Assembly: GCF_009834535.1 (NCBI RefSeq)
Contig: NC_045716.1
Location: 18,972,001 to 19,036,000, forward strand
Length of the DNA: 64,000 nt
Reading direction: 5' to 3'
Source of the DNA: Camelus ferus
Lineage: Eukaryota
Position 1 is the stretch's first letter, and each line of letters starts with the position of its first letter. Below, one piece after another: positions 1-64,000 of the stretch. The notes under the pieces are model-generated. The model had not been told where the DNA came from. It worked only from the letters and a program-made list of their open reading frames with translations, and made no database searches. The translations under genes were made by a program, and so were the position numbers.

Positions 1-1145
1 CTGGGTGGTCACTCAGCCAGACACCAGGAACTCCAGTGCCCCGTCCATCTCACTGCCCTCCCCGCCCCAGCCATCTCAGTCCTAACCGGGGATGGACTCA
101 GGGTTAATGCAGCCTGGGGACATCACACAGAGTGAGAGCAGCACCAGTGTCAGTCAAGACTCCTGTTCTATCTGCCCTGGCTCTGCCACTAATGAGCTGT
201 GTGACCTTCAGTGTATCACCCTGCCTCCCTCGGCTTCCGTTGTCCCATCCATAAAACAAGGGGGTGTACCTGATCAGTGGTACTTCTCTCTTTAATTGTT
301 AAGAAAAATGATTTTTGCCCTCCCTGTCCAAGGACTTGAAAGATTTGTGAACCAAACTGATTCCCTCCTTTTGCAGGATTTCCTTCACGTGTTTAGAAAT
401 GTTGAAACCTGCAGGGCTTTTCAAGCCAGGAACCCAGGTGGGGACATTGGACAAAGTCATCTCGAGGTCCCCATGAGTCTCTGATGTAAACCAAAGTGTC
501 TGAGTCTTTGCCACAGCCCACGACTCCTATTCCCTGGCCTAGCAGTGCTGGCCCTGGTCACTCTGACCACTTGTTAACCGAGGGCGGGAAGTCAGGCATC
601 AGACAGGTTGGGGGGATCGCCCAGTGTTGCAGAGACCTGACATAGCTCTTCTAACCTCACACCACTACCGGTCACTCGAAGCCCACACGTACCACATTAA
701 CTTGCTCCTGCCTCTCATAGCTCCTCAATAATTACTTCCACAGACCTGCAGCACAGGCTGTTGGAAAGACATCCTCAGATTGCAAGAGCCCCACCTTCCC
801 CTGCCCTCCCCTGACTGTATTTAGAGTTTGCATGTGTTAACACTGTCAGACCCTCATATTCTCACAATCATCTCTTCTGAAACCAATGGTACCACCAGCC
901 TCAGATTTAAGGCCCTCCCTGGGCCACAAAACAGCTCATGTCTCATGGACATGGTTGCTCCTTGGGCAACCATCCTTCCATCCAGGACCCTGCATCTCTT
1001 TGCCTCTGCCTAGCTTTCATAGTTGCACAAGAGCTTCAGTCTTCCCCACCCTTCCTCAGCTCCTAGGTTCTCACGTGGGATGGGGAGGGTGTCCTGCCCC
1101 GATGTTGAGCTCTCTAAGACCAGGCCACTCACCTGCCCCACTTAC

Positions 1146-1185
1146 CTTCCCAGAGAAGCAGACTCCACAGGGACCACACAGCCAT
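1146..1185 (-). CDS. SLAMF8: SLAMF8 coding exon 1 (signal peptide); rest of the gene lies left of the window
   Basis: Reads MAVWSLWSLLLWE+G then a GTAAG donor, like human SLAMF8 MVMRPLWSLLLWE; expected syntenic position downstream of FCRL6. Confidence 0.9.
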
Positions 1186-1269
1186 ACTTTGGAGAGGAAG
1201 GCAGACTCCTTCAACACCCAAAATTCAAAACATCCCAGGTCAAGTGGAAGAAAGAAGGAGCTACAGTCC

Positions 1270-1360
1270 TTCTGGAAAGTCCCATGTTCAGAAGGAGGAA
1301 TCCTGACTCAGAGCAAGATGCCCCGAAAGTGGAAACACCCAGAGGAAAGTGGAAGTTGGC
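1270..1360 (-). promoter_or_regulatory. SLAMF8 proximal promoter: NF-kB site plus two IRF-Ets composite motifs
   Basis: GGAAAGTCCC (=GGGACTTTCC) at 1274-1283; GAAAGTGGAA at 1325-1334 and 1345-1354; 90-170 bp upstream of the ATG. Confidence 0.6.
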
Positions 1361-3692
1361 CTCGGGCCTGGCTGGGCCCCTTCAGGAGCTGATTCTTGTA
1401 AGTCAGCCTCTTTCCAGTGCCTGTAGCTGACAAGCACCCACATCCTCCTGGCGGACTCCCACCAGGCCTCCCTGCATCCACTCTGCACCAGAGCCGCCTG
1501 CCTTTCCGGTTGGAGCCCTTTAAACTGCAGTTCCCATCGTCACTTCTCCTCTGCTTAATTTTCTTCCGTGTCCTCCTGCTGCCCTTAGGATGAAGGCTCA
1601 ACTCTTGGCTCTCCTAAGCCCTCCTCCAGCCTGCTTCTCCAGGCTGGTGTCCCACGCCCATGCTGCTCCCCAGCCATGCCAAGCCGGGACTACCTCTTCT
1701 CACAACTGTCAACATCACACTTACGAGCGTTCTACTTGCTCCTCCACCAGACTTGCTGTTCCAACCATCCTTCCAGACTTGGTGTGGCTACACGGGCTAT
1801 GTGACAGGCCAGGCTGGCGTTCAAGGCTTCCTGACCACAGGCAGCGTGAGGAACCTCCCCTTCTGCATGTGCGTTCTTCTGTCATCACTCTAAGCACACT
1901 GTTTTATGACACTGTGCTTGTCTTCACAGGCTGTTTGCATCCAAGATCTTAAATTCACTTCTGTGTCCCCTGGATGCTCGGCACATCATGCACATTTACT
2001 GAACATTGTTAAATAAGGGGCATGAATCCTAGATATGGTTGCCTTGTTTGCTTCCTGGAAGCCTCTTCTCCAAGAGGATCTTATGGACCAGACAGAGGTT
2101 GGAACCTGGTGGCAACCACAGAGAAGCAGAGTTGAGCTTCAGCCTTTCCGAGTGAGGTCCCTTTTGCCCGTCGCCCCCTCCTCACCCTGTTTCTCTTCTG
2201 ACTTCCAGTCACTTGGTGTCTTGAGTCAGGGAAGGTTTTACGAGAAGATAAGGAAAATCCCCGAGCTTCCTGAGTGTGGCTTATGGTGTCTAGCCCTGCG
2301 TGGCTTCTGACCTGCCAGGCAAGCTGGACGCCCTGCTCTGGACCCAGCCAGGAACGAGGCAGATGTGGAGGTGGGTGAGTAGGAGGATTCCGGGACAGGG
2401 TTCCTGCCCTCCAGGTCCGCACAACCAGGTTGGAGGAAGGGAAGAGAAGGCTCCCCGCAGACAGGCACGGCTCTGCACGGAAGGAGAGTGCAGGGAGTCT
2501 GTGCTGCAGGAAGGGTGTGGGAAGAGGTCTTTGTGGATGTGGGCAGGAGACGCTTCCTTTCAAAGTGGAATTGGAGCTGCATCTTGAAGATGGATGTGAG
2601 ACTGGGACAGGCTGAGGAAACAGGGAGGGCCAGAGGTTGGGGGTGGGCTCTGAGCATGAGGGGGAAGCAGAGTGTGGCGGGCTTGGCAGTGGGGAAGCCC
2701 CAGTGGGCTCCAGGGACAATGAAGGATCAGAAGGAGGAACCCTTTAGGGCTCTGCGGTGGGTAAGAAAGAGAGGCTGGGGGTCGGATTATGGAGACTTTG
2801 AATACTGGGTTAAGTTTAGGCTTTTGTCCTGGAGACCAGCGGCTCTCCCCCATGCTGAAAGCTTGGATTCTCAGGGCTTCTGGTTCATTGGGGCCTGGAT
2901 GGAGGCACTCCAGGTGATTCTGGGCTGGTGGACCGAGGGAGCTCTTTGACAAGCAAGGCCCGGAGGAAGGGGCTGCTGTGCACTCTGAGCAGGGGCTGAC
3001 GCAGGGTGGGAGGGCAGCACTCAGGGCTGACTAGGGGGGAAGCGAGGCGGAGAAGCCTGGGCAGCCGCAGCTGTGATGGTCCTGATGAAAGCAGACAGGA
3101 ACTCTCCAGAGAGAAAGGGGCAGAGCCAGAGTCGTGACAGAACTTGGACGCTGCTGCCTGTGGTGCGGAGAGGCCAAGGGAGGGGAATCGCCTATGACTC
3201 CACCGTCAATTCCATCATTCACGTGTCAGATATTTATTGAGTAGCTACTTACGTGCCAGGTACGGGGACACAGAGATGAAAGGTGCGGCCCCGGCCCCCA
3301 AGGAGCCTGCAGTCTGGGTGAGAAGACGGGCATGTAACCCAATAGTTACAATCAGTGTGGCCAGAGCAACGCCAGCTATGTGCGCGCGATGCCCTGGGAG
3401 CCAGAGGACGGGTGGGTGGGAGCCAGCCTGGGCAGGTGGGAGGCCGGGAGGGCCTCGTGGAGGCGGCGGTATTTCAGGAGAGCCTGAGGATACAAATAGA
3501 TGAGGGTGAGGGTTGCTCTTCAGAACTCAGGCTCTAGGGTCAGCTTCTCGGGTTCGGATCTTGGCTATGAAACTTTGAGCAAAGTGGCTTCTCTATGTTC
3601 TGTGTCTTCATCCATGAAACAAAGGTTAATAACAGTATCCACCTCTTTTTTGGTGGTAAGGGTGAGACCACTTAGAGTGGGGTTTGGTGCAT

Positions 3693-4157
3693 AGTCATAT
3701 AAAACAGAGAATGCTGCCCACCATCCAGTCCTACAAGAATCAAGTCATTGGCCACTGCAGACACTGACCTACAATAAACCCTGGAAGGAATTTAGGGCTA
3801 CGATCAGGATGAGGCACTCTGTGCTTTGGGGAAATAGGCAGAACAGGCCCTCAGGTATTTTCAGAGAAAATTTTATGAACCCAATTTCTTGCATCTCCCC
3901 ATACTTAGAAAAGCACTAAAGTCATTAACTAGGATAGCTGTGCCGTGTGACAGCAGTGACCTCCTGCCAAGATGTGTGCTTGATTGCCTGTACTCTTCCC
4001 CCAAATCACATATATGCTAACCTCCCCCTAACCTCTTCCGAGCAGTTCCTCAGAGCTATCTGAGAGGCTGTCCCCTGGGCTATACGGTCCTCTGCAAGTC
4101 CCCAAATAAAACTGAAACTCTCAGCTTTCAAGGGGTACATTTTAATTTCAGTTGACA
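3693..4157 (+). mobile_element. Solo ERV1-type LTR
   Basis: About 465 bp ending TTGACA, AATAAA at 4105, near-matching 4-bp flanks GCAT/GCAC. Confidence 0.7.
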
Positions 4158-5681
4158 GCACTCAAAAAAATTAACCGTCATTGTTACTAACTGGCCAGAG
4201 AGAGGGAGGAAGGGGGAAGTGGGCACATGCAGGTAAAGGAGAGTTGGGGTGGGAGCTGCCCTGCTCCAACTCTCTCCGCCCAGACTGGGAGCTCCTGAGG
4301 GTGGCAATCAGGCCCCTTTCATTTCTGCACCAGGCATATCCACCCACCGACAGGCTTCCCACGAGGTGGTGCCCTCCAAGCATGTGTTGAAGTGTCAAGG
4401 CCAGGACTGGGGTGGCCATGGGATGCAGAAGTCTGGCTAGTGTGGGAATGCTGGGGATACAGATGAGGAATTCCTTTGGAGGAGATGGTGGTCAGTCATA
4501 TTCCCGCTGAGCAGAAAGTGGTCTAGAGTGGTCATCCAAGCAGGAAATGAGTTGTGATCTTCCTTGCACCTCCCCACTTCCCAGGCCCTTTTCCTGGAGA
4601 GGAATCTCAGGGAAGCTGAGGAAGTGGGGAGGAGGAGCCTGGGTGAGGACCTGAAAATACCCCACCTCCCCAAAGGGACAGACTTCCTGGGCCTGTGACA
4701 CCTGAAGAAGAATGGGCTGACGGAGGCGCAGGAAGGGTTAAGTCTGCGGTGGCGGCAGGTCCTCCCCCACTGCTAATCACTGGTTCAGACCACATTAATT
4801 ACGCAGCCACAGGGGGAGTGAGCGGAGTAAATTAGCTGGTGAGTTCAAAGGGGCCACTCCCCACATTCCTTAATTAAGAGAGCAGCTGGTAGCCGGGCTT
4901 CAGTTCAGCCTCCCTGGGGCCTTTCTGGGAAGCCCGAGCCAGCGAAGGCGGCCTCCGGCCTCCGTGAGGCCCAAGCAGGCACAGTGGCCCCATCTACCAG
5001 GCAGAATGGCCTGTGTCAGCCCTCAGACCACCTTCACTGCCGGCTGGGTAGGTGGGCGGAGAGGGGAGGGTGTTAACTGTGGCCAAACCAGTGCCTGAGC
5101 TCACCCATTAGGCCTGGGAGTGAGGTGGTGCAGGGATTTAGGGCCCAGTGGAATTTGATGGGGTGTGAAGGGGGCCCCAAGTAATGTCCCAGTCCCTGTT
5201 CACTCGCACTTGTCTTGATCCTTGGACTGGCCTGAGGGCAGAATGGGGCCTCGCTTCTCCCTGGCGGAGAGGTGGAGAAGGGAAAGCAAGTGGGATGTGG
5301 GAGGAGAGAAGGGAGCTGGTAGGAAGGAGGCGGAGGAAGATCCTGCGACAGGAAGGAGGGGCATTCAGGGGGCTTTTTGGAAGCCAAGGGTGAGGGGAGA
5401 GTGTGGAGTGTACGGGGGTGGGGGTGGGCCTCTGGGCACGGCATCCTAGGGAGCAGGATGGGGCTGAGGGGCAGGTGGACCGCCCCCTAAGCCGTCTCTG
5501 TGTCTGTCTTTGCCGATACAGTTCCCATGGAATGAACCAGTTGCCTACATGATCTGCCAGCCAACACCATGCCACCAGGCTGCCCTGCGCGGGGGAGCCC
5601 ATGTGCACGCCTCCCTTGCCAGCCGGCTTAGGCAGTGGTGGAGGAAGATTGGGTTTGAGGCAGTCCCGGCTGTCCTCTTAC

Positions 5682-6133
5682 CATGAAGGAAAAGCCGGGC
5701 TGGGCTAACAAGCTAACTCACAAATCTAAGTATAACAAGTGTCGGATTACTGATCTGAGTTCTGCTGGGTTAAATCGCAAATCTGACTTAATTAGCGTTG
5801 GTTTGCTGATTCCCTGTTCATGTTTTTTTTTTTTTTTTTTTTTTTTTGCTAGCCAGCTGGATTTTCAAAGAGACATATCTGGCCTTGAAATGTTGGTTTG
5901 CTGCCTCCCTGCCTCTTCTTTTGTGATAATGATGCTGCTAAGCTGTTCCATGCCTATTGGTCGAATACCCCAAGCTTGTAATTAACCCTATAAAACCTCA
6001 TGCACACGTCTTGGAGGTGCTCAGAGCTTCGGAGCAGAAGCCCCTCTGAGCCCGCCGGCCAGGCATAATAAATCTGAGCACTCCAACCCTCTGAGTGGTG
6101 CTTGTTTCTTGCTGGCCTGTCATTTCCGTAACA
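5682..6133 (+). mobile_element. Solo ERV1-type LTR
   Basis: 452 bp, TATA-like CTATAAAA, AATAAA, ends GTAACA, TTAC target-site duplication on both sides. Confidence 0.75.
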
Positions 6134-6769
6134 TTACTGCCTCCCTTTAAAGGGGCAGCGCCAGCCTCCTCTCCATCCTCTTCCCAGCTAAGCAGTTCTT
6201 TCTTCTCTTATCCTGTAGGTGATGTGACCCCACAGAGCCCAGGTCTCGAGAGGAGGCACCGCCAACTCACCCCTGCTGGATAAGTGTTTGCATGTAGCTC
6301 TGACATGGAGAGAAAAATGAAGTTTCTCAGCTCAGAGCCTGGCGACTGTGGAGACTGCTGGTGGGCAGGCCTGTGGGGCAGGGGGGCAGGCTGGGCGCTG
6401 TGGCACCCCTCCTCAGGGTCTGCAGGGTCTGGCGCTGGAGAGCTGTGAGAGACCCATTCTCCCTTCACGGCATCTCTGCTGCCCCTGCCCACCAGCGCCC
6501 TCTAGGAACAGAAGCGGGCGCCTGCTCTGAGGACTGGAGGTGGGGTTTGGGGCTGGGTGTGAGGACGTCAGGCAAACCAGTGAGAGCCCTGGGCTGGAGA
6601 ACGTGGGTTTTCTTCTGAAAGCTCTATTTTCTCTGTGTTCTTTGGGGGACTCTCTTTTCCTTTTTCTTAGTAATTGTTCATTTTGAAAAATGCCAGCTCA
6701 CTCTTTTATGAAGTAAGGATCTGGGGAGAGAGCAGAGTGTCCGAGAGACCAAGCCAGTGGGGTGTCTGT

Positions 6770-6810
6770 GTGTGTGAGAGAGAGGAAGAGAGAGAGAGAG
6801 AGTGAGAGCG
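6770..6810. repeat. (TG)n/(GA)n simple repeat
   Basis: Imperfect dinucleotide run. Confidence 0.8.
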
Positions 6811-7635
6811 AGCTGGCAAGTTGTGTGTGTAAAATAGGGACTTCTCACCTACCTGTGTTGAAGGACCTGTTTTTCTTTTTTATTTCCAACCCATTGTGGA
6901 GCTATAATATAAAAGCAAATTACTAAAGAAAATTAAAAGATATATAAAATACAAGTCCTAATTTTTATGATTATAGTTAAACACACACACAGTTATTCTG
7001 TCAGATTGCTATAAAAGTTCCTAAATTCTTGCTTTCAGTTGCTCTGCCTGTTACATGTGGACTGGTGAATACAGCTCACAGACAGCCCCTGTGCAGGGGA
7101 CCACGTGTTGAGTGTAGGGGTGTAGGGGCAGGGATGAAGGAGGCATGAAGGCTCAGGAAGGAGGGGGTCTGTGGGGATGACTGGAGGGCTGGCTCCTTCC
7201 TGGTCCCCGTCATCAGTGTTCCCTTCATGAGCTGTCTCGTCTCCATTTTGACTCTTTTCAAGGGGGCGACTCATTTACAGAGGGCGTGGCAAAGGCGTGG
7301 GTTCTAGGGGTGCTTCCTGACTGACCAGTGGGGACACTGCGCTTCTAGATGGCCTGTGCCCCCCTCAGTCATCCCAGCAGAGTCCAGGAGGCAAAGGGGA
7401 GGGGACCCCGGTGTCTTCTGGCTGCGGATGGATTGGTGATGAGAGAGGATAAGAAAGAGGAAAGGTTGGGATGGAAAAGGGGAAGGGAGAAAAGGGAGAA
7501 GAGAAGTGTGGAAAAAGAGGCTAGCATGGGTTCCTCATCCCCTGTCTTCACCCTGGAGCAGATCCACAGGCAATTAAGCTCCTAAGATTTACTTCAAGAT
7601 GTCTGTATTTTGGAGGTAGACCAGGATCTTAAAAC

Positions 7636-7641
7636 TTTAAT
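7636..7641 (-). terminator. Candidate FCRL6 polyadenylation signal (ATTAAA)
   Basis: Variant hexamer about 660 nt after the FCRL6 stop codon; not verified. Confidence 0.3.
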
Positions 7642-8303
7642 GCACATACAAATTGCTTGAAGATCTTATTGAATGCAGATTCTGATTAAGCAGTTCTGGG
7701 GTCTGCATTTCTAATAAGCTCAAGGGGAAATGCAAGATGTTTGCAGCTCTGAGGGGCCAGGAGCTCTCTGATCGCTGACTTCTTGCCTGGAGGAGGTGGG
7801 TGGGGTCTGGTGCAGCCCAGTGTCTGCAACTTGGACCTCGCTCTCTGTGAGTCCAGTGCAGGGGCCTGCAAAGACGGGGCCAGAGCCTCGCAGGAGCAAG
7901 TGTATACCTAATTCTTCAAGGACAACTCTGGCTGTGGGCTGGACTGGGACTCACTTCCCTTCTCCTGCCCCATCCCTGCCTCTTCCTCGTCCTCCTCATC
8001 TCTCTCATCACCAGCCTGGGCCACAGGGAGTCCATACTCCTCGAATAACCCAGACTGAACTAACTACAGCAGTGCCCATGGTCACTATTGATGGACCACA
8101 TGAGACAAACTGATACACCTTTAAGACCAGATTCTACAGCCATGTGTCCTTTGAAGCATGCAAGGGTAACTGAGTTTTCTGATGCCTTCCACCAACAGGG
8201 CTACTGGCTGCTGGGCTCGGAGGGCCCACAGAAGAGGCTGGGCCCCCCGACCTTCGGGTGGCGCTGGAGGCTGTGGGGGTGTGTGTCTGTTGCGGGGACG
8301 CTG

Positions 8304-8432
8304 TCACTGGCGGAGGACCTCCTCGTGGTCACCAGTGGGATCTTGGTGGGTCCTGCTGCTTCTGTTTAGCCCCTGGGCTGGAACCTCGCTGAGCTGCGGG
8401 CATCTCACCTCAGCGTAGATGACAGAGAAGTC
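8304..8432 (-). CDS. FCRL6: FCRL6 last coding exon (distal tail, VIYAEV motif, stop)
   Basis: CCCACAG acceptor, phase 0; DFSVIYAEVRCPQLSEVPAQGLNRSSRTHQDPTGDHEEVLRQ*; similar to the human FCRL6 C-terminus. Confidence 0.9.
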   Translation of the reverse strand, partial: DFSVIYAEVRCPQLSEVPAQGLNRSSRTHQDPTGDHEEVLRQ

Positions 8433-8508
8433 CTGTGGGAGAGTCAGGTCAGGATGAGGAAGCAGAAGTCACACAGGGGATGAGAAAAGAGCGGGGGCCC
8501 CAGCTCAC

Positions 8509-8540
8509 CTCTTCCTGCTGGGATGACTCTGCAGGCTTGG
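8509..8540 (-). CDS. FCRL6: FCRL6 32-nt cytoplasmic exon
   Basis: CCCCACAG acceptor and GTGAGC donor; (A)KPAESSQQEE; converts phase 1 to phase 0 as required. Confidence 0.85.
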
Positions 8541-9081
8541 CTGTGGGGGAGAGAAGCACCCTCAGGTTAGGGCATTTGTCTCCTTCCCACCTCCTTGCTG
8601 GCTGTCTTCCTCTAGAAGAAGGTCAGCCCAGGGTGGGAAGGCCACTCCCCCTTTTACTTCTTGGGACCCCTCTCCCTCAATCTGAAAACAGGAGGGTCTG
8701 GGAATCAGGAGACCTGAGTCTAGTTCCAGTTGAAACACACCCCAGCTGTGTGACCTGACAGCAGTCACTTGGCCTCTGATTCTCAGCTTCTTCACCCAGG
8801 AAAGGGGTGATGATGGTAACAGTGACTACCTCACAGGATTATGTGAGAAGCTGGAGAGACGAAGGTGTCCAAGATGCTCTTAGAGTAACTACTCCAATTA
8901 TACACCTACCATGCACCAGGTAACCTTTTAGGTGTAAGAATTATATATCTAATGTATCTAGAATATATCTAACAGATATATAAATCTATATATTTAATCA
9001 TCTCACATCAACACGGCCAACTAGGAGTTACTGATTCCTTCTCACATTGGGATGAGGAAACCGAGGCTCAGGGGTGTTTGT

Positions 9082-9270
9082 GGTGATGGTGGTAATGAAG
9101 GAGGGGGATGGTGGTGGTAGTCAGGGTGAAGGTGGTGGTCATGGTGATGGTGGTGGTCAGGGTGATGGTGGTGGGCAGGATGACGATGGTGGTCAGGATG
9201 ATGATGGTCATCATGGTGAAGGTGGTGGTCAGGGTGATGATGGTGGTCAGGGTGATGATGGTGGTTGTGA
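9082..9270. repeat. GGT/GAT-rich minisatellite, unit about 18 bp (GGTGATGGTGGTGGTCAG)
   Basis: Roughly 10 degenerate units in an FCRL6 intron. Confidence 0.85.
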
Positions 9271-9309
9271 TACCTCACCCTAGGCCCCAAAATTCCCCTT
9301 TACATTAGT

Positions 9310-9422
9310 TTATTTACTGATTTAATTTTTTTCTTTTTGTTTTTTAATGGAGGTACTGAGGATTGAACCCAGGAATTCATACGTGCTAAGCACGCACTCT
9401 ACCACTGAGCTATACCCTCCCC
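9310..9422 (-). mobile_element. tRNA-Ala-derived camelid SINE (Vic-1-like)
   Basis: tRNA-Ala(AGC)-like head, A-rich tail, perfect 17-bp TSD TTCCCCTTTACATTAGT (9293-9309 / 9423-9439). Confidence 0.9.
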
Positions 9423-9471
9423 TTCCCCTTTACATTAGTAAAGGTGTTAACTTTGGCCTGAGATCACTCAC

Positions 9472-9543
9472 CTTCGCTCTTCTTTGGGGTTGTACGTACT
9501 GCAGCATAGACAACCCCTGCATCCTCCCCATTCTGGAAATGAG
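9472..9543 (-). CDS. FCRL6: FCRL6 cytoplasmic exon with ITIM VVYAAV
   Basis: TTTCAG acceptor and GTGAGT donor, 72 nt, phase 1-1; (A)HFQNGEDAGVVYAAVRTTPKKSE, like human HHQKGKDEGVVYSVVHRTSKRSE. Confidence 0.92.
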
Positions 9544-9762
9544 CTGAAAGAAAGGATGCAGCTTGAAAAGGACCCACCTGCTCTCCCACCCCAAGACCTA
9601 AGTGCCCTGAAGGCACTTGTGGTGGGAAGCCAATCAGAGGCTCTGTCATGGTGAGACCTGGCGGTAGGAGGCGGTTATTAACGTGGGAGATCCTTCTTGG
9701 CAGACGGTGCCTGCCCCCTGCACCAGACTCTAGCAGCTTCCCCAGCCCCGACATTGTTTAAA

Positions 9763-9934
9763 CTAGAGGTTGGCTAACTTTTGTAAAAAACATAGTAAAT
9801 ATTTTAGGCTTTGCATATACCTGGCTCTGTAGTGTGAAAGCAGCCATACATGGTACATACATGATGTTCTTTACAAAAATACTTAATGGGCCAGATGTGA
9901 CCCATGGGCCACGGTTTGCTAACCCTTGCTCTAA
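9763..9934. mobile_element. MER58-like hAT DNA transposon fossil
   Basis: Terminal inverted-repeat-like ends (GGTTGGCTAACT ... GTTTGCTAACC) and recalled MER58A motif. Confidence 0.6.
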
Positions 9935-10149
9935 ACCTCTGTCCTGGCGGCCAGGCTCCTTTCCTGCTTCCTGCTCCCACCACCAGCTCCACACACTCGG
10001 TCCTCACACTCTTCCTGGAAGCCATCTGCTTCCCTCCCCAGATGACTCTAATTCCTGAGACTCGGGGCTCACGAGGCCTTTCTTCTCCTGACTCCCCTTA
10101 AGAGGCCCTTCTCTGCCTTTATGGGCAGATCGCGGTCCTGCTGGACGTC

Positions 10150-10215
10150 CACTGACACACAGTGGTTGCTGCTCTCCACCTGGGGCTGGGGGCAGATTCT
10201 GGGATGGAAGAGGAT
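10150..10215 (-). pseudogene. FCRL6: Decayed FCRL6 membrane-proximal cytoplasmic exon
   Basis: 66 nt, (D)PLPSQNLPPAPGGEQQPLCVS aligns to human GPLPSQIPPTAPGGEQCPLYAN, but flanked by AT rather than AG (10217-10216) and GA rather than GT (10149-10148). Confidence 0.8.
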
Positions 10216-11213
10216 ATGAAGGCACAATGCACTGAGTGCCTCAAAGAGCAGGCTGGACAGTGGGGACAGAGAGGCTGCCGGGGGTCTGAGGCTGGTTTAT
10301 GAATGAGGGTTAATTCACAGGTCTGGACACGGTTAATTTTTAAGGGATGTTTCCTTGGAAAAATATCCTAGCGGATAGGATGGCTCCATGGGAATCACAA
10401 ACTGGGAGGAAGCAGGGTCAGAAAGGATGGATCACACCTTTGCATCCAAAGAGCCCAGACCCACCAGTCAGGCTGCTTTTCAGAAGGAGGAAAATCTACT
10501 ATGTGCCCGAAACAGGGCCAGGGAATTAAAATTCAGTGTCTACTTTAGAGCAAATTTCCTAACCCAGGCACCGGCACAGAGCTGGATATCAAAAAAGCCC
10601 CTATTCCTAATTCTTCAGTGTCTCATATTCTTCACAACCAGCTTGCAAAGGTTGTACTATTATTTCCATTTTACAGGTGAGGTGACTGAGGCTGGGAGAG
10701 GTGACTTCCCCAAGGTCATACAGTAAGTGGTGGGGACAGAATCTTAAACCACTTTGTATGCTTTTCTCCACTCACATGCTGCCTTTGTGACAGCAGGTGT
10801 TTCCAGAACCTTAAAAATTAGTTCCTGGGATAGGAATTGGGTCACATGTGAGCTTTAGAACCCAGCGTCTAAGAAATATTCAATAGCTCATACAGCAAGA
10901 AAGCATCAGAATCACCAGGTAGGATCTCAGAAATAAAAACCAAGAGGGCAACAGTAGGACCTCGTTGTTTATCTATTTTATATATAGTAGTTTGTATCTG
11001 CTAATCTCAAACTCCTAATCTATTCCTCCACTTTCCCCTTTTCCCCTTAGTAGCGATTAGTTTGTTTTCTATGTCTGTGAATCTGTTTCTGTTTACTAAA
11101 TAAGTTCATTTGTGTCATGTTTTAAGATTCCACATATGAGAGATATCATATATTTGTCTTTCTCTTTCTGGCTTAACTTCACTTAGAATGATGATCTCCA
11201 GATCCATCTATGT

Positions 11214-11353
11214 NNNNNNNNNNNNNNNNNNNNNNNNNNNNNNNNNNNNNNNNNNNNNNNNNNNNNNNNNNNNNNNNNNNNNNNNNNNNNNNNNNNNNNN
11301 NNNNNNNNNNNNNNNNNNNNNNNNNNNNNNNNNNNNNNNNNNNNNNNNNNNNN
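11214..11353. other. Assembly gap (140 N)
   Basis: Run of N. Confidence 1.
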
Positions 11354-11491
11354 GGGGGGAGGTAGGTAATTAGATTTACTTACTTTCTTATTTATTTACT
11401 TATGTATTTATTTTTAGAGGAGGTACTGGGAGTGAATCCAGGACCTTGTGCATGTTAAGCAGTCACTGTACCACTTAAGCTATATCTTCCC
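11354..11491 (-). mobile_element. tRNA-Ala-derived camelid SINE nested in L1
   Basis: Degenerate tRNA-like head and tail inside the L1 sequence. Confidence 0.8.
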
Positions 11492-12769
11492 TCACTGTTG
11501 ATGGATATTTAGGTTACATCCACGTCTTGGCTATTGTAAATAGTGTTGCTTTATGAACATTGGGGTGCAAGTATCTTTTCGAATTAGAGTTTCGTCTGGA
11601 TATATTCCCAGGAGTGGGACTGCTGGATCATAGGGTAAGTCTATTTTCAGTTTTTTAAGGAGTTTCCACACTGTTTCCAGTAATGGCTGCACTAAACTGC
11701 ATTCCCACCAACAATGTAGGAGGTTCCCTTTTCTCCACACCCTCTCCAGCATTTGTCATTTGTGGGCTTTTGAATGATGGCCATCCTGACCGGTGTGGGG
11801 TGATACCTCACTGTAGTTTTGACTTGCATTTCTCTGATAACTAGAGATATTGAGCATCTTTTCATGTGCCTATTGTGGCCCCTGATTGTTAAACACTTCC
11901 TAATGCTCATTTGTCAGGGTGGTGTTTCTGAGTCTCATTCATGGAGAGCTCCGTGAATTCAATGGAACTGTGACAACCGGAAGTAAAATGAACACTTTTA
12001 AACAAACTAACCAGAACTTGTACGCTAATGTAAGTGCTACTTTGAGGAGGACCACCTCCCCCCACCATGACCACATCCTGGTTCTAGCGATACCATCATT
12101 GGTCAAAATATTTCAGAAATTGCCTTCAGAGATACAGTGTGATGAATATCTCCAGTGGTGGCACATTTTTGTTCGTTGAGGAATGGCTGTGCTATCTGGA
12201 AGTGGTTAAGGGTCTTCCGAGCTGGGCATGGAGAAAGAAGCTGTTGATCCGTGTTTCTTGTGTAACTGTGGAACTGGGCCTGATGGTGGTTTTCTGAACA
12301 ACATTCTAAAGAAGGCTTTGTGCCCCTGAGATCCCGAGATGATAGGACTGCCACTAAGAGTCTTATTTTCACGAGAGACAGGTTCCTTAATAATATGGAG
12401 CCCACGTGCTCCCAGTTGGCAGTGGCAGTGGCTGGGGGCGTGGAGGTGGGTGGGGAGGCAGAGCTCTGCGTGAAGAAGGATGCTCCTTTATTCCCTGTGA
12501 ACCACATCTCCCTCTTGAGGATCTCCCACCAGCAACTGCTCCTCCACCACCCTCTCCGGGGCTGGGAGGGAGATGGCTGTACTGTGTTGCTTGCCTTTAA
12601 TGCTCTGACCCGGAGGTGAGTGGACAGAAACACCTGTCTTACTGAGGCCAGGCTGGGCCATTGGAAGGGGGCTTTACGACAGGTGCAGGGATGGTAGAAC
12701 TCACAGATCTTCAGTTCGTGGTCCCCTACTCCAGCTGCCTCCCCATGTAGCTCTGGGCCTGCCTCCATC

Positions 12770-13015
12770 TTTGTTTTTTAATTTTATTTTTTGATTGAAG
12801 TGTAGTTGATTTACAATGTTAGTTTCAGGTGTATAGCAAAGTGACTCAATTATACATATACACACATTTTTTTTCAGATTCTCTTCCATTATATGGTATT
12901 ACAAGAAATTGAATATAGTTCCCTGTGCTATACAGTAGGTCCTTGTTGTTTATCTATTTTATATACAGTAGTGTGTATCTGTTAACCCCAAACTCCTAAT
13001 TTATCCCTCTTCCCC
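12770..13015 (-). mobile_element. L1 3' terminal fragment with A-rich tail
   Basis: Shares sequence with the L1 3'UTR at about 10950-11030; T-rich end on the plus strand with AATAAA (minus) at 12783-12788. Confidence 0.8.
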
Positions 13016-14150
13016 TGCCTCTATCTTTCTCCTTCCTCGCAGCTATACCTTAAAGCAACTCTGGCCTCCATGGAATCTAGACTCAAGACTAAAGGGAAGG
13101 AGAGGTGGGAAGTTGGATGGACCAAGGCAGCTAAATTAAAAAGGGGAGAGGAAGATAGAGGCTAGCTCACGTCCTAACTGGGGTTCCTGCTGAGGCAGGG
13201 GACTGGGTTGAGGACTGGGGAGAAAACTTTTCAGGTGTCCTGGCTCACGGTCATGGAGGAATACTTGGCTTTTAGGACTGGGTGGTCTTCCTCAAAGAAG
13301 GGTCTGGCCTAGCTCCCAGAAAACACATCACAAATTCCTTAACAGAGGGAGCTATAAACTTGAATAAGCAAATCTAGCTTTGGAAGTCTATGAGAGCAAT
13401 TACTTTTGCGTTTGGCAAGTGGGAAATAAAAATTCTGCCCCAGGGGAGGAGGACATGGGCAGACTCGAGCTTCTGAAGGTGGATCTGAAGCCCTAGGAGT
13501 AAACTGGCACCAAATAGCTTTGGCACTGGGATCCATTGCCTTCAACATGGCCCCAGAGCGAACAAGGGTTAGACTTGGCATAAACTTCTAGCCACCCAAG
13601 GTGATTGCTTTGAAAGCCAACATTCCTGCTTAATTATCATGACTAAGACAGGAAGAAGAGGAGAGTCTGGAACCTCAAAATCAATAGATCACTTGGACAT
13701 GCCATTTATCTGATTACTTTCACTTCTTTCTCCCTATAGAATTTTTTTCTCTATAGAATTTCTCTCATCTGAATTTTAACTAAACTGTTTTTTTCAGTGT
13801 CTCTGATTTAAGGAATTAGAGAATTCTAAACAGGAGCGAGGGCAGCTTGGGAACCTGCCAGGGTGATGCGCTTAGATTAGAACGAGAAGGTCCTGAGTCC
13901 ACTCATTGCCAAACTAATACAGCAGGTGTGAGATAGATGCTACCTCATTAACTTAGACCCACAACATCCCAAAAGGGAGACATTTAGTGACCCTTCAAGG
14001 GGCTGGCCCAAGGTCATGGTCACGGAATTAGTAAACAGCAGTGCTGGGACCAGGCCATTCCCTAGTCCTCTCCACCGTGCTTTCCTGCTGACGAGTTCAC
14101 ATCCACCGCACACTCACCCCAGGCACAGCACAGTGTGAGAACGTGTGTGT

Positions 14151-14285
14151 GGGGAGAGTATAGCTCAGTGGTAGAGTGTGTGCCTAGCGTGCGTGAGGTC
14201 CTGTGTTCCATCACCACTACCTCCATTAAAAATAAATGAACCTAATTGTCCCCCAAAAACAAACAAACAAAAGCAAAAAAAAAAA
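14151..14285 (+). mobile_element. tRNA-Ala-derived camelid SINE
   Basis: GGGGAGAGTATAGCTCAGTGGTAGAG head, A-rich tail. Confidence 0.88.
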
Positions 14286-14754
14286 GCGTGTATGTGAGCA
14301 TGCATGCCCAGTGGCGCTCTCGTGTCCTCTTTCCCCTTTACTGAGCAGACCAGCGCTCTGTTGACTTTAATGAGAGAGTTGGCAGCCTTGGGTTTGTTCA
14401 GTCATATTCACAGCCACGGACTGTTTCTCAAATGTGAAGGACACACCTACGTTACGTTTGGCTTATAAGAACTCCTCTGTTTGTGCCTTTATGCATGCCC
14501 GTGTGTGCTGTAGTGTGTTTGTGGGCATCTCTGAGTGACTGAGTGTGTGACAGCGTGTCCGTGTGTGTGAGTTCTGGGAGCTGTTAAGTGTCCCTCCACG
14601 GGCCCCTTCACGTGACATGTGAAGAGAAGTCCTTGCTTCTACCCAATGCCCAGGAGAAGAAAGCGGCCGTCCTGCAGCCTCTGGCTTTCCAATGGCTGGG
14701 CTGTGCCTGGCACAGGGACTCAGCAACCAAGAAAGTAAAAAACGAGTTACTGAC

Positions 14755-14883
14755 CGTTTTTCCTCCAGGGTCTGAAATACCCCAGAAGTGCAGCGGCAAT
14801 GACTGTCCCACCAAGCAGGCTTGCAGGCAGCCAAGGAAGCAGCCAGTTCCTGGTGCTGGTGGGGGCAGACAAGACCCGAGGAC
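14755..14883 (-). CDS. FCRL6: FCRL6 transmembrane exon
   Basis: CCCCAG acceptor and GTCAGT donor, 129 nt; NWLLPWLPASLLGGTVIAAALLGYFRPWRK, like human NWLVPWLPASLLGLMVIAAALLVYVRSWRK. Confidence 0.95.
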
Positions 14884-15283
14884 CTGGGGGCGAGTAGGGG
14901 TGCCCATGAGCATTGGGGATGAAATTCACAAGTGCACCCCAGACTGGCACAAGAGAGGCAGAATGGTGGGCATTAGTGCGAACCACTTGGCCTGGAGGAT
15001 CCTAGCAGTTGGGAACGAGGGCTGGATTAAAGGATGGCACCATGGACGGACGATGCCAGGGATGACCAGGTGCCCTCTCCCCCCGCCACGGTGCCCCTCA
15101 CTCTCCACTGAATTCATGTTTCCCCGCCTTGTTCAGTGGAAAGATAGTCCAAGCAGGGTCCACACTCAGTCATGCAGTGCCTGCTGTGGGCCCAGGATTG
15201 TGTGGGACATGGCGGACACAGAGGAGTGAGAGCTGACCCGGCTGGCTTGCTGGGCTCAGAGCCAGTTGCGGGACAAGACCTAC

Positions 15284-15565
15284 CATCCACGGAGAGGGTC
15301 TCAGGCTTGCTTGTCTCTTCGGAGACTCTGTTCTCGGCTTTGCAGGTGTAGTTCCCAGCATCCTGCTCTGACTTCACCAGGAAGAGGAAGGAGGCGGCTC
15401 CTCCACGGAGGGCCATGGGATTCCCCAGCATCTCCCCATTGAGGTAGAATGAGTACAGGATGGGAGGGGAGCCCCTCTGGGCCTCACAGAGGAGCTCCAC
15501 CCCGTACCCCACAGTGAGGCCAGTGGGCCTGGGTCTCAGGGTGAGCAGAGGACTGGACACAGGAG
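15284..15565 (-). CDS. FCRL6: FCRL6 Ig domain 3 exon
   Basis: 282 nt, phase 1-1; LLCEAQRGSPPILYSFYL ... SEQDAGNYTCKAEN; both Ig cysteines present. Confidence 0.96.
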
Positions 15566-15698
15566 CTGGGGCAGCACACAGTGGGGAGGGTCAGTTGGCC
15601 CACCCTTGCTCATCACTTAGGGGTCCTTCCCCCATCACCCCCAGGGGACCCCATCCACTGCCCTGGCCCCTGGGAGTGTCTCCCCGTCCCCTACTTAC

Positions 15699-15983
15699 CC
15701 CACACCCTGATCTCCAGCCAGGGGCTCTGTTTCTGGACCCTGCCACCCTCAGGGGCCGCCTCGCACCAGTAACGCCCGGAGTCCCCTTCCTGGGCTGCTG
15801 GGATGCTGAGTTCTGGGTGGAGGCCCCTGTCCTGCAGAGTGTGGTCCTCCTTGTGGAAGGAGAGGAGGAGCCCCGAGGCCAACCTCTTGGGGTGTAGCTT
15901 CGTCTGGCATCTCAGGGTCACGGGGCTCCCCTCACAAGGCTCATGAGAGGGGATGGCGCTCAGCACAGGAGGTGGAAACAGTT
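15699..15983 (-). CDS. FCRL6: FCRL6 Ig domain 2 exon
   Basis: 285 nt, phase 1-1; ELFPPPVLSAIPS ... VTLRCQTKLHP ... GDSGRYWCEAAPEGG. Confidence 0.96.
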
Positions 15984-16510
15984 CTAGGGAGAGAGGCCAG
16001 GGCTCAGGAGGGGAGTCCTGGACAATGAGGCCCCAGGAGCCTGAGGCTGAGCTCTGGCACATCCCAGACCAGGGCCCTGTGCCCTGTGGGAAACGCTAGC
16101 ACTGTCTCCCAGCACCTGGCCTCTCACCCTGCCACCAGCTCTGAAACGACCCCCACACCCCTGAGCGCCTCTGGGGTCCCAGAAGGCCAGAGCCAGAAGG
16201 GCCCCCGAGGTCACCTAGTCCCCAGAGGGGAAGCGTCAGGCCCAGGGCTCAAGGAGGGTGGGCAGCAGGGATCCTTCTGGGCTCTTCCCTGCCCCCACCC
16301 CAGGGCATCTCCCCTCCTTCTCTGGCTCCAGACATGCCTCATAGTGGGAGCAGGGCATGTGGCCGGCATCCTGGATGTCTCAGGGCCTGCAGAGTGGCCC
16401 AGCATCAGGGGCCACCAGAAATAGGGGGCTGCCCCGAGCACTGCTGACCTCTGGACACCAGACCCCTGAGCAGCAGCCTGCTCCCCCCAGCTCCCCAAGT
16501 GGTGACTCAC

Positions 16511-16777
16511 CTTGGACTTGGACCATGACAGTCCCTGAGGTCCGATTGTTCACATGTCGGCCGGAGGTCACCTGCCCAGCACAGCTGTACCGGCCACTGC
16601 TCTTCACTGTTGCCGTCCCCATGGACAGAGGCTGGTTGTCTTTAGAGAAATGGAAGAGTTTTCCATCCCTGAAGAAATGCACCTGGGACAGGGCTGCGTT
16701 CCTCCCTCCCCAGCATTGCAGAGTCAGGACATCTCCTTCAAACACGGGGTTTGGTGAGACTTGGAGTTTCAGCCAGG
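16511..16777 (-). CDS. FCRL6: FCRL6 Ig domain 1 exon
   Basis: 267 nt, phase 1-1; WLKLQVSPNPVFEGDVLTLQC ... GRYSCAGQV; AG and GTGAGT boundaries. Confidence 0.96.
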
Positions 16778-17431
16778 CTGTGAGACACAGGAACAGGGTC
16801 ACCCTGGAGCTACAGGTCATCAGTCCCTTTGCTCCCTCTGTCCTCCAGCCCAAGGCCTCCCCCGGGATGGAGGCTCCTGGACGGCACCTTCGCAGTGGTC
16901 ACTGATCCCAGTCCTTCACACCGGACCAGGGCAGGACCTCTGCATTCCTCCACCCCCTTCCTCTCCCCTTCATCTTTCCTGCTTCTCTATTCCCGTCCCT
17001 CCCCTCCCCTCCTCTCCCTGTGCCTGCCCTCTGGCCTCCTTCTCTCCTACCCTCCTGGTCTCCTTTTACACTGTGCTTTCCTCCGTCCACCACCTTGACA
17101 AGCTTGAGTCCAGTTGGGTTTTTTTCCATCCATTGTTCTGCCTCGTTCCTCTGAATCTGATTCTCCCTTCCCTAGATCGGTTTCTTTTTCCCTGGCGACC
17201 TCAGTGTCATTCTGTCTGCAGCGCCCACCTCTGCTGGTAGCTGCACCACTGCCCAGCAGGGAGGAGCTGGCCGGTGGGTGTTGGAAGGGCCATGGCTGGG
17301 ATCCCTCCCTCCCACTTCCCTCATCGGCTTCCCCAGGCCCAGCCCCCACTGGCACTACCTCCCAGCCACGCCTCGGGGTTCATTTCCACTACTGTCATGG
17401 GGAGGGATCTGTCAGCTCTGTCCTCATTTCT

Positions 17432-17565
17432 TTTTATTTTTTTTGGCCTGGGGTGGGGGAAGGTAATTAGGTTTCTTTCTTTCTCTCCTTCTCTCTCAGA
17501 TACCGGGGGTTGAACCCAGGACCTCCTGCATGCTAAGCATGTGCTCCAGCACTATACCCTCCCCA
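17432..17565 (-). mobile_element. tRNA-Ala-derived camelid SINE
   Basis: 16-bp TSD CTCTGTCCTCATTTCT (17416-17431 / 17566-17581). Confidence 0.88.
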
Positions 17566-18136
17566 CTCTGTCCTCATTTCTAGAATGCAGTTTATGTCCT
17601 GACGTGGACAAGAGAAGAGCTCCCGGGGACCCAGCATCATCCGCAGGGCTAGCCCAGGCTGGAGCTTTCCCATACTTGACGGAAGCTCCAGGGAGGTCAG
17701 GGGGACGGGCAGGGGCTGGAGGGCAAAGGCAGCCAAGGGAGAAGCAAGGCTAACCCACAGACAAGCATGCCTGCTTCTCTGAGCTTTAATGAGACAGAAG
17801 GGTGTCCAGGGCCTTGATGAGTAGAGGTGACAGGGGCTCCAAAGCCACACTGAGGGGAGGAGGCAGAGGCCAGGGCTACTCATAAGGGAACCGGGTGGAG
17901 GCCCAGAGCCATTCTGCTGGCACTTCAGTCACCCTGTGATCATCGGCAGCCCGAGACAGCGCAGTCCTGGGTCTCTCCTCCTCCTGGGCGCGAGGGAAGA
18001 CTCCTGAGGACGAGGCCTAGTCTGGTGCTGCTCTGAAGGTGCTTCTGGGGGACCCAGTGGCCCCGTCTTGTCCCTGTCTACTAATCGTTGGCCCTGAGAC
18101 ACACTTGGATATGAAAGGGACACAGACAAGACTCAC

Positions 18137-18157
18137 CTGTTTCCCCAACGCAGGGAA
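18137..18157 (-). CDS. FCRL6: FCRL6 21-nt signal-peptide mini-exon (S2)
   Basis: TTGCAG|TTCCCTGCGTTGGGGAAACAG|GTGAGT encodes VPCVGET; the 21-nt S2 exon is a hallmark of FcR/FCRL genes. Confidence 0.92.
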
Positions 18158-18329
18158 CTGCAAGAGAATAGAGATAGAATTAGATTCAGCAGCTGAGAAG
18201 GCTTTCTGACAAGGAGGTCCGGCACCTCATAGATGGGTGCCAACATCCATTCAACCAATCAGCCACCAGCCCCCTAAGCACCTAATTGTCTAGCCACCCC
18301 CTTGCTCAGTCACCCGGCCACCCAGCCAC

Positions 18330-18660
18330 TCAGCTTTTATAGGTGGACCTGCTGCCTGGACTCCTTTGCCTTATCTCAGTTCAAAGGTCTTCTTCTTAGG
18401 CAGGTCTTGCTGGGACCCCTCAATCAAAAGAACTCTCCATTACTCTCAAAGTGCCCTCTTGTGTCACCATCACAACTCTTCTCACTGTTTGAAATGATCT
18501 TATTCATTCAATCGCCTCCTTGCCATCACCTGTCTCCCTCTGTCTGGAGTGTCAGCTCCATGAGAGCAGGTACGCTGCCTGTCTTGTTCACTGCCATGTC
18601 ACCTGCTGCCTGGACCCTGGTCCGTGTCCAAAGAGCACATGTTGAGTGAAAGCATGACTG
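18330..18660 (-). mobile_element. L2 3' fragment
   Basis: Degenerate L2 3'-end motifs; boundaries approximate. Confidence 0.55.
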
Positions 18661-20664
18661 CTTTCCTTCGTGCCCACTCCTGCGGGGCAGGGAACTAAAT
18701 GTAGCAGACGCACGACTAGACCATTGTGCTCAAGTGCCTGAGGGTCCTAATTACACCTACAGAGGAATGCAGAGAGCAAAGGCGGGACCTGAGTCCTGGG
18801 GTCCCATCTGGCCACAGAGCTCTGGGGAGCAAAGTACAGAAGTGATCGGAGGAAGGAGGAGAGTTTTCCTGGGAGGAGTAATCATTACAGGGCTGTGGGA
18901 CATGGACAGGTAGCTGGGATGGGTGGGGGAACAGTAAACAGTCCGGTGCATAGCACACTGTGCCATGCCTTGTGTGTGCTGCGCTGGTGCTTTTAGACGA
19001 ATGAACGTTTGAGCAGACTAGGTGGCCAGGGAGAGAGGCCAAGCCACGAAAGGATGAGTGATGAGGTGAGACAGGTGTGAACAGCTCAAGGGATGGAGGA
19101 CCCTAAACCGAGGGGCACAGGTGGATTTAACGGCATGGAGAATATTCTGGACTTTGGGGCAAGGGGTGAAACAATGAACGGTGTAGGGTTGAGTGCATTC
19201 ACTTGTGTCTTTCATTGCTGACGTGGCCTGGGTGCCAGGCAGAGCCCTGAGAGATGCAAGAATGGCCTTGGGCGGGGAGGTGGGAGGAGATCCCTCAGCA
19301 GACGTACGGCACAGTGCGTTCACAGGCTGTCCTCCTTGCCGTCCACACTCCCTGGGGCAGACGGAGGCTTTTCAGCCTCACTCCATACCTACTCAGCTCA
19401 GGGCCAGCTCAGCTGCAAGTTCTCAGCGTGTGCAGAGTTATGAGTCTCCTTCCTACCATCCCACATCCCCCCCACCTCCACACCTAAACACGTCTTCTGT
19501 GAGCTTGGAGTAGTAGAGAGCATGCGGGCTTTGGAACCAGAGGACCTGGACTGGACTCGTGAGTCTGTCTCTTTCTGTGTGACCTTCGGCAAGTGGTTTA
19601 AAGCTTAAGAGCCTCCAATTCCTGGTTCTGTCTGTCTGATGGAAACAGTAATAGTCACTCTCCCCTTGTAGAGCAGTCACGTGGATCACACTGACCCACC
19701 GCCTGGGGAAGCGGGCATGACATTAACCGAAAGCAGCAAGAAAACCTGACCTCAGGGTGACTGAGACCTCACTGGGCAGTGATGCCACTCCCTCCTTTCC
19801 CATCTCCACCGGGAAACGACTTTGCAGCTACAAAGTGACGAACAGACAGAGCTGAGGGGCCTGAAGCCTGTAACAGGAGAGAAGGCATCCAGAGAGCAAG
19901 AGACACTTCAGATGAGCGCGTGTCCCCAGATCCCCACAACTGGTTGCCCCGGGGCACTGCCAGATCTTGGGGCTGTCATTGCAGAAACACTGTCTGTAAC
20001 AAGACAGCCACCAACTGGGGACGCACAGAGTGGGTGGCACCTGCTTACAGCTGTTCCTGTGAGGACCCGGGGGCCTCAGTGAGCTACAGGCTGAAGATGA
20101 GGTGACAGTGTGACAGGAAGCTGAGAGTGATTGTCAGGCTAAGTTGCACCACAGGGTCCCCGACAGTGGAGGCGGCAGCCCCACTGACCCTGCTCTCGGC
20201 AGGCAGGCCACAAGGGGAGGGAGGAGAAGACCCAGCTCCTGGCCCAGCGACAAAGCGCATCAAGGCCAAGCAGACCAGAACAATGAACAGGGTCCAGAAA
20301 CCATTTCCTATCAGAGGGACTGGGTGACACTTACTGGAGAAAGATGAGACAGCGTAGGGGTAACATAGTGGCCTTCAAATATTTGGTAGGGGAAGGACAG
20401 TTACTTCATAGGGCAGAAGAGGAACTAATTCATGGAAATGAGAGCAGAGAGGCAGGTTTCAGCTCTGCATGAGGGAGGATCTCCCAGTCGGGCTCTGCCA
20501 CACTGGAACATTCTGCTTTGCCAAGCAGCAGCTGCCATGCAGCTGGGGGGTTGCGTATTGTGGACCCTGTGCGTGTACGTGGGGGTGGCCGTCAGTCCTG
20601 GAAGTGATGCTGACCAACGCACAGCTCAGAAGATAAAGGTTCATCTCCTAAACTTTAAATATGT

Positions 20665-20830
20665 GGGGAGGGTATAGCTCAGTGGCAGAGTGCATGCCTA
20701 GCATGCATGAGGTCCTGGGTTCAATCCCCAGTACCTCTACTAAAATAAATAAATAAACCTAATTACCTCTTCCCGAGACAAACAAAAAATCCCCCCCCCC
20801 AACAAATTAAAAAAAAGGTGAAAAACAAAA
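20665..20830 (+). mobile_element. tRNA-Ala-derived camelid SINE
   Basis: A and B boxes, A-rich tail, TSD TAAATA(T/C)GT. Confidence 0.9.
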
Positions 20831-22682
20831 TAAATACGTCTTTAGTGTAGAGTCATGCACTGATAGCCAGTACTTGTAATGGACACCATTTATTGTGTGA
20901 CCATGCCGCTGGCAGGCACTTTAAATACATTTTATTTTCTAGTTTTACCTGATTAGAATCCAACCACATCCAGACAAGAGGTAGTGAAGTGGACTGGAGA
21001 AAGCATCGGGGTTTGACCTCAGATGGACTTGGGCCTGCATCTCTCTTTTGCTGTTGCTAGCAGGGTAGTTCTAAGCAAATTTCTTAACGTTTTTGACCTG
21101 TTTCCTCAATTGTTTAATAGGGATAAAAAATATATCTGCCTTATAACATCCTGAAAGTTAGATGAGATCATGTACGTAGTACAGGGCAGGCATTCAGGGT
21201 TTTGTTCTTTTTTTCTCTGTCTCTCTGGCCACATCTGAGGAAAACTAGCACCTGAGAAGAAACAGAGCTCTGTCCTTATGGTAACTCCGTTCCTTCACAT
21301 TCAGCCAAATCTTAGGCTGGCTTTCCGGGGTCCTGAGCATCAAGTGTGACGCAGTCAGGCCTGGGTTCTCCATACACTGTCCACTCGTCAGCCAGTCACA
21401 GACTCTCCCTCCTTCTTCCCTCTCTCCTGTCCAGATCCTGGGTTACACGCTGGGAAGCTCTTAGACTTGATCTGGTCAAGTCCAAGGGCAATTCCTTTCA
21501 CGAGGTAGAGATTTTTGCTTGGGACGCTCCCATCCGGAGTACGCGCAGGCGCGCGGCCATCCCGTCCCCGCCCTCAGTGCGAGCATTGACCTGCTCACTT
21601 GTCCAGGCGGCCATTCATAGAACACACAGGGCACTCGGAGACATCGGGGAAGGAAGAGCCCTGAGCGGGAACAGGTGTTTTCTGTCCCAGGGCTAAATTC
21701 CCACAACCTCCGTCCAGGAAGAGAGTGTATTTAAGAATGGTTTTGCTTTTGGTTCAATGAAAACAAACTACTGGGATCAAGTTTAAAACAAAAAGTAAGT
21801 CAACTCAGAAACCGTCAAGTGGAGAGAAATAAATGCCCAGACTTGTTCCTTCCAGGTGTAGCTGGGGACAGTGGCTGAGACTGAGCTGAGTCTGGCGGAG
21901 CCCAGTAGCCCACCCGCCACAACAGTCCTCTGCCTGCAGACCAGTCCCTTCAGTCACGGGCACGGGTGACTGGCCCCGGGGTTAGTGGATCAAGGAGAGA
22001 GAGACGAATTCAGAAGAACGGACTTGATCCCTGCAAACCGCTCCCATGGATAGTCAGGCCTGAAACAGACACCCTCCGCCCCTCCAACCAGAGAGAAGGT
22101 GCAGGCAAAAGAGGAAAGGTCAGCTTGAAGAGGGCTTTGGACACTCAGAGCATAAACCTCTTGCCCAAGTGAGAAGCCCAGTCATGCCGGCTGGTTCTAA
22201 GAAAAAGTCGAGGCTTCATGAAAATTATCTCCTAAAACCCCTTGCTCCCCTTGCATGAGCGAAATGCGGGGAACTTCTTTTTTCCCTGTTCCCCTGATCT
22301 GTCCTCTGACACCCCCAGCAGCCTCCTTTCCTTCTGCAATTCCGTTCTCTTTTCGAGATAGCCCTAATGGCTATTTTAACCCGATTTTACAGGGTAAAAA
22401 TGTCACTGGGCCTCTGAATGTGATTTTCTGCCTCCCTAAATTAGCTCTGATACATCGAAGGGTTGTCCTTCGAAGGACCCAGGAAAATGGAATAGGAAAC
22501 ACTGGGCCTCCCCCACGCCCCCATCCCCATCGCTCTCAGGCAGGCCCACATGCACACCCTTGTCTCAAACTCCAGCCATCAACCCACTTGAACTGGGAAA
22601 GGTGAAATCAGGAACTTGGTGTCTCAGGAGCGACTTACAGTCTTTGGTGCCCAGGAGGGGATGCTCGCGCCTGGTGACTTAC

Positions 22683-22713
22683 CCGAGAGCAGCACAGCCG
22701 TCCAGAGCAGCAT
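22683..22713 (-). CDS. FCRL6: FCRL6 coding exon 1 (signal peptide S1)
   Basis: MLLWTAVLLS+G then GTAAGT; human is MLLWTAVLLF. Confidence 0.95.
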
Positions 22714-22814
22714 GGGGCCTGGTCTGGCGCCGAGGGAACACAGGACAGACTGACTGAAGGCAGGGGCGAGGCTGGCAGGGGGAGCACGTGGGCCACAGGG
22801 TGACCCCTTCTGAG

Positions 22815-22875
22815 GCGGGTGGTGTTACTGCTTGAAAATCTAAGTACAGGAAGTGGGGAAGAGGAAACTTTCAAA
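22815..22875 (-). promoter_or_regulatory. Candidate FCRL6 proximal promoter motifs
   Basis: ETS ACAGGAAGTG at 22846-22855, GAGGAAACT and a T-box-like GGTGTTA within 160 bp of the ATG. Confidence 0.4.
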
Positions 22876-23379
22876 GCACAAATTGGTATTTCTTCTTTGG
22901 TAGAAGGGCTGTTACACGAATGAATTATCTTGACCATGAAGCATATAAGAGTCAGGAAAATCACTAGCTAGCCCTTTTGGACACTCTTTCTGGGGTTTGA
23001 AAAAGCTCAAGCTAGGAACTACGGTGGGACATGGCTCCAGAAAGCTCCACAGACTGCCAGAATTCACTTGGTCCCAGCATCACTAAGTTTGGAAGGTGGC
23101 ATAGCCCTGGAAACATTAAGATCTTTCGTCCCCACCCTGAGTGACCTCCAGTTCCCCAAGGTGTCTTCTTCAAGGACAGGCAGAGAAGCAGAATCCTGGA
23201 AAAATAGTCCACCAGACCGTCAGTTCAGGAGAGAATCAGGGATTGATGGGGATGCAGTAGAATGGGGCTGGAGGTTCTGAATCTGAGGCTTTAAGACTCT
23301 CAGGTTACTATTTTGAGGAGAACTCTTCATTAGAAGATGTCATGAAGAGAGTGACCAGGCAAGCCACAGGGTGATGAGA

Positions 23380-23850
23380 TATTTTCAATACATACGCCTG
23401 ACCAAGGAATCCTATCTGAAACACAAGAACTTCTACAAGTCAGTAAGAAGACAGACAACCCACTAGAAAAATGGGCAATACTTTGGATAAGTACTTTATA
23501 AAATCAGATATCCAAGTGCCCCAAAAGCACAGGATAAGGAACGCGACTTCATTAATCACCGTGGAAATGCAAATTCAAACTGCAATGACACCCCCCGTAA
23601 GAATGGCCCAAACAATAGATGACCAAGTGCTGGGGAGGATGCGAAGTGGCAGGACTCTTGTGCACTTCTAGAGGGAATATAAATCGGTACACCCACTTTG
23701 GAAAACAGTGTGGCAGCATCTAAAACTGAACATACGGCTGTCTGACGACCCACATTTTCACTCCTAGACATACGTATGTGTGGGCACCAAAAGGCATGTT
23801 CAAGAATGTTCGTAGCAGCCTCACTCATAACAGATAAAAACTGGAAACTA
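23380..23850 (+). mobile_element. Old L1 ORF2 3' fragment
   Basis: Degenerate ORF2-like peptides (SLITVEMQIQTAMTPPVRMA; SRMFVAASLITDKNWK). Confidence 0.75.
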
Positions 23851-24859
23851 CGGGTCTCTCAGCAGAGAAGGAGCACCCCCCACCTCATGTCCTTTGAGGA
23901 CCAAATAGCTGAGTTTAAAATGAAGTGCGGAGAGTTGAGTAAAGTATCAGGGAGCAGTAAGGTTTTCCCCTGGAAGCCTTTGGGTAGAAGTTTCACATAG
24001 TCTGGAAAGAATCCAATGTGCTTATGCTGAAGGCAGGAATGGAGAGGGTGAATTTTCTAAGTTTTCTTGCCTAAGATTCTCTGAGTCCATGGAAATGGGA
24101 AACCAATCTGGCGCTGATTGGTTTGCCCTTGGGACCCTCCCATCTGGAGTACACGCATAATAACCTGAGAGTCTTAGAGCCTCAGATTCAGAACCTCCAG
24201 CCCCATTCTCAATTCTTTTGAGACTCGGTTGATTGGGAGAGAGGTTAAAGCAGCGAGGAAGTAAAGCAGGAATTGATACCTTGCTGGCTCACCTCAAGAT
24301 GGTAGCATTTATACATTTCCTCTATTGTTCTTTTCCCACCAGATCTCTTGATTTGAGTTGTCTTTGTTCAGCTGCAGGTCTCCAGGGTGAGGTGACAGCC
24401 CTGCAGGGCTCCAGCTAAGGTAGGAGACAGGCGTGACCACAAATGGTCTAGCTTGCAAGCGCTGGAGGTGCTTTGCAGGCAGAATGGTTGAAGCCTCGGC
24501 CCCTCGCTGCTTTCATCGGGTTCCAGCAGCATGAGTGTGTGAACCCTCCCTGACCTCTCACTTCGCCCCTGCAGAGTGAGACTTGTTGCACCTTCAGAGG
24601 TGGTAGTGAAAGTGGCTCTCAGAGCTGAACTGGCTGCACACCGCTACTTGGGGATGGTCACTCAAGGGAAGAAGGGCTGCTGCCCGGGTCAGGATTCTTC
24701 CTGGACCCAGGCTGACCTTGAATCAAGACTGGGATGGGCTAGGGGTGGATCAAAACCCATACTAGCTATTCCTCTAAGGGAGTGAGGGGCTAAAAGGAGG
24801 CAGGGAGGATAATAGGGTGGGGATTCTCATCCAAAAGGGCTTGATACCCAGGGGTCCTC

Positions 24860-25035
24860 ATTTTTTTTGTTGTTGTTTGGGGTTTTTTTGTTTTGTTTTG
24901 TTTTTAATCTATTTTCTACACAGTAGTTAACATTTGCAAATCTCCAACTCCCAATTTATCTCTCCCCCCTCCCCCGTACAACCATAAGTTTGTGTACCAT
25001 ATCTGTGAGTCTGTTTCTGTTTTGTAGATGAGTGC
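24860..25035 (-). mobile_element. L1 3'UTR fragment
   Basis: T-rich tail plus a motif shared with the L1 at about 11050-11110 (TGTGAGTCTGTTTCTGTTT). Confidence 0.6.
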
Positions 25036-25371
25036 ATTAGCCCTCATTACTCAGGGTCAGCTGTCAGGAGAGCATCTGTGGGGGACAATGGCTTCTAGGG
25101 GTGGGAAGATTCAGGGCCACTCCTAGGAGGTAAGAGGGGAGAGCAGGTTAGCTGGGGTTTGGGGGAAACTTTGGGCATGGAGACATGGTGTGCCCCAGAG
25201 CCCACTCACCCGAGCTTAAATCCTTGTTCTGGATAATAATCTGCTGAGATCTTGGTGAAGTTTCTAACCTCTCTGCACCCCAGAGTCCTTATCTCGAAAG
25301 AGGATAAACGATTGCACTTGCATTACTGGTTGTTAGGAAGGTTACAGGAGATAACGTGGGAAATGCTCAGC

Positions 25372-25566
25372 GCCGTCTAGTGGAACTTTCTGTGATGATG
25401 GAGATGTTCTCTGGGCTGTCCAGATCAGTAGTTACGAGCCACATGGAGCTACCTGCGGTTGGCTAGTGAGACCGAGGAACTGAAATTTTAATTGTTTTTA
25501 ATTTTACTGAATTTAAATTTAACTAGCTGCAGGTGGCTAGTGGCTACCATGGCAAATACTGCAGGC
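25372..25566. mobile_element. MER3-like hAT DNA transposon fossil
   Basis: GAACTTTCTGTGATGATGGAGATGTT motif, shared with the element at about 59.6 kb. Confidence 0.6.
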
Positions 25567-26048
25567 TTAGAACAATGCCTGGCAAGTGGGGCGTGCTTGC
25601 TAAAGATTAGCTCTGGTTATAAGGAAAAGAGTCAGGAAGCCTTGGGCCACCAGAACTTTCCTTTTAACCTTAGCTTTTACCGGTAAGGCACAGAGAGGTG
25701 AAGTAATTTGTGCAAAGGTACTCAGTCATAAAGCCTGCTGGGATTGGGGCCACGTCCCGAGCTGAGACTGGAGGCCAAAGGAAAGACTTGACATCATTTC
25801 TCTGGGTTAAGGTCTGGAAGAGAGAACAAACTGAGGAAATTTATCAAAAGCCTAGTATTTAGGACAGGTGCTGTAAAGACTAGGAGTCCAGAGAAGGTGG
25901 AGCCAGACTGGGACTGCATCTCTGGGCCTGGCCTGCAGGGGGCAGAAAACGCCAGGAGGTATCTAGTCCTCACTCTCTTCGCCTTTCCCTTCTACAGACC
26001 TGGAGGGAGCTTCCACGGGGCAATAGAAACGTTTGCATCAGGTCTGCA

Positions 26049-26062
26049 GCGACCCCTTGTGG
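26049..26062 (-). promoter_or_regulatory. CTCF-like motif
   Basis: CCACAAGGGGTCGC on the minus strand, 2 mismatches to CCACCAGGGGGCGC. Confidence 0.4.
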
Positions 26063-28949
26063 CTACATGGACAACTGCCCTCGAGGGGGGAGTCTGTTAA
26101 TACTGAAAAGCGCATCTGGATTCATCCATCAAGCTTTATGCTTTATTTTTTAGCTCTTGCTCAATGAGCAGTCCATCCCTGCCTCTGGGAGCTCAGGAGG
26201 AGACAGGCATATACTCAGCGTAGTCTTTGTGCTTCTTAAAGCATTTTTTTTCATGCCTCCATTATCCTATTTTATCACACCGAATTATATTTGTTTTACT
26301 GTCTCGCTCTAACTCCAGTCTGTGATTTCCCAGAGCCAAGGGCTAATTCATATTTGCAGTCTCCAGGCCTGGCACAGTAAGAGCTTTCAAGATACACCAA
26401 AGTATAATTTTTAGACATTCTGGAGTCAGAAAGAGCTGGGTTCTAATCCTGCTTCTGCTACTTACTAAGCAGCAGAGGGAGCACAGGGTGACTTAATCTC
26501 ACTAACCTCAGATTTTAAATCTGTAACATGGCAAAAAGGACATTGATTTCTAGGATCGTGGAGAAGATTAAACTTGTGCACACACAGTATCTTGTACACT
26601 CACCCTTATATCTTTGCAGGAGCCTTGTGGTACCAATGCTATATGAACCTTCTCTCCCTTGAGTTTGGTCACGTGGTCTCAACTGGATCTTTCCCATAGA
26701 TGCTTCTGAAGGATGCTCAAATCTCTTTCATCTTCAAACCAAACCATTCCAGCATCCCTTCTCTGGACTCCACACTCACCGCGAGCCCCATTCACAGTCC
26801 CTAGACTTCAAAGAGGTGTATGGCTGCCTTTCCCAGGCAGGGTTCTGAGCGCTGCGGTGTCTCAAATGGTTGAGGTGTTAGAAGATATTGATCATCTCAG
26901 TCCTCAGGGGACCTGGGTGGGGCCACACTGCTAGCAGGGGGCAGCCTTGTTCAATGACCCAATGTTCCAAGGAAACACAACTTCTCTATGTGCCACAAAG
27001 CGAAAGGGTCTGGGAGACGCCAGGTGTGTAGTCTCCTGTCTCCATCTGCTCCCCTCTCATTCATCCCTCACCTCGCCGCAGTCTGGCTTCAGTCCCCTTC
27101 ACGTCTCCAGCACATCCCGTGGACAGGTTTCGGCGCACATTCTGTTTGCCTGCTGCTGATTGCTCCCTCCTTCCCTAAACCCTGGACTGGACACCTCTCC
27201 TGGTTTTCCTCCGGGCTCTCTGGCCACTCCTTCCCACTCTCTGCAAGCCCTGCTCCCTCCTCCAGGGGCTTTGAAGAAGTTCCTCCGACTCCAGTCCCGA
27301 ACCCTTTTCTCTTTTCACTCACAGTCTCTCGCTAAACATTCTCATCTGTGGTTGTGGTTTGAACGATCGCTTCTAATGCAATGAACGACTCGCAGATGTG
27401 TCTTTGTAGCGTAGGCCATAACCTTGCATTTAAGACAGGAAACTGCTTACCAGAGGGCTCAGAGGTTTCTCAAGCCCAAGACTGAACGCAGCCTCTGCCT
27501 TCTACCCTGGTCCGCTTCCAGCGTTCCCTGTGTTTGTCCGCAGCACCACTCACCACCCAGCCATGCACGTCAGGAATCTGGGGTCATGACTCTGATTTGC
27601 CCCAAAGTGCAAATCAGCCCAGCGAGAATGTTCCCATACCCTGACCCTTTCGGATAACAGGGATCTTGTAGGTGTGCCTGCACATGTGCTTTGTATTTCC
27701 GATGTTTGCAGTTTCCCCACTGCCTGCCCTCACTGTCAGCCTGACCTAAATCCCAGTCATGTCTTAGATTTCAGTTTCTATAACCATTCCTCTGGAAGCT
27801 CCTTCCTGACCCCCGCCCCCCACCCAGGCTGGCTTCGCTGCACATACACCTGTCTCAGCGTTTAGCACATCCGCCTGGCATTGTGCCTTCCCCTGCCCAG
27901 GCCTGCAAGCTCTCTGAGGGCCCCCACACATTTGCCTTGTCCTCTGCGGAGCCTTCAGTGCCTGGCACTAGAGCGTCTGCTCAGCAAATACGTGTGGGAC
28001 TGACACTGAGATAGAGCGGAGGCCCCCCCTCTCACTGGTCCTGCTCAGAGACAGCCAGCGAGATGGCTGCTGAATTGTCACTCTGTCTGCCCTTTTCTAG
28101 GTCCTCTCACCCTCCATTCTCTTACTCGTAAATAAGTGGGTTTTATGGTGAGAGCCCCCCACCTAAACGTGCTTGGCTGACTCTGAGCTAGCCAGTATCC
28201 AAATAATTCAGTGTCTCTATTCCTTCCTTCCTGGCAGTGGGAGATGGTCAATTTCTTGCGTGGGGAGGCGGGAGGGGGCTTCCATCTACTCTCAGTCGTT
28301 CCTTTGAATCACAACACTACCCCTCTACTTCCTTACCTTTAATTGTATACTTACCTGTTACATTCCTCCATGCACGCATTTCCCTGGGTTGCACGTTTAA
28401 ATGTTTGCAGTTGTGCTTCAGCTTAGGGCAGCCTTGACTGAGAAGCCTGTGGTCACCAAAAGCCGCCTTAGAAATTAGGGAATGGCTCTGTAGAAGGGGC
28501 TGGTAACAGGTGGAGGCACATTCTTCCCTGGAGATTGAGGGAGAAAAGCATATATAATTAAAGCAATAAATTGGATTTTGGGGGGTTCTCTATTTACCAT
28601 TGTCAAACATAATCTATTTCATGCATTTATGCAGAACACATAAAATAGGTCAGATTTAATTTTCTTCAGTTTGCTTATTTTCCCCTCCAGTTCCCTGGCA
28701 GACACAGAACCTGACGGAAACAGGAAGGCTACAGACATGTGTATTTGGGGGGGGGGGGTGGTAAAGGATTTAGTGCACTGGGCCCTGGGAGTTGGATGCC
28801 TGTGAGCAAATAAAAACTAAAAATGGGGGATGCGGTATCTGGGAAAGTGTATGGTGTTTGGAGTCAGACATTCCTGAGTGAGGATCCTGGCTCTGCTGCG
28901 TTCACTGTGCAGCTTGGGTTCATTCTCCTCTCCTCCCTGCTTTCGTGCC

Positions 28950-30010
28950 CTCCACTGCCGCCACTGCCAATTTCTCTCTCCACTGGATTCTCTTCACCTG
29001 CAGGTGGACTCGCACAAATACCACCTCAACATCGCCCTCCGCCCTCCTCATCCCTTTCAGCTTCCACCCCACATCTCTCCTCCCTTTACCTGCCAAGCTT
29101 CTCAAAAGAGCCTCCCGCCCTCACCGGCCCACACCTCAGTCTCCGGTGATCTGGCTGCAGCCCCCACCACACCGCTGAACTGCCTTTGTCACAGTCACAG
29201 TGACTCCTGTGTGGCCAGCCCCGAAGACCGCTCCCCACCCTCTGATTAGCTGGCTCCTCAGCAGCGTTTCCAACAGTCAGAGCCACTTCCCTCTTGAAAC
29301 ACATTTCTTTCTGGGCATCCATCAGTCCCCTACTCCTGATCTTCCTCCCACCTCTCTGGCTCCTCCTGCTTAGTCTCTGCTTGATCCTCCTCTCTGGACA
29401 CTGAACGTAGGGCTCCTCAGAGTTCAGAGCTGGGCTGTCTCCCCTCCCCTCCCTTCCTCTCCCCTCCCCTCCCTCCCTCTTCTGATCTCTTCACTTTTTC
29501 CACTGCCTCCCTAGTCCCATGGCTTTAAATGGTGTAGGGCAACCCCAAATTTAGATTTCCTGACCTGACCTCACCCCCATTTGGGCAACTGATGGAAATG
29601 TAACATACCTAAAATAAAACCCTTCATGCCTCTCCTCCTTGTGGGGAAGAAACATACAAACTGCCCTCTCATGGTCCCCACCCTCCTCCCCAGGTTTTCT
29701 CATCCCAGGAAGAACCACCACGAGTTACTCAAAGAAAAATTTCAGAGTCATTCCTCAGTTCTGTTGGTTCTTCTCCAAAATATATCTCACATACACCGAT
29801 CCTCCCCACTTTACTGCCTCCGTTATCCTGGCACTCCCCATCTCTTTTGCCTGCATTACTGTGAAAGCCTCTTAGTTCCTTCCCCGCTCTGCTCTCGCCC
29901 TCCCATGCATTTCACACACAAAAACCAGTTGACCTCTCAGAACATAAATGGACCCAGGGTAAATTCTGCTCTGCTTGAGACTTGCAGTGTCTCTCTATTG
30001 CACTGAGAAT
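28950..30010 (-). mobile_element. L2 fragment
   Basis: C/T-rich degenerate L2 ORF2-3' sequence; boundaries approximate. Confidence 0.6.
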
Positions 30011-30033
30011 ACAACACACCCCTTTTATAACAC

Positions 30034-30047
30034 CCAGCAGGGGGCGC
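30034..30047 (+). promoter_or_regulatory. CTCF motif
   Basis: CCAGCAGGGGGCGC, exact match to the CTCF core. Confidence 0.65.
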
Positions 30048-30216
30048 CCTCTCCCCCTTCCTGGCCTCATTTGAAGCCACCTGCTTCTCTTACTAGATGA
30101 TCCTTCAGGTCGGCTAGAGACCACAGCTCCTCTCCTCAGGGCTTTCAACTGCTTTTGCCTCCGAGGCTCTGCCCCCCTCCACCACCTCCCGTCCCCCACC
30201 CCTGCCCTCTGTGAGG

Positions 30217-30242
30217 GGTGTGTGTGTGTGTGTGTGTGTGTG
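30217..30242. repeat. (GT)n microsatellite
   Basis: About 13 GT units. Confidence 0.9.
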
Positions 30243-30279
30243 GCTATTAAAGGCTCAGAAAAGTGTAACAGATAACATA

Positions 30280-30915
30280 GGAAACATCTGGGTATCCACC
30301 ACCCAGCTCTACTAGAACTCTACAATGTTGCCATATATGCTTCAGATTTTTGTCTTTCTTAAAGGAATAAAGCAGTTCTGAATTAGCTGGAGAGCCCCCC
30401 ACCCCCCCTTTCCCCAATTCTGTTCTCCTCTTCCTTCCCAGAAGGAACTCTTGGATTTGGTATTTGTCATTCCCATTTTTTAAAAAATACTTTCATTACA
30501 TGCATGTGTACCCATCAACAATACAGAGCATTGCTGGCATAGTTAAATTTTATGTAAATGGTCTTTTACTGTGGGAGGATTCTGCAGCTCGGCAGGCTGT
30601 GTGAGCTGGACTCATGCTGACACGTGGCTCTGGCTGTCATTCCCACCGTGGCACAGTATTTCATCGGATACAAAGTCTAACTTTATTTATTCTCCTAATG
30701 ATGGATAATGGTGCCATTTTCGATTTGGGGCCATTATCAACACCGCTGCAAAGAACATTTGCACACGTCTCCTTCGGCACACATTTGAGAATTTCTCTAA
30801 GGCAAGACTTTAAAATCGGAATTTCTGAGTAATAGCGTATGTGCTTCTTCCACTTGACTAGGTAGTGTCAGACTGCTTTTCAAAGCGGTTAAACCAATTT
30901 CCACTCCCACGGCAG
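30280..30915 (-). mobile_element. Old L1M fragment
   Basis: Degenerate antisense L1 3' ORF2/3'UTR motifs; a further piece at about 31240-31650. Confidence 0.6.
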
Positions 30916-31828
30916 CCTGGGCGTTTCCGGAGCTCTGTGCTCTCACCTACCGAGAGGCCCAGCTTGGTCTGGCCCCCGGGGGCGCCACGCAGCCAAGGCG
31001 CAGCCGGCGGACTCTGCCCTTCTCTCTGCTAGTTCGTGGTCCCCTGGCCTGGCAGGTAGTCGTTGCTGAGGACAGGATCCCTGAGGTGTCTTTAGGGTGC
31101 ACTCCAGCCCCCGGGTCTTAATCCTCCTCTCCTCCAAATATTTTCTGAAATTTGAAGGGAAGACAAAACCAAAACATCTCCATCTTGAACTAAAAGCAGA
31201 AAAGACCCAGGTTGCTAAAGCAACATCTGTACGCTTAACGTCCAGAATACACAATGCTAACAGTTTAACACATATATTTGCTTCAGATGTTTTCTTTCTA
31301 AGAAACAAAACATTCCAGTTACACTTGACATGCTCCTTCTTATTCTTTTACCTCCTTGTCTTCCAGGAGAGGGCGGAGATCCTGTCTGGTGGGTATCCAA
31401 ACCATTTATTTGTACAGCATATGTATGTATCCACAAACAATTTATAGACTTGTTTGTTTTTATTTACATAAATGGTATTCTGTACCTAATATTCTGCACG
31501 CTTCTTTCCTGTGCACACAACATTGGTTCCAAGATAAATCTATGCTGATGCTTGCATATCTAGTTCCGTGTTTATCCATCCTCCTAACAATATATTTTTA
31601 GATTGTTTGCAGTTTTTGGCTATTTAAACAATGCCGCATCCACACTTCATCAGAACAGAGACTTTGGGGTTTTGTGTATGCTTACTTTTGAGCCCCTAGA
31701 AATGTACCTGGCACATAGTAGGTGCTCAGTAAATTTATATTGAGTTCATGAATAAATGAACAGCCTGATGTATGTTTCTAGGTTGCTCACATGCAGAATT
31801 TGTTCAGAACATACATAAAAAATAAAGT

Positions 31829-31930
31829 GGGGGAGGGTATAGCTCAGTGGTAGAGTGCGTGCTTAGCATGCACAAGGTCCTGGGTTCAATCCCCAGTACC
31901 TCCATTAAAAAATAAAAAGTTAAAAAAAAA
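31829..31930 (+). mobile_element. tRNA-Ala-derived camelid SINE
   Basis: Near-intact tRNA-Ala(AGC) head followed by an A-rich tail. Confidence 0.9.
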
Positions 31931-34131
31931 GTGAAGTGGCTGGATTTTCAGGTGAGCTCGCCATTGTATTCCCTAAAGGTGTTGTGCTGACTTACATACC
32001 CCTCAGCAAATCTGAGAGTTTTTATTTTCTCTTAGATTGGTCACCTTTGGTGTATTGAGATCTGGTATATGTGTGTGTCCAACCTGATGTATATCAAATC
32101 CTGCCTTATTATGTTAATTTGCATTTCCCTAATGCCCTTCCGGTCCCCTGCTCCCCCATCAGTCTTCCTTTGTGGCTTCCAGGTTACCACATGAGCAGAA
32201 GTGGGTTGGGGTGGGTTGAGGTTCACTCTCAAGCTCTCAAGGGTGCAGCCTGACTGCTGCACCAGCCTGGAGTTCTCCCCGCATCTGCAGCCTCCTCCCC
32301 TTCCTGGGAGGTCTTGAGTATACGTTTCAGGCCAGATCCAGAACCTCGGGACTCAAGAGCAAAGTGTGGATACCCAGGGTCACCCTCCCTGCCCAGTCCC
32401 ACCTTGAGCTCTGCAGGCTCCTGTGAGAGGCAGGAGAGGGCTCCCTGGGTGCCCAGGCTGGTCTGTATTCTCTGGATCTCCGGCTGGAGAGTGCCGGCCA
32501 GGAGATCCCTGGGACCCAGAGCCCCTCTGGTGTTTGTAGCCACCTTGATGCCTAAGAGACCCTGCGTGTTCCCATGCTGGCAGCTGTCTTTGGGGTCCCC
32601 TCTTGGCACACACCATGCCCTCTACTTACAGGAGAATATGCCATCTGGTCTGTTTGGCTCCTCTGTGTTTGACAAATCGACCACTATTTGGAGAAAAGAA
32701 GACAATTTTGAAGGTAAGGGGATGGATGTAATGGGAGGGAGGGCTGGGTAGTCGGGGTGCAGCTGAAGGAGAAAGTTTGAACTCACAGGGTATATCTTGG
32801 CCTTGGGACCACAGGGAGAAATATTGGGCTGAATGCATCACCAGGGGTCACCACACCTGTGGGCCTTTGAATCAGGTCAACAGTCCAAGATGCAAAATGG
32901 GAGGCCAGTGAAGCCGCCAGAGCAGCAGGGTGTGCAGGAGCCGGTGCAGCTGCCATCTGAAAGCCACACATTTCTAGCATGTAGGGATGACACTCATGCG
33001 AGATCCTTTCCCATTTGAAAAGCATTAAAAAATCATAATCTGCGAGCCCAGAGGGTGAGCACTCTGGCTTAACAGCCCTTTTACTTTCCTTTGCAAAGCA
33101 TTAAAGTCATTAACTTCCAGCAAGCAGGGAAAGCATGTTCTTACTTAACTCTGATCGTTTGAAAAGTCGTGAAAATCGGCCGCAGAGAGACCCTGTCTCC
33201 TCATTGGCGGTGTTAAATCATTAAGCATTGTGCTGCTGCTAAGCAATGGGGCTGTTCTGTCCCTGTGTAACTGCAGAAAAGTGGAACCTAGTGACATGTC
33301 CTCTGCTCAGATGCCGGTGGTGACGCCACACTGTGGATCAGATACAATCCTAACTCTTTGGTGTGAGTTTCTGCTGCCTCTCACCACCTCAATCTAACCG
33401 TGTGTCTTCTGCTAGCCACTGGTTGAGGTTTCTGCTTCATCCATGCCAGTTGATTCCCTGCATCTTTCCCTCTCCCTCACTGCCACCCATTCATCTTGTC
33501 CACCTGTCTAAGTGTGGACTCTGTACTTGACATGTAACATTAGTGTTTTTCATATCATCCAACATTTTAGGCTGTCTGACCACACACCACCGCATTTCAC
33601 TGAAGCTCCAACTTTTTGAATTTCACCAGACACAGTCTTCTTATCTCTTCAGCCATCACTCCAGCATTGTTTAAGTATTTATGCTTTGCATCTTTTCTAA
33701 TTGTATCCATCTTTGCACACACACTTAGGGGTGTTCATGTGTCATGTATCCCACACTAGGTTATACATCCCCTAGATTTGTCCTTTTCTTCCCATTTCTG
33801 CATCCGTGCGCAGGTACCCAGGCAGGTGACAGCATGACAGCTAGTCAGTTGCCACGTGCTTACTGAGCACCCATGTGTCAGGCACTGTACTGGATGCTGC
33901 AAGTATGGGAACCACCCTTAGTCTCTAGCAGGAAAGAGAAATTAAACAACTAAATGAATCATAGATGAGCAGAGGGCTGCAAAGTAGGACAGATGCTTTG
34001 GAAATATGTGTGAGTGTATGTTGGGTGGTTGGACACCTTTCCTCAGAAATGATGTTAAACTGAGACCAATGGAAGGGTAGAAGTTGGGAGCTAGGCAGAG
34101 CAGGGGAACAAGTCATCTCAGGCAAAGGGAA

Positions 34132-34629
34132 TGAAACAGAGCAGGACCCGGTGGGGTCCTCCCTGGTACAAATCCTTTTTGCCCCCCATGTCTTGTTTGT
34201 AAGAAATAGGCTTCATTCAGCCTCCTTGACCTTCCTTGAGTTCCAAAGGACAGGTTCAAACAGTGCTAATCAGGGAAGGGAGGGGATACAGAGACCAGGG
34301 AGGAGCAGTCAAGAAACAATAGCACAGCCTTGGGGCAGGGCTCTGGTTCCTTCCTCAAGGAATATACATAACAACGTCTTTGAGCTCTTCTGCAGGAACT
34401 AGGGCCCCCACCCAGGTGCAGGATGGCAACTTCAGGCAGAGCTCAAGATCCCTATTACCTCACCACCAACCAGTCAGGAGAAAGTCACCTACCCTGCAGC
34501 CCCCACCCCAAATCTTGCCTATAAAAACTTTTCCTCCAAAACCTTCGGGGAGTTTGGGTTTCTGGAGCACGAGCTGCCTGTCCTCCTTGCGCAGCCCTGC
34601 AATAAACCTTGAACTTTTGTTTAGTAACA
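34132..34629 (+). mobile_element. Solo ERV1-type LTR inserted in an L2
   Basis: TG...CA ends, CTATAAAA, AATAAA, GGAA/AGAA flanks; flanks rejoin into an L2-like sequence. Confidence 0.7.
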
Positions 34630-34676
34630 AGAATAGCACGTGCCCAGACTGTCATGTAGAGAGAGCAGAAAGCATC

Positions 34677-35238
34677 TGGTAACAGGCAGGAAAGGGTTAA
34701 TTCAGCAGGTCTGAGTTGCCCAAACTTTATACGTTCCCAAAGGTCTTCAGGACTTCCCCTTGACCCACTCCTGCAAGATGACCTTTGAGCTCTTGTAATA
34801 TCCTGCCTGATAAGGGTGTCTGCATACCTGAGACCTTGGGCCAGGCCGGACAGCCTGCTAACAGAGTGGTGTGCTGATTGCCCGGTTTTACATCCTGAGG
34901 CTGCTTTGGACCATCCATATCAGTCTGACCTCTGTGGGGGCTGGACACCAAGAAGCTAAGTTCAGTCACGCAGGTGTTGCCTACCTGACTACCTGGCTGA
35001 CCCCCAACAAAAACCCTGCCTCGGGGGAACTTCCCTGGTTGGCAGTATTATGTGTCGTCGCACGTTACAGCAGGGAGAACGAAGCACAGCTTGTGCAACC
35101 CCACGTGCCTTCCTCCTTTGCTGATTGTAAACTGTATCCTTTCACAGCAATAAACCGTAATGGAGAGGATAACAGACTTTCTGTGAGTCCTTGTAACCAA
35201 TCATCAAACCTGAGGGTGGTCTTGGGGACCCTGACACA
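34677..35238 (+). mobile_element. MER21-like ERVL LTR
   Basis: Starts ...AACAGGCAGGAAAGGGTTAATTCAGCAGG, ends GTCTTGGGGACCCTGACACA, AATAAA; family assigned from memory. Confidence 0.65.
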
Positions 35239-35312
35239 GGGAGTGCAGAGAGAACAAGGGCTCTAGGGGAGGGGAGTGAATTAGGTGAGGACGGAGATGG
35301 AGAAAGGGAAAG

Positions 35313-35958
35313 TGTTGCCCGACGTAGCCAGTGCCCGGGTTCTTGTTCCGTCCCAAAAAGAATTCAGAGAGGAGACGTGGAGGTTAAGAAAGTAAAGTGG
35401 GGATTTATTAAGGGATGGACAGTACACTCTCAAGGGGAGAGCGGGCAGGCTCAGGTGAGCAGTTGCCCTGAGTTCCTTGGCAAGTTAGTTACGTAGACTG
35501 TAAAAATGAATGGGCAGAATATTCATTAGGGAGGGAAGGGTCTGGGGTTGTGTTCCCTGATTATCATCCCAACTCCACCTTCCCAAATGGAGGGGGGGAT
35601 TTTTGTCCTTATTTAGTCTGGATCGGAAGTGTCATGGTGTTGGTGTATGACAGGGACTTACTGATCTGCAAGGCTGATTTTATGGAAATGAGGGCATAAT
35701 GAGCAAAAGGTTATATTTGGATACTGGAAATTCCGACAAAGAAATCATATTTCTTTCTTGGTCTCCAGGCCACTTATCACCTCAAAAGGTGTGAACACTT
35801 ATCAGCCCAGAGGTTCCTGCTTTTCTTTCCCTGCCCAGGGACACCTGGTGTTACATGATACATGGTTTCCTGCATTTGGCCTGTGTCTCTCCTTTCTGTC
35901 CAGTTTGGTCTGCATCCCCCTTTCTCTTCTCACATCTAGTTGTCTGCCTGTTCTAACA
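35313..35958 (-). mobile_element. ERV LTR (antisense)
   Basis: TGTT...AACA termini, TTTATT near the left end; TSD not clear. Confidence 0.55.
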
Positions 35959-37344
35959 ATTGGATTCCTCGGGGCCTTCTAGGTCAGGGTCAATAATGAC
36001 ACGGTTCTGCCTGTGGGCTTGACCCCAGTGTGGTTACTTAATTTAATTCTATTCTACGCCCTAGATTGCACCCAGCCCTGACTAGATCTCAAAAAAGTTA
36101 CCTAAAGAAAATGAACCAATTGGTGAATTTGCATTGGGTGGGGCTGGGGGAGCCCAAGGGCACATAAAACCTAAGGGAGGAGGTGAGCAGGGTCACCTGT
36201 CCGGAGGGTTATACCCACTACATCCTGAATGGCCAACCTTGGGCTTGAAGCTGAATTACTCAATAAATATTGGTAAAGAAGAAGCAGTGGTGTGTTTATT
36301 ACAAATGCTTGGTGAAATAAATCCCAGAACCGTTTTCTGCAATGAATCCCATAAAATGAAAACTCAGAGGTGACATCACCAATCTGTTTCATGATCACAT
36401 ATCCACGATGACAGAACAAGTCAGGGGAAAAACAGCAGGGGAGAGCGGTTGGAGCAATTTAAGCAATTTATTGGCACAAAGGACTCAGTCATCAAAATTG
36501 CAAATAAGTCATCAACTTCGGGCATGGGCGTGCACCGAAGTGCTTCTCAGATTTCTGCTGGCTTGGACAAGCCAGCTGCCTTCTCAAGAGTCTTCCTTGA
36601 ATCCATAATAGTTGGAGAAAAATTTTAAAGTCATGGAAGAAGTGCTTATGCAACTAATTTCGAAATCATTGGGGGACTATATTTTTGATGGTGCAGGAGG
36701 TTGGAGGCAGAAGCCTGTTCGGGGGGACGGCTGCGCTGCCAGGTCAACGCTCTTAAGTCAGGGCAGGGCTGCCCAGGCCTGGGGCAGCAGCGCTGGGGAG
36801 CTGTGTGGTCTCAGAGCCCCACGGATGGCCCCGTGAGCCAAGGGCCTCGATTCTAGGGAACACGAGATGCTGTTACATAACTTCTAATTACAACCAAGTC
36901 TCTTCTCTCTGTTCCCAAGAGGGAAGGCAGTTTATATTTACTTAGACAAACTCAAGCTTGAACCTAGTGACTCCGGGTGTGCTCCTTAGACTCTCTGGGC
37001 CTCTGTTTACTCATCTGTGCACTGGTCATTATAATAGGACCTTTGTCATAGGGTGTAAGACTCAATGAGATAATGTCTACAAAGCTCTTGGCAGAGTGCC
37101 TGGCATACATTAAGGGCCCAAACAACAACAACACAACCAGAAAGGACTTTTGGGTTTTTAATAAATCCTCAGACATAAAAAGACATTTTCGAGGGCTCCC
37201 TGCCAGTCACATGTGCCCCAAGACTGTCATGCTGGGTGAGGACATCCGCATGCTCTGAATTAGTCAATAACGGACGTGACACAAGTGCCCTGATGAATCA
37301 GTGTCACTGTTTCGGACTTGGATGATTGGGCTGCGTTAAAAAAG

Positions 37345-37473
37345 TTTTTTTAAGGGGGGAGGGGAGGTAATTGGGTTTTTATTTAGTTAGTTTTTAATGC
37401 GGGTACTGGGGATCGAACCCAGAACCTTGTGCAGGCCAAGCACACGCTCTACCACTGAGCTATACCCTCCCCC
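37345..37473 (-). mobile_element. tRNA-Ala-derived camelid SINE
   Basis: Reverse-complement tRNA head with GTTCGATCC B box. Confidence 0.88.
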
Positions 37474-38644
37474 TCAGGCTGCATTCTAAACAGCAGCCTG
37501 CAACTCCAGTGCTGCTGGGTAGGTCTTCGGCCTCCTACGAAGATGAAGAGATGGACAGTTGAAGGCTTTGCTGATAAGACAGCCCTTGAGGCCAATCTCT
37601 GATCATGAAAACTGACTCCCCTGTGTAACTGGAACCAGGGGGAGGTCTGGGCAGGTGGGGTTTTCTGGCTGAAGGAGCGTGAGTCTGGAGTTCCCACTTG
37701 GGTTTGATCCCAGCTCTTTTACTATGTGTGAGGCTCCTTCACTGTGTGCGAGGTACAGCATTTAACCTCAGCTCCTTCATCTATACAAAGGGGTAAATAC
37801 CTGCTCTGCAGAGTGACTGTAAGGATAAAATTGCTCAATCTGTGTTATAAACACCTGCTGTGTGGTAGGTGCTTTATAATGATGACAATTTTAATCATAC
37901 AAGTAAGCAAAGAATAGTCACGACAGAGCATGAAATGTGTTAGAAATAACTGATACTGTTTTGTGAGGAAGCAATTCAGTGAGACCACATTTGTTTCTTA
38001 GGAACAGTGGGAAGATACAAACAGCAGGTTCTATTTGAAACTTGGCAGATGAGTGCAGTTCATTCTGGGAAATGGTTTATGGTTTGGATCAAATCCCTGC
38101 CCCAGGTGACATGTTCATCACTGCCCTGGGAAGACCTGATCTGGGGGGCCGTGGGGGGCGGGTGTGTAGGAGGAGCAGACCTCTTAGCCAGGGGATGATC
38201 GGCAATGAGCCGCCCTACAGGATGTTATGAGTGGCTGTAAGGGTGATGAAGCCAGACCTCCAAGGGAGGTGAGGGGTGGCCGCAGTGAGTACGCAGGACG
38301 TAGACCTATCTCTGCAGCAGGGAAGCTGTGTGCTGGCACTCATGGCCTGAGAGGTGGTCATGGAACCTATAGCCCAGAGAGCAAAAGGACCCTGGTCTGA
38401 GCATGCTGCAGGTGAAGTGGAGGTGGGAGAACCAGGCCAGGGAATGGTCCCAAAGAAGGGCTCCTCTGGTCCTGACTCCAGTGACTTCTGCATCAGACCC
38501 ATGTTCTGGGACAGGAACCCAAGAGGTGACGTGTGCAGAACCCAGGTGATATGGAGGGATGTCTTCCATGTAGAAAAGCCTCCATTCAGCAGGGAACTCA
38601 GATCACATGCCAGAGAATAAACATGAATGAAACTTTAAAAACAT

Positions 38645-38805
38645 GGGGGTAGGGGGTATAGTTCAGTGGTAGAGTGCGTGCTTAGCATGCACGAGGTCCT
38701 GGGTTCAATCCCTAGTACCTCCATTAAAAAATAAATAAATAAACCTAATTACCTCCGCTGCCCCCACCCAAAATCCCAAAATTAAAAAAAAAAACCCAAA
38801 CAAAC
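38645..38805 (+). mobile_element. tRNA-Ala-derived camelid SINE (head can fold as a cloverleaf)
   Basis: 38652-38723 resembles tRNA-Ala(AGC); followed by the family tail ATAAATAAACCTAATTACCTCC. Confidence 0.9.
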
Positions 38806-39080
38806 ATGGCGGCAGAAGCCAGTATTACAGCTACACTGAGAATAAAGCCCTCCTGAAAGTAAAAAATTAATGGTGTCTATCACTCTCTTAGAAACCCAGC
38901 CGGGGGAGAGAGGAGGGACTGAGGATAGATCCCAGACATTACTCGAAAAGGTAACAGTGTTTGGCCCTTTCTCCCCTATCAAGATGCATGTACTCAAAGG
39001 AGAAATTCCAAGTACGTTCCCACCTCCACTCCCACAGGAAATGAAGGCCTATGGTTGCCTCCGGTGTTTGTCGGTCTGAA

Positions 39081-39265
39081 GCAGTGGTTCTCAACCTGGG
39101 CTGATTATGTCCTCCTGAGGGACATTTGGCAACATATGGAGACACTTTGGGTTGTCCCACTTTTGGAGAGAGGCATGCTACTGGCATCTAACGGGTAGAG
39201 GTCAGGGATATTGCTGAACACCCGACAGAGCACTGGATGGCTCCAACAGAGAGCTACCCAGCCGC
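39081..39265 (+). mobile_element. MER20-like hAT DNA transposon fossil
   Basis: CAGTGGTTCTCAACC start, GGACATTTGGCAACATATGGAGACA motif. Confidence 0.7.
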
Positions 39266-41146
39266 AAGTTGGGGCTGAGCAAGTCTGCTCTGATGCAATA
39301 CAGAGGTTGTAGGTGGAGGTGGCTCGTTCCTCACACCTGTCATCTCAGTGTGGGGCAGAATGGGGAAGGGTCACAGCTAGTCTGCAATCCCTCATTGGTG
39401 GCCATATACAAAGAGGGGCGGTGGGAAGGCAGAAGATTTGGGGGTGGGAATGAGCCCAAAGGGAGCCTTGGGCTAACCTCCCAAGGTAGATGGAAGGATA
39501 AGGGCAGAGTTGTTCATTTCAAGTCAACTCTTACTTATTTAAAAACCGATTTCCTTAAGCACATAATTACATGTTTATTTCCCAGAGGAACTCTTGAGGC
39601 AGAGGAGACCTGCTTAAATTATGGGGATGGAGGCTGCACACAGGGCTTTAATGGGGTTGGAAAAATTTTCTGTCTCCAGTGAAGGAGGCTTGGGAGGAAG
39701 GGGAGGGCAGATTCCTCTCCTGCAGTGCAGATATGGGGGGATGGAGCCAGATAGCAACGGAAGGGCAGAAAGCATGAGGATTGGTTGTGTGACTCCAGCA
39801 GGTCGGGATCAGAGCAGAGATGTGAACTCTGGGTTGCAGCTTCAAGCCTGCCACCTCTCTGTCCCCATCCTGCTAAGTGGAGGGAAGGGATCCAGGGAAC
39901 GGGCCATTCACACTCTTCCTGCCCCACCACTTGCATGTACGCACACATACAATCATATTCCCTGCGGTTTGCATCAAGAAACAGAGCAGGTCGTGGGGTT
40001 GTGGAAGGAGCAGGTGGGTGGGCAGGGTGGGGAGATTTTGATGAGAGGTGGGTCTGGGTTTTGGTGCTTCCTCTCCCACCATTTCTCACACCTCTGTGGC
40101 AGCCTGAATGCCTGGAATTGTGGGTTCTTCTCTTTAGGAGATGTCTCCACCTGGGTAGGCTGGGTGGGAATCAAGGGAACAGAGGGAAGTAACTGATTAC
40201 CCAGATCTGACAGAGGAAAAGGGGGAGCATCTTACAGCCATCTGCTCCCAGATTGGTAAGACTCTGGCTAATACACCTGAGGATTGAGTTGGGTAGGTGG
40301 CAGTGGAAGGGAGAAGATGGCGATGAGGAGCAGGTAACTTGGGCCTGGTGGTGGTCTACACTAAAAAGGATGGGGTCTACAGTAGAACCCATGCCTCCCC
40401 ACTCTGCCTCTGCTGAATCCGGAATGCACGCCTGTCACGGTACCTATTCCATATGGCTGGACTCCTCCAGGAGGCTGTGAATCATGTCTCATTCAGCTGG
40501 ACAGCCCCTGCATCTAATAAAGCCTGGTACACTCAGGCATTCAGCACACATTTCATGATGAGTTTCTACCTTATCCAGCCTGGCCTGCCATGGCTGAAGA
40601 GAGGACAGGAATTCAGGTAGGAATTATAGCAGAGTCCACTTGGCTGGACTATCCCATTCATCTTCTCTCTCGAAGCCACAGGTAGGGGGTGGTGCCGCTA
40701 GGATGGGATCCAGTGCAGGAGTGAAGGGAACATCTGACATACACGGCCAAGATCTGTAGCCCTGAACCTCTTCACTTAATCATCAAATATCCTCCACATA
40801 ACAGCCCAGAGGGGCTCAGTGCTGGGATTCCACAGCCTGAGGTCATGGGGAAGCATAATGGGCTGGAAGTCACGGGTGAGCTGAGCAGCCCCAGGCTTGG
40901 GGAGGCACCCAGTCCCTGGGAGATGGAGATGGTGGGCACCAGCAAGCACAGCATCCAGGCCTTCGCTGTCTTGAGATGGCTACAGGGATGCCAAGTGTGG
41001 GACATGCGTGAGGGGCTGTGTCCACAGGGGCCCTCCTGGCCTGTGAGCATCACAGACTCTGGGCTGCTGGGGATCTGTTTCTTTTTCATTGACCAGCTCC
41101 CCTGAAGACACATCAAATATCATCAAAGAGCAGATATATGAGATCA

Positions 41147-41314
41147 GGGGGGAGGGTATAGCTCAGTGGTAGAGCGTGTGCTTAGCATGCACGAGGTCCT
41201 GGGTTCAATCCCCAGTACCTCTGTTAATAAATAAATAAATGTAATAAACTTAATTACCTCCCCCTCTCCCCCCTAAAAAAAGACCTGATGAAATAAAATT
41301 AAAAAAAAAAAAAA
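41147..41314 (+). mobile_element. tRNA-Ala-derived camelid SINE
   Basis: Intact A and B boxes, A-rich tail. Confidence 0.9.
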
Positions 41315-41533
41315 GAGCTTAAGCATCTTTAAGAGGCTGAAGATGTGTGTTGTAGTCCTGGCCCATACTTCCACTTTCCAGAAGTGATGACCATAGCCAT
41401 CTCATCCAAAGGACAGGGCTGGCCCTTCTGCCTTTCTATATCATGGGGCTTTTGTGAGGCTCAAATAAGTGGACGTTTGGGAGTGCTTTGTAAACTGTCA
41501 AGTGCTATGCAACGTGAGCTGTTTCTTAAGTTA

Positions 41534-41539
41534 TTTATT
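41534..41539 (-). terminator. DUSP23 polyadenylation signal AATAAA
   Basis: First canonical hexamer, about 215 nt after the stop codon. Confidence 0.65.
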
Positions 41540-41754
41540 CAAAGCAGCAGCAGAGGGACGCCCCCCAGCCCTCAAATCAATGCAGCTCCAGCCATTCCTC
41601 CGACCAGGACCTGCCTGCAGGGAAGGGCCGCTTCAGTCTCTTAAGCCAGCTGGGTGCTGGAGGGCTTGGCACTTTCAGTCCACTTTTAGTCTCTGGCCCC
41701 ATCTAATGCACAGGTCAGGGCAACGGGGCCCTGGCAGAAGGATGCTGAGGTCCC

Positions 41755-41940
41755 TTATTTAGTTCTCTGGTAGAACTGGAAGACCGCTTTCTCCTGCTCA
41801 TAGGTCTCGATGGAGCCAGGTCGAAGGCGCCGTATCTCAGCGATGGCGTCTCCTGCAGCCAGTTTCCGCTCCTTCAGCAGGTAACAAGCCAGCATGGTGC
41901 CGGTGCGGCCAAAGCCCAGGAAACAGTGCACCCCCACCGC
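41755..41940 (-). CDS. DUSP23: DUSP23 coding exon 2 (P-loop and C-terminus)
   Basis: TTCACAG acceptor; AVGVHCFLGFGRTGTMLACYLLKERKLAAGDAIAEIRRLRPGSIETYEQEKAVFQFYQRTK*. Confidence 0.98.
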   Translation of the reverse strand, partial: AVGVHCFLGFGRTGTMLACYLLKERKLAAGDAIAEIRRLRPGSIETYEQEKAVFQFYQRTK

Positions 41941-42209
41941 CTGTGAATGTGGGAGCCGGATGGGGTGGAGACCGACGCCCTCCCAACACTCTCCTGCTCC
42001 TTACTTGGGCTAGTCTCCTGTCTGTAGGTGCTCCTTCTAGGTTAGGACCAGGACTCTGCAAAAACCTCAGGCTCTCAGGGGCAGGAAGTGACATCCAAAT
42101 CAGGGAGGGCTGTCCTATACTTGGTGGCTTAGAGGCCACCAATCACCTTCTTCTAAGTAGCTGGTTTCCAGTTCTGGGCTTCTTGTCTGCCTCACACAAC
42201 CCCCTCTGC

Positions 42210-42495
42210 CTGCGCTGTCCAGTGCAGAAGACACTGGCCATGTGTGGCTACTGAGTACCTGAAATGCTGCTAGTCCAAATTGATATGTGATGTAAAATGT
42301 AACCAGATTTTAAAGACGTAGTACAAAAAAGAATGAACATATCCTGTTAAGAATTAATTTTATATTCATTATATGTTGATAACATTTTGGACTTACTGGG
42401 TTAAATTATATTATCAAAATGAATCTCTCCTGCTTTTTTTTTTACCTTTTAAAAATGTGGTTGCTGGAAACTAAAATTATATATGTGGCTCCACT
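42210..42495. mobile_element. MER33-like hAT fossil in the DUSP23 intron
   Basis: ATGTGTGGCTACTGAGTACCTGAAATG motif, AT-rich body. Confidence 0.55.
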
Positions 42496-42861
42496 CCATT
42501 TGCTCAGAGCCTTGTCCTGTAGACTGCCCAGCTGCCCAATAGCCCCTGAGTTCAACCCCCATCTCTCCCAAGTCTGTCCACCCTTTCTCCTTCTTGACTC
42601 ATAAAATTAGCTGGTTCTTCCTTCCCTCTCCTGGAGCCCAAGTCACACTGCTGGGCCCCTTTTTCACTCCTTCCCCTTACCGCCCCGCTCCGCTCCCCTT
42701 CGTTTTAAGTCCTGGTTGCACTCTTCTGGGCCCATGGTCTTCCTCCAATCTCTCTCCGAATCCAGCTAAGTCATTCCCGGCCCTGAACTCTCCGGCTCCG
42801 CCCGTGTCCCCGCTGACCCCTTCCAGGTCCCTCCCTCCAGGCACATATCCCGCCTGCTGAC

Positions 42862-43128
42862 CTCTCCCCGGGCGTTGGCCTCGTCCACTATCTGCACGAA
42901 GCGGTCGATCTGGTCGGGGGCCGGCGGGCAGAAGTCTGGGATGCGCAGTCGGTGCAGGGTGAGACCGGGGCAGCTGTCGCTATGCGGGGGCCCCCGCTCC
43001 GTCAGTGACACCAGGTGCCGGACACCATGGTCCAGCAGGAACTGGTAGTGGGCGGGGAGCCGGGGCAGCGCCAGCCCCGCGAGCCGGCCGGGGAGCACCC
43101 ACGAGAAGTTGGGGGGCTGCACGCCCAT
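42862..43128 (-). CDS. DUSP23: DUSP23 coding exon 1; total protein 150 aa, atypical dual-specificity phosphatase (VHZ)
   Basis: MGVQPPNFSWVLPGRLAGLALPRLPAHYQFLLDHGVRHLVSLTERGPPHSDSCPGLTLHRLRIPDFCPPAPDQIDRFVQIVDEANARGE, GTCAGC donor, phase 0. Confidence 0.98.
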
Positions 43129-43130
43129 GA

Positions 43131-43370
43131 CTGGGGAAGGGCACAGGACAACGGGTACCGGGGGCGAGGCCGGCCCCTCCCGCTTCGCCCACCGCTTCCG
43201 GGGCCGGGTAACCCTCCACCTACCTAGCACTAGCACAGGGGCCTCCTGGAACCACGTGGTCTCGGGGGGGACAGCCCGGTGACGTCCTGCTCCGCCGCAG
43301 GGGATTGGCCGACCCGCCTAGGGGCGGGGCTGGAACACCGAACTCCGGGCTCTGAGTGACTGAGAGGAGC
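43131..43370 (-). other. DUSP23: DUSP23 non-coding first exon (to 43224) and 93-nt 5'UTR intron (43131-43223)
   Basis: CTAG|GTAGGT donor and CTTCCCCAG acceptor 2 nt before the ATG; TSS approximate. Confidence 0.65.
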
Positions 43371-43560
43371 CGCCCGCTCGGCCCCAAGCAGGACACTTGT
43401 TGATTGGTTGGATAGCCAATAATGGGCGGGATTACTGCAGCGGTGCGCATGGAGATTGGTGGGCCACGCAAACAGCAAAGGAGGAAAACCTAGAAGAAAT
43501 TCAGAATTGTTTTCTGTGGATGAAGCAACCCGGGGTCGGACTCTGCTGCTCCCTGGCGGT
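43280..43560. promoter_or_regulatory. DUSP23 CpG-island promoter
   Basis: CpG-rich from about 42850 to 43560; GC boxes, several CCAAT/ATTGG boxes (about 43303, 43402, 43416, 43454), TGCGCATG. Confidence 0.75.
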
Positions 43561-43853
43561 CGGTGGGAGTTATTGCATCACTGGCCAACTGCCCCTGCTG
43601 CTCTGAGGGCCTGGCCTTGTCTTTCTTCACAATGGATGCCCAGGAGATGGCAAATCTACATCCGCCTTGGAGGAGGAATCTCCTCTACAATGACTCTGAC
43701 AAGCGACCTTTTGAACTCGTCCAGTTAGCGGGAATCACTACTCTACAGGGGACTATTCTCATTTTTCCACTGCTGGAATTATTTTAAAAAAACCAAAAAA
43801 AAAAAAAATGTTGCTGCCATCTGGGGCCCTGAAATTTTACCCAGGATAGTAAT

Positions 43854-43857
<4 letters not shown>

Positions 43858-43890
<33 letters not shown>

Positions 43891-43912
43891 CAACAACAAC
43901 AACAACAACAAC
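43858..43912. repeat. Compound (TAA)n(CAA)n microsatellite
   Basis: About 10 TAA units followed by about 8 CAA units. Confidence 0.95.
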
Positions 43913-45899
43913 AGAACTAACAAATTGAGCATTTACTATGTGCCAGGTATTATTCTAAGTACATGTATTAACTTATTTAATTACCATAATAATCTTACGA
44001 GGTAGGTAATCTAATTAACTCTGTTTTACAGATGAGAAAACTGAAGCCCCAGAGAGTTTCAGGAATTTGACCATGAGATGACTGATGGCCGGGGATTTGA
44101 AACCAAGCAGCCTGACTCCAGAGTCTTTAACAAAACAGTATTGTATTCTAAGTTACACGGAAGGTTACCGCCTCACGGAAGGTTACCGCCTCTTTACATA
44201 ACCATCCTCAAGCCCCTCAGCTGGGTTACACAGTTGCAGAATTTCTTAATTTCTCATCATAGTTCCTGATTTCCAGGTTCTTTGAGTCACCCACCCCTGG
44301 GGAGGCGAGTGCTTATCTGTGTCCTTCATAGAAGGTGGGGAAGGTGGGGAACTGCATCTGAACACAGTGTCTTAGCTGTGATGTGACTGGCTCATATCCT
44401 CATTTGAACAATGTGCTTCTAGTGATGCAGACTAATTATAATTATGAAAATTGTTAACCCTTGTTGAATTTGCTTATGTACCAGGCCCTGTGCCAGGTGC
44501 TTTCTGGAAGAGCCACATGTGGAAGGTATTTCTGTATCCCTTTTGCACATGAGTAATCTGAGGCTTAGAGAAGTTGGTTAACTTGGCCAAGCGCGCACAG
44601 CTAGTAAGTAGCTGGGCTGTGAGCCAAGGTCTCTCTCATTCCAAGCCTAGGGTACTTAGCCATGAAGATGTTATTTCCCTCCCTCTGTCCCCACCTACCC
44701 ATGACACACACATTTGGCTCCAGCAAATGAAGAGGAATAAATGCACTGACAATTTACCCAGACAGCTCTGAAGCAGTGCCTCCACCTCCTCTCCCCAGCT
44801 TCTGGGAGCTGCCAAATCTACCCTTTCCTACAATCACAGCCCTGATTAAACCCTTCCTGTTTGCACTCCCATTTCCCACACCACTCCCTGTCAGTCTATC
44901 TAGCTCATCCCAGTTGATTCCTTTCCTTGCTTCCCTGCTGTGCCTCTCAGCCACCAGTCACCTGCTTCTCCCTCCCAGCAACTTCTCTCAATCCATTGCT
45001 CTCCAGTGTTTCTGGTGGCCTGGCCCCTGGAGAAAAGGCTCCAGCATTTGCTCCTTTCAGGTTGAACTTTTCTCAGTCCCTTCTCCTTGCTCGTCTTTCT
45101 TTGCTCCCTCCACTTGTCAGGGAAGAACTTCCCACATCTCTACCCACCACCCTAAGGCCCCTTCCTTGCCTCCCTGAGATTCAGCTCAAAACCCACCTTC
45201 TCCAGAGGGAAGACATTTCTGGGGGAGACAGAGATTCTTTTCTCTCCTGAACCCCCCAACAGTGAGTGATTCTGCCCCTGGTGTGGGTCTCTACAGGGGC
45301 AGAAGTGCATCCATCAACCCACCTTTGTAGGAATTCCTCCCCCTCCAATGCTCTGCCCCTGGCTTCCAACAGACCCTGGGTGGGGAGGGCCCAGGGTCCC
45401 TGCCTTGGGCTGTGTTCTGCTGTCAAGGGTACTATTTAATTTTCTATTTTGGGCCCAGTGAGCCTCAACCCGAAAGGAAAAATCTTTTCAGCTGGTTTCT
45501 TCACCAGGATCCCTGCAACTTAACAATGTCAGCCCCCTGCACGTGGCCCCCGGCCCCCAGCCCCCAGGCACACTGAGCTGCTTTTCCTTTCTCTTCTGTA
45601 AAATGCTACCCCATCTTCAGGGAGATGTAGGCTCTTTCTGTACTCCCATCTCACCTTGTATAAATACGTGCTCCTAGTATAGCAGTTACTTTATTGGATT
45701 GGGGTTACCTGTTTGTGTCAGAGCCGAAACGGCATCATCCCATCTTTGCATTTTGCACATGTAGCGTGGAGCCTGACATACAGTGCTCAAAAATGCTTAA
45801 ATGGATGAAAAAAAAATCAGTGAGTAGAATGCATAGGCAGGACTGTGAAGGTACATTTCTGGGAGTGTAGGTGAGTCTCCAGGACTATGTAAACAATGT

Positions 45900-46468
45900 G
45901 TGTTTGTGTGTTTTTTTTCCCCTTAAACCAGCAAAATGAGTTTATTAAAGAATAGTAGAGAACTGCAATTTCAGACAAGCAAATTGTGGCAAATCATATG
46001 CAAGCCTGGAGAACAGAGGAGAGAGACTTGCTTTTATAGAGGAAAGGAGGAACTTGAGGAGGGCTGTGATGGTTCTTCATTGGCTTCAGGCAGTGGGCAG
46101 CTTCTTGACTGGTAAGATGGAAATCTTTCTTCCTGCAGGGGTGAGGGGTGTGTGTGTGTGTCTTTTTAATTGCATGAGTTTGAGGACTAATTGAGTGCTG
46201 TGTAGCATCTTCTTGAGGTGTACGTTTCATAGTCTATGCTTTTATGGAGACAAAGACTATGTCAGCATGATCCTGGCTAAGTCTAATTGTAAAAAAGGAT
46301 AAATAAGCCTTGTTTTTTGTAGAGTTCTGCTCCTATCATGTGCATGTATTTGATCACATGTGTATGTGACTGTGTTGAGGGGGACATATTCCTGGAGAAC
46401 AATCTGTTGACAATGATGGTTGGCTGAGTAATAAGCTTAATTTCCCTGACTTCAAAGAATTTACAACA
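45900..46468 (-). mobile_element. ERV LTR-like element (antisense)
   Basis: TTTATT near the left end, ends ACAACA; family not identified. Confidence 0.45.
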
Positions 46469-47032
46469 TACTTGGGGGGATTTAGACTCAAAAGTAATTG
46501 TTCTCATAGCATATATGAAGTACTAAATTATTCATCAAAGACAATCAGATAATCTATATGGAAAATTTAAACAATAATAAGCACAAATGAAGTCAATGGG
46601 GGCAAAGATAAGCTTCAGTTGGGAACTACCAGAACAGTCTTATGAAGACAGGGTCTTCTTCTATTTTGTTCTCTGTCTGTTGTGAAATACTGGAAGTAAC
46701 TGTCTTTGGGAGCTCCACAGAACAGTTTTAGGGCATCCTAGCTCCCCCTTCCCCCAGCTGATAAGAACGTTTTGACCCAGTTGTCTTTCACGTTAAGGCC
46801 CCAGTTCCCTGAGGGCTTGACAACAGTGGTAGTTAGAGGGGAAGCCTGAGTCAGAGAATTCCTTCCTCCAAGTAGGTCCGTGTCCCACCAAGGCAAAGGA
46901 TTGCTTGGGTTTAGGTGGCCCTTGGACCGCAGGCAGAATTCTCAGTATCTTAAATGTTCTGATCTTCCTTTGTCTAAACACATTTCACACCTGGGAGTCG
47001 ATGATCTGGAAATTGGGTTTAAGAAGGGATAC

Positions 47033-47548
47033 TGTAGTAGCCAGCCTCAGAGATGTCCCCCCAGTGAACCATCTCATGTCTTGTGTAATCCTCTTCCTCA
47101 TTGATAGGGTCGGTTTTTGTATCCAATAGGATATTGTGGAAATGATGATGTGACTTCTTTGGTTCAGTCATAAAAGATATTATGATTTGTGCCTTGCCTT
47201 TCTGTGGGAGAAACCAACTGTCATGTTGTGAGGACACTCAAGGAGTCTTATGAGGGATCCATGTGGTGAGGAACTGAGGTTTCCGGCTTCCTACCAACAT
47301 CACAGAGGGGAACTAGCTATTTTGGAAGTCGATCCTCTGGCCCCATTAAGACCTTAGATGACCTGCCCAACATCTTGACAATAACCTCATTATTAGAGCC
47401 AGAATCACCTGATTCCCTGAGCCAGAGTCACCCCGCTAAGCCTCAGTTAAATTTCTTACCCACAGAAACTATGAGATAATAAATATTTATTATTTTAAAC
47501 CATTACATTTTGGGATAATTTCTTATGTAGCAATAGGAAACCAATACA
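47033..47548 (+). mobile_element. MLT1-type MaLR LTR
   Basis: TGTAG start, typical 3' end TTATGTAGCAATAGGAAACCAATACA. Confidence 0.75.
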
Positions 47549-48959
47549 GATGTGACCATTTAGATAGAGGGAAGAAGAGAAATAATTTCTAATAAACTCA
47601 AGAAGTGAAATAAAATTAAGGTTTTTTTTTTTTCCCCCCAAAGGAAGGGTTACACTATAAGCAACTGTGGTCTATGGTGTGTGTGTTGGTTGGGGATGGG
47701 GTGTTGTGATAGGTCAATACAAATTTTCCACATTTGGAGAACCATGCTGTTTAGAGGAACCAAGCAGAATAGTGCGGGTGTGGGTTTTGTGTGTATATGG
47801 TATCGGAGGTATGAGGGTTTTATATGCTATTTGTATAGTTAGGGATGATACACAAATTACATAATAACTGGCTACGACACAGGAAGCAAGCAATCAGAAT
47901 GGACCCTCTCCCGATCAGCACCATTGCCTACAAACAAATACTGCAGCTATCCTGCTGTCTATTGGGTGCACGTCAGTGTTGAGTGTAGAGACTTTGCTAT
48001 GATCTGGGGTGTGGCCAGATTACCTTGGACATCTTAATATAGGTCTTTCCACAAGATGGCACTGATAGCTTTTCCTTGTTTCTCTCTCTCTCTCTCTCTC
48101 TTTTTTTTTTTCTTTTTTTGTATTTGTGATCTGTATACTGTTACAGAACATGCCATGACTGATATCTTAAAATTTACCAGTTGATTTCTTGTATTCTGAC
48201 AATTCTGTCATCTTCATGGCACTTAAATTATGTTTTTCCTTTAGACCATTCCAGGAGCACATTGAGACTTCATGTTGGCAGGTTGGGGGTGGTGGTGCCT
48301 TGGAAGCTATGACCAGGCAAGTTGGAGATGGAGACGGAGTTGGGGCCAGGCTTTGGTTTTGGCAAAGCTGTTCAGCAAAGGCAGGTGGAAGCAAAACCAG
48401 AGAAGAGGGAGCACTCAGGTAAGAGACACCTTTGCAGTGAAAATAGTTTTGGTGAACTCTCTCACTTGTACCATTCATGGTGCTACAAACTTTGCTTTGC
48501 CTTGGATCCGAAAGGGAGAAATTACTGCAAACTTTGCTTTGCAGTCTTCACAGTTTAAGTGTGAAATTTGGAAGGAACTTTAGAGACCTCCCCACCTCTA
48601 GTGGAGGAAACTCGCTGGTTGAGTCACTCAGTTGGTCTCGACGAGGACTCAGTCCACACTATCAAATGTTACTGGGTCACTAAACGGTGACCTCAACCAA
48701 ATTACTGAAACTTTCCAAGTCTCCCTTTCCTCATGGACCAAATACAGATATCTATAATGATACAGACTATTAAGGATTATTGATAGGATTAAATAAGCCA
48801 AGCATATGTCCAGTAGCCAGCACATAAGCGGTGCTCACAAATGGAAGCTACTGCTGCTACGACCATCATCACAGGATGATTTAGAGCCTGATGGGAGTAA
48901 ATGAAGAAATTACACGTATGCTGAAGTATCTCTAATGTGAAGTGTTAGTCACAGGATGC

Positions 48960-49362
48960 TGTGGTTGGCAGAATTCCAAGATGGCCCCAAATGACCCATT
49001 CCCTTCCACAATGGGTATCACTCCCATGATTATGCTATGTTACACAGCAAAAGGGGGCCACTTGGCAAGGGGGCCCCTGGGAGCTGAGAGTGATTCCCAG
49101 CTGACAGCTATAAGAAAGCAGGGACTTCGTCCTACAACTGCAAGGAAGTGAATTCTACCAAATGAATGTGCTTGGAGGAGGACCCCAAGCCTCAGATGAG
49201 AGTTGGAGCTTGGCTGGCATCTCAATTTCAGCCTGATGAGACCCTGAGCAGAGGATCCAGCTCACCCATAATTGGAATTATGACCTACAGATACTAAATG
49301 GGCATCTTTTTTAGCCACTAAGTTTGCAGCAATTGGTTACGTAGTAATAGAAAACTAATAGA
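48960..49362 (+). mobile_element. MLT1-type MaLR LTR
   Basis: TGTGGTTGGCAGAATTCCAAGATGGCCCC start; GTAATAGAAAACTAATA end. Confidence 0.75.
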
Positions 49363-49622
49363 GATGCCTTATTTACTTACTTAATTTTCTTATATGGTCT
49401 TCTTGCTATTACAATGCCAGACCTTTGAGGTATCTAAAGTGCAGCCTTATTTCTTATCTCTTTCCCCTTTATGTCTTCCAGTCTTCCAAACTAGACCACA
49501 TAGGTCCATTTTCCAGGGCAGATGGAACAAATACAGTGAATCTATGGAGCACAGCAATTGTCAATTTCTGTACCTCTCAGCATCTCCCCAACCTCCTGGC
49601 TCATCCTCCAACTGCCTATAGG

Positions 49623-49775
49623 CCAGTGCTTCCCAAAGTATGAGCCACAACTGAGCAGCTTCAGCACCACCTGGGAGCTTGTGAGAAATGCAGACTCTCG
49701 GGCCCCGCCCCGGTCCTGTGCGATCCCAGGTAGTTCACACGCACACGTGTGCCTGAGAAGCCCTGTTGTGAGCCC
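49623..49775 (+). mobile_element. MER5A-like hAT fossil
   Basis: CAGTGCTTCCCAAAGT start; GAAATGCAGACTCTCGGGCCCC motif. Confidence 0.6.
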
Positions 49776-50149
49776 GGTTTGCCCTGCAGCTGTGTTTTCC
49801 CTTCTTCCTGACAGTCATCGGGAGCACCTCCAACACAGCCTGGTCACAAGAGGTGGTGCCTGACATCTCCCGGTGTCTCCTCTCGAGCTGAGATGCTTTG
49901 GCTGAGCAGGGCTGTCCTTGGGCAGAGGAGCCAATTAGTAAAAGGAGAGGCTTCAAAGAGGCCTAACCGGCCCTGAGTAAAAGCCCGAGGTCAATTACAA
50001 ACACCTAACAGTCCCTGGCTGGAACAATCTATTGCTTCACCTACAGGTTAGGAAGATACCCAAGAAAACTACGCTTAGATGTGCATTGTGACTTTCCTGC
50101 TTTTATTCCAAGGAAGGGCTTGGCTCCCAGACTTCCTTTCTGTAGGAAC

Positions 50150-50830
50150 TCTTGAAATGTCACTTTCCACTCTACCTTTAAAGTAAGTTCCAGGCTTGGC
50201 TGAAATTGTCTGATTTATCATCCTTCAATTGAAGTGCACCACCCTCCCTCCAGTTTGGGAATAAGAGGGACAAAGCCATGGACCACCTCCTGCCACATCC
50301 CCTCAACTCCCCAGCAGAACTTCTTCCCTCCCAGATCCCATCCTTCTGGCATCTCCTTAGGACTCATCACCTCCCTGGCTCTCTGGACTGGCCTCCACTA
50401 TTCCAGCCCCTACACACTTCCCCTCTGTGCAGCTACGGTGACATTCATAGAGCACAACTTATTTCCCAGTTCTTCAGTAACTCCTTATTGCCTTCAAGGG
50501 AAAAAAAAATCCAACACTTACAGACTAGCATAAGGGCCCTCCAGGATGAGGCCTCTGGCTTCTCTCTTCAGCCTCATCTCACCTCATTCCTTTGCTGCAA
50601 TGTGTCCCATCACACTGAACAACGTTGGGATGCTCAGAAGCAGAGCTCTCTCATGTGCCTTTGCACATGCTGTTCCCTTTACTTGTCCCGTTCTTACCTT
50701 CACCCTGAAGCAACTCCTCACCTCCCTCAAGATTCAGTTTGGAACACGTTGGTCTCTCTTGGAAGCCTTCCCTGTGCCCTTACATTTGATGTTTTATATC
50801 TCTCTTCTGAACTTCTGTGGCATCTCTAGT
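50150..50830 (-). mobile_element. L2 fragment
   Basis: Degenerate L2 sequence (CCTTTGCACATGCTGTTCCC motif). Confidence 0.55.
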
Positions 50831-51431
50831 CAAAACATTTAATACATTATATATTTAAGACATTTTAATGTATTGCTTTATTATACAAGTACTATATTTT
50901 CATTATAAAAGCATTTATATATACACAAAAAGAAAAAATGATTACCTATTACTTATTTATATCAGTTAGTGTTCAAAGAGAAGACGCTCTATGTTTTCCA
51001 AGGATGAAGGAAAGTGACACAAGACATGAGAGGCTGACACACCTGTTAGATGGGCTGCAGTAGCAAAGGTCCCAGGTGACCTTAGCCTGTGACATCTAAG
51101 TGAGAGGCTCTCAAAAGACCTTGCCTGGAAGCCACTCCACTAGAAAGCCCAAGAACTTCTGGAAAGTTCCCGCTAGTTATCTCAGTCTGTGGCGCTAATG
51201 GGGGGAGTCTCAAGAGATTCACCTGGACGCTGTTTTGAACCGCTCATCCGCTTATGCATTTGCCTATCTCTGGAAAAGGATGGCTGCTTCTCTCTTTTGG
51301 AAATACTGCTCCCAGCATCTCCTCTGTGGTGCAGAGACCTTCATGATGAGATGCACTGATGCTAAGCTTACAACGGACAACTCTCCTAAAGATAAGCACA
51401 TTTAGATGCATCATCTTTCTTATGTATGTAT

Positions 51432-51433
<2 letters not shown>

Positions 51434-51481
<48 letters not shown>
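51434..51481. repeat. (GT)24 microsatellite
   Basis: Perfect dinucleotide run. Confidence 0.97.
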
Positions 51482-51483
<2 letters not shown>

Positions 51484-51601
51484 GTGAATAATCTACATAT
51501 AAAACCCTCTTTACTGTGCGCTCTCTCTGTATATCTATATACGTTTCTCCCCACTGGCTCCTTGAAGGTTTAATGAGCTTGCTTCTCTACTTTTTAGAGC
51601 A

Positions 51602-51797
51602 NNNNNNNNNNNNNNNNNNNNNNNNNNNNNNNNNNNNNNNNNNNNNNNNNNNNNNNNNNNNNNNNNNNNNNNNNNNNNNNNNNNNNNNNNNNNNNNNNNN
51701 NNNNNNNNNNNNNNNNNNNNNNNNNNNNNNNNNNNNNNNNNNNNNNNNNNNNNNNNNNNNNNNNNNNNNNNNNNNNNNNNNNNNNNNNNNNNNNNNN
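51602..51797. other. Assembly gap (196 N)
   Basis: Run of N. Confidence 1.
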
Positions 51798-53800
51798 AGG
51801 ACGGGGGTGGGGTTGGAAGGGACCAGAAAGGTGGTTTACTTAGAATCTTTCTAAAATATCCCCTCTAATTACTTCTAGGTTGGTATTCCCCCCAAATTAA
51901 TCATGTTTTTCAAATTGGAAGTCGGGGCTGTGGGGGCCGAAAGCTCCAGCGGGCACATCTATCTTCTGTGCCTACTATGGGGCTTGGCGTGTGGAGGTCT
52001 CAGGAAACACATTTTGATGGACTGTGTGTTGGGGCAGGATGTAGTGCTGGTGGCTGAGAAGGGTGCACGGCACATGTGAGTTTCAGCTCTGTAGGATTGG
52101 AGGCCATGAGATGGCTTCAGAGACCGTGGTCTGGGTACCATCCCCACTCAAGTTCCAGGAGAAAGTAGATGCCCCAATGGTCAGAGAGAAAAGAACCTAG
52201 GCCGAGATTCACTGGCCTTAAATGACTGGCCAGAAGCTTCTGTAACTGCCTTTCTGTTAATTTGTGCAAATCATCAGAAAGCTAGATATGTCAGCCAACA
52301 GCGTAAGTGTATAAACATCAGTGACTTGCTGCTGAAGGTACAGCCCCAGAGGTCGTAGATGCAGGAAAGAATTTTGAGTTCTCCATGAGATCGGTATTTT
52401 GAAGCAACAGAGCTGGTGGAGGTGGTGGGTTCAAATCCTGAATCTGCCATTTAAAGCTACATAACCCTGAATAAACTGCTTTACACCCCAGCGCCCTCCT
52501 CTTGTAAAGTGGAGATAATGCTAACTGCCAACCAAATAGGGTTGTGAGGATCCAACGAGTTAACCCATGTAAAGTGCTCTGAACGATGCTCAGCAGAGCG
52601 AGGGCATCAGTGAACGCTGCCTCTTGTTATCATCATCATCACAGTAGGCGCTACGGACCTACCAGGTCTAATTGGTAGTCGGTGTTTCAATTAGAGAGTA
52701 ACGGGGTATCCATTCCTCTCTGCCCTCGGAGTGGAGTGCTGTAGCGACCCTCTCTGGTCCCAAAGAATACATTCAAGACTTCCTCCAGTTGTCCCTTAGG
52801 TTAGGGTAGGAACATCATTTGCAGTGCTAAGTCTGGAAACTTAGGCAGAGGTTAATAGTATAACAAGGAAGCAAGCAAGCAAGCAAACAAAGCAGAACAG
52901 AAAACCACCACATGCAAACAGAAGTTTCAGTGAATCCCCCTGTCACACTTTGATGGGATATTCTGCTTCATGGGGGAAAAACAGTGCAAACATGTCTGGA
53001 TTCTTAGACTCACAATTGGTAGCAAGGGAAGAATGTGTCTTTTAGCAGAGTTTTATGCCTTCTCAATCCTTGAAGGTAAGACATCATGAATCAAGAGACA
53101 GTTTCAAAATGTGTTCGTCATTGCCCACTCCTATTGATGAAAAAACCCCAACCTCTTTTGGAGAAAATGATTGATGAGACGAGAACCTTTGAGACCACTA
53201 AAACACGTTCCTGATTCTCTTTATTTTAGTGAAAAACTAAATATACCTATATCCCCAGTTGAGAAAGACAAATCAAGTCTCATGTCTGATCTTAGCAAAA
53301 TTCAAATAATGGGTTTGAAATGCCAATAATTCTGTTCAATTCTTTTTCTCTTGTGCAAATACTGAAGAATATATGTTACATGATTATTCAGATGTTCAAA
53401 GAGTTATTTAGGATAAGAAAATTTTCAAGTCCATATAGAATTTATTTCTAGGATTGCTTATGACCATAACAGAAAAGATTAATGAGTTAGAGTTATTTTT
53501 TTGAAATTCATGATACTCTAAAGACTATCTTTGGTCAGAAATATATTTGATTCACAAGAATGTAGAAATAAAGTGAGAAAAAGTTTTTTAGAAAAAGTTT
53601 AGCTTCGTTTTTATAGTATTTTGGATCTCCAAGGCTATAGGAAGTCTTAGCCGTTATCATCTTGGTGTTTCCAAACCTCTGCACCTCTTCAATTCAGTTA
53701 AACAAATATATACTAGGTATGCCTAGGTAAACAAAATATATTGGGCTATACACTTGAATGAAGATACAGAGAAAAGTACACTTTACTTACACTTTAGTGC

Positions 53801-55903
53801 TGTAGAGGATTGTTACAGCCACGACCCCGATGAAACACACCTGCCAGTTTCCACATCCTTTTATAATCTCCTATCACATTGACACTGGGTTCAGCCACGT
53901 GACTTGCTTTGGCCCAGCGACATAAGTAAACGTGATGGAAGCACAGGTGTGATAAGCACTTGCACACTGAGGCTTGTCCTCTTGGAACCCTGAGCCCACC
54001 ATGAATGAAGAAACCCAGAATTAAATACTGAGTGGTAGGAGAGGCCAGTTGTGTTCAGTCTCCAAGGGCAATGCCCCCAGATGAATGCAGCTGCATCAGT
54101 GACCCAAGACATCACCTGCAGAAGAATGGTCCAGCTAACTTATGGAATCATGATAATCATGAAGTCACTATGTTTTGGAATATCTTGCTACATAAATGGA
54201 AAACTAGCATAAAAATTGATAACAAGAAGTGGCACACTGATATAATAAAAACCTAAACTAGGCAGCATTGGTTTTGGGACTGAGTGTCTGGTAGAGGCTA
54301 CGGAGACAGCCAGCAGGGTGCTGGTGGAGCCTGGCAGACCTGAGAGGAAACTGCTACTGGAGGTTGATAAAGGGCAACCCAGAGTGTGTAATAGTGACAC
54401 AACTGGCAACACTGTCACCTCCAGTAACTTGGAAGATAGAAAGTGTACTTAATGTGGATTTGCCTTGAGATTTGCATTTAGAATGATGAGGGTCATCAAT
54501 TAACTTTTTAAAAGGTATATATAATAAGATATGAGAAGAGAGAGATGAACTAAAGAAAGAACTGCTCCATTTGTCAGCAGAATTTCAAGTACATATGGAG
54601 GGTCCAGGATGCACTGAGCTGGAAAATAAAACCATTTCACATTTCCCGTCTCTTCAATAGGCAGACGATCCTCAAAGTAAGAAACTGACCTCAGGACGCA
54701 GATCAAATCAAGAGTGTGGTTATAAGACTTTAAACGGTGTCTACCAGACTCTCTTAGCTAGATAAAGGATCTTCTAAGAATCTTGAGGGCATTTTCCCTT
54801 AGCACCTTGACATGCTGACCTAAAGTGGAGGCCTGTCTTAAAAATAATTGTTAGTATAGCTTTTGTCTAATGAAATGGACTATAACCTGGTATGTGGAAA
54901 GCTCACAAAGTTTATAAGGGAACTGGACCAGGTTAGACTAAATGGTGCAGGAAGCAAGCTGAGAAAGTCACTCAGCTGCAAACAAAGGTTATTTCTTATT
55001 GAAAGGAAAACCATCTCAAAGGGCAGAGCCAACCACTTCCAGGGAGTAGAATCAGGCTCTTTTCAAGATCCATTTCCTGTATTCAGAATAGGAGGCCTTG
55101 CCACATTTGCCTGGCTGGGTTTCAGAATTGCTATGGACCAGTGACTTCTATGTGGCCCCCTGTTCCTCCTCCTTTTAAGTGGGAGTGTCTATTGGGTGTT
55201 CCATCCTCACAATTGTGTGCTGGGTGTGTGTGGAGCAGATAAGTTGTTTCTTCAGTCCATCGTGAGAAGTCCCTGAATGATGAGAAGACACACTTGAGAA
55301 GCTGCATGAGGAACTGCACCTGAGGAGCCTCAACCACATCTGGAGCTGAGGCAGATCAGGACATCCTGGACTTACAGTTCGATGCCATCACTGGACGAGC
55401 TCTTGTTGGTTTGGAGATGGGTAGTGTATCTTTCAAATAAGAGGGATGTGGGTCACTGGGGCCGGGGGAAGACTGTGGTACCTTGTTATAGCAATGACCC
55501 TCAATAAATTATGCCTTGTGGTATCCGTGCCCTGGGTAGCCCCCTCCCACAACTCTACGCTTGACCATAAGACTTGCTTTGGTCAATGAGATACCAGCAC
55601 ATGTGATGCAAGTAGAGGCTTCACACTGGGCCTTGTCCTCTTGGAAGCTGCCCTGAGATCACCATGCTGTGAAGACATCTAATGAAAGACAACACAGAGA
55701 GAGAGGCCCTGTCATCTTAAACTGTCCCAGTTTAACTCTGCACCCAGCTAACCCATCAGCTAAATGTGGCTTCCTGAGTGGCCCCAGGCAAGACCAATGG
55801 AGAATGGCCCAAATACTCACAGAATCATGAGATAAAATAAATAGTTGTTTTAAGCCACAGATTTGGGGATGGTTTATTATGCAGCAATAGTTGACCTGAT
55901 ACA
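53801..55903 (+). mobile_element. MLT1-type MaLR with LTR-internal-LTR structure
   Basis: LTR-like 53801-54209 and 55474-55903, non-coding internal region, purine-rich tract just before the 3' LTR. Confidence 0.7.
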
Positions 55904-58090
55904 GGCGTCTGTTACTAAGCATCCAGTTACATCTAGTCAATTGTAGAAAGGAGGATGCTATACACGGGGTTATACGGATTTCTGAAAGTCACTGGTGCTC
56001 TCTCTTGACAGCTTTGTGTACCAGAAGAAGAACTGAGGATGGAGTGAAGGTAATGTGTTACAGGGTCTCACAGCTGTATGTAAAGATGCTGAATAATGGA
56101 TGAAGCCCTTGACAAATGTGGCAGAATGGGCTGAGAATGGGCTATGGATCAGGGAGACCTGGTGCAATCGTAGTTCTAAAACTTTAACTTTAGGCAAGTT
56201 ACCTAACTTCTCAGAGTCTTTGTTTCTGGACCTGTGAAATAGGGATTACACTGTCTATTTTATGAGATTACTATCAGGGTTGACTGAGATAATATGTATC
56301 AAAATATGCAGTGCAATGCCTGGCAGGTGGTAGGTTTTCCCATATGTTGCTTTCTTTCTATTTGAGTTTGCTCTGTTCACCATGCAACATTTCATTGAGG
56401 AATCCACTGAGACATTGGCCTTGGGGATCATGGAACAACAACTCCAGGATTAGGAAAACTGGGGAAATTGGATTCATGATTGCAGGGTTAGGGATCTGTA
56501 AGCCAATTCCAAGGATAGGGCAGAATTTCTGAACTGATTTGTCTTCAGAGTTCTTTCACATGTGCTTTCATTGATTTTCATAACACACTGTGCACTGGCT
56601 CAGTCTTTGGAATACTTTTCCTCTCTCACTTGTCAGAATGATCTCTCCTTAGTCCCATTTCCTTAGGGTCCTGCTGAAGTACTTCCTTGTATTATAAATT
56701 GCTCTTAAAAATATGAATTCCATCCAGAAGTAGAGTCAGTGACACATCTCTGACATAACCCAAGACGGACAAATGAAGGTATCCCTTCTGTGAGAAAATG
56801 ATGGTCTTACTTCTGAGTCACGGATGTGGTTAACCAGGCAAAGGCAATGTCTCATCACTCAGATGATATGGCCTCAAAAAATGAAGAAGAGGACCCAGTT
56901 GGGCACTACATTTAGGACATTTCCAAAACAAGGTACCAGAGGAAATCCTGGCCAGTTGGAAGGGCAGCACAGTTACCAACGAGTTGACTACTTCAGCTTA
57001 GTACCCATTTGAACTCTGCTGGCCGCCAGGATAGTTTGTGATAGCAAGACAGGATGACTATGGTGCACTGGTAAAAAAGGTTAATTAACCTCCAAACATA
57101 AAATGATGGAAGAAGGAAAAAAATAAGAAGCTCTTCTGGGGCAGGGAATGAGAATACTCCTTCGGTGACGATCCCCTCCAGCCCCCTGGAGAAGGGAATG
57201 CATCCATTACAGAGGTCCTCAAAATGTTTGTGACACACAGGGAGACTTGAGGGGTAGGGTGGATACTTTATCAACAACCTATTCTTTCCCATTTTTTTTT
57301 TTTTCCTGATCCACTTGCTGATTTGGGTGGCCTTGGGTTCTAAGTCTTTGGTTTCTTTTTGTTGGTTTTGTTTTTGACTTTCCAATTGTTGAGCAACTTC
57401 TATGCATCAGATGCTGTGCTAGGTATTTAATATCTGTTTTGCTATTTAATTCTTACAACTACCCTACATTGGAGATACTGTTTTCCCCCTACTTTATAAA
57501 CGATTCGACCTGGAAAGATTTGAAAGCAGGTCTTCCTGACTGTGAGGGTTTTGTTCATTCACTGCACCATGGTGGTGGCGGAGAGGGCAGCTGCAAGGCC
57601 TTTGACTCAAGAACAATTACACTCACCTTTGGAAGAATGAGTCTCTTCACCGACTAGATTCTGGCTTTTCTTCCTCATGTAGTACTGTTGAATACAAAGT
57701 GCTTTCTGAAGATTTCTTACCACAAAACTGCTCAAGTTCTGCTCTCATTGGGAACTGATTTGTTTACTCTCATTAATTTCATCTGGTTGAAGCCTTCCTT
57801 CCCCTGCTTTTTAAAAAAGGACAGTATTGCTCTATCAAATCATAGAGCCATTATTTTGGTGGGCTTTTCATATAAATGTTGTGCTAGTTTTGTCTTTCAT
57901 AAATTAGTTGGATTTTTTTCCAACTATTATTTTCTATGAGGAACAGGTTAGGTGTAGGTAAAATACTACATCATTAGCTATGTTTTACTATTAGGGGTTG
58001 GAAAAATCTGTCAAGAGTAGACTTAAGATTGCTTTTAAATGTAATTGATCTTGTTTTGGTCTTTGTGCAGAAAAACTAGGAATGGACTAT

Positions 58091-58565
58091 TGTATCAGTC
58101 AGGGTTTTGTAAGTAAACAGATAGCCTATACAAACTAAATAACTGAAGAGAGGTTAAGAAAGGAACTATATACAAAGGTAAAGGCAAAACTGAGGAAAAC
58201 CTACAAGGGTTGGTTAGTACTTTGGGAACCTTGCAACTCACCAGCCTGAATGATCAAACGAAGTGAGGGCTTACTGGAATTCAAAGAGTGCAGTTGTATA
58301 GAGAGGGCTGCGGACATGAGCTACAGCCTTTGCTTAGGGAATGAAGCCAACCCATGGTGGCCAGGCAGGGAGGGAACTGGGGGACAGATAATCTAACCTT
58401 CCTACTTCCCATCCTCTAATCTCCTGCTAGTGCCTCCCACTGGCTGAACTCCTCCAGAAGTGAGAGGGGAAGGGAGCTTGCTGATACAGCCCATACATTC
58501 CAGCCTTTCAGGGGCACAGGGCAGTGGGGAGAAGTGTGGAGAGGGGATGGAGAAGGCCCAACAGA
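58091..58565. mobile_element. Old MaLR/ERVL LTR
   Basis: TGTATCAGTCAGGG terminus; subfamily and orientation uncertain. Confidence 0.5.
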
Positions 58566-59607
58566 AGTCACTCGAAGCAGCTGGCATGCAAGATCTGATA
58601 ACTTATGTTTATGTCCAACCTGAACTTTCGACCACAGCAAGCATTCATGAGAATGGTCTTCTAACAGATGAGATAATAATTTCAGTCTTAAAAAAATAGG
58701 ACTGTGTTCTGGCTCTGCCTCCTCCAACCTTTCTTTTTAATTTCTTAATAATTTGAAACAATTTGCACATGATCTAGCTGCATGTACCCCTATTATGAAA
58801 AGCATAAAAATAACTATTCTCTATGCTGCTGGTATAATTTTATTGTCACTAACCAGAAATGGCCTCTCTATCTTACTGGAAAACAGAGTGACTCGAATTC
58901 AACTTTCCTAAATCCCAAATCATCTTTTTTGGCAGATAGTATTTTCAATCTAATTGCCTTATATCTAATGATTATATAGAGCCAGCCAACTTTTTCAGCT
59001 ACTTTGGGGTACATTTTGCAACCATTTTCTCTGGTGGTTTCACTAGAAAATTATGCTACTTAAAAGTAGATATTTCTTGGGTGCATTATTGACATGGATT
59101 TGTTTGTTTCTGGGGCCTGGGAGATGGGTAAAACCTATTTTGAAAACATTTTCAGATACAGAGTACCATGCCTGCTCAGTAAATGATAGGTTGAATAAAA
59201 GAGTGAGGGAATTAACTTTGTAGCTTTGATTTTATCTTTTTTTTCTTCCTTCAAAGGTTGTTAGGAAACAGTTTTTAGAAACTGGCTTGAGGAAAATTTT
59301 AGTCTTGCCAGTAGGTCTCCCACTGAAAACCCTTCCACCTGGAGATGGGGTGTAGCAGCTATTTGGGTCTTGGATAGGAGCCTTCATTTACTTTAAAGGA
59401 AGGGAAATGACCTCCTGCCCTGTTGAGTTTTAAGGTGCATGAGATGCTCCTCTGTTAACCATACTGATTCCATGCAATTCATATTCTTGTCACATGTTAG
59501 AAGCTGGGCATTTCTGCTGCCCAGTGCCCACCAGGAGCTTAATTAGATGGTTGAGCAATTCTGATTGACAGCTAAGGGATATACAGTTCTTTCGTTATTC
59601 TCGATCA

Positions 59608-59820
59608 ACACCGTCCAACAGAACTTTTCTGCCATGATGGAAATGTTCCATAGTAGTGCTGCACAATATGACAGTCACTAGGCATGTGTGGCTGTTAAGC
59701 GTTTGAAATGTGGCTATTAAGACTGAAGAATGACATCTACATTTTAAAATTTACTATCAATTAATTTAAATTTAAAATTAAGCCACTTATGCCAGTGGCT
59801 ACCATATCGGGCAGCACAAC
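59608..59820. mobile_element. MER3-like hAT fossil
   Basis: GAACTTTTCTGCCATGATGGAAATGTT motif, similar to the element at 25.4 kb. Confidence 0.6.
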
Positions 59821-59924
59821 TCTAGATGTTCTAGCTTTATTCCTGGATCAAGTCAGACTATCCTTTCTTTGGCTTTCAGAAGAATAGCATTTATTGAATC
59901 ACAAATTTCTAGTTTGTCCTTTAT

Positions 59925-60344
59925 AGTGGTTTTAAAACATTTTTTTCACATTCTTGGTCACTTCTCCATCACAATATGGAGGTGAATTACTCTTCCCTTG
60001 AATGTGGATTGGCTTCGGTGACTTGTTTCTGGCAAACAGAATGTGGAAGAAGCGATGCCATGTGACTTTTGAGGCTGGTTCATGAAAGGTGGTCCAGCCT
60101 GCCTGGCTCTCTCCCTCTCAGCCGGAGCTTCCTTGTAAGGATTCTGGCTGCTCTCCTGCTACCAGGTGGAAGTCACGAGGAGAGACCACCTACAGAAATC
60201 TGAAAAGGATCAGCTGATCTAGCCCCCAGCTTAGAGAACTGTTCAGCTAATTCCAGCCAGTCCCCAGTGAGATAAAAATAAATGATCGCTATCGTTTAAA
60301 ATCACTATTTTGAGGTTGTTACACAGCAATAAATAACTGGAACA
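59925..60344 (+). mobile_element. MLT1-type MaLR LTR
   Basis: 3' end GTTGTTACACAGCAATAAATAACTGGAACA. Confidence 0.7.
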
Positions 60345-60643
60345 GTCTTGTAGGAAAGGATGCAGCAGAAAACGGTTCTATTAAATGCTCAGATGTATTC
60401 ATTGTTGAGTTGTTTTGAGGACCAAGTCTGTTACGTTGATTTCTTGTGATCTTAATATCAGGAAGAGCTGCACTTTCTCGAACAAATAAAGTCTTTTACT
60501 TTAATACCTTTTTGCTTTGGTTGCTAGGAAACTCAAAGCTGAATTCACACCCCACCTTTGTAACTAAATAGGACTGTCTTTTCCTTTCGCTTCATCTTAC
60601 TATTCCCTTCACCTTTTTTGTCTTTTTAAAAACCTCAATGCAG

Positions 60644-60770
60644 GGGGAGGATACAGCTCAAGGGGTAGAGCACATGCTTAGCATGCACAAGGTCCTGGGT
60701 TCAATCCCTAGTACCTCCTCTAAAAATAAACAAATAAACCTAATCCCCCCACCACCACAAAATAAAATAG
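60644..60770 (+). mobile_element. tRNA-Ala-derived camelid SINE
   Basis: 14-bp TSD AAACCTCAATGCAG (60630-60643 / 60771-60784). Confidence 0.9.
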
Positions 60771-61198
60771 AAACCTCAATGCAGTATATACATTGTCAAA
60801 CAACTTCAAAAAATGAATGCAAGTGATGTTATACCTTTGCCGAACCAATGTGAGCTGTGAGATCGTTCAGTGGATTGGTAACAGTGGCTGGGAGAGCCCT
60901 GGAATTGTGTACCTCTAAAATGACCTTATTTTATATGAGGAAAATAAGGCCCTGAGAAGTAAAGTAACTGCTGAGGGATACAGGGCTGGTGAGCATCAGA
61001 ATCTCAGCCCAGGTGAAGCTGCGTCTTATCATCCATTCACCCATATGGTACCCATTGGCCAGATGTTGGTTCTTTATTGAGGGCCACCTCTGGGGATGGG
61101 ATAGTGGTACAAAGACTAAGTAAGAACTCACCGAGGGATTGACTCTCAAGATTATTCCTGGTGGGGATATTACGTGTGTTTAAACATAAAGTAAAATA

Positions 61199-61434
61199 CA
61201 GTCAGCCCTTGAACAACCAGGGATTAGGGGCGCTGACCCTCTGCACAGTAAAAAATCCACTTATAAGTTACAGTCAGCCCTCTGTATACACGGTTCCTTC
61301 CATCCACTGTTTCACATCCAGGGATTCAACCAACCATGCATCATGTAGTACTGTAGTACTTACTAACTGAAAAAAAGAACCCATGTACAAGTGGAACCAT
61401 GTGCTTCAAACCCATGGTGTTCAAGAGTCAACTG
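61199..61434 (+). mobile_element. MER8-like (Tigger2-derived) MITE
   Basis: TIRs CAGTCAGCCCTTGAACA / TGTTCAAGAGTCAACTG, TA duplication on both sides, 236 bp. Confidence 0.8.
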
Positions 61435-62159
61435 TATATCATAAAAGAGGTACAAATTAAGTGTTGTAAAGGTTCAGAGGAATTAAGGATCACTTCCAAG
61501 TGGAGGATCATGGAAGGCTTCGTGAAAGAGTGATAACTGGGCTAGGCCTGGAAGGACGAGTATGACTCATCTAGAGAGAGGATGGGGTGGAGGGTGGAGA
61601 CTAGCAGCAGCGAGTTCAATGCTGGGAATTCTAGGCACTGTGGCATTTGGTGGGGAAGGTATTTTTGGAAGTGGGCTGTGACACATCTCAAATTATACTA
61701 TATGAGTACTTGCTTACTCTTCTGTTGTGGGACAAGCCCTGTCCAGGGGTGTGTGACCTGCACAAGTGGATGAGTCGACTCAGGGAAAGAGACAAATACT
61801 GATTAAAGCTTCCACACAGCTGACTGCGTAGAAAACCCAACACTTAGGACTATGTTCTGAGGTAACTGCTTAAAACCTTTCATCAACAAATAGCTTTTAG
61901 ACTTCAGTATGGAAGAGAAAATACTGGAAGAGATTCTACAGCCTTGCGCAGCTCTGCAAACAGTGGGCATTTCAGGGCACTTGTGAGGGAACCCAATGTC
62001 ATGTTTAGCTTCTTTTTAGACTGTCCTTACATTTCTTGCAGTCTCCTGTGATCATAGGAGACCGGTATTCCATGGACAGTAAGCCCAGAAAAGCTAAAGA
62101 GTGGAGCTCTGTAGAGACAGATCTGCAGTTCTTTCCAGAGCCTGACTTATAACAACTGT

Positions 62160-62400
62160 AGTTAATTTGTAACTATTAGTAATAGGCAGCTCTCCAGAAA
62201 TTCCGCAATTGCATATTGAAATAGGAAAACCCCAGGTCACCTGGGTAGGAAATGATTAATGGGGTGAAAACTTTTCCCGACCATTAAAACAAGATCCTGC
62301 CACTTGCCTGTAAGTGAAAGTTTAAACAAACCTCCTTTCTCGATCAGAAAAACCAAAGTCAATATCTGATTACAGCAAAATTCAAGGTCATTCTGCTGAA
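62160..62400. promoter_or_regulatory. Candidate hepatocyte enhancer (HNF1/C-EBP/FOXA/NR5A2-like motif cluster)
   Basis: GTTAATTTGTAAC at 62161, ATTCCGCAAT at 62200, TAAACAAA at 62323, CAAAGTCAATA at about 62354, TCAAGGTCA at 62382. Confidence 0.4.
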
Positions 62401-64000
62401 TTCTTTTGGGTACACAAAACTCCAAAAGAGCAGCAGCCCAGGTGAATGACCCACAAGTGTCCTGACTCAGAATCCAACTGCCTGGGGGTGCTTTCTGTAA
62501 AGTGCTTCTCAAGGTGTTAAATCACCAGGAATCACAGTTGCTACATTAACTTTGCACAAACCTGCACTGCCTGTAAATCGTTGTCATGCACAGTGTCTCA
62601 TCTAATCCTTGCAAAACTCAATGAGGTGAATATTAGTCTTCTACTTAGCAGAGGAGAAAACTGAGGCCCAGATAATTTAAGTACACTTTCCTAAATCTTA
62701 GGGTGAGTGTGTATCACTGGGAAGGTTTACAGCTGGTCTCAGGAATCTCAGTCTGTGCTCTGGAGCGAGGTGTGAAGATGAGAAACAAGGTTGGGCATTG
62801 TGGGTGGAAAGGTGGAGGGAGAGGTACATGGGGCAAGTGCCTGATCATCTAGGAATATGCTGTCCCCAGACAGGGACAAGCTTTACCAGCCTTCTCTATG
62901 CCTGGGAAGGTAAAATCAGTGGCAGAGAACCTCCAGGTCTGGGAGTGATCAAAGTTATGATGTAGTTCAAATCCCTCATTTTTCTGGATGTGGAATCTCA
63001 GTCCCAGAGAAACTAAATGTCTTGCAGACTTATGCAGCGAACTGGTGACAAAGCTGGGATTGTTACCCAGTGTTCTGGATCTTACAGGAATTTCTACTTC
63101 GACCCCGAGTGCTCTTCCAGCTACATTCTCTCTCCTTTTGACTCCATAGAAATGTGTTTACAGTGAAAGATGACTGGGCGTTCCTTAGATAAGCGATCTG
63201 ATATTAACAATTGCCACTATTCATCCAGCATCTGCGACATGCCAAGTTCTGTGCTAGATCTTTTACATACATTATTTTTAATCTTCACAAGGACTCTGCA
63301 GAGTATATATTATTATCTCTGTGAGGAGATGGAGGCCAGGGATGCGGAGGGACTTGCCAAGACAAAACTGAGTTTACGTTCTTTCCTCTGTGCAGTACAG
63401 CCTCTGTAATAATTTCTCTCTTGTCCCAGAAAACAGAAATGTCTGAACTTTTTTTTATACGGTCAAGTATCATTTTGGGACGATCATAAAATTCACATTG
63501 TTTATTCCTAGAACAATATCTGATTAAAAAAGTGAGATAAGGGAGATGACTCAGTTATCGCTTTTAAACAGAGTTCTTTGAAGTCTTGATTAACAAGTTT
63601 TTTTTTTTTTATTGCGAAGGAAAACCAACAATAAAAAAACAGTGTAGTTCAAGTCATACGCTTAAGTAATTTTTTTAGAAGAGAAAGGGTTTTTCTTTTT
63701 TTTAAACCCTTGTTCGTCTAGGGTGCTAGGGACAGAGCTCTAGAGGTTCTTTTGTATTAATTAGTTCTTCCCTCAACTTCTAATACCTTTAGGAGCGCTA
63801 ACGGCATTCATCATCTATACCTTAGTTATTTTGATACATCTGCTTTCTGCTTAGCACCTGTGATGTGCCTTCCAAATTAAAAAAAAAAAAGCATTTTTTT
63901 AAACGTGGAAAACTTTAAGGAAATGGAGAGGCCTGAGTGTCCATGCCTCCAAGGAGGGAGCTGGACCACAGATGGGCAGCATGGAATTGCTCGGTACTTG

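Follow-up and report, generated by a model that had tools for sequence, protein, structure and literature searches.

FCRL6 is an inhibitory receptor and a candidate checkpoint in tumour immunology. In human it is a receptor of NK and cytotoxic T cells for MHC class II/HLA-DR; within its cytoplasmic tail, Y371 forms a consensus ITIM that recruits SHP-1/SHP-2, Y356 recruits SHIP1 and GRB2 without being a consensus ITIM, and Y356 and Y371 together could form a non-canonical ITAM (PMC7591390). The receptors of mouse and hamster have a short cytoplasmic tail that contains neither a consensus ITIM nor an ITAM (PMC7591390). FCRL6 lies outside the FCRL1-5 cluster and is flanked by DUSP23 and SLAMF8, and a second signal-peptide exon of 21 bp is a hallmark of FCR and FCRL genes in general (PMC10003336). 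Here we analyse the FCRL6 locus within a stretch of 64,000 nucleotides of the Camelus ferus genome (contig NC_045716.1), referred to as the window.

FCRL6 gene structure in Camelus ferus

The gene was located by tblastn, for which FCRL6 proteins of pig, pangolin and others served as queries, and then assembled as an explicit exon model. This yielded nine exons on the minus strand, all flanked by canonical AG/GT sites, and an exon remnant lying between the transmembrane (TM) exon and the cytoplasmic exon C2:

22683-22713, minus strand: S1, ATG and first half of the signal peptide, MLLWTAVLLS (tblastn; exon model translating exactly to P0280)
18137-18157, minus strand: S2, second signal-peptide exon of 21 bp, preceded by AG and followed by GTGAGT (exon model)
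16511-16777, minus strand: exon of Ig domain D1 (tblastn, exon model)
15699-15983, minus strand: exon of Ig domain D2 (tblastn, exon model)
15284-15565, minus strand: exon of Ig domain D3 (tblastn, exon model, Pfam Ig_2 and Ig_3)
14755-14883, minus strand: TM exon, ending in ...RPWRKN plus G (phase 1), donor GTCAGT (sequence, exon model)
10150-10215, minus strand: remnant of a 66-nt cytoplasmic cassette exon, the human Y356 exon (sequence, tblastn, locus alignments)
9472-9543, minus strand: C2, cytoplasmic exon with the consensus ITIM VVYAAV (equivalent of human Y371), preceded by TTTCAG (sequence, exon model)
8509-8540, minus strand: C3, cytoplasmic exon of 32 nt (exon model)
8304-8432, minus strand: C4, final coding exon, containing VIYAEV as a second ITIM-like motif as well as the stop codon (exon model)

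Without the remnant, the nine exons amount to 1248 nt and translate exactly to P0280, a protein of 415 residues (RefSeq XP_031291859.1 and XP_032319842-4) that its sources name Camelus FCRL6; the best full-length matches in a protein search were likewise all named FCRL6. In the annotated mRNA, C2 (start 9543) is joined directly to the TM exon (end 14755). The ectodomain comprises three Ig-like domains, D1-D3, each encoded by a single exon and followed by an uncharged TM segment. The ITIM tyrosines of the 415-residue product are Y351 in VVYAAV (C2) and Y379 in VIYAEV (last exon), and both motifs fit the ITIM pattern quoted in PMC10003336. Taken with 20-nt flanks, the exons are 100% identical to those of a second C. 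ferus locus (L006), show single-base differences from dromedary and are ~95-99% identical to those of alpaca; these values place the window in Camelus and speak against an alpaca source.

This architecture closely parallels that of human FCRL6 (Q6DN72), which has the same split signal peptide with a 21-bp exon, the domains D1-D3, a TM segment and small phase-1 tail exons. In both species the gene appears to lie downstream of a DUSP-type phosphatase gene and the consensus ITIM exon is conserved; the camel protein is ~60-68% identical to primate FCRL6. Unlike its human counterpart, the camelid product is devoid of a 22-residue exon containing a PxxP-rich stretch and Y356, and its last exon, like that of most non-human mammals inspected, has a tyrosine within an ITIM-type motif (VIYAEV).

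The surroundings of the gene may be those expected for FCRL6. An open reading frame upstream of it (42769-43317, minus strand) encodes a dual-specificity phosphatase domain (Pfam PTP-SAK, E 7e-11) and is probably exon 1 of DUSP23, the expected upstream neighbour. On the downstream side, the C. ferus model P0208 runs on from FCRL6 into another Ig-type protein, which is probably SLAMF8; the position of SLAMF8 falls outside the window.

A cassette exon lacking both splice sites

On the minus strand we found the letters that had been reported in the preliminary description: CAT at 10218-10216, a segment of 66 nt at 10215-10150, and GA at 10149-10148. Read in phase 1, the segment translates as (D)PLPSQNLPPAPGGEQQPLCVS, and it carries TGT (Cys) at 10159-10157, where the conserved codon elsewhere is TAT (Tyr). 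Residues 337-357 of pig FCRL6 match positions 10213-10151 (tblastn), so the remnant is homologous to a real exon. We compared the FCRL6 loci of dromedary (L001, L005), wild Bactrian camel (L006), alpaca (L004), swamp buffalo (L002), gray whale (L003) and white rhinoceros (L007). All seven contain, at the same intron position, a match to the 201 bp surrounding the remnant; at this syntenic position the identity is 81% to rhinoceros, 80% to gray whale and 75% to buffalo (E 4e-49 to 4e-31).

In the three outgroups (buffalo, gray whale and white rhinoceros) the exon is bounded by an acceptor, TCTCCTAG followed by GGCCCCTTCC (the exon starts GGCCCC), and by a donor, G followed by GTAAGGAC, and it reads CTGTATG at the tyrosine. 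Alignment against these sequences revealed a deletion of 9 bp at the acceptor, which took away the AG and the first exon bases (junction ~10214/10213), and a deletion of 5 bp at the donor, which amounts to loss of the GTAAG core (junction ~10151-10149). The preliminary description was therefore correct in regarding the exon as dead, with both splice sites gone and the tyrosine codon now one for cysteine, but it had read CAT as a mutated CAG and GA as a mutated GT. The alignment replaces these presumed point mutations by the 9-bp and 5-bp deletions, and the CAT at 10218-10216 corresponds to outgroup bases further upstream. A homologous exon at the syntenic position, the destruction of its splice sites and its use in the outgroups together define the segment as a dead exon.

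Both deletions and the change of TAT to TGT are common to the window, the two dromedary assemblies, the wild Bactrian camel and alpaca, and are identical in all of them. The remnant bases as such are identical in the two dromedary assemblies and the wild Bactrian camel assembly, and the alpaca assembly has the same lesions. Because Camelus and Vicugna share identical lesions, these were fixed before the camel and llama tribes split. At sites where the outgroups agree, camelid-stem substitutions number 3 in 52 within the remnant, compared with 35 in 416 and 18 in 299 in the flanking intron; on these small numbers the remnant looks about as neutral in sequence as the intron that surrounds it.

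Proposed history of the exon

The reading that we favour, with a probability of roughly 0.85, is that the 66-nt cassette exon died in the camelid ancestor via two micro-deletions and that a shorter, 415-residue FCRL6 is produced by skipping. In the common ancestor of living camelids, one cytoplasmic cassette exon of the phase-1/phase-1 type would have been lost from FCRL6, namely the one whose human counterpart encodes a proline-rich membrane-proximal stretch and Y356. The 9-bp deletion removed the AG of the 3' splice site together with the first exon bases, and the 5-bp deletion the GTAAG core of the 5' splice site; the tyrosine codon became a cysteine codon. Since both splice sites are gone, the spliceosome would join the TM exon (14755) to 9543. 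The neighbouring exons are both of phase 1, so that skipping keeps the frame, and the 415-residue product that had been predicted on this ground is exactly the RefSeq Camelus FCRL6. The resulting receptor would consist of three Ig domains, a TM segment and a tail that is 22 residues shorter; this tail would keep two ITIM-type tyrosines (VVYAAV and VIYAEV) and be without the site that in human docks SHIP1 and GRB2 and that, with Y371, could form the non-canonical ITAM.

The pairing of the two deletions deserves comment. In a five-species alignment, ~1.07 kb of aligned intron contains only about six camelid-specific deletions, two of which fall exactly on the splice sites. By a rough estimate, the chance of a neutral second splice-site hit, given the first, is ~0.05-0.1. 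The pairing may be a coincidence that followed the death of the exon, or selection may have silenced leftover aberrant splicing. We consider it unlikely that the exon was removed by selection and not by drift, the second lesion being favoured after the first had caused harmful cryptic or frame-shifting splicing. If selection was nevertheless at work, camelid FCRL6, at first a mixed SHIP1/GRB2-plus-ITIM receptor, would have become a receptor of the ITIM type only, and the reading of MHC class II by camelid NK/CD8 cells would be altered.

Splicing across the remnant

Camelus bactrianus isoforms X1, X3, X4 and X5, the 415-residue Camelus protein and alpaca XP_072803012.1 pass directly from RPWRKN to AHF(Q/E)NGED or show a longer skip, and the remnant occurs in none of the Camelus and alpaca RefSeq isoforms that were retrieved. 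Of the 31-mers sampled from the Ig/TM exon block, 20-62% occur in each of the RNA runs X1-X14, and none of these runs is listed as containing any of the 14 words sampled from 10100-10260. The k-mer test is coarse: it argues against inclusion of forms of 66 or 75 nt and has little power for a form of 42 nt, inside which ~1.3 sampled words are expected. Words of 10100-10260 do occur in RNA run X26 (0.29, 4/14) and in the probable RNA run X25 (0.86; the kind of run is guessed), and these could stem from intronic pre-mRNA or from inclusion. A protein search with the TM segment and tail of P0167 for RNA-derived partial open reading frames of camelids yielded a right-whale model, a genomic read-through fragment and nothing else. 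From the annotation (Gnomon-type models) and the k-mer evidence we infer that the mRNA skips the remnant, joining 14755 to 9543.

It had also been claimed that the nearest alternative AGs give a frameshift. This holds in combination with the dead donor, but not with a GT at 10156-10155: together with an acceptor AG at 10200-10199 or at 10233-10232, this GT delimits exons of 42 or 75 nt, both of which are open and keep the downstream frame. Inclusion would give products of 429 and 440 residues, respectively, with an unrelated inner peptide. The shorter candidate has the following features:

10157-10198, minus strand: candidate cryptic exon of 42 nt in another frame (ESAPSPRWRAATTV), with a long pyrimidine tract ahead of its acceptor AG (10200-10199) and with GTCAGT (10156-10151) as its donor (translation)

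On this basis the exon might have been redefined and not fully lost, the 42-nt or 75-nt version being used constitutively or in some transcripts. Besides the restored normal frame, the good-looking cryptic acceptor behind its pyrimidine tract speaks for such use, as do the donor hexamer GTCAGT, which is the one really used by the TM exon, and the 4 of 14 words in run X26. However, the splice sites, compared qualitatively, include a weak donor with T at -1 (no G) and C at +3, and X26 does not belong to the runs in which FCRL6 exons are well represented, which makes its words more likely intronic. Moreover, runs X1-X14, which do represent the FCRL6 exons well, contain no sampled word of the region; this counts against the 75-nt form and, to a small degree only, against the 42-nt form. 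No sign of use of the 42-nt exon was seen, and cryptic inclusion is absent from all Camelus and alpaca RefSeq isoforms inspected. We therefore regard redefinition of the exon as quite improbable and retain its loss by skipping as the preferred reading.

Integrity of the gene and of the lesion

Judged from the open reading frame, which is intact in camel and alpaca, camelid FCRL6 seems to be alive. The orthologous alpaca exons form an intact frame of 415 codons that differs from camel at 24 amino acids and retains both ITIM motifs; the dN/dS is ~0.5, a value that is based on 40 differences and is alone no proof of purifying selection. This ratio is high, the older camel and alpaca models are messy (P0214, P0221, P0208) and alpaca has a truncated second copy (P0277), all of which might be taken to mean that FCRL6 as a whole is decaying or non-functional in camelids and that the dead exon is merely the first visible sign. 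We hold this to be very improbable: the camel and alpaca lineages, which separated long ago, both retain the 415-codon frame, every canonical splice site and the two ITIM motifs, many RNA runs contain FCRL6 exons, and a dN/dS of 0.5 is usual for lymphocyte receptors.

The view that the lesions reflect mistakes in sequencing or assembly, or a polymorphism carried by a single individual, has nothing specific in its favour and is refuted, in agreement with the preliminary description as far as error is concerned, by the same sequence in four further assemblies (two of dromedary, one of C. ferus and one of alpaca) and by six non-RNA, DNA-type runs (two species labels and two unlabelled runs), which contain 14 of the 14 sampled 31-mers of 10100-10260.

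The second alpaca gene annotated as FCRL6 (P0277, XP_072803011.1) comprises D1-D3 only, with 310 residues and neither signal peptide, TM segment nor tail, and in an old C. ferus model there is an additional domain resembling D3, with ~87% identity to the real D3 (the proteins concerned are P0026 and P0208). These sequences suggest a partial duplication of FCRL6 in camelids; a search for a second copy within the 64-kb window found none.

Conservation of the exon and its tyrosine in other mammals

For a survey of the exon, the retrieved FCRL6 proteins were compared in the region behind the TM motif. The segment GPLP...PLY.N is kept in pig, sheep, bovids, deer, hippo, baleen and toothed whales, horse and rhinoceros, and also in bears, seals, cats, hyena, pangolin, rabbit, marmot, chinchilla, porcupine, elephant shrew and primates. 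Because the exon is present in the other artiodactyls and Laurasiatheria surveyed, its loss is specific to camelids within Artiodactyla and does not represent an old Laurasiatherian state. This bears out the earlier proposal of a lineage-specific loss, as camelids share the lesions and the other Laurasiatheria surveyed keep the exon.

The tyrosine itself is a different matter. Within retained exons, the equivalent of Y356 is replaced by N in pig, by C in horse (as in the camel remnant), by D in chinchilla and porcupine, and by F in Rhynchocyon; it is lost independently in pig, horse, the caviomorph rodents and the elephant shrew Rhynchocyon. The tyrosine is thus not a defining feature of FCRL6 orthologues, and its replacement in camelids, which had been counted as a special lesion of the exon, has parallels in exons that are otherwise retained.

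Muroid FCRL6 resembles the camelid gene in the lineage-specific loss of tail exons. In hamster (P0269), the TM segment leads straight into a C3-like segment, which matches the short tail published for mouse (PMC7591390). The extent of the loss differs: muroids have lost the Y356 exon, the ITIM exon and one Ig domain, whereas camelids have lost the Y356 exon only and retain the inhibitory motifs. Predicted models in which the exon is skipped also exist for armadillo (P0179), meerkat (P0204), pilot whale (P0209) and gibbon (P0165), with the frame kept as in camelids; in contrast to the camelid case, sister taxa or other copies still include the exon.

A further skip was observed in C. bactrianus isoform X3 (P0276), in which C2 (the ITIM exon, 9543-9472) is also omitted, so that RPWRKN is joined to AKPAESS. 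The tail exons of FCRL6 behave as frame-neutral cassettes, similar skips being found in the gibbon and pilot-whale models.

Probable consequences for the FCRL6 tail

In the human isoform, the tyrosine of PLYAN is residue 356 (canonical numbering), and the ITIM tyrosine follows 15 residues later, in the next exon. Since the human Y356 exon is the counterpart of the dead exon and Y371 is encoded by the exon after it, the lost exon was not ITIM-bearing. The label given to it in the preliminary description must therefore be corrected: in human the exon carries the tyrosine that recruits SHIP1/GRB2, and the ITIM is intact in the next camel exon as VVYAAV. From the human biochemistry we infer that the camelid tail would have lost the SHIP1/GRB2 or ITAM-like arm and retained the phosphatase arm.

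The FCRL6 tail is built from small cassette exons, and the comparative data show which parts of it are dispensable. They suggest that evolution can dispense with the SHIP1/GRB2 or ITAM-like arm and that the core function lies in the SHP-1/2 arm, because camelids dropped the Y356 exon, pig, horse, caviomorphs and elephant shrew dropped the tyrosine alone, and the ITIM exon was kept in all of them. Tail remodelling of FCRL genes is well known, and the old, camelid-wide death of this exon is one more case of FCRL tail plasticity, a modest and tidy example that comes as no surprise.

RefSeq Camelus FCRL6 (415 residues) is identical to the spliced product of the window, so the annotation pipeline had already omitted the exon, as it has in alpaca (XP_072803012.1). 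The annotation is silent on the missing ancestral exon and on the cause of its absence; our comparison adds the two micro-deletions and their age. The literature library that was searched contained no paper on FCRL6 of camelids, nor anything new about splice variants of the gene. For camelid immunology, the present analysis fixes the correct gene model of 415 residues and explains the erratic older models.

Other sequence features

The intron between the TM exon and the dead exon contains, at 12068-12375 on the minus strand, a segment homologous to an alternative 3' terminal exon of pangolin FCRL6 isoform X2 (P0060, tail ACHSESHLQAQFHSH...); the camel counterpart is interrupted by stops (tblastn). 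In the intron between C2 and C3 (9040-9290, minus strand) we observed an imperfect, coding-like repeat that is rich in His, Pro and Asp, and rich in Thr and Ile in another frame. In the alpaca RefSeq model P0278 (521 residues), the homologous repeat appears as the protein sequence ITTTIITVTT..., probably through an artefact of annotation. Copies of a tRNA-derived SINE (GGAGGGTATAGCTCAGTGGTAGAG...) lie on the minus strand at ~9370-9440, just downstream of the C2 donor, and at ~17500-17570, in the intron before D1. Runs of N occupy 11214-11353 (140 bases) and 51602-51797 (196 bases) of the window.
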